Below, in pieces: positions 1-26,436 of a stretch of DNA of 26,436 bases. Source of the stretch: a virus (Duplodnaviria > Caudoviricetes). The position numbers and the translations under genes were made by a program. Position 1 is the stretch's first letter; each line of letters begins with the position of its first letter. The stretch is taken from the IMG/VR virus record IMGVR_UViG_3300006639_000021, positions 1 to 26,436 of that record. One strand, written 5' to 3'. The notes under the pieces are model-generated. The model was given only the letters and a program-made list of their open reading frames with translations, was not told the DNA's origin and ran no database searches.

Positions 1-2
1 GA

Positions 3-140
3 ATGATGCACCCATCAGGATTGACACTCGCCCGCTGGGCGTGGCCCTTCAAGACCGACGCGGAGCGCGTACTGGTCGCACGGTGGTTCGCCAAGCAAGA
101 CCGCGCCCATCGTGGGCAAGGTGAGGAGGCACTGCTATGA
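3..140 (+). CDS. small hypothetical phage protein (45 aa; may start upstream of the window)
   Basis: Read by hand: MMHPSGLTLARWAWPFKTDAERVLVARWFAKQDRAHRGQGEEALL*. Its TGA overlaps the next ATG (ATGA at 137-140), typical of translational coupling. Confidence 0.55.
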   Translation: MMHPSGLTLARWAWPFKTDAERVLVARWFAKQDRAHRGQGEEALL

Positions 141-364
141 CCGACGAACGCCTACACGAACTCATGAACCCGCAGCCTTCGGTCGTGGTGCGTTCTCTCG
201 CCAAAGATCCGAACTACGTCAAGTGCCCTCGCTGCTGGCACTATACACACGAGGGCTTGCACAACTATGACAACCTGTGTGACCGTTGTTGCACGGTGTT
301 GATCAACCATTTTCCGAACCACGAAAGTGTTCCGCGTATCCTCGCGGCGAGAGCGGAGCGGTAA
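137..364 (+). CDS. stand-alone zinc-finger protein resembling the IleRS C-terminal (FPG/IleRS-type) zinc finger
   Basis: KCPRCWHYT...LCDRC four-Cys pattern. GAGGAGG SD upstream. ATGA and TAATG overlaps on either side. Confidence 0.75.
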   Translation: MTDERLHELMNPQPSVVVRSLAKDPNYVKCPRCWHYTHEGLHNYDNLCDRCCTVLINHFPNHESVPRILAARAER

Positions 365-612
365 TGCCATACAACACCGACCACCCTCCGAAGATTGCGG
401 ACCTCATCGCACTTTTAATCAAGGCCCCGCGTACAGGGCGTGAGCTTGCGGAACTGACAGGCATGCACCTGGGTACCATCCGTGCTTACCTCTTCGCCTT
501 CCACGCCGAGGGCTTCATCCACTACGATGAGCCTGCGCACCCAACAAAACCGCGTATCTACGTCTGGGATACCACGGCACTAGAATCGAGAAAACATGGC
601 CAACACACCTGA
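364..612 (+). CDS. winged helix-turn-helix DNA-binding protein (82 aa)
   Basis: Start moved to ATG 364 (TAATG overlap). TGRELAELTGMHLGTIRAYL is HTH-like and is followed by a wing-like EGFI...RIYVW segment. Confidence 0.7.
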   Translation: MPYNTDHPPKIADLIALLIKAPRTGRELAELTGMHLGTIRAYLFAFHAEGFIHYDEPAHPTKPRIYVWDTTALESRKHGQHT

Positions 613-889
613 ATCCAAAGTCAAGGCGAAAGCCGTTGACATTATTAAAAAACATAAGGGGTACTACTTCTACCCCGTCACGGGAGGCTACGGTCGTTCA
701 GGTATCCCCGACATCATCGTGTGTCATCGTGGGAAGTTCTTGGGCGTGGAGTGCAAAGCCGGGTTCAACAAGCCCACCGCACTGCAAGAGCAGGAGATGG
801 CAAAGATCGAACAAGCGGGCGGTGCCGCAATGGTGGTGCGAGAAGACACCCTTGATCTGCTCGATCGCTGGCTCTGGGAGAACACGTAA
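596..889 (+). CDS. VRR-NUC family nuclease / Holliday-junction resolvase-like protein
   Basis: PESKVK...GIPDII...FLGVECKA...PTALQ...GG motif set of phage VRR-NUC proteins. Confidence 0.88.
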   Translation: MANTPESKVKAKAVDIIKKHKGYYFYPVTGGYGRSGIPDIIVCHRGKFLGVECKAGFNKPTALQEQEMAKIEQAGGAAMVVREDTLDLLDRWLWENT

Positions 890-2205
890 TGGAGATAGTA
901 ACGCTAGATTTCGAGACGTTTTATGACCGTGAGTACAATCTAACCAAACTCACTACCGAAGAGTACATCCGCGACCCACGCTTTGAAGTCATCATGCTCG
1001 GCGTGCGCTGGCCGGATGGATCGAAGGAGGTCGTCTCTGGCACCCACCTTGAGATCAAGCAGTGGTGCGATGCGGTGCCGTGGGGGCAGTACGCGATCCT
1101 GTGCCACAACACACTCTTCGACGGTGCCATCCTGTCGTGGAAGTTCGGGGTCAAGCCCCGCGTGTGGCTCGACACCCTCAGCATGGGACGCGGCATGTTC
1201 AGTGCCCGGAACAACTCCTTGGCGTCGCTGGCCAAGCGCTACCATCTGGAGGACAAGGGTACCTATGTCATGAACATGATGGGGCGTAGGCGCTCTGACA
1301 TGTCTCCGGGGGAGTTCAAACAGTACGCCGAATACTGCCTGCTCGACGTCGACCTGTGCCATGACTTGTGGCACCTCATGTCCAGTGGCTGGTACAACCT
1401 GACCGAGGGGGACATTCGAGGCCCCTACCCTCTTGAGGAACTGAAGCTCATCGACCTGCACATTCGCATGTTCACCGAGCCGATGCTCCGGCTCAACCGA
1501 GGCAAGCTGGAGACACACCTCGCAGCGGTGCGGGCCCGCAAGGCGAACCTGCTGTGTGCCGCCGCAGTGGACGTCGAGTCGCTGATGAGCAACCAGAAGT
1601 TCGCAGAGGTGCTCAAGGGCTTTGGCGTTGACCCACCGACGAAGATCAGCCCGACCACGAACAAGCCCACCTTTGCCTTCGCCAAGACCGACCCGGGCAT
1701 GAAGGCCCTCCTCGAACACGAGGATGAGCGGGTGCAGGCTGTGGCTGCTGCACGACTTGGCGTCAAGAGCACCCTGGAGGAGACGCGCACGGAGCGCTTC
1801 ATCGGGATCGCAACCCGGGGCGGTGCCTTCCCCGTGCCGCTCAAGTACGCCTATGCGCGAACAAAAAGGTCATCTGGCTGCCTAGTAGCCGGAACGCAGG
1901 TCTTAGTGTATGATCCAGGCCAGCGCGGTGTCGTGAGCAAGCAGATCGTAGATGTGCTAGCCGATGACCTCGTATGGGACGGAGAGGCATTCGTTGAACA
2001 CGAAGGGGTTCAGTTCAGCGGGTACCGCGAAGTCATATCTTGGGATGGCGTAACAGGAACACCAGAACATGTCGTATTCACCGAATCTGGCGAGATCAGC
2101 TTACTTGAAGCAATGCAGAGACAATGTAGAATCAAAACTACTAGAAATCCTTCCGACGACGACGTTGACTCCGCTAGAGTCGTTGCACACCACCTACGCA
2201 AGTAG
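889..2205 (+). CDS. polA: DNA polymerase A N-terminal precursor (3'-5' exonuclease + thumb; 330-aa extein) fused to an N-intein
   Basis: ExoI LDFET, ExoII HNTLFD, ExoIII YCLLD. The extein ends ...YARTKRSSG, the first half of the TGRxSS..NLQN motif, and then intein sequence begins with CLVAGT. Confidence 0.92.
   Translation: MEIVTLDFETFYDREYNLTKLTTEEYIRDPRFEVIMLGVRWPDGSKEVVSGTHLEIKQWCDAVPWGQYAILCHNTLFDGAILSWKFGVKPRVWLDTLSMGRGMFSARNNSLASLAKRYHLEDKGTYVMNMMGRRRSDMSPGEFKQYAEYCLLDVDLCHDLWHLMSSGWYNLTEGDIRGPYPLEELKLIDLHIRMFTEPMLRLNRGKLETHLAAVRARKANLLCAAAVDVESLMSNQKFAEVLKGFGVDPPTKISPTTNKPTFAFAKTDPGMKALLEHEDERVQAVAAARLGVKSTLEETRTERFIGIATRGGAFPVPLKYAYARTKRSSGCLVAGTQVLVYDPGQRGVVSKQIVDVLADDLVWDGEAFVEHEGVQFSGYREVISWDGVTGTPEHVVFTESGEISLLEAMQRQCRIKTTRNPSDDDVDSARVVAHHLRK
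1879..2205 (+). other. N-terminal half of a split intein (IntN, 108 aa)
   Basis: Block A Cys1 CLVAGTQVL. Hint-domain IVDVLADDLVWDG. Block B TxxH (GTPEHVVFT). Stop at 2203-2205 with no HN terminus. Acidic: 18 D/E vs 10 K/R by hand count. Confidence 0.9.
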
Positions 2206-2839
2206 AATACTGATGCGGTGCCAATGTGGCACCGAGAAACGCTTTAGAGTGTCTGACCTGATAGCAGGAACAAAGAAATGCCTACCGTGCTCTTCTAAAG
2301 AGCGGGCCGCTAAAAAGACACCGGAGATGCGCCGCGCTTTTGCTGTGAAAGGGTCCCAGGCCGCGCTCAAGGCGAATACTCAAAAACTGGAGTCAGATCC
2401 GTTGCGTGCGCAGTTCGGGCATGCACAACTTGAACTAATATCCAAAATGGGGATAAGTGCCAAAGGGCGGTGCACGAATAAAAACAACGCTGCGTATGCA
2501 AACTACGGGGGTAGAAGTATAGAGTTTAAGTTCCCTACGATTCGCGCATTTGCTGAATGGGTGCTACAAAATTTGGGTCCCAGACCAAACAGCGCGTATT
2601 CTATAGACCGCATAGACAACAACGCGCACTACGAACCCGGGAATCTTCGATGGGCCACTAGAACTGAGCAAGCGCGCAATAAACGCATGTACAAACGAAC
2701 TGCTCAAGGGGAACGTATACGAAGTCTGCAAGTCCAAAGGCCAGATTTAACATATGAGACCTTGAGAATTTGGATTAAACAGGGTGCATCTGACGATGAA
2801 ATTCTACAAAGGGTGAAGTATGCTCGTCCCGGTATATGA
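2069..2839 (+). CDS. free-standing HNH-type homing endonuclease with N-terminal Cys-rich domain
   Basis: RCQCG...CLPC Cys motif and RCTNKNNAAYANYGGRSI...SIDRIDNNAHYEPGNLRWAT..EQARNKR, the common phage HNH-like family. AT-richer than the host gene. An alternative in-frame ATG lies at 2213. Confidence 0.82.
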   Translation: MSYSPNLARSAYLKQCRDNVESKLLEILPTTTLTPLESLHTTYASRILMRCQCGTEKRFRVSDLIAGTKKCLPCSSKERAAKKTPEMRRAFAVKGSQAALKANTQKLESDPLRAQFGHAQLELISKMGISAKGRCTNKNNAAYANYGGRSIEFKFPTIRAFAEWVLQNLGPRPNSAYSIDRIDNNAHYEPGNLRWATRTEQARNKRMYKRTAQGERIRSLQVQRPDLTYETLRIWIKQGASDDEILQRVKYARPGI

Positions 2840-2897
2840 CATAAAGAACTGCGGGCCTCGCCACAGGTTTGTGGCTAACGGCAAGCTAGTTCATAAT
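2820..2897 (+). other. C-terminal half of a split intein (IntC, 26 aa)
   Basis: MLVPVYDIKNCGPRHRFVANGKLVHN|S: block F VYDI, block G His-Asn, +1 Ser at 2898-2900. Net basic. Confidence 0.92.
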
Positions 2898-3773
2898 TCA
2901 GACGGTATTAACTTACAAAATCTACCGTCACGAGGGAGTACGAATCTTAAGGCCTGCATCGAAGCACCCCCGGGCTACGTCATCATCGACTGCGACTCCT
3001 CGAACATCGAGGCGCGGGTGCTCGCGTGGCTGGCGGGGCAGGAAGATCTGGTCAACGACTTCGCCAGCGGCGTTGATGTGTACTGTAAACAATCAACCCG
3101 CATTTACGGGCGCGCTATAACGAAGGCAGATAAGCTGGAAAGATTTGTAGGAAAAACGGTAATTTTAGGCTGTGGCTACCAAACCGGTGCAGGCAAGCTC
3201 AAGGCGACGCTCAAGGCAGCAACACCGTCGGTCGACCTCGACATCGTAGAGTGCGAGAAGATCATCAACACCTACCGTGGCAGCGTGCCGTGCATCGTTG
3301 ACCTGTGGGCACGGGGAGAAGACGCCATCCGCTCTATGTACAACGATCAGAGTATGTGGCTGGGGCGTGAGGGTGTGGCGCTGATCGAAGGGAAGAAGGG
3401 CATCAAGCTACCCAGCGGACTCTACATCAGCTACCCACAACTCCACCGTGCACAGGGTGAGCGCTTCGTTGAGTGGCGATACAAGGACGACACAGGTGTG
3501 GTGAACATCTACGGTGGGAAGCTCATCGAGAACCTCACCCAAGCACTGGCGCGTATCATCGTCATGAGTCAGATGCTACGCATCTCCCGTAAGTTACCCG
3601 TCAAACTCACTGTGCATGACAGCGTGATAGCATTGGCTCGCGAAGATGAGCGCCAAGCGGCGAGGGCTTACGTCGAGTCCTGCATGCGCTGGGTGCCTGA
3701 CTGGGCACAGGGGTGCCCGCTCAACTGTGAATCGAAGTGGGGCTACAACTATGGAGAACTGCATGACGACTGA
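2820..3773 (+). CDS. polA: DNA polymerase A C-terminal precursor (palm/fingers) with an N-terminal C-intein
   Basis: After HN the extein reads SDGINLQNLP. Motif A DCDSSNIEAR, motif B RFVGKTVILGCGY, motif C VHDS. SD-like AGGGTG precedes ATG 2820. Confidence 0.92.
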   Translation: MLVPVYDIKNCGPRHRFVANGKLVHNSDGINLQNLPSRGSTNLKACIEAPPGYVIIDCDSSNIEARVLAWLAGQEDLVNDFASGVDVYCKQSTRIYGRAITKADKLERFVGKTVILGCGYQTGAGKLKATLKAATPSVDLDIVECEKIINTYRGSVPCIVDLWARGEDAIRSMYNDQSMWLGREGVALIEGKKGIKLPSGLYISYPQLHRAQGERFVEWRYKDDTGVVNIYGGKLIENLTQALARIIVMSQMLRISRKLPVKLTVHDSVIALAREDERQAARAYVESCMRWVPDWAQGCPLNCESKWGYNYGELHDD

Positions 3774-3966
3774 CGAGATCATCGACTACGCTATGCCGAT
3801 GATGAAGATTCAGCAGATGCTGCGCAAAGCGCACGACCTGTGCCTTGAGCACCGCTACGCTGAAGCCCGTGAAGTGGCCTTGCATATTGGCACCGAAGCG
3901 CGTATCCTCCAGCACACGCTATCCATCATGGAGGACGGGCCTATGGCCCGCGCTGCCACGTCATGA
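3763..3966 (+). CDS. hypothetical protein (67 aa, helical)
   Basis: GGAG SD before ATG 3763 (MTTDEIIDYA...). Overlaps the pol stop and the next start (ATGA). Confidence 0.65.
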   Translation: MTTDEIIDYAMPMMKIQQMLRKAHDLCLEHRYAEAREVALHIGTEARILQHTLSIMEDGPMARAATS

Positions 3967-4646
3967 GCTTGCCCGGACCTTGGTCGTTCTCGTCTCTCAA
4001 GTCGTTCAAGACTTGTCCAAAAAAGTTTTTTGAGATTAAGGTCGCAAAGAACTACAAAGAGCCTGAATACACCGAGGCCACGCTGTACGGCTCTAACTTC
4101 CATGAGGCAGCAGAACACTATGTCCGGGATGACAAACCGCTGCCCCCGGAGTTCTCTTATGTTAGAGGGCAGCTTGACACACTCCGGGCACTGCCTGGAG
4201 AGAAGTTCTGCGAGTACGAGATGGGGCTGACGAAGGACTTCGAGCCCTGCGGGTTCAAAGATCCGAACGTCTGGTGCCGGGGCATCGCTGACCTGCTCAT
4301 CGTCAACCGTGAGACGGGCACGGCGCGGGTCATCGACTACAAGACCGGCAAGTCGGCCAAGTACGCGGACACTGCGCAGCTTGAACTCATGGCCTTGATG
4401 GTCTTCAAACACTTCCCGGAGATCAAGAGAGTCAAGGCAGGCTTGCTGTTCGTCGTGGCAAATTCGTTCAAGCCAGCGGAGTACACCGCTGAGCAAGAGA
4501 AGATCTACTGGCAGCAGTGGATGGCTGACGTCAAGCGTCTTGAAAATGCACACCGTACAGGTGTGTGGAATCCGAATCCTTCGGGGCTGTGCAAACGGCA
4601 CTGTGTGGTGATGTCTTGCCCGCACAACGGGCTGAATGGAGGTTGA
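3963..4646 (+). CDS. PD-(D/E)XK Cas4/RecB-like exonuclease
   Basis: WSFSSL...CP, RGIADLL, IDYKTGK, QL..MA, and C-terminal LCKRHC...CPHN Cys cluster. Confidence 0.88.
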   Translation: MSLPGPWSFSSLKSFKTCPKKFFEIKVAKNYKEPEYTEATLYGSNFHEAAEHYVRDDKPLPPEFSYVRGQLDTLRALPGEKFCEYEMGLTKDFEPCGFKDPNVWCRGIADLLIVNRETGTARVIDYKTGKSAKYADTAQLELMALMVFKHFPEIKRVKAGLLFVVANSFKPAEYTAEQEKIYWQQWMADVKRLENAHRTGVWNPNPSGLCKRHCVVMSCPHNGLNGG

Positions 4647-4647
4647 A

Positions 4648-4914
4648 ATGCCTTACAAAAACAAGGCCGACCGGGACCACAAGAAAGAGTACGCTGACTT
4701 CCTAGCCAATGGTGGACGCGCCAAGCAGAGCGAAAGGCAGAGAGCCCGACGTGCCTGGGACAAAGAGAACGGCAAGGCATCGCGGAAAGGTAAGGCTCTG
4801 GATCACGTTGTCCCTATCAAGGACGGTGGCAAGAGCAAGCCGGGGAACGTGAAGCTCAAGAGCTTCAGCGCAAACAGCGCACGCAATTTCAAGGGACCGA
4901 AGTCCGGGGGCTGA
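4648..4914 (+). CDS. small HNH-fold protein
   Basis: GGAGG SD favours ATG 4648. LDHVVPIKDGG...GN...AN.. is an HNH-like pattern. Very basic. Confidence 0.72.
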   Translation: MPYKNKADRDHKKEYADFLANGGRAKQSERQRARRAWDKENGKASRKGKALDHVVPIKDGGKSKPGNVKLKSFSANSARNFKGPKSGG

Positions 4915-4934
4915 CCCCGGGTTCTCCCTATACC

Positions 4935-5006
4935 GCCTAGCATCGCAAGGTGCTAGGCTTGTCCGCCCTTCGGGGCTTCGAGCTTGACGGACTTTGTCCC
5001 TCAAGC
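4935..5006 (+). promoter_or_regulatory. intergenic array of three hairpins (candidate structured RNA)
   Basis: GCCTAGCATC-GCAA-GGTGCTAGGC (4935-4958, GNRA loop); GCCC-TTCG-GGGC (4965-4976); GCTTGAcGGAC-TTT-GTCCcTCAAGC (4982-5006). Confidence 0.55.
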
Positions 5007-5031
5007 GATTTCCGTTTGTCTAGGAGCGCAA

Positions 5032-5562
5032 GTGAAACAACATGTCATGGTAGATATCGAGACCCTTGGTACACGCCCGGGGGACATCATCCTGTCTATT
5101 GGCGCTGTGAAGTTCAGCGTAGAAGAAGAGATCAAGGGCGAGTTCTACGTCACGATTGACGCGGAGTCGTGCAAGGCAGCGGGCCTGCGTGCACAGAAGA
5201 GCACCCTTGAGTGGTGGAGCAAGCAGTCCGATGCGGCGAGAGAGGCTGCGTTCAAGGGGGAGTTCTCTCTAAACGTAGCCCTGATCAAGCTCGCGGTGTG
5301 GATGCCCCCGCTGGAGGAAGCAGTTGTCTGGGGCAACGGTGCCAACTTCGACAACGCACTACTGGCCGCTGCGTACCGGGCTATCAAACACGACGTGCCT
5401 TGGCACTTCTGGAACGATAGGTGCTACCGGACGATGGCCGCGATGTTTCTCAAGGATCGTATTGAGCGTGTAGGTACCGGACACGTCGCGCTTGATGATG
5501 CCAAGACTCAGGCGATGCGGCTGATCCATATGGCGAAGAAGAGTAAGTTCGCTCTGGAGTAA
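5032..5562 (+). CDS. DEDD 3'-5' exonuclease/exoribonuclease (Rv2179c / RNase AS-like)
   Basis: MVDIETLG, WGNGANFDN, RCYRT, HVALDDA motifs. Start set at GTG 5032 behind the AGGAG SD. Confidence 0.85.
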   Translation: MKQHVMVDIETLGTRPGDIILSIGAVKFSVEEEIKGEFYVTIDAESCKAAGLRAQKSTLEWWSKQSDAAREAAFKGEFSLNVALIKLAVWMPPLEEAVVWGNGANFDNALLAAAYRAIKHDVPWHFWNDRCYRTMAAMFLKDRIERVGTGHVALDDAKTQAMRLIHMAKKSKFALE

Positions 5563-7112
5563 TGATGCAGATCATTGACAACAAGGCATTGTTGTTGAAG
5601 CTCCGCAACCCCCAACGGGTACTGAACACCATCCCGAAAAGCAAGCTGCTTGATGATGGTCGCGTGCTTGTCCACTGGGGGTTGGACGAAGCGCGGGTGC
5701 TGAAGAACGTCGGCGTCAAGGGGGTACCCTCTCCCATCGAGCGCCGCTACAAGTGGCCGGGGATCTACAAGCCCTTCGATCACCAGCGGACGACAGCATC
5801 TTTCATGACGCTGCACAAACGGGCCTTCTGCTTCAACGACCCGGGCACAGGAAAGACCGCATCGTTTGCATGGGCGGCTGACTACCTGATGAACAAGGGC
5901 TACATCAGGCGTGCACTGGTGATCTGTCCTCTGTCCATCATGTCCTCAGCATGGCAGGCGGATCTGTTCAAGGTGGTCATGCACCGACGCGTCGATGTGG
6001 CCTACGGCGACCGGCGCAAGCGGGCCAAGATCATTCAGTCCGATGCCGAGTTCGTCATCATCAACTTCGACGGCGTGCAGACGGTGCTGGAGGAGCTGAA
6101 GGCCGGGGGCTTCGACCTTGTCATCATTGACGAGGCGAACGCCGTGAAGACCGCGACGACCAACCGGTGGAAGGCTATCAACGAGCTGATCACTGCCGAC
6201 ACGTGGTTGTGGATGGCAACTGGCACCCCGGCGTCCCAAGCACCGACCGATGCCTACGGCCTTGCCAAGATGCTGAACCCGGACTCGGTGCCAAGATACT
6301 TCTACGCTTTCCGTGACATGGTGATGTGGAAGGTCACGCAGTTCAAATGGAAGCAGAAGAACAACGCTGCGGAAATCGTCAACCGCGTGCTTCAACCCGC
6401 CATTCGTTTCACCAAGGAGGAGTGCCTTGACCTACCAGAGCTTTTATACACCACACGAGAGGTAGAGCTGACGCCGCAACAACTCAAGTACTACAAGCTG
6501 CTGAAAGATCAGTTCATTATGTCGGCGGGCACTGAGACGGTGACATCAGTCAACGCCGCGACCAACCTCAACAAGCTCCTGCAAGTGTCCTCCGGCGCAG
6601 TCTATTCCGACGACGGTAACACTGTCGAGTTCGACATCACGAACCGCTACAACGTTCTGCTGGAAGCCATCGAGGAGAGCACCCACAAGGTGCTGGTCTT
6701 CGTTCCGTACCGGCATACCATCACGGTGCTCGAAGAGCGGCTCAAGAAGGACAAGATCGCTGTCGAAGTCATCGACGGCAGCGTCCCGGTGGCCCAGCGC
6801 ACGAGGATCTTTGCGGCGTTCCAGACCGAGCCTGAGCCGAGGGTGCTGCTAATCCAGCCTGCGGCGGCTTCGCACGGCGTGACCCTGCATGCGGCCAACA
6901 CGGTTGTGTGGTGGGGCCCTGTGACGTCGAACGAGATCTACCATCAGGCCAACGCCCGCGTGCACCGTGCAGGCCAGAAGAACCCCTGCCTTGTGGTCAG
7001 GCTGTGCGGCAGTGGCGTGGAGCGCAAGCTGTACGACTCGCTCGACGGCAAGACCGAGGACATGGAGTCCCTGCTCAACTTGTATCGAGAGGAGGTGTTA
7101 TGCAACCTTTGA
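5562..7112 (+). CDS. SNF2-family (SF2) helicase
   Basis: DPGTGKT Walker A, IIDEA, ATGTP, HGVTL, QANARVHRAGQ. Confidence 0.93.
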   Translation: MMQIIDNKALLLKLRNPQRVLNTIPKSKLLDDGRVLVHWGLDEARVLKNVGVKGVPSPIERRYKWPGIYKPFDHQRTTASFMTLHKRAFCFNDPGTGKTASFAWAADYLMNKGYIRRALVICPLSIMSSAWQADLFKVVMHRRVDVAYGDRRKRAKIIQSDAEFVIINFDGVQTVLEELKAGGFDLVIIDEANAVKTATTNRWKAINELITADTWLWMATGTPASQAPTDAYGLAKMLNPDSVPRYFYAFRDMVMWKVTQFKWKQKNNAAEIVNRVLQPAIRFTKEECLDLPELLYTTREVELTPQQLKYYKLLKDQFIMSAGTETVTSVNAATNLNKLLQVSSGAVYSDDGNTVEFDITNRYNVLLEAIEESTHKVLVFVPYRHTITVLEERLKKDKIAVEVIDGSVPVAQRTRIFAAFQTEPEPRVLLIQPAAASHGVTLHAANTVVWWGPVTSNEIYHQANARVHRAGQKNPCLVVRLCGSGVERKLYDSLDGKTEDMESLLNLYREEVLCNL

Positions 7113-7876
7113 ACTACTGCCGCCAACTGATAAAGGCGGCAATCCACGAACCAGAATTTGTAGACCTTGCAGAAACAGCTAAATTAGCTGTAAAGTTTTG
7201 TCTACCTGACAGTGGTATCGTACTTGAAGACACTGACCTTCGTGGGCTCGACGGTGGTATTGAGCTTTGCTTACCGTTTGACCGTATCGCTTTGGAGTTC
7301 ACTGAGCCTAGAGAACCAAAGCCTGGAGAGTTACGGTCATCAAAACGCGTGATCATCGCAGAACAGACAGAAGAGAAAATAGAATGCATGACCGCTATAT
7401 GGATGGATAGTAAGCAAAAGTGGATACCTTACATTGGTTTTGGTTTACCCAGAAGCGGCTATCTGTTCAGTATGGATGGCGTCAGGCAGATGCGTATCTA
7501 CTGCGACGCTGGAAACATCCATGACATCGCTCAAGAAGCCGAGGTACTGTTGAATTTCATCAACGCACTTCAGTGCAGCAACGTAGAAATTGCCAAAACT
7601 GAAGGCAGAAAAAAGTCGGTCAAACACATCAAAGACGCACTTCCGTTTGACGACTACCATTTCTTGGCGATCAAGCGCCCGGAGGGCACATCAGAGTCTT
7701 CAGGGTCTGGGGGTACGCACCGGTCCCCCCGCGAGCACCTGCGTCGGGGTCACATCAGGCGGCTCCAGACCGGCAAGAAAGTTTGGGTCAGTGCGACCGT
7801 GGTCTGCGCCGGTCGTGGGGGCAAAGTCTCCAAAGACTATCTGATGGCGCTTGACACAGCCAAAGTTCAACCGTAG
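7100..7876 (+). CDS. hypothetical protein with C-terminal SPRxHxRRGHxR motif (258 aa)
   Basis: GGAGGT SD before ATG 7100 (MQPLNYC...). AT-rich body with C-terminal SPREHLRRGHIRRL..GKKVWV. Confidence 0.75.
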   Translation: MQPLNYCRQLIKAAIHEPEFVDLAETAKLAVKFCLPDSGIVLEDTDLRGLDGGIELCLPFDRIALEFTEPREPKPGELRSSKRVIIAEQTEEKIECMTAIWMDSKQKWIPYIGFGLPRSGYLFSMDGVRQMRIYCDAGNIHDIAQEAEVLLNFINALQCSNVEIAKTEGRKKSVKHIKDALPFDDYHFLAIKRPEGTSESSGSGGTHRSPREHLRRGHIRRLQTGKKVWVSATVVCAGRGGKVSKDYLMALDTAKVQP

Positions 7877-7879
7877 ACT
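7851..7879 (+). promoter_or_regulatory. sigma70-type promoter
   Basis: TTGACA (7851-7856), 17-nt spacer, TAGACT (7874-7879), 25 nt upstream of an ATG that has an AGGAGG SD. Confidence 0.7.
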
Positions 7880-7904
7880 TTGTACCCCAGCCACAGGAGG
7901 CCGC

Positions 7905-8315
7905 ATGGAACAGAACCCCGAGGCACCTCAGGTGCCCACTGAAAAGCTCGTCAAGACGTACATCAAGATGCGCGATGCGCGTGCAGCGCTCGCCAAGAAG
8001 TACGAAGAGGACGACAAAGCCATCAAAGATCAGATGGAACTGGTTGAGCACGCCCTCATGGACGTGTGCAAGAAAGCGGGTGCAGATAGCATCCGCACCG
8101 GAGCAGGCACCGTGATTCGCGGTGTCAAGACGTCGTACTGGACTTCCGACTGGGAGTCTATGCACAACTTCATCAAGGAGAACCAAGCACTTGATCTACT
8201 AGAAAGACGCATCGCGCAGCGGGCTATGAAGGATTGGCTCGAAGCGAACCCCGACAAGATGCCCAAGGGACTCAACACTGAGTCGAAGTACACCGTGACC
8301 GTAAGGAGGTCGTAA
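7905..8315 (+). CDS. phage replication-module protein with N-terminal coiled coil (136 aa)
   Basis: AGGAGG SD and ATG 7905. YIKMRD...SIRT..GT...DW....FI pattern, recalled from proteins upstream of SSB-like genes in such phages. Confidence 0.75.
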   Translation: MEQNPEAPQVPTEKLVKTYIKMRDARAALAKKYEEDDKAIKDQMELVEHALMDVCKKAGADSIRTGAGTVIRGVKTSYWTSDWESMHNFIKENQALDLLERRIAQRAMKDWLEANPDKMPKGLNTESKYTVTVRRS

Positions 8316-8549
8316 TGGAGAACCAACACCGCCTTATCAAAGGCTACCGAGACCTGACACAGGACGAGATTAGCCTGATGAATGAGATCAAGGAACAAGG
8401 AAAGCAACTAGGAGATCTTGTTGCTACTTTGAAACAAATGCCTAACGTAGACCAACGCTGGGTGTCTATTGGTGCAACCGATCTACAGACCGGTTTGATG
8501 GCGCTTACCCGGGCTGTAGCCCGTCCCGAAACCTTTTGAGGTCGTAATG
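8306..8549 (+). repeat. 12-bp direct repeat GAGGTCGTAATG flanking acb2
   Basis: Exact copies at 8306-8317 and 8538-8549. Confidence 0.9.
8315..8539 (+). CDS. acb2: Acb2-family anti-CBASS cyclic-nucleotide sponge
   Basis: MENQHRLIKGYRDLTQDEISLMNEIK...RWVSIGATDLQTGLMALTRAVARPETF aligns by eye with Acb2 as recalled (MDNQH..IKGYRDL..EEI.MMN..K...RWLAIGKTDIQTGMMA..RAIAQPDSF). Y11 and K26 fall at the same positions. Confidence 0.9.
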   Translation: MENQHRLIKGYRDLTQDEISLMNEIKEQGKQLGDLVATLKQMPNVDQRWVSIGATDLQTGLMALTRAVARPETF

Positions 8550-9500
8550 TCTGAACTCACTCTCTTCCAAACCGGCAACCAACTGCCGGCACACCTGCGC
8601 CGCAGCACTGCGGAACTCAGCCCGCTGACCAAGTCGCTCATGGGCGGCGGCAACTCGAAGCGCATCAGCATCGAGAACAACGTCTGGCACATGCTTGTCG
8701 GCGGCAAGGAAGTCGCCGTCAACGAAGACCGGGCGATGAACGTCATCGTCATCCGCAGTGCAGATGCGAATCGCCGCACGTTCTACGGCACCACCTACGA
8801 GAAGGGTGTCAAGGGCCGTCCGCAGTGCTGGTCTGAGGATGGTGTCAAGCCCCACACATCGGTGAAGACGCCGCAGCACCGCACCTGTGCAGGGTGCCCG
8901 CAGGACATCAAGGGCTCCGGAACCAACGAGTCGAAGGCGTGCCGGTACAGCCGCCCCGTGGCGCTGCTGTTGGAAAACGACATGCAGGGTGACATCTACG
9001 CGCTGAACATCAACGCGTCGAGCCTCTTCGGCCAGGGCGAAGGGCGCAAGATGGGCCTTCAGCAGTACGCTCGGTTCCTCGGCGGGCACGGGGTCGAAAT
9101 CAACGCTGTCGTGACCGAGATGCGCTTCGATGCCACGGCGAACATGAAGCTGGTGTTCAGCGCGGTGCGTCCGCTGACTGAAGAGGAGTACCGGATCGCC
9201 GTCGATCGCCAGAACGATCTCGAAGCGGTCAACGCGGTGACCGTGAGCATCGCTGACATGGACAACGTCCCTGCGGCTCCTGAGCCCGCTCCTGCGCCTG
9301 CGCCAGCCCCTGTGGCTGCGCCGAAGCCTGCGGCCAAGCCTGCCCCTGCACCCAGCGCGTTCAAGGTCACCAAGGACGTGCCAGCACCCGCCGAAGAAGC
9401 GCCTGTGGTGCGCGAAGCCAAGGCCTCTGCGCCTGTGGTAGCAGACGGCCCGAACGTCAACGCGATCCTCGCCGCATGGGGCGACGACGCTGACGACTGA
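8547..9500 (+). CDS. putative single-stranded DNA-binding / annealing protein
   Basis: Replication-module position, CWS...CAGCPQ...CR putative metal site, Pro/Ala linker, acidic tail WGDDADD. Confidence 0.6.
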   Translation: MSELTLFQTGNQLPAHLRRSTAELSPLTKSLMGGGNSKRISIENNVWHMLVGGKEVAVNEDRAMNVIVIRSADANRRTFYGTTYEKGVKGRPQCWSEDGVKPHTSVKTPQHRTCAGCPQDIKGSGTNESKACRYSRPVALLLENDMQGDIYALNINASSLFGQGEGRKMGLQQYARFLGGHGVEINAVVTEMRFDATANMKLVFSAVRPLTEEEYRIAVDRQNDLEAVNAVTVSIADMDNVPAAPEPAPAPAPAPVAAPKPAAKPAPAPSAFKVTKDVPAPAEEAPVVREAKASAPVVADGPNVNAILAAWGDDADD

Positions 9501-9505
9501 TTGAC

Positions 9506-9593
9506 GGGGGCGGCGGTCAGCGCCGTGAGCAGTGTTTTTTCGCTTGAGTGTCTCCGCACTGTGATAGCCCCGGGTTGCGCCGGGGCCGCCCCC
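9506..9593 (+). promoter_or_regulatory. structured intergenic element
   Basis: GGGGGCGGC (9506-9514) can pair with GCCGCCCCC (9585-9593). Internal hairpins AGTG-TCTCCG-CACT and CCCCGG-GTTGCG-CCGGGG. Confidence 0.5.
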
Positions 9594-9603
9594 ACCCAAC
9601 ACC

Positions 9604-9834
9604 ATGTACACCACAAAGATCATCCGGCGCAACGCCGACGCTGACCCGAGCCTGCTCGGCGTGCAGCTTGGTCGCCTGTGCATTCACAGGTGCGTTTCTG
9701 TGAACCAAGTCATCGCAGACCTTGGCGTGACCAAGGGCGCGGTCTACTCATGGTTCTCGGGTCAACGGGACGTGTCCAAGCACTTGCGCTCCAAGGTCTT
9801 GGCGTATTACCGTTCGATCCTCGCCTTGCCCTGA
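9604..9834 (+). CDS. Cro/XRE-like HTH transcriptional regulator
   Basis: SVNQVIADLGVTKGAVYSWFSG HTH, directly upstream of the primase. Confidence 0.78.
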   Translation: MYTTKIIRRNADADPSLLGVQLGRLCIHRCVSVNQVIADLGVTKGAVYSWFSGQRDVSKHLRSKVLAYYRSILALP

Positions 9835-9893
9835 CCGGGCATCCATGCACCATCCGCAACGCTCGCCGCGTTTGTGGCTAACTCCGTGTCACC

Positions 9894-12707
9894 ATGTCTC
9901 CAAAAGAGTTCCTTGAGAACGTTCTCCCACATGGCACGCGATACTCCCTCAGGCTAGTCAAGAAAGTTCCGCTCAAAGACACTCTCGTTTGGGATCGTCG
10001 TTACACCTCTTTTGCCAGCATGGCGGAAGCGGTCGAAGAGTTCAGTAACGGCGGATGGGATGTGTACTATGCAACCGCTGGCTTTGGCGCAGAAGAACAC
10101 TCAAAGGCCACCAATGCAGTTGCCAAGAGGGAGTTTTACGTCGATGTGGATTGCGGGCCTAAGAAGCCCTACGCTGACAAAGCCGCTGGCCTGTCAGCAC
10201 TCCGTGAATTTTGCAAGGTAGTAGGCCTGCCGAAACCTACGCTGATTGACTCAGGCAATGGCCTGCACGCACACTGGTATCTTGACAACCCCATACCGGT
10301 GCATGAGTGGAAGGCGACAGCCGAAGCCCTGAAGGCGCGTTGTGTCAAAGAAGAGTTTGAAGTTGATGGTGACTGCACCGCCGACATCGTTCGGGTACTG
10401 CGTATCCCCGGCACCCTGAACAAGAAGAACGACAGTCCTGTCGTCCTGCTCACGCCGATCAAATACCACGCCTTCGAGTCCATCCGTGACGCAGTGGGCG
10501 TGGCCGCTGCCGACATGTTCGCCAAGGCCCGGGCGCTGTCGGGCGGGGTCTCTGATGAGACCAAGAAGCTGTACATCGACCCCAATAGGGTCAGCAAGTT
10601 CGAGACGATCTGGATCAAGTCCAGCAACGGCGAAGGCTGTGCGCAGATCGCTGAGGCAGCGAAGAACCAAGAGGCCGTGCCGGAGCCCGTATGGCGTGCC
10701 GTGCTGTCGATCGCTCAGCACTGTGAGGACCGTGACTGGGCCATACATGAGGTCTCCAAGAACCACCCGAACTACAGCCCCGACGAGACGGAGCGCAAGG
10801 CAGCGCTGACCAAGGGCCCGTACACGTGCGAGACGTTCCAAGGTCTGGACAACGCCAAGCTGTGCGCAGGGTGCCCGCACATCGGCAAGATCAAGTCACC
10901 GATTCAGCTCGGCTCCGAGATCAAGCTGGCACCGCCCGAGCCCATTCAGGTCGAAGTCGAGAACGAGACCATCGAGATCCCGCCATACCCACGGCCATTC
11001 TCTCGGGGGGCTACAGGCGGTATCTATCACGACATCACAAAATCAGATGGAGTAGAACGCGTCAAGATATACAACCACGACATCTATATCTACAAACGCA
11101 TGCGTGACGGCACCGGTGGGGGTGATACGTTGTGGGCTAGGCACCATCTGCCACATGGCGACGTGCGAGAGTTCAGCATCCTCCAGAGTGAGATAGCAGC
11201 GGCGGACAAGTTCAAAGAGGCAGTGAACCGTGAAGGTGTCATTGCTTTCGACCCCCGGCAGTTGTTGTCGTTGCAGCAGATGTTCGGTCTGATGATCCGC
11301 GACTTACAGTTCAGGGAGAAAGCAGACAACATGAGAACTAGATTCGGATGGACCCCTGAAGACACGTTCATCATTGGGAACCGCGAGTACACCAAGCGCG
11401 GCGTCATCTACACACCGATTGCCAAGCCCATCGAGCACTACGTGCCGTGGCTGAGCCCCAAGGGTTCGATCGACGTGTGGAAGCAGGCCGCTGCACACTA
11501 CGACACACCGGAGATGGACTTCCATGCGGCGGGGGTGCTCGCCGGGTTTGGTAGTGCGCTGATGCACCTCTCGCCGGAGAACGGCGGGATCATCAACTAC
11601 TACTCGAAGAAGTCAGGCACCGGTAAGACGACCATCTTGCGCATGGCCAATGCGATCTGGGGCGACCCTGTGGCTTTGATGAAAGATGCGCAGGACAAGA
11701 CCCTGACCAAGGTGCACCGGCTGGGGGTGATGAACGGGATCGTCGGCACCCTTGATGAGATGACCAACGCAGAGCCGAACGAAATGTCGGATCTGGTCTA
11801 CAACAACACGCAGGGGCGTGGGCGTGACCGCATGGAAGCGGGGCGCAACATGGAGCGGGTCAATAACGTTCGTTGGAAGCAGATGTCTATCTGGTCCAGC
11901 AACTCTACGATTGAAGACCGGCTCATGATGATCAAGAGCGACCCGGCTGGAGAACTGGCCCGTATCCTTGAGATTCATCTTACGACACCCGTACCCTCTG
12001 ATGTGCTGGAGACAAAGAAGCTATTCGACAATCTGTTGACGAACTATGGTCACGCTGGTGACGTGTTCATGCGTTTTGTCATTCCTAACCTAGACTACGC
12101 CAAGAAGATATGGGAAGACACGCGGGACAACATCTACAGGATGGGTAGCTGGACACAGACTGAGCGGTTCAAGCTGAACAACGTGATTTGCATCATCGCT
12201 GCTGGCATTATCACGAACAGTATTGGACTGACCAGCTACAACATCAAGAGAATCCTGAACAAGCTCATCTCGTTGATCAAGCAGGCCACGGTAGAGCAGA
12301 GTGTGTCTGCAACCACGGCGGTGTCCACCGTCGCGTCCTACATCAACAAGAACATCCGCAACGTGCTGATTGTCAACAGGAAGCCTGCGGCGGTAGGTAT
12401 CAATGACAGGCCTGCACTGGAGCCTATGGGCGAACTGCTGATCCGCTACGAACCGGATAGCGACACGCTGTGGATTACCAAGAAGGAGTTCACCAAGTGG
12501 TGTGCACAGGCCTACATCAACGTGAAGGAGCTGTACTCCTCCTATACCCGTGAAACAGGTGGCACCATGACTCTGACGAAGAAGCGGATGGGTGCAGGCT
12601 GGCGCAGCGACTTCGGCCCTGTGGACGCGATCGAGTTCCCGCAGGCCAAGAAGGCTTTGAACCTTGACCTCGATGTCTCAGCGAACCAAACGGCTGAAGC
12701 TGGTTGA
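9894..12707 (+). CDS. primase-helicase (AEP/RepB-like primase + DUF927-type P-loop domain)
   Basis: VDVD, SGNGLHAHW and RVLRIPGT primase motifs, a Cys-containing PriCT-like region, SGTGKTT Walker A, LDE Walker B, GRGRDR. Confidence 0.88.
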   Translation: MSPKEFLENVLPHGTRYSLRLVKKVPLKDTLVWDRRYTSFASMAEAVEEFSNGGWDVYYATAGFGAEEHSKATNAVAKREFYVDVDCGPKKPYADKAAGLSALREFCKVVGLPKPTLIDSGNGLHAHWYLDNPIPVHEWKATAEALKARCVKEEFEVDGDCTADIVRVLRIPGTLNKKNDSPVVLLTPIKYHAFESIRDAVGVAAADMFAKARALSGGVSDETKKLYIDPNRVSKFETIWIKSSNGEGCAQIAEAAKNQEAVPEPVWRAVLSIAQHCEDRDWAIHEVSKNHPNYSPDETERKAALTKGPYTCETFQGLDNAKLCAGCPHIGKIKSPIQLGSEIKLAPPEPIQVEVENETIEIPPYPRPFSRGATGGIYHDITKSDGVERVKIYNHDIYIYKRMRDGTGGGDTLWARHHLPHGDVREFSILQSEIAAADKFKEAVNREGVIAFDPRQLLSLQQMFGLMIRDLQFREKADNMRTRFGWTPEDTFIIGNREYTKRGVIYTPIAKPIEHYVPWLSPKGSIDVWKQAAAHYDTPEMDFHAAGVLAGFGSALMHLSPENGGIINYYSKKSGTGKTTILRMANAIWGDPVALMKDAQDKTLTKVHRLGVMNGIVGTLDEMTNAEPNEMSDLVYNNTQGRGRDRMEAGRNMERVNNVRWKQMSIWSSNSTIEDRLMMIKSDPAGELARILEIHLTTPVPSDVLETKKLFDNLLTNYGHAGDVFMRFVIPNLDYAKKIWEDTRDNIYRMGSWTQTERFKLNNVICIIAAGIITNSIGLTSYNIKRILNKLISLIKQATVEQSVSATTAVSTVASYINKNIRNVLIVNRKPAAVGINDRPALEPMGELLIRYEPDSDTLWITKKEFTKWCAQAYINVKELYSSYTRETGGTMTLTKKRMGAGWRSDFGPVDAIEFPQAKKALNLDLDVSANQTAEAG

Positions 12708-12909
12708 CGGCAGGCTGGTGCACCGTGGGGCTGAGTATCAGCTCCCTCAGTGGCTAGAGATCGGGCAGAGCTTCTTCCTGCCCACGCTCAAGAGCGATGA
12801 GCTGATCACCAAGGTCAAAGCCCGGTACGCGGCGCGGGGCATTCAGGTGGTGCACGAGATGCGCATCGAGGCTGACCACCTTGGCATCAGGGTCTGGAGG
12901 GTGCTATAG
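12673..12909 (+). CDS. small conserved phage protein, possibly DNA-binding
   Basis: LEIGQSFFLP...GIRVWR pattern typical of small proteins following phage primases. Confidence 0.65.
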   Translation: MSQRTKRLKLVDGRLVHRGAEYQLPQWLEIGQSFFLPTLKSDELITKVKARYAARGIQVVHEMRIEADHLGIRVWRVL

Positions 12910-12910
12910 T
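12902..12910 (+). promoter_or_regulatory. extended -10 promoter element
   Basis: TGCTATAGT matches TGnTATAAT, with 5/6 in the hexamer. No ORF lies downstream on this strand. Confidence 0.45.
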
Positions 12911-12915
12911 CCCAC

Positions 12916-12991
12916 CCGTCAAAAGTTCGGCCCGTTGACTGTGCGTCTCCTAGTTAGCCCCGGGTTGAGCTTGCTCCCCGGGGCGCTTTTT
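12916..12991 (+). ncRNA. candidate ~75-nt small RNA carrying an anti-SD sequence
   Basis: Bounded by the extended -10 and the terminator. 5' GTCAA/TTGAC stem, then an unpaired GCGTCTCCTAG. Confidence 0.35.
12957..12991 (+). terminator. intrinsic terminator between the convergent arms
   Basis: GCCCCGGG (12957-12964) / CCCGGGGC (12977-12984) stem followed by GCTTTTT. Confidence 0.8.
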
Positions 12992-15900
12992 CATCTAGAC
13001 GCGTCCATCATCCGCTGCTCCTCGGTAACCTGACGACGCAGCCGGTACACATCCCGGGCAAGGTCGTTTTGTTGGGTACGCAGGTCGTTGATGATCACGC
13101 GCCGCTCTTCAGGTGAGAGATCAGTCATCTTGTCGATAGCACGGGCCTGGGCGTTGAGAGCACGGATCGCCTCCATCGTGCTACGCACCTCGCTACGTAC
13201 CACGTACAGGCCGAAGTTGTCCTTGAGGTACTTCTCTGCATCCTCAGGGTTATCCTTCAGCTTGCGGTTGTAAGAGTTGTAGACCTGCTCGACAGACCTG
13301 TCAAGGTTGTAGATCTCGTCAAGGTAGCGCATGCCGACCGGGTCCTTCATCACAGCCGAGGCACCTGTTAGCTGAGCTGCAATCGTCTGGTGCAGGGGGC
13401 GGTCCGTCCGCGTGGGGTTGACCATGACATCAGCAACGCTCAAGGCGATACCTGCGGACATACCGAACATGCCCCGCACCAAGTTCTCCAGCATGATCGG
13501 GGAAGTCTTCAGCGACTCGATGCCCGTCGATGTGGCAATGTCAGTCAGAGTTCTGGACGCAGCCTTCATCGTCTCGGACGTGCCGGTACCGTAGCGCTCG
13601 GACGGGTCGAGGGCCAACTGCGCCTGAGACTCCAGTGGGCGTCCAAGGAAGAACGAGTAGTTCATGAGGTTCTCAAGAACCGGCTTGACGATCTGCGGGG
13701 TGAGGTTCGGAGCCCAGAAGAGGTCGACACCGTTGAGCATCAGTTCCTTCAGCACCCGGATACCGTCACGTTCTTCTGGTGTGCCTTGGAACTTGAAGTA
13801 CTGCACCACACGCTCGGGGATGGCTTTGAAGAAGAACGACAGTTCAGGAGGGATCGGAATGCCGGGCACGAAGCCAAGCTCCTTGCCGCCCGGGATGATC
13901 CAGTTCCGATCGCGGACGTGGTCCGGTTGTTTCTGGTATTCCTCGTCGTCCGACATCATCACCGCGTAGCCGAAGCCCATCACAGTCAGCACCCCCATCC
14001 GCTTGTAGAACAGGTTGCGGGCGTAGCCGGTCGTCGCGCCGATGCTGCGCTGGGCGCTCGGGTTGCCTGCCGCTGCCAGCAGGAGCTTGTCCATCGAGCG
14101 GGCGTAGGCGTTGAAGAACGGGATGGTGCGGATGAGGTAGTCGGCAGTCCTCGACGCACCTCTGCGGCTGAAGTTGATGATCTCCCGGGCGCGTAGTTCA
14201 GCCAGTGCCCGGTCACCGGTCTCCTTCAGCGTCTGGTTGTAGATCGCCTCACGCACGGCGACGTCCGAGGCCTTGGCACCGGCCTCCATGATGCGCAGGA
14301 TGGCCTTGCCGATAGAGCGCGGCGCGAGCCCGGTCTCTTCCAAGATGTTCTTGACGTTGCCACCGATGACGGTGTCATAGGCAGGCACCACACCCGACCT
14401 GGCAAGCTCTCGTACAGCGGCGGACTCCGTACCCCTGATTTCATTCCACCAGTTCAGGGGGAAGTTCAGCAAAATGCGGGGGAGCATCGCGGCAGGGTTC
14501 TTGACCCCCGAGTGCACATATGCCCGGGTGATGTCATCGAAGACCTGCTTGATAGCGAACGGCGGCGTAGCGGTCACACCGATGCGCAGGTACTTCGAGA
14601 ACTTCTGAGCCCCTCGAATCATGAGGGGGATGTCAGTTTTCGGTGTACCGATGAACGCCGCAAGGTTGGCAGGGTCGGGAACGTAGAAGACTTTCTTCTG
14701 TCCGTTGACGTAGGCGTCAACAAGTGCCCCCTGCTTATTGTTGTCAACAGCAGCACGGTTTGGCACAAAGTCAGCGTAGCCAAGCAGCTCCATCTCAGGC
14801 AACGCACGGCCAACTGCGTCTGCCTTCATCGACTCATTAACCATCCAATCCATGAGCTTCGAGAAGCTCTCAACAGGGTTCTGAGTCTGACGATCTTGAG
14901 AGCCTTTGTACTTTGCAATCTCCTTGAACGCAGTCAGCTTTGCGTTAGAGCCCCCACCCTGCGGGAGTGCCAGATTGTCGAAGTCGTCAATCCGAGAGAA
15001 GGGGACGTAGCCTATCGCGTCCTTCCAGACCTGGGCTTTGGCTGGCGTGATGCGACCAGCCTCAACCATTGCGTCGATCATGGTGAAGCGGATTTGGTCC
15101 AGCTTCTCACTTACCCCTTTGATGAACGCATCGGATTGGAAGGCTTGCTCTGCCGTTGCAGCCTCTTGGGGGGTCAAGAAGAAGTCGAGTCCAGCGGCCT
15201 GCGGAGAGTTCATCAACTCGTATTCGCGATGCGAAGCCAGCAACTCACCGACGTCTTTCAGGAACGTCTCGGGCTTGATCCCGCGTACCTTGGCCTCAGC
15301 GGCGATCTCTTCGAGCACCTTGTTGTAGCTGATCTGCTGCCCGTTGTAGGTCAGCGTGTCAACGCTGAGCAACCCGGTCGGGTCACGCCGCATCGTGCCG
15401 TACTTCTTGACTTCGGTGGCGAAGCGCGGTGCATCCAGTGCCCGGGACAGCAAGAACACCGGGTTGTAGTCCCCCCGGTTGTCGCGGATACGGTTGCCGT
15501 AGGCTCTGGTGAAGACGTAATCCACACCCGCCAACTGGTCCATCGCCTGTGCACGGAATCCGAGCGCTAGGTTGCCACCAAGTTTGGCTTGCAGGGACTG
15601 ACCCAGCGTGCGCTCTTCCTTTTCTCCGACGAGGGAGCGGTACCGAGTCTGCCCGGTGGCAGTGCTTGGCTTGATCCCCGCTTGAATCGCATCGCGGATG
15701 AAGGCTTGCAGAGGGTCGAGGCCCATCGTGCGGATGGCACGGGCCAGCCCCGGCATGCCGATCCGGTCAGCGAGTCGTGCGAAGAAGTTCCCCAGTTGCC
15801 GCAGCGTGGAGCCGGTGAGCTTGGTCGCCTCTGCCATCTCGGCAAGGGCTTCCTCCACTGCCAGCACGCGAGCTTCCTCGGGGCTCATGCCCTCGGTGTC

Positions 15901-18879
15901 CTTCTTCCCAGCCGCAGACGCGAGGTAGGCATCCGCTGTCTGACGCACCGCTGCGCTCTGGTTGTAGAACTTCGTCATCAGCGCCCGGTATTCAGCGGGC
16001 GGCAACAGGTTGGCTAGACCCTTGTGGAAAACTTCGTGGAAGATGGTCTTCTGCCCCTCGACACCATCAGCGATGCCGCTGCGGAACAGGTAGATCTTCC
16101 CACCCTGGAGTGCACCGGCCCTGGAGCCCGGGGCCTGCTTGTTGTCAAAGTCCGTGACGTCATCGAGAATGGTGATGTCGACGCTGCCACCCAGTGCCCG
16201 CTCGATGTCCGCAACGATCTTGCGAAGTTGGGCGTCAGAGACGACACCTTGGACGAGCGGGGTTTGAGGAATGGTGCGGTACTTAGACTCGTCCCCGTAT
16301 CTAGCGATCAGATCCTGCGCAGCCTTGATACTCTCGGGTCTGTTCTTGACCCGCTCACCTTTTCCGTCAGTATGTTGTCCGTAGAACGTGCCATACTCGC
16401 GCTGAGAAATCCTGCCCGAGATGCGTTCGATTTGTTCAACGAGGTCAGCGCGTTCAGCGGCGGTGAGTTTGGCGGGGACCTGCGCCTCCCGACTAGACCG
16501 TAACGCTCTAGCTTCATCAGAAATAGCTACACCACTTTCAAGTGGCGGCAGCTTAAATCCTAGTTTTTCAAAAGCGTCATAAAGAGCAGTACCGACACCC
16601 TTGCGACGGTCAGCTTCACGCACAGACACATCTATAGGACCGCCCCCAGGCATGTAAGTCAACCTGCCGGTTTCTTCCCCTTTGTCATTTGTAGCTACTA
16701 ATGAGCGCGGTTCCCCGTACTGCGTCCTAACAAGAGGCGCAAATGCGTTAGGGGCTGAAACCTGCGATATTCGTATTTGTTCGCCGGTTTTGAGTGTAGC
16801 TACTGCAACGGGCTCGCCTGTTTCTCTGCCAGCAGGCTGTCCAGCATCCTCGACAGGAGGAACCACTCCGCTTGGCTCAGGGGCTCCAGCCCCTTCGGTG
16901 GGGGTGACGGCAGCGGGTCCGCCAGCCACTGGAGCGCCTGCTCCACTTGGTTGTTCGTCAGGTTGGACAGCACTTGGAGTCTCCGGTTCAGCCGCCACGG
17001 GCGGCGTCGGTTCGGGCACCGTAGGTGCCGGGGTAGGTTCAGCCGCCACGGGCGGCGTCGGGGTGGGTTCAAACCGAGCCTTGAACTCGGTCAGCTTGGC
17101 ACGCGATTCTTCGCTGCCAAGGCCTTTGGTCAGGTACTTCTCGATGTCCTCAAGGATGGCTTGTCGCTGCCCAGCATCCTCCATGTCCTTGCCAAGCATG
17201 CGCCGGTAGATCGGCTGCTTCTTGGTGATACCCAACGCCTCGATGTCAGTGGGTTGTAGACCCGTCGTCGAAGCAGCAGGGGCACCCACCTTACGAACGG
17301 TGGGCTCTTCGACAAGCGCTGTTGGCGCCGTAGGCGGTGTCCACCGCCCTCCACCGATCTCGACCAGACGGGCATCAAGCTCATCGAACTTCCGACGCGA
17401 AGGGCTCTTCGGTGCCGGGGGCTTGCCATTGACCAGCATGTCCTCACGCTGCTGGCGCAGACGCGCAATCTCTTCGCGACGTGCTTGGGTAGGATCGAAC
17501 TCCTCGCGGGGCGTCACAGCCGCTACGGCTGCTTCATCAGCAGGAAGGAACCTATCTGCACCCCGCTTGTTGGCTACGCGTTGCTCGACATCTTCGCGCT
17601 GCCTGCGGCCCCGTTCAGCTTCCAGGGCCTTGATCGCTTCGTCGCGATACTTGGTAGGGCGCTCCTGTTTCAGAGCCTCAATCGCCTGCGTCAGCTTTGG
17701 GTAAGCCTCGTTGATGGGCAACCCCAGCGTCTCGTCAATCGTGGATTGGGCAGTGTTGGCCGGTGCCGCTTTCGCAGCCTCCGCCGCCTGACGCTCGGCC
17801 TCTCGCTTGGCCTTGACGACGTCGATCTCGGTCTGGCCCGGGGCAGCAGGCTCGGCTCCCGGTTCACGTACCGGTGCACCGCCTACCAGCGTGCCAAGAC
17901 CCAAGCCGCCGAGGGCACCAAAGCCAGCCGCAGCACCCGCGCCTGTGAGCGGAGAGATCGTGGGGTCGACCTCTGCCATGCCAACGCCCCTGGCGATGGC
18001 TCCTCCGGCCTCTTCGATCGACTCAGTGCCCGCCTCTCTGAGGCCTGTGGTGATGCGCCCTGCACCGGGCACGCCGGGTAATCCAGCCAGCCTGCGTTCG
18101 ATTGCCGAGCCGCCCGGAATCCGAGAGGTGGCTACGGAGATAGCCCCGGCTTCCAGCCCTGCGACACGCGCCTTCTGCTCGGCCACAGCCCGAGCTTCGT
18201 CCTCAGGCATGCCCTGCTTGATGGCAAGGTCGTACACCGCTTGGTAGGTGTCAGCGCCGATGTCAGCACCCTGCATCGCAGCGCCTGTGCCCACGGCAGC
18301 GGCAGCAGCACGGTTCTTGAGGGCATCAACAGCAGCGTCCCGTGCAGTACCTTCAGCGGCAGCTCGCACCGCGCCACGCCCGAGCATGGTGGTGACTTTG
18401 ACCGCAGCGGCAGGGCCGAGGAGTTGGGGTAGCTGCTCTGTCAGGAACGTCGACAGGAGCGCCGGGTCTTTGATCGTCTGCCCGACGGCAGTGGCGAACT
18501 CAGCGAGGAAGCCATCCTTCTCAGCCTCACTCAGTGCCCGACTGCGCAGCGCCTCGCGGGCTTTCAGCCCAGCGGACTTGAGACTTTCACCGTATTCGGA
18601 CAGGGCTTCGCCGGGAGCCGCAAGCGCTTCGCCAAGGCCCCGCCCGCCTGGGATGAGTCCGACAAGCTGACCCGGGAAGGCCAGTGTGGCACCGGTACCC
18701 CGAGCGAGAGCAGCGCCAATGTCCTGAGCGGCTTCGCCCCAAGTGCGTTCGGTTGAGGGGGGTTCGGGGGCAGCAGGCCCCGCCATTTGACTGGCAATCT
18801 GAGCCAGCCTCCTTGCCGCTTCTACATCACCCGCCGCATCGGCGTTTCTCAGGGCTTGGAGGACTTGGTTCAGATTCAT
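12991..18879 (-). CDS. large polyvalent internal virion / ejection protein (1962 aa) with GNAT, zincin-like HExxH and LPD38-like C-terminal regions
   Basis: Start set at ATG 18879, just after the upstream stop. Gly/Ala-rich N-terminus, DRRKGVGTALY, FHEVFHKG...EEALAE, C-terminal INFSRRG..IPFFNA...RNWIIP..IPIPPEL. Confidence 0.8.
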   Translation of the reverse strand: MNLNQVLQALRNADAAGDVEAARRLAQIASQMAGPAAPEPPSTERTWGEAAQDIGAALARGTGATLAFPGQLVGLIPGGRGLGEALAAPGEALSEYGESLKSAGLKAREALRSRALSEAEKDGFLAEFATAVGQTIKDPALLSTFLTEQLPQLLGPAAAVKVTTMLGRGAVRAAAEGTARDAAVDALKNRAAAAAVGTGAAMQGADIGADTYQAVYDLAIKQGMPEDEARAVAEQKARVAGLEAGAISVATSRIPGGSAIERRLAGLPGVPGAGRITTGLREAGTESIEEAGGAIARGVGMAEVDPTISPLTGAGAAAGFGALGGLGLGTLVGGAPVREPGAEPAAPGQTEIDVVKAKREAERQAAEAAKAAPANTAQSTIDETLGLPINEAYPKLTQAIEALKQERPTKYRDEAIKALEAERGRRQREDVEQRVANKRGADRFLPADEAAVAAVTPREEFDPTQARREEIARLRQQREDMLVNGKPPAPKSPSRRKFDELDARLVEIGGGRWTPPTAPTALVEEPTVRKVGAPAASTTGLQPTDIEALGITKKQPIYRRMLGKDMEDAGQRQAILEDIEKYLTKGLGSEESRAKLTEFKARFEPTPTPPVAAEPTPAPTVPEPTPPVAAEPETPSAVQPDEQPSGAGAPVAGGPAAVTPTEGAGAPEPSGVVPPVEDAGQPAGRETGEPVAVATLKTGEQIRISQVSAPNAFAPLVRTQYGEPRSLVATNDKGEETGRLTYMPGGGPIDVSVREADRRKGVGTALYDAFEKLGFKLPPLESGVAISDEARALRSSREAQVPAKLTAAERADLVEQIERISGRISQREYGTFYGQHTDGKGERVKNRPESIKAAQDLIARYGDESKYRTIPQTPLVQGVVSDAQLRKIVADIERALGGSVDITILDDVTDFDNKQAPGSRAGALQGGKIYLFRSGIADGVEGQKTIFHEVFHKGLANLLPPAEYRALMTKFYNQSAAVRQTADAYLASAAGKKDTEGMSPEEARVLAVEEALAEMAEATKLTGSTLRQLGNFFARLADRIGMPGLARAIRTMGLDPLQAFIRDAIQAGIKPSTATGQTRYRSLVGEKEERTLGQSLQAKLGGNLALGFRAQAMDQLAGVDYVFTRAYGNRIRDNRGDYNPVFLLSRALDAPRFATEVKKYGTMRRDPTGLLSVDTLTYNGQQISYNKVLEEIAAEAKVRGIKPETFLKDVGELLASHREYELMNSPQAAGLDFFLTPQEAATAEQAFQSDAFIKGVSEKLDQIRFTMIDAMVEAGRITPAKAQVWKDAIGYVPFSRIDDFDNLALPQGGGSNAKLTAFKEIAKYKGSQDRQTQNPVESFSKLMDWMVNESMKADAVGRALPEMELLGYADFVPNRAAVDNNKQGALVDAYVNGQKKVFYVPDPANLAAFIGTPKTDIPLMIRGAQKFSKYLRIGVTATPPFAIKQVFDDITRAYVHSGVKNPAAMLPRILLNFPLNWWNEIRGTESAAVRELARSGVVPAYDTVIGGNVKNILEETGLAPRSIGKAILRIMEAGAKASDVAVREAIYNQTLKETGDRALAELRAREIINFSRRGASRTADYLIRTIPFFNAYARSMDKLLLAAAGNPSAQRSIGATTGYARNLFYKRMGVLTVMGFGYAVMMSDDEEYQKQPDHVRDRNWIIPGGKELGFVPGIPIPPELSFFFKAIPERVVQYFKFQGTPEERDGIRVLKELMLNGVDLFWAPNLTPQIVKPVLENLMNYSFFLGRPLESQAQLALDPSERYGTGTSETMKAASRTLTDIATSTGIESLKTSPIMLENLVRGMFGMSAGIALSVADVMVNPTRTDRPLHQTIAAQLTGASAVMKDPVGMRYLDEIYNLDRSVEQVYNSYNRKLKDNPEDAEKYLKDNFGLYVVRSEVRSTMEAIRALNAQARAIDKMTDLSPEERRVIINDLRTQQNDLARDVYRLRRQVTEEQRMMDASR
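16985..17061. repeat. 26-bp direct repeat encoding PTPPVAAEP in a Pro-rich linker
   Basis: GGTTCAGCCGCCACGGGCGGCGTCGG at 16985-17010 and 17036-17061. Confidence 0.85.
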
Positions 18880-18880
18880 A

Positions 18881-20323
18881 TCACTTCGGTGCTGTGTACC
18901 GCTCGATGAGTGCCCTGTCTTCAGCGGACAAGGTAGCGCCCGGGGCCGCACTGGCTTGACCGGAGGTTGAACCCATTCTAGCTACACCATACTCCTGTGC
19001 AAGCTGGTTAAGTGCCGCCTCGGCATTTCGGACGCGTTCTTGGGCTCTAGGATTGCTCGGCGCAACAGCCAGAAGTTTCACCGCTTCTTCGTATTCTTTA
19101 GCCAAACCGGAGTACTTCGGGTCTTGACGCATAGTCCGCATACGCGTTAGTGCAAGGGATTCCTCCGAGGAACCACTGGCGGGTCGTGAGGCAGAGGTAG
19201 CAGAAGCATCCGCGCTGATCCGGCGAGTCTCCAACTCGTAAGACTTTTCGTTCATAGCAGCGCGGATTTCCGCCGCCTTGAGCTTGGCTCGGCGTTCACC
19301 CTCAACGTCCTTCTCCGCACGTGCCAGACGTGCTTCAGCTTCCGCTTTGGCGAGTTCCTGACGGAGCTTGACGAGGTTGGCCTTAGCTTCCCTTTGTTCC
19401 TTCTTCTGGCCTGCACGGGCTCTGACCAGACCAGTAGCAGCACCCATCAGCGTGTCACCGAGACGGTCTGTACCCTTCATGCCCTCAAGGATTGCGGACA
19501 TGAGTTCAGGGTTCTCGAAGATGTTCAGCGCTTGCTGCGCTTCAAGCTCCCGCATCTGCTGTTCCGCAGGGTCCATCGACGCTTTCAGCATCGCGTCATA
19601 GGCTTGCCGTGCTTCAAGGACTCGGGGGTCTACCGCTGCGGTACCCTCAACGTCCTTTGCCAACTGCTCGGTCATCCGAAGGTACTCTGCCAATCCGCCC
19701 CTCTGCGGTGCGGCAGCACCACCAGCACCCCCAACACCGGCACCACCAGCAGTGCGAGCGACAGGGGGGCGAGCAGACGGAGTAGGGCCAGCGGGCGGCG
19801 TAGCCGCAGCGGCAGCGGCGAGTCCAGCGGGAGCCGCGAAAGTAGGCGGACGGTTAGGGTCTCGATACGCCTGCTCCAATGCCGCTGCGTCCCTCGAAGC
19901 TGCGCGTTCTTGCGCTCCGGGACGCTCACGAGGTTGCGGGACGTTACCTCCCAAACGCTCTATGATGTAGTCAACAATGGGTCTGTCGAGCAGCCCTTCC
20001 GCCACGAGGTCTTCATCAAGACCTTCAAGGTCAGCTTCCGCCAGACCACCCTTATCGAACGCCACCATCCCACCACTGGCCATCCCTGGCACGGGCTGCT
20101 GTGCCTGTATCTGCTGAAGTGCCATCTCCAACTGATCTTTGATGGTAGGCGGCATCTGCTGCGCCTGTGACATCGCCCGCTGGCCTTGGGCAGCACGTCC
20201 GAGGTTCGCTGTCTTGACAGCCTCATTCAGCGCGAGCAGTTGTTGAAACGGCTGCGGTTGAGACGCCATCGGATTGGGGTTACGGGGGGCGATAGCCCCA
20301 AGTCCAGCGTTCATCATGGTCAC
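18881..20323 (-). CDS. putative internal virion / DNA ejection protein
   Basis: Ala/Gln-rich and coiled-coil, GMASGGMVAFDKGG motif, synteny between tail genes and the large internal protein. Confidence 0.65.
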   Translation of the reverse strand: MTMMNAGLGAIAPRNPNPMASQPQPFQQLLALNEAVKTANLGRAAQGQRAMSQAQQMPPTIKDQLEMALQQIQAQQPVPGMASGGMVAFDKGGLAEADLEGLDEDLVAEGLLDRPIVDYIIERLGGNVPQPRERPGAQERAASRDAAALEQAYRDPNRPPTFAAPAGLAAAAAATPPAGPTPSARPPVARTAGGAGVGGAGGAAAPQRGGLAEYLRMTEQLAKDVEGTAAVDPRVLEARQAYDAMLKASMDPAEQQMRELEAQQALNIFENPELMSAILEGMKGTDRLGDTLMGAATGLVRARAGQKKEQREAKANLVKLRQELAKAEAEARLARAEKDVEGERRAKLKAAEIRAAMNEKSYELETRRISADASATSASRPASGSSEESLALTRMRTMRQDPKYSGLAKEYEEAVKLLAVAPSNPRAQERVRNAEAALNQLAQEYGVARMGSTSGQASAAPGATLSAEDRALIERYTAPK

Positions 20324-21348
20324 TTCCCAGCCCTAGAGAAATAGTCCATCAGGTTATACGCACCGAGCCCGCCTTGGATAGCGGCAGAAGCTGCCGACTG
20401 ACCTTGCGTACCGGGCTCGTACGCGTTAGCCCGTACGGGAAGTCCTTGCAGCAACGACGACATGTACGTCGCCGCCTCCCGAGGTGCAGCCACCGACTCC
20501 TCGAACTGCTTGTAGCCGAAGTCGAGCGGCTCCTGAGCGATCCGGCGCTGCTCTTTGCCTGCGGCCAGTTGATCCGCAAGCGACTTGAGCCCGTACTCGG
20601 CACCAAACTGCTTCGACTCTTCCCCGTACTTCTGCGCGGTGAGGCCGAGCGTGGCTTCTTTCATCCGCTGCTCCATCGCCCGGTCGTAGGCAGACTGCAA
20701 GCCCTTGGAGCGAATGTCCCCGATCTGCGTGCCCAGGTTGCGCTGGCGCTCGGCCTCCATGATGGCCTGCCTGCTGCCGCCATAGGCCCCGGCACGGGCG
20801 AGCCGCCCCTGCTCCGCTTGGCGTCCAATGTCCGCTTCGCGTCGAGCTTCCCGCGCCTCGATGTCAGTCACCGCCGACATGTACGGCGACATGTAGTCCT
20901 GCACGGAGCCAACCTGCCCCAGGCCAGTGTTGAACTGCGTCGGGTCGTACCCGCCGAGCGCGCCAAGGCCCGCGAAGGCCTGAGACTCCAGCGGCGAGTA
21001 CCCTGCACCGTACTGGCCCGTGGTGGGGTCCATCTGACCGAACGCGAAGCGCTGACCGGTGAACGGGGTGAACGGCATGTTTGCCGCTTCCCAGCCCTTG
21101 CCGAGCATGCCGTAGACATACGGCGCGAAGTTGGGGCTCAGTGTCGACTGAGACGGGTCGATAGCGGGCGGTGGGGTGGTAGTGGTCACATCACCTCCAG
21201 AAGCAGTTTGGAGCCTATTTTCCGAAGTCCACGTAGACGGATCGCTTTGCGGGACCATGCTCGCCAGCTTTTGCATTCCGTTAGTGCCGGTACTCGCGGA
21301 AGTGCCAGTAGACGGAAATAGTGCAGCGGCGGAAGTTCCGTACATCAC
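20320..21348 (-). CDS. putative DNA transfer / pilot-type virion protein
   Basis: YMSPYMSAV...AGAYGGSRQAIME motif typical of podovirus ejection proteins. Start/stop overlaps with both neighbours. Confidence 0.7.
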   Translation of the reverse strand: MMYGTSAAALFPSTGTSASTGTNGMQKLASMVPQSDPSTWTSENRLQTASGGDVTTTTPPPAIDPSQSTLSPNFAPYVYGMLGKGWEAANMPFTPFTGQRFAFGQMDPTTGQYGAGYSPLESQAFAGLGALGGYDPTQFNTGLGQVGSVQDYMSPYMSAVTDIEAREARREADIGRQAEQGRLARAGAYGGSRQAIMEAERQRNLGTQIGDIRSKGLQSAYDRAMEQRMKEATLGLTAQKYGEESKQFGAEYGLKSLADQLAAGKEQRRIAQEPLDFGYKQFEESVAAPREAATYMSSLLQGLPVRANAYEPGTQGQSAASAAIQGGLGAYNLMDYFSRAGK

Positions 21349-22001
21349 GCTCTCCTCTCAAGGGCACTCATCAGCCCGTACATGCGTTTGGGGCCACCAG
21401 CCTGCTGCACTGCATGGCGGGGGACGTAGGCTTCGCCGTTTGACACCCGGGCCGGAGTCTGTCCTCTGGGCCCGCTGATTGTCGCCGGGATGCTGTCGCT
21501 TGTGCCAGTCCCCGGACCGCGAATCATGCGTGCTTGGGGCAGCGCCGCCGCCAAACCCCGAGGACCACCCGCGCCGTCGACGGCACGTTTGGTCAGAACG
21601 AAGCCACCATCTTCCATGTGGACGGGGCCACCTTGGGCGTAGGCGTGCATCAGACCACCGTTGGCTGCGTAGCGCACGAGATCACTGTACTTGCCGGGGT
21701 TCTTCACTTCGACAAGCTGACGTGGAGCCGTCATGCCATAGGAGACGCCGCCCCCGGTGGGTTTGGTCCCGCGCCGACGATCTTTCGCACTGGCGAGCGC
21801 TGCCAAGATGCTGAGCAGCCCCTTGGGGGTAGATGCGAATCCCAACGCACCGCGCAACAGTCCGCTGAGGTCGAAGCCAGAGCCCCCATAGGCACGATCT
21901 TCGTTGAAACCGAACATAGTGGGATCAACTCCCCCCGCACCGGAGTCGTCCATGTAAGGCTCGGTGTAATCATCACCGAAAAGCAAGTATGGGTCCATCA
22001 C
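21345..22001 (-). CDS. virion-associated protein with GPGTGTSDSIPA motif
   Basis: YAANGG, YAQGG, IRGPGTGTSDSIPA...ARVSNGEAYVP. Coupled to neighbours. Confidence 0.7.
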   Translation of the reverse strand: MMDPYLLFGDDYTEPYMDDSGAGGVDPTMFGFNEDRAYGGSGFDLSGLLRGALGFASTPKGLLSILAALASAKDRRRGTKPTGGGVSYGMTAPRQLVEVKNPGKYSDLVRYAANGGLMHAYAQGGPVHMEDGGFVLTKRAVDGAGGPRGLAAALPQARMIRGPGTGTSDSIPATISGPRGQTPARVSNGEAYVPRHAVQQAGGPKRMYGLMSALERRA

Positions 22002-23185
22002 GCTTCTCCAAAATCGTAGGCCAACAGCGGGCCGTAGGGTCCTTGGGCCGTACCGTACAACAGGCGTCGTGTGGCGGCGACTTCTGGCGTTGTGGCAGCG
22101 GGGGTCGTTGGTGCAGTTACCGCAGCGGAAGGTTCAGGCCCGCCAGATTCGTACAGGTTGGAGTCCGGTGAAACGTATGCACGTGTCGGAGTGGTCACTC
22201 CCGGCGTTGCAGGGATAGGTGCTGAAGGAGTCCCGCCGAACAGCCCCCTGATGCCTTGTGCGCCCCGGTTGATTGCATCAGTGATGGAGCTGACAAACCC
22301 GGTACCTTGTCCGGCCTGCGGTTGAACCGCGCCGGAGACACTCCTTTGGATGGCAGGACCAAGGCCAGTCTCTTTCGCGACGATAGGTGCGAGCGCACCA
22401 AGCCCTGCACGGCCAAGAGCACCGGTTGCCAGCCCAGAGGCTGCACGCCCTGCGGCGGACCCGACACGCCCTTCGAGGAGATCACCGAGCATTGGGCCAC
22501 CACCGGGAAGACCAGCCGCCCGCGCCGCAGCTTCCAGTCCAAAACCCATCAAAGCCTGACCGGGCGTCGTGCGCCCTTCGGCGATGTCAGCACCCGAGCG
22601 AAGCGCGTTGAACGCAAACGCCATACCCGGAGGAAGCCCTGCTGTGAACAGCGAAGGTCCGTATTCGGTGAGGAAATCGTTGGCACGGAACGAGTTCAGC
22701 AGTTGCTGCGCAGTCTGGTCAGGGTTGTTGGGGTTGAGTCCTTCTAGATCACCATACCCCATACCAACAAGCGAGCGTACTGCTTCCCGCTCGTTCATCC
22801 CACTCCGGCCATAGACCGGCGTAGTCAATCCGGGTTCCGTTGGTGTGGTAGCAGGCCCAACAGAGCCGAGACCACGTGTACCAGATGAAACTGGCTCCCG
22901 TGCGTATGGATCAAAAGTACGCGGACCAAGAAGGTCTGCGGACCCACCGAGCATGTCAAAGTAGTCTTGGTAGACACCCCGAACTTCGGGGCTCATGACA
23001 TAGGATTCAGAGGGCGTAGACGGCGAAGGCGGCGCACTGGGGGCGTATCCGCCCGTATTCGGATCAAAATACGAGAACGGATCGTTTATCGTTGTCGGGT
23101 CAGACCCAGTACTCGCGTTGCTCGCAGAAGCCGCGTCCATACTGGACACCGCGTCCATCGCTTCGCTCATCTCACTTGGACTCAT
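21998..23185 (-). CDS. hypothetical low-complexity virion-module protein
   Basis: Long ORF filling the operon, GAGG SD, Gly/Ala/Pro/Thr-rich. Confidence 0.65.
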   Translation of the reverse strand: MSPSEMSEAMDAVSSMDAASASNASTGSDPTTINDPFSYFDPNTGGYAPSAPPSPSTPSESYVMSPEVRGVYQDYFDMLGGSADLLGPRTFDPYAREPVSSGTRGLGSVGPATTPTEPGLTTPVYGRSGMNEREAVRSLVGMGYGDLEGLNPNNPDQTAQQLLNSFRANDFLTEYGPSLFTAGLPPGMAFAFNALRSGADIAEGRTTPGQALMGFGLEAAARAAGLPGGGPMLGDLLEGRVGSAAGRAASGLATGALGRAGLGALAPIVAKETGLGPAIQRSVSGAVQPQAGQGTGFVSSITDAINRGAQGIRGLFGGTPSAPIPATPGVTTPTRAYVSPDSNLYESGGPEPSAAVTAPTTPAATTPEVAATRRLLYGTAQGPYGPLLAYDFGEA

Positions 23186-23192
23186 ATCAGCC

Positions 23193-23996
23193 TCACGGTG
23201 GAAGGGTCGGCCTCGGCTCAGGGAGCGGGGCGATGAAGTTTACAGACAACACTGACGATGCGCCAGTGGGATATGGTGCGGTGGCAGCAACGGTTGCGAA
23301 CTTAATGGCGGTGTAGTCGTTACTGACCGACGTTTCCAACTCAATGTACTCGCCCGCAGCTAAGTCGATGTTGAAGTTCCAAGTGATCTCGACGTAATCA
23401 CCGTTGTCTTTGACAGTATTGATCCGTGTAGAGTACGGGATGTCAGACCCATTACGCGTGATCCAGAGCGATACCGACTTAGCATTGCCGCTGGAACTCA
23501 ATAACTGACCGGTGTACTGAAAGTTGTAAACACCGCTGACAAGGACTTCGATCTTTGACGCCGTGTCCGCTGTCCCTGTGCCAGCGCCAACGCCCGTTGC
23601 AACAAAAACAACGCCTACTGTGTTCGACGCCGCACCGATAAGCGTGAAGTCAGTAGTGCCGATGGTTTTAATAACGTAAGTAATACCAACAACAAACGAA
23701 CCCGCCGTGACTGTAGTGGTCTGTATTTGTACAGCGTTGCTCAGATACGTCTGGTTGAATCCGATCGCGTTGGCGGTGTCGTCCGCTGTGAATAACTGGT
23801 CCGACGTGTTGAAAAACACCCCGTTGGGGCAGTCGATGAACTGCCCACCGTTGCGGCCCAGCACCTTGTCGAAGACGTTCTGGATCTGGTTGAAGAACAG
23901 CCGCAGCACGTTGTTGTGCGCGTCCAAGTACTGGCGTGAGTAGTCCGGCGTCGGCAGAGGCAGCGCCGGGTTGGTGGGCTTGTTGAGGAAGCTCAA
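23193..23996 (-). CDS. tail-associated protein with C1q/BclA-like beta-sandwich
   Basis: N-terminal PALPLP...LRLFFNQ and SGVYNFQYTGQL...LWITRNG...LAAGEYIEL. TTG start overlaps the upstream TGA. Confidence 0.6.
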   Translation of the reverse strand: MSFLNKPTNPALPLPTPDYSRQYLDAHNNVLRLFFNQIQNVFDKVLGRNGGQFIDCPNGVFFNTSDQLFTADDTANAIGFNQTYLSNAVQIQTTTVTAGSFVVGITYVIKTIGTTDFTLIGAASNTVGVVFVATGVGAGTGTADTASKIEVLVSGVYNFQYTGQLLSSSGNAKSVSLWITRNGSDIPYSTRINTVKDNGDYVEITWNFNIDLAAGEYIELETSVSNDYTAIKFATVAATAPYPTGASSVLSVNFIAPLPEPRPTLPP

Positions 23997-25981
23997 CTCT
24001 TTCGCCCGCTAGGCCGCACGTCCATGCGCGGCGTACCCAGTTGCCACTGCACCCCCAGCCCGGTCGACGCAACGCGGAGTGACATCTGCCTGCCGCGCAC
24101 GCGGATGTACAGGTTGCCGTCGTACGGCGTGACTGTTCCCGAGAAGCGCTCGATACCCTTGTCCGCGTCACGTTGCACGGTTGCCTCGTTGGTCAGCGCC
24201 ACCGACATGTTTACGTTGGGCTCCACGCTGTCCACGCCCCGCGTGTAGCCCGAGCCTGAGTTCTGAAGCGGCAGCAGCGCCATCGTGAGCGACTGGTTCT
24301 CCACCGCCGCCGTCGAGCCTGTGAACGTCACATCCGGCAGCATCCGGCGCACGAACCCGAAGTTGTGCCCGTCGTCAATGTCGAACTCCGACGAGATGAT
24401 GTAGGACTCGATGGGGGCAGGAGACGTGGTGGACGCGTCGTCGCACCCTGTCTCGTGATTGAGCAGGCGGCGGTTGTAGTCCGCAGCGATGGGCAAGTTG
24501 GAGATGACGCTGGCGTCGATCCACGCGGTGCGTCCCAAGGAACCGTAGTACCAGATGCGCTCGGCGTAGTTGTAGACCGCGTAGCGGTCGACCACAGTGT
24601 TGGGGTTGGCGGGCGTGCCCGTGCCGTCCGGGCCGGTGATGGAGCAGTAGAACCACCATACCTCACTGAACTGCTCCACGGTGGAGGCGAAGACCTGAAG
24701 ACGCTGGGACGCGTTGAAGTCATCGAAGATGAACTTGCGGATGTCGCAGTTGAGCGTTTGCACGCGCCCATCGAAGACGTAGAACTTCTCGTCGCCCATC
24801 CAGTAGGTGACGCCTGCCGCCACTGCCCATGCACGGTCGCTGACGATGGTGACGTTGTCCGCGAGAATCTGTGAGCCCCACACGATGGGCGGGCCGAGGT
24901 ACTGGAGCGAGTACAGCGCGATGTCTGTCCAGACGAGGATCTCCTGCCGGGTCTGCGCCACGGCGCGAATCTCGGAGCCCCGGGACAGCGTCAAGTCGCC
25001 CGCCTGCGTGGTGGCAGACGGCTCCCAGTTGAGGTAATCCTCCTGATCCGACCAGCGGATCAGCATCGGGTCGAGGTCAGCGGCAGTAGAAGTGCCGAAC
25101 GGGTTGGTACCGAACACCAGCACGATGCGCGACGCATCGGACACCATGCGGTAGTTGGCTACGACAGGCGTGTTGGCAGAAGCACCGGGATCGTCAGCAA
25201 TGTTGATGCCGCGTACGGTGAACCCTGCCGAAGCGTCCCAGTAGTAGATCGCACCGCCCTTCGGGCCGTAGATCAAGTCCTCACCGAAGTTGTACGCGTT
25301 CCACAGACCGATCTGCGTGGGGACGTAAGGCGTCAGACTACCACCCCAGACCCCGCTGCCCCAAGTGCCACCGCCCCAACCCGTGAGAACACCCGCAGGG
25401 GGGTATTGGATCGCTGTACCGATGTTGGGCTGATACTGCGCTGTGACGGAGCCGCCACCGGGAGATATGTCTGATGAATTTGCCAGCACAGGGTCTCCCG
25501 TGCTCGGGTCTCGGGCGTTGATTGTGTAGCTGTTGTCGTTAATGACCGTAGCTACTTGATACTCCAGCTCAAGCACAGCCTGCGTCATGTTGCCGCCAAG
25601 GCCTGTAACGTTGTCGAACTGAACGTAGTCCCCTTCAAGCCGCCCGTGACTGGTGTGCGCCACGGTAATGACAGCGGAGCCGGTGGTAGCGCTAAACGGG
25701 TTGGTCAGCGAGTAGGTGTCGATTGGCGTAATGTCGTAGTACGCGCCGTAGTAGATGTAGTACTTGAGTTCAGTACCTAGCCCAAGGTAGACCTCCCAAG
25801 GCCAAAGTGCCCGTGCATAACCAAGGAACTGGTCGTTACTGACCTGCTGCCAGCCGCCGATCTTCTCAGGCTGTCCCGAGCGGAAACGCACCTTGTCGCA
25901 CTCGTACCATCCGCCTTCTGCGGAGTAGCGCGTGTTCTCCCGGAAGATCCCGGGCTTGAGGCGGAGTGCTTTCAGCGGCAT
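23993..25981 (-). CDS. tail tubular / head-stabilisation protein (P22 gp10-like)
   Basis: Start set at ATG 25981 (MPLKALRLKPG). GWYECDKVRF..G.PEKIGGW, IRWSDQED, WGGGTWG and beta-propeller-like composition. Confidence 0.72.
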   Translation of the reverse strand: MPLKALRLKPGIFRENTRYSAEGGWYECDKVRFRSGQPEKIGGWQQVSNDQFLGYARALWPWEVYLGLGTELKYYIYYGAYYDITPIDTYSLTNPFSATTGSAVITVAHTSHGRLEGDYVQFDNVTGLGGNMTQAVLELEYQVATVINDNSYTINARDPSTGDPVLANSSDISPGGGSVTAQYQPNIGTAIQYPPAGVLTGWGGGTWGSGVWGGSLTPYVPTQIGLWNAYNFGEDLIYGPKGGAIYYWDASAGFTVRGINIADDPGASANTPVVANYRMVSDASRIVLVFGTNPFGTSTAADLDPMLIRWSDQEDYLNWEPSATTQAGDLTLSRGSEIRAVAQTRQEILVWTDIALYSLQYLGPPIVWGSQILADNVTIVSDRAWAVAAGVTYWMGDEKFYVFDGRVQTLNCDIRKFIFDDFNASQRLQVFASTVEQFSEVWWFYCSITGPDGTGTPANPNTVVDRYAVYNYAERIWYYGSLGRTAWIDASVISNLPIAADYNRRLLNHETGCDDASTTSPAPIESYIISSEFDIDDGHNFGFVRRMLPDVTFTGSTAAVENQSLTMALLPLQNSGSGYTRGVDSVEPNVNMSVALTNEATVQRDADKGIERFSGTVTPYDGNLYIRVRGRQMSLRVASTGLGVQWQLGTPRMDVRPSGRKS

Positions 25982-25985
25982 GGTG

Positions 25986-26390
25986 TTACTTTGTGGCGAC
26001 ACCCTTGGCTTTTTCGTAGGTCCTCAAACCGCCGATGCCAAGCATGCCAGACAGAACAACCCAAAGCAGGTCGGTCTCAACCGTAGGAGGTGCAGGCCAG
26101 CCGTGGATAGAGCCCACCCAAGTCAGCACCGGCTGACCGAGCGTAGCGTACATCAAACCCAGGCCACCGACCCAGCCCACGAACGGTCTCCACCCAGCAA
26201 CCCACACGGAGGGATGGAGCGCCTCTTTGGCGTTGATCTCCAGTTGGGCAATGACTTGTTTCAACTCCCCGTCCATCGCCTGCTTGAGGAACTCAGCCTC
26301 TGCCTCACGGCGTTTTTCGGGGTCGGGGACGAACCGATCAAGGAGCGTCTTTCCCACCTCAAGGATGGGGCCGAGAAAGAGCGGGTTCAT
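25986..26390 (-). CDS. holin (3TM / GTA-type)
   Basis: LLDRFVPDP, AGWRPFVGWV, GMLGIGGLRTYEK signature. Lies next to the endolysin. Confidence 0.85.
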   Translation of the reverse strand: MNPLFLGPILEVGKTLLDRFVPDPEKRREAEAEFLKQAMDGELKQVIAQLEINAKEALHPSVWVAGWRPFVGWVGGLGLMYATLGQPVLTWVGSIHGWPAPPTVETDLLWVVLSGMLGIGGLRTYEKAKGVATK

Positions 26391-26397
26391 AGTGACC

Positions 26398-26436
26398 TCA
26401 CATGGTCAGGATGTCGCAGCAGCGACGGGCCCACCC
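26398..26436 (-). CDS. 3' end of a probable GH108-type endolysin (partial)
   Basis: Reverse strand reads GWARRCCDILTM*. GWxRR is the usual C-terminal motif of GH108 lysins, and it sits upstream of the holin. Confidence 0.5.
   Translation of the reverse strand, partial: GWARRCCDILTM

Follow-up and report, generated by a model that had tools for sequence, protein, structure and literature searches.

A phage family A DNA polymerase gene apparently fractured by a split intein and a free-standing HNH-type endonuclease gene

The window, a 26,436-nt stretch spanning positions 1 to 26,436 of the IMG/VR virus record IMGVR_UViG_3300006639_000021 (Duplodnaviria; Caudoviricetes), carries a DNA polymerase gene in two parts. 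Its ORF listing gives three starts, at 889, 2069 and 2820, in three different frames and all on the + strand, which bears out a preliminary description of this DNA in which polA lay in two ORFs of different frames at these coordinates. The lengths of the two intein halves proposed there (IntN, 108 aa, and IntC, 26 aa) and their site were likewise confirmed. The gene said to lie between the halves is of HNH type, as judged by its PHROG families, but its placement had to be amended, as it also shares 137 nt with IntN and 20 nt with the IntC ORF. The locus comprises the following features:

889..2205, + strand, N-half ORF, 438 aa: PolA N-terminal part (330 aa) plus IntN (108 aa)
889..1878, + strand, PolA N-extein, 330 aa: 3'-5' exonuclease region and N-terminal part of the polymerase domain, ending ...ARTKRSSG
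1857..1878, + strand, upstream flank: a run of synonymous, AT-richer differences from the nearest intein-free allele
1879..2205, + strand, IntN, 108 aa (CLVAGT...GTPEH...HHLRK): splicing core of ~88 residues, with the TAG stop at 2203-2205
2069..2839, + strand, putative free-standing HNH-type homing endonuclease gene, 256 aa (from PHROG families and a structure model)
2069-2205, + strand, overlap of the HNH gene with IntN, 137 nt, in another frame
2810..2816, + strand, Shine-Dalgarno-like AGGGTGA, purine-rich, 3 nt before the IntC ATG
2820..3773, + strand, C-half ORF, 317 aa: IntC (26 aa) plus PolA C-terminal part (291 aa)
2820..2897, + strand, IntC, 26 aa (MLVPVYDIKNCGPRHRFVANGKLVHN): block F Asp7, block G His25-Asn26
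2820-2839, + strand, overlap of the HNH gene with the IntC ORF, 20 nt
2898..2966, + strand, downstream flank: clustered, mostly synonymous differences and a Gly-to-Ser change at +1
2898..3773, + strand, PolA C-extein, 291 aa: begins at the +1 Ser of SDGINLQNLP and holds polymerase motifs A-C

The N-half reads ...RTKRSSG/CLVAGT...HHLRK up to its TAG stop (a slash marks a splice junction), and the C-half opens with its own ATG as MLVPVYDIKNCGPRHRFVANGKLVHN/SDGINLQNLP. Both the separate ATG and the Shine-Dalgarno-like AGGGTGA that had been claimed for the C-half are present in the sequence; related loci keep the ATG and an SD-like tract for their IntC ORF, and GGAG/GAGG-type purine tracts were read by eye at the equivalent spot in most of 20 related loci. 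Upstream, the stop codon of a VRR-NUC-like gene overlaps the ATG of the PolA N-half (TAATG). The G+C fraction, ~0.64, drops to 0.45-0.50 over roughly 1900-3000. The three genes would likely be co-transcribed, because no terminator-like site was found between them on the + strand. No second PolA was found within the record, which is ~42% complete.

Profile matches assign the host protein to the family A DNA polymerases. The N-extein and C-extein match the DNA polymerase family phrog_17 with E values of 7.9e-19 and 5.9e-59, respectively, Pfam DNA_pol_A matches the C-half above its cut-off (E 1.9e-22), and Pfam DNA_pol_A_exo1 gives a sub-threshold match to the N-extein (E 0.015). The exteins contain no stops or frameshifts and sum to 621 aa (330 + 291), exactly the length of each of three intein-free alleles (P0014, P0016 and P0017), the first of which is identical at 318/330 positions of the N-extein (96%) and 275/291 of the C-extein (95%). 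The junction in these alleles reads RTKRSSG-GDG[VI]NLQNLP, with Gly in place of the window's +1 Ser, and the break also aligns gap-free to the contiguous PolA of Rhizobium phage RHph_TM3_14A (636 aa) and Pseudomonas phage Rollin. The predicted spliced product, 621 aa with RTKRSSG-SDGINLQNLP restored, matches the uninterrupted alleles in length; relatives of the two kinds that the preliminary description had proposed to look for, intein-free alleles and contiguous inteins at the same motif, were both found.

The HNH gene most likely begins at 2069, within the IntN coding sequence, because relatives keep its ATG and the peptide MSYSQTPERLAYE.QCR and because codon-position entropy shifts within the IntN/HNH overlap; for the window itself, ATG 2213 may be an alternative start. 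The ORF matches phrog_374 (E 5e-30) and phrog_3377 (E 1.8e-26), and the protein combines an N-terminal helix and a zinc-ribbon-like CxC...CxxC motif with a helical region and a beta-beta-alpha motif (SIDRIDNNAHYEPGNLRWATRTEQARNKR). Across 16 sequences six residues (D180, R181, D183, N184, N192 and N204) do not vary, while 3 of these sequences have Gly in place of the motif His, H187. An AF2 model (pLDDT 85.5) has strands at 177-181 and 193-197 and a helix at 198-208, and 68 BFVD structures match it at E<=1e-3, several of them named HNH or homing endonuclease, so that PHROG, AF2 and BFVD agree on an HNH motif in a beta-beta-alpha fold. Foldseek against the PDB returned no match for the model, the window protein had no significant Pfam or PDB sequence match, and Pfam HNH_3 left it unmatched, with only 2 of 16 relatives reaching E about 0.1. 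As modelled, the protein resembles the I-HmuI-type modular HNH enzymes of phages in its beta-beta-alpha motif with His/Asn/Asn, its extended multi-domain build and its NUMOD-type-module-bearing neighbours, and differs from them in the zinc-ribbon-like CxC...CxxC at its N-terminus and in lacking a significant Pfam or PDB sequence match.

The canonical splicing residues reported at the outset (C1, T..H, Asp, His-Asn and Ser+1) are all there and are conserved in alignments of 21 sequences. The first intein residue, Cys, is encoded at 1879-1881 and is Cys in all 38 short N-halves too, and the block B Thr-x-x-His is present as GTPEH (T61 and H64). Residues C1, G60, T61 and H64 of IntN and V5, Y6, D7, C11, G12, P13, A19, N20 and H25 of IntC are invariant across the 21 sequences; N26 is found in 20/20 rows reaching that position, and the +1 residue, also reached by 20 rows, is Ser in 18 and Cys in 2. 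A +1 nucleophile stands in all intein-bearing alleles, against Gly in the intein-free ones. The pair thus has the residue set of a class 1 intein: Cys1, block B T-x-x-H, block F Asp, His-Asn and a +1 nucleophile. IntN is acidic (net charge -8) and IntC basic (+3), as had been described. By comparison with the loops of contiguous relatives, the remainder of IntN beyond the core is an acidic/basic tail that replaces their variable loop. Codon-position entropy over IntN residues 1-62 is 0.48, 0.40 and 1.29 for positions 1, 2 and 3, respectively.

The fold was modelled on locus L036, a contiguous 135-aa mini-intein at the same PolA site with 43% (IntN) and 61% (IntC) identity to the window pair. 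With the split halves as alignment the model reached a pLDDT of 86.9, and each of the 16 PDB matches by Foldseek at E<=1e-3 is either an intein or an intein-like BIL domain, the best being gp41-1 (E 1.6e-5), followed by NpuDnaB, Ssp DnaB, RecA and NpuDnaE. The model indicates that this contiguous relative of the window intein folds as a HINT domain. The proposed search of IntN and IntC against intein models came back empty: Pfam gave no family at E<=1 for any of 21 IntN sequences, the IntN profile found nothing at E<=1 among PDB sequences, and no curated intein model matched the window pair. This absence reflects a limit of the models, a match to them being no defining property.

We conclude, with a probability of roughly 85%, that PolA is fractured at TxRxSG / xxxNLQNLP by a mobile cassette, made up of a split class-1-type intein and a free-standing HNH gene, and that its halves are joined by trans-splicing. 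As predicted from the sequence, the acidic IntN would pair with the basic IntC to form a HINT fold, in which Cys1, the block B Thr/His, the block F Asp, His-Asn and Ser+1 would carry out standard four-step splicing and release ...RTKRSSG-SDGINLQNLP..., a 621-aa polymerase. Alternatively, the intein halves may no longer splice and only hold the polymerase fragments together non-covalently, much as interaction domains assemble the products of split genes; fractured genes without splicing are known (Aeh1 nrdA, cited in the part of Dassa et al., 2009, PMC2677866, drawn on here). We regard this as improbable: C1, T61, H64, D7 and H25 are invariant in 21 diverged sequences, and N26 and +1 Ser/Cys occur in every row that reaches them, a conservation that mere docking does not need, and the +1 difference between intein-bearing and intein-free alleles also speaks against it.

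The allele is, by sequence comparison, one member of a large and widespread family and not a rarity, and the layout is common in environmental phages. Of the best 120 clusters matching the N-ORF, 38 are N-halves with G/C at the same site, counting a fragment of 275 aa, and among the 150 best-matching protein clusters for the IntN profile 71 carry IntN at the C-terminus, as in split N-halves. The IntN stop, a gap of 609-649 nt and an ATG-led IntC recur in 25 of 38 non-self viral-contig loci with IntN. In another PolA clade, L034 has a gene with a GIY-YIG-like motif (read by eye) at a neighbouring insertion point. IntN and the layout appear to be under purifying selection in dozens of diverged lineages. 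This bears on a second alternative, in which the polymerase gene is decaying and non-functional and the phage is defective or depends on another polymerase. The incomplete record could lack such a polymerase, and the cassette is absent from most close relatives; the intact exteins, 95-96% identical to uninterrupted alleles, the selected layout, and the ATG and SD-like tract kept by the IntC ORF of related loci nevertheless make decay highly unlikely, and the same layout in many independent contigs excludes a one-off decay product or artefact.

The preliminary description had proposed excluding indels at the junctions, and at contig level none was seen: contigs from three other studies (X2, X4 and X9) cover 1700-3100 with no inserted or missing letters, and one contig of 3,555 nt covers the whole stretch with 8 substitutions. 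The layout is therefore not a frameshift artefact. The sole run labelled RNA is probably DNA. An assembly or sequencing error, in which two artificial frameshifts disguise a contiguous intein with an in-frame HNH domain, has a precedent of form in the cultured Rhodobacter phage RcKickapoo (OP009274.1, L128), whose intein at the same PolA motif (TGRSA/C ... VHN/SDNPNGQNFP) is contiguous, 321 aa long and matches Pfam Intein_splicing (1.5e-12), with an in-frame HNH_3 domain (4.2e-9). Such an error is hardly credible here, since the other studies' assemblies reproduce the stretch indel-free, the same stop, gap and ATG occur in 25 other viral contigs, and the RcKickapoo HNH is unrelated to that of the window (BLASTP E 9). 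The RcKickapoo record is annotated as 'DNA polymerase' only. HNH-bearing group I introns are a known interruption of phage DNA polymerase genes, but a self-splicing intron carrying the HNH gene, with coincidental intein-like ends, can be dismissed for practical purposes, as an Rfam search of 1500-3300 gave no group I or II intron model at E<=1 (two sub-threshold chance hits) and the ends of the insert continue the extein reading frames, code for conserved intein blocks and have a contiguous relative that is modelled as a HINT fold.

The fractured PolA also carries signs of mobility in its flanks. Among the nearest non-self PolA loci 17 of 18 are intein-free, and one of these, L046, has 98% N-extein identity. 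Differences from L046 cluster at -22..+66 nt around the insertion: the 60-nt stretch with the junction at its centre has 22 mismatches, against 0-7 in each 60 nt of the N-extein lying 930 to 31 nt upstream and 15 in the first 60 nt of the gene. The flanks at 1857..1878 and 2898..2966 are read as co-conversion tracts. IntN and IntC are better conserved than the N-extein in 16/16 loci compared; L009, for example, is 46% identical to the window in the N-extein, 68% in IntN, 92% in IntC and 54% in the HNH protein. In L007, the other intein-bearing relative in the window's own clade, the cassette DNA is about as diverged as the extein DNA except at 1969-2208, and a recent transfer between these two is therefore unsupported. 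On this reading the cassette would spread by homing: when two phages infect one cell, the HNH enzyme would cut or nick an intein-free allele close to the insertion site, and repair from the cassette-bearing genome would copy the cassette and short flanking extein into that allele.

Fractured genes of this kind are already known, as the preliminary description stated. The part of the study by Dassa, London, Stoddard, Schueler-Furman and Pietrokovski (Dassa et al., 2009; PMC2677866) used here lists gp41, NrdA/NrdJ, IMPDH and DnaE as hosts and GIY-YIG and Vsr-like endonucleases, with HNH only predicted as possible, and reports that the endonuclease 3' end overlaps the IntC ORF start by 6-69 bp in 15 loci. 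The window shares with those loci the adjacent, co-oriented ORFs with a split-intein half on each, the free-standing endonuclease gene between them whose 3' end overlaps the downstream IntC ORF (20 nt here), the occurrence in phage-like environmental DNA and a host enzyme of replication or nucleotide metabolism. It differs in its host, PolA, and in its HNH-type endonuclease; moreover, the endonuclease genes described in that part of the study have 5' untranslated regions with hairpins (Dassa et al., 2009), whereas the HNH gene here most likely starts 137 nt inside IntN, in another frame. A PolA host, an HNH type and a 5' overlap for fractured genes were not found in the literature searched. 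The layout is thus of a known kind and, for PolA, apparently undescribed.

Our fuller reading of the locus is offered tentatively, the odds being slightly against it as a whole. The cassette would be a compact mobile unit of ~1 kb in three frames, in which another frame of IntN encodes the structured N-terminus of the HNH protein and the IntC ORF contains the code for its C-terminus, so that the nuclease and the intein halves are genetically locked and not easily separated. It would belong to a very large intein family missed by curated models, with three adjacent target points in the PolA TGR/NLQN motif and at least three endonuclease solutions (free-standing HNH, free-standing GIY-YIG and in-frame HNH_3), and would provide a natural trans-splicing pair with a 26-residue IntC and Ser+1. 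To the fractured-gene model of 2009 the locus adds a new host, the main replicative polymerase of many phages; an HNH endonuclease, there only predicted as far as the part used here goes (PMC2677866); and dual coding of the endonuclease gene with the intein. The PolA relatives form a natural series, from intein-free alleles, one with cassette-type flanks, through contiguous mini-inteins and an intein with an in-frame HNH, to a split pair without a nuclease gene and pairs with an HNH gene or one with a GIY-YIG-like motif, and offer material on the gain and loss of endonucleases by inteins and on the splitting of inteins by them. As Pfam misses both the intein and the nuclease, such genes are called as two unrelated ORFs and a 'hypothetical protein'. 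If fast and orthogonal to existing pairs, the split pair would be a candidate for semisynthetic ligation.

Among characterised split inteins, gp41-1, NrdJ-1, IMPDH-1 and Npu/Ssp DnaE (6riz, 6qaz, 8ubs, 4kl5, 1zd7) have the HINT fold, with TM scores of 0.5-0.68 to the L036 model. The window pair shares with such inteins Cys1/TxxH/Asp/His-Asn, the opposite charges of IntN (acidic) and IntC (basic) and a break at the loop where endonucleases insert. Unlike them, it has an IntC of 26 aa and a +1 Ser, and no sequence similarity to them is detectable at profile level; their IntC halves measure 35-41 aa. Contiguous phage PolA inteins (Salmonella phage SETP/vB_SenS-Ent2, APSE P45, Streptococcus Javan phages and Pseudomonas phage MR14) are 39-46% identical to the window IntN over 61-83% of the query. 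Those of Ent2, Javan255 and MR14 are contiguous and sit at another site, motif B, K[AV]/C...HN/C-(E or G)-LG.GY. The Salmonella phage SETP/vB_SenS-Ent2 protein is annotated as 'intein containing DNA polymerase precursor'.

The PolA region of the window consists of three co-oriented ORFs, each in a different frame:

889-2205, + strand: N-terminal part of PolA followed by IntN, the N-terminal half of the predicted split intein (438 aa)
2069-2839, + strand: middle nuclease ORF (256 aa)
2820-3773, + strand: IntC, the C-terminal half of the intein, followed by the C-terminal part of PolA (317 aa)

The first ORF ends ...PLKYAYARTKRSSG/CLVAGTQV...GTPEH...HHLRK (slashes mark intein borders) before a TAG stop codon at 2203-2205, and the third begins MLVPVYDIKNCGPRHRFVANGKLVHN/SDGINLQNLPSRGST, with an AGGGTGA tract 3 nt upstream of its ATG. 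IntN and IntC are 108 and 26 aa, respectively, and the exteins (the two PolA parts) are 330 + 291 = 621 aa. A preliminary description had placed a PolA fractured by a split intein at 889..3773, with an HNH gene between the halves; all of its coordinates and residues were correct on reading the ORFs, as were the two different frames of polA and the lengths of IntN and IntC. The C-half matches DNA_pol_A (Pfam, E 1.9e-22), phrog_17 (DNA polymerase) is common to both PolA halves in a PHROG search, and the G+C content falls from ~0.64 outside to 0.45-0.50 across the insert. Megablast of 889-3773 against a phage collection returned zero matches, a terminator-like site was not found on the + strand between the ORFs, and a second PolA was not found in the record, which is ~42% complete.

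Alignment across the break is ungapped to the contiguous PolA of Rhizobium phage RHph_TM3_14A (636 aa) and of Pseudomonas phage Rollin, with a junction of RTKRSSG/SDGINLQNL in the window vs HTHRLSG-DWKLNVQNM in those phages. The closest intein-free alleles among the best 120 protein clusters, P0014, P0016 and P0017, are exactly 621 aa long, as expected from the ~621-aa spliced product proposed earlier, and the window exteins share 318/330 (N) and 275/291 (C) identities with P0014. The junction of these three clusters reads RTKRSSG-GDG[VI]NLQNLP, and therefore Gly occupies the position of the window's +1 Ser. Indels at the break had been named as a concern; 1700-3100 is covered by contigs (rather than raw reads) from three other studies (wastewater, freshwater, drinking water), which differ by substitutions only, and one 3,555-nt contig covers the entire stretch. 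Given these contigs and the recurrence of the layout, an assembly frameshift is excluded. Two items from the sequencing runs were set aside. A contig joint from 1787 to 2979 in run X9, which skips 1191 nt as an intein-free form would, has a joint side of only 23 letters and is too weak. Run X18 carries an RNA-Seq label but probably contains DNA, with coverage of parts of the stretch only, and was not taken as evidence of expression.

The N-ORF was searched against a large protein collection, and the best 120 clusters comprise 82 full-length intein-free polymerases and 38 short N-halves, all of which read ...G/C[LV].. at the window's point (one is a 275-aa fragment). A scan of viral contigs with IntN gave 39 loci, one of them from the window's own record or a near-identical one; the layouts of the 38 others are listed here.

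Layout of the 38 other loci
25/38: window layout, with IntN of 102-112 aa, stop, 609-649-nt gap and ATG-led IntC
3/38: split two residues upstream (TGRF/C), gap of 877 nt
1/38: 21 nt between the halves (L022)
1/38: 188 nt between the halves (L037)
1/38: contiguous 135-aa mini-intein at the same site (L036)
1/38: layout unreadable, as the contig stops too early
6/38: contiguous inteins at other places

IntC of the 25 loci reads M[LTQ]V[PA]VYDI.NCGPRHRF.ANGKLVHN, then Ser (Cys in one locus) and ..N.QN. A search of 1.84 billion representative proteins with a profile built from 21 IntN sequences yielded 2,097 matches at E<=1e-3, 499 of them at E<=1e-10. Among the best 150 matches, 71 carry IntN at the C-terminus (split N-halves), 64 carry it internally and 15 are fragments, and the upstream residues, read by eye, define three adjacent insertion points in one PolA motif (TGRxSG/C; TGR[FWY]/C; T.RxSGGDK/C). 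The window locus genuinely belongs to a family of PolA-fracturing split-intein/HNH cassettes in phages, a large family that curated models do not cover.

Several relatives show other arrangements. The pair at L022:4001-4440, at the same site, has 21 nt from the IntN stop to the IntC ATG and appears to have lost its nuclease gene, and at L036:4001-4405 the mini-intein (ATHRLSG/CVTSDT...KLIHN/SMSINVQNL) lies inside an 874-aa polymerase. L034 (4001-5200; also L035 and L038) belongs to another PolA clade, split as GASRTGRF/C ... IVSN/SGRIFQPQNLP with a gap of 877 nt and both PolA halves in one frame; its intervening ORF has, in place of HNH, a GIY-YIG-like motif, YTIYRLTSPSGRSYVGLT, read by eye only. 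Proteins P0253, P0359 and P0305 are long contiguous same-site forms in which the intein frame is open for 200+ residues that are Gly/Arg/Ala-rich and low-complexity-looking; these may be inteins with an out-of-frame endonuclease, intermediate between contiguous and split. Many relatives carry 2-3 inteins per PolA gene (L023, L026-L029, L034, L043; P0313, P0317, P0300), at the TGR motif, motif B (HN/CGYG) and a third site (HN/CVQALARI), and some of the C-halves have IntC at the start and further contiguous inteins inside. In Moraxella phage Mcat20 (KR093644.1; L003:3231-4163), a 310-aa 'hypothetical protein' is a chimera in which a fragment of Thy1/ThyX (Pfam E 9.5e-7) is joined to a remnant of a PolA extein (PIPLRYASAHTGRYGG), to a contiguous mini-intein with 46% identity to the window IntN and the end ...GKLVHN/S, and to DUF3310 (E 5.8e-13). 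An intein seems to have entered a gene unrelated to polA together with its PolA flank, and the chimera may be the basis of phrog_26005.

The predicted window intein carries the class 1 splicing residues, and they are conserved: C1, G60, T61 and H64 of IntN and D7 and H25 of IntC are invariant in an alignment of 21 sequences, and N26 and the +1 Ser/Cys are present in 20/20 rows reaching those positions. Codon-position entropy over IntN residues 1-62 is 0.48/0.40/1.29, a signature of purifying selection in the IntN frame. Net charge is -8 for IntN and +3 for IntC, and this polarity is kept in 15/16 relatives (the exception being L019, with an IntC charge of 0). The preliminary description was thus borne out on the canonical splicing residues and on an acidic IntN and basic IntC. 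In database searches, intein-free and contiguous same-site alleles were found, and Pfam gave no match at E<=1 to any of the 21 IntN sequences. The IntN profile likewise found nothing significant among PDB sequences.

Because curated sequence models miss the IntN family, the L036 mini-intein, which is 43% (IntN) and 61% (IntC) identical to the window and shares its PolA site, was modelled with trimmed split halves as its alignment (mean pLDDT 86.9, pTM 0.78). The 16 PDB matches that Foldseek gave at E<=1e-3 consist solely of inteins and an intein-like BIL domain, led by gp41-1 (E 1.6e-5, TM 0.61/0.64) and followed by NpuDnaB, Ssp DnaB, Mtu RecA, DnaX and NpuDnaE. This predicted structure shows that the HINT fold holds for the IntN/IntC family, and from this contiguous relative we infer it for the window's own two chains. 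Same-site contiguous mini-inteins (P0246, P0242, P0250, P0326) have a variable 22-40-residue loop in the place of the window's IntN tail, stop and MLV; this places the window split in the loop where endonucleases are usually inserted, and the 26-aa IntC is the entire C-terminal lobe in this family. A non-canonical split point, with the IntN tail supplying a missing beta-strand, was dropped in view of this variable loop.

Trans-splicing and homing of the cassette (the IntN and IntC coding ends with the HNH gene lodged between and overlapping both) are predicted on good grounds. That the intein halves would instead assemble the polymerase non-covalently, without splicing, is improbable, as it leaves unexplained both the invariant catalytic residues and the presence of the +1 nucleophile only in intein-bearing alleles. 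A self-splicing intron is scarcely credible, as intron models gave no match to the insert at E<=1.

The middle ORF matches PHROG HNH families (E 5e-30 and 1.8e-26), carries the motif SIDRIDNNAHYEPGNLRWATRTEQARNKR, and has a zinc-ribbon-like CxC...CxxC motif in which 16 aligned sequences all keep C51, C53, C71 and C74; it was read in 18/25 same-layout loci, the seven left out looking like near-duplicates. Its AF2 model (pLDDT 85.5) contains a beta-beta-alpha unit (strands 177-181 and 193-197, then helix 198-208) and has 68 matches at E<=1e-3 among predicted viral structures, several named HNH or homing endonuclease, with TM-scores that are low (0.25-0.37), as expected of an extended multi-domain protein. 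Foldseek against the PDB gave chance rows only (E>1), the nuclease profile found nothing significant among PDB sequences, and Pfam HNH_3 did not match the window nuclease; the HNH assignment therefore rests on the PHROGs, the motif and the model.

The HNH type and position of this gene agree with the preliminary description, but it most likely begins inside IntN, at 2069, overlapping it by 137 nt, and not between the halves. Several observations favor this start. The nuclease frame is open at least 146 nt upstream of the IntN stop, with a conserved ATG, in 15/17 HNH-bearing relatives examined, and the ATG is followed by the peptide M[SP]Y.QTPERLAYE.QCR...L..AL..T.WTPL; in L032 and L033 the frame is open equally far without the M[SP]Y.QTPERLAYE peptide, and in several loci (e.g. 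L017, L028) the ATG within IntN is the sole start codon ahead of the zinc-ribbon motif. Codon-position entropy shifts to 0.82/0.60/0.83 in the overlap (vs 0.48/0.40/1.29 upstream) and to 1.05/0.76/0.78 in the last 23 IntN codons, where variability peaks at third codon positions of the HNH frame. When the window is compared with L007, no other DNA is nearly as conserved as 1969-2208 (0-4 mismatches/60 nt vs ~12 elsewhere), and nuclease residues 11-50, encoded in the overlap, have pLDDT >90. For the window itself, ATG 2213 is a possible alternative start. The 3' end of the gene overlaps the IntC ORF by 20 nt. Downstream, a 92-aa ORF (4636-4914, + strand) has an HNH-like motif by eye, ALDHVVPIKDGGKSKPGNVKL, and matches phrog_4590 (function unknown, E 1.3e-12); its product may be another small HNH protein, free-standing and encoded within the replication module.

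Of the 20 viral-contig PolA loci closest to the window's, only two have the cassette, the window's own record and L054 (one contig with L007), and 17 of the remaining 18 are intein-free, including L046 (N-extein identity 98%). Over most of the gene, a 60-nt stretch of the window exteins has 0-7 mismatches to L046; the stretch centred on the junction has 22, the following one 10 and the one that opens the gene 15. Most of the junction differences are synonymous and towards AT, and the +1 Gly-to-Ser change is among them. Co-conversion of the flanks during homing would leave such a pattern; the differences would also alter the presumed target of the nuclease. L047 has no intein yet has window-type flanks and GGG (Gly) at +1, and represents either precise intein loss or the kind of allele that gave the flanks. 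In each of the 16 loci compared, conservation is higher in IntN and IntC than in the N-extein, and the HNH protein follows suit in all but two. Between the window and L007, however, divergence is similar in the cassette DNA and the extein DNA; what we claim is therefore a sporadic occurrence with a footprint in the flanks, not a dated transfer. A second diverged, AT-richer patch lies at 3075-3170, with 18 and 24 mismatches/60 nt vs L046 at +150 to +270. Compared with four intein-free relatives, the patch differs at 18-24 positions per 60 nt and has several amino acids changed, and it lies directly upstream of the motif B Cys (..KTVILG/CGYQTG), the point at which L026-L028 and L043 have a second intein (HN/CGYGMG or HN/CILGLGYG); it could have been left by a second intein since lost or by a homing event.

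The mechanism itself would not surprise a specialist. The locus is of the 'fractured gene' kind described by Dassa et al. 2009 (PMC2677866). In their loci, the hosts are gp41, NrdA/NrdJ, IMPDH and DnaE, the endonucleases are GIY-YIG and Vsr-like, with HNH merely suggested as possible, and the endonuclease genes have 5' untranslated regions, whereas in the window the host is PolA, the endonuclease is HNH and its gene most likely starts inside IntN; the 3' end overlaps the IntC ORF in 15/26 of their loci, as it does here. PolA as host, the HNH endonuclease and the probable dual-coded 5' overlap appear new relative to the fractured genes in the papers searched. A 2025 preprint on actinobacteriophage inteins (10.1101/2025.01.02.630785) discusses out-of-frame endonucleases and one split intein, but not this PolA/HNH case, and the open-access and bioRxiv literature searched yielded no paper on a PolA split intein whose halves flank an HNH gene. 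The phiCbK and Mic1 papers were rejected as precedents, as the inteins there are other ones. An annotated phage PolA intein is already on record in Salmonella phage vB_SenS-Ent2; the PolA inteins of Ent2, Javan255 and MR14 are contiguous and at motif B, whereas the window's is split and at the TGR/NLQN motif. The cultured Rhodobacter phage RcKickapoo (OP009274.1; L128:2104-3066) has an unannotated contiguous 321-aa intein in the same TGR motif of its 1,248-aa 'DNA polymerase'; it is matched by Pfam Intein_splicing and contains an in-frame HNH_3 domain unrelated to the window's free-standing nuclease. The PolA split-intein family is useful as a natural series, and it might supply a trans-splicing pair with a short IntC.

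On the - strand of the window, residues 129-502 of a 1,986-aa ORF (12991-18951) weakly resemble virion RNA polymerase (phrog_2206, E 1.5e-11), and the ORF is also weakly like two families of unknown function, which suggests an N4-like or KPP25-like podophage backbone.
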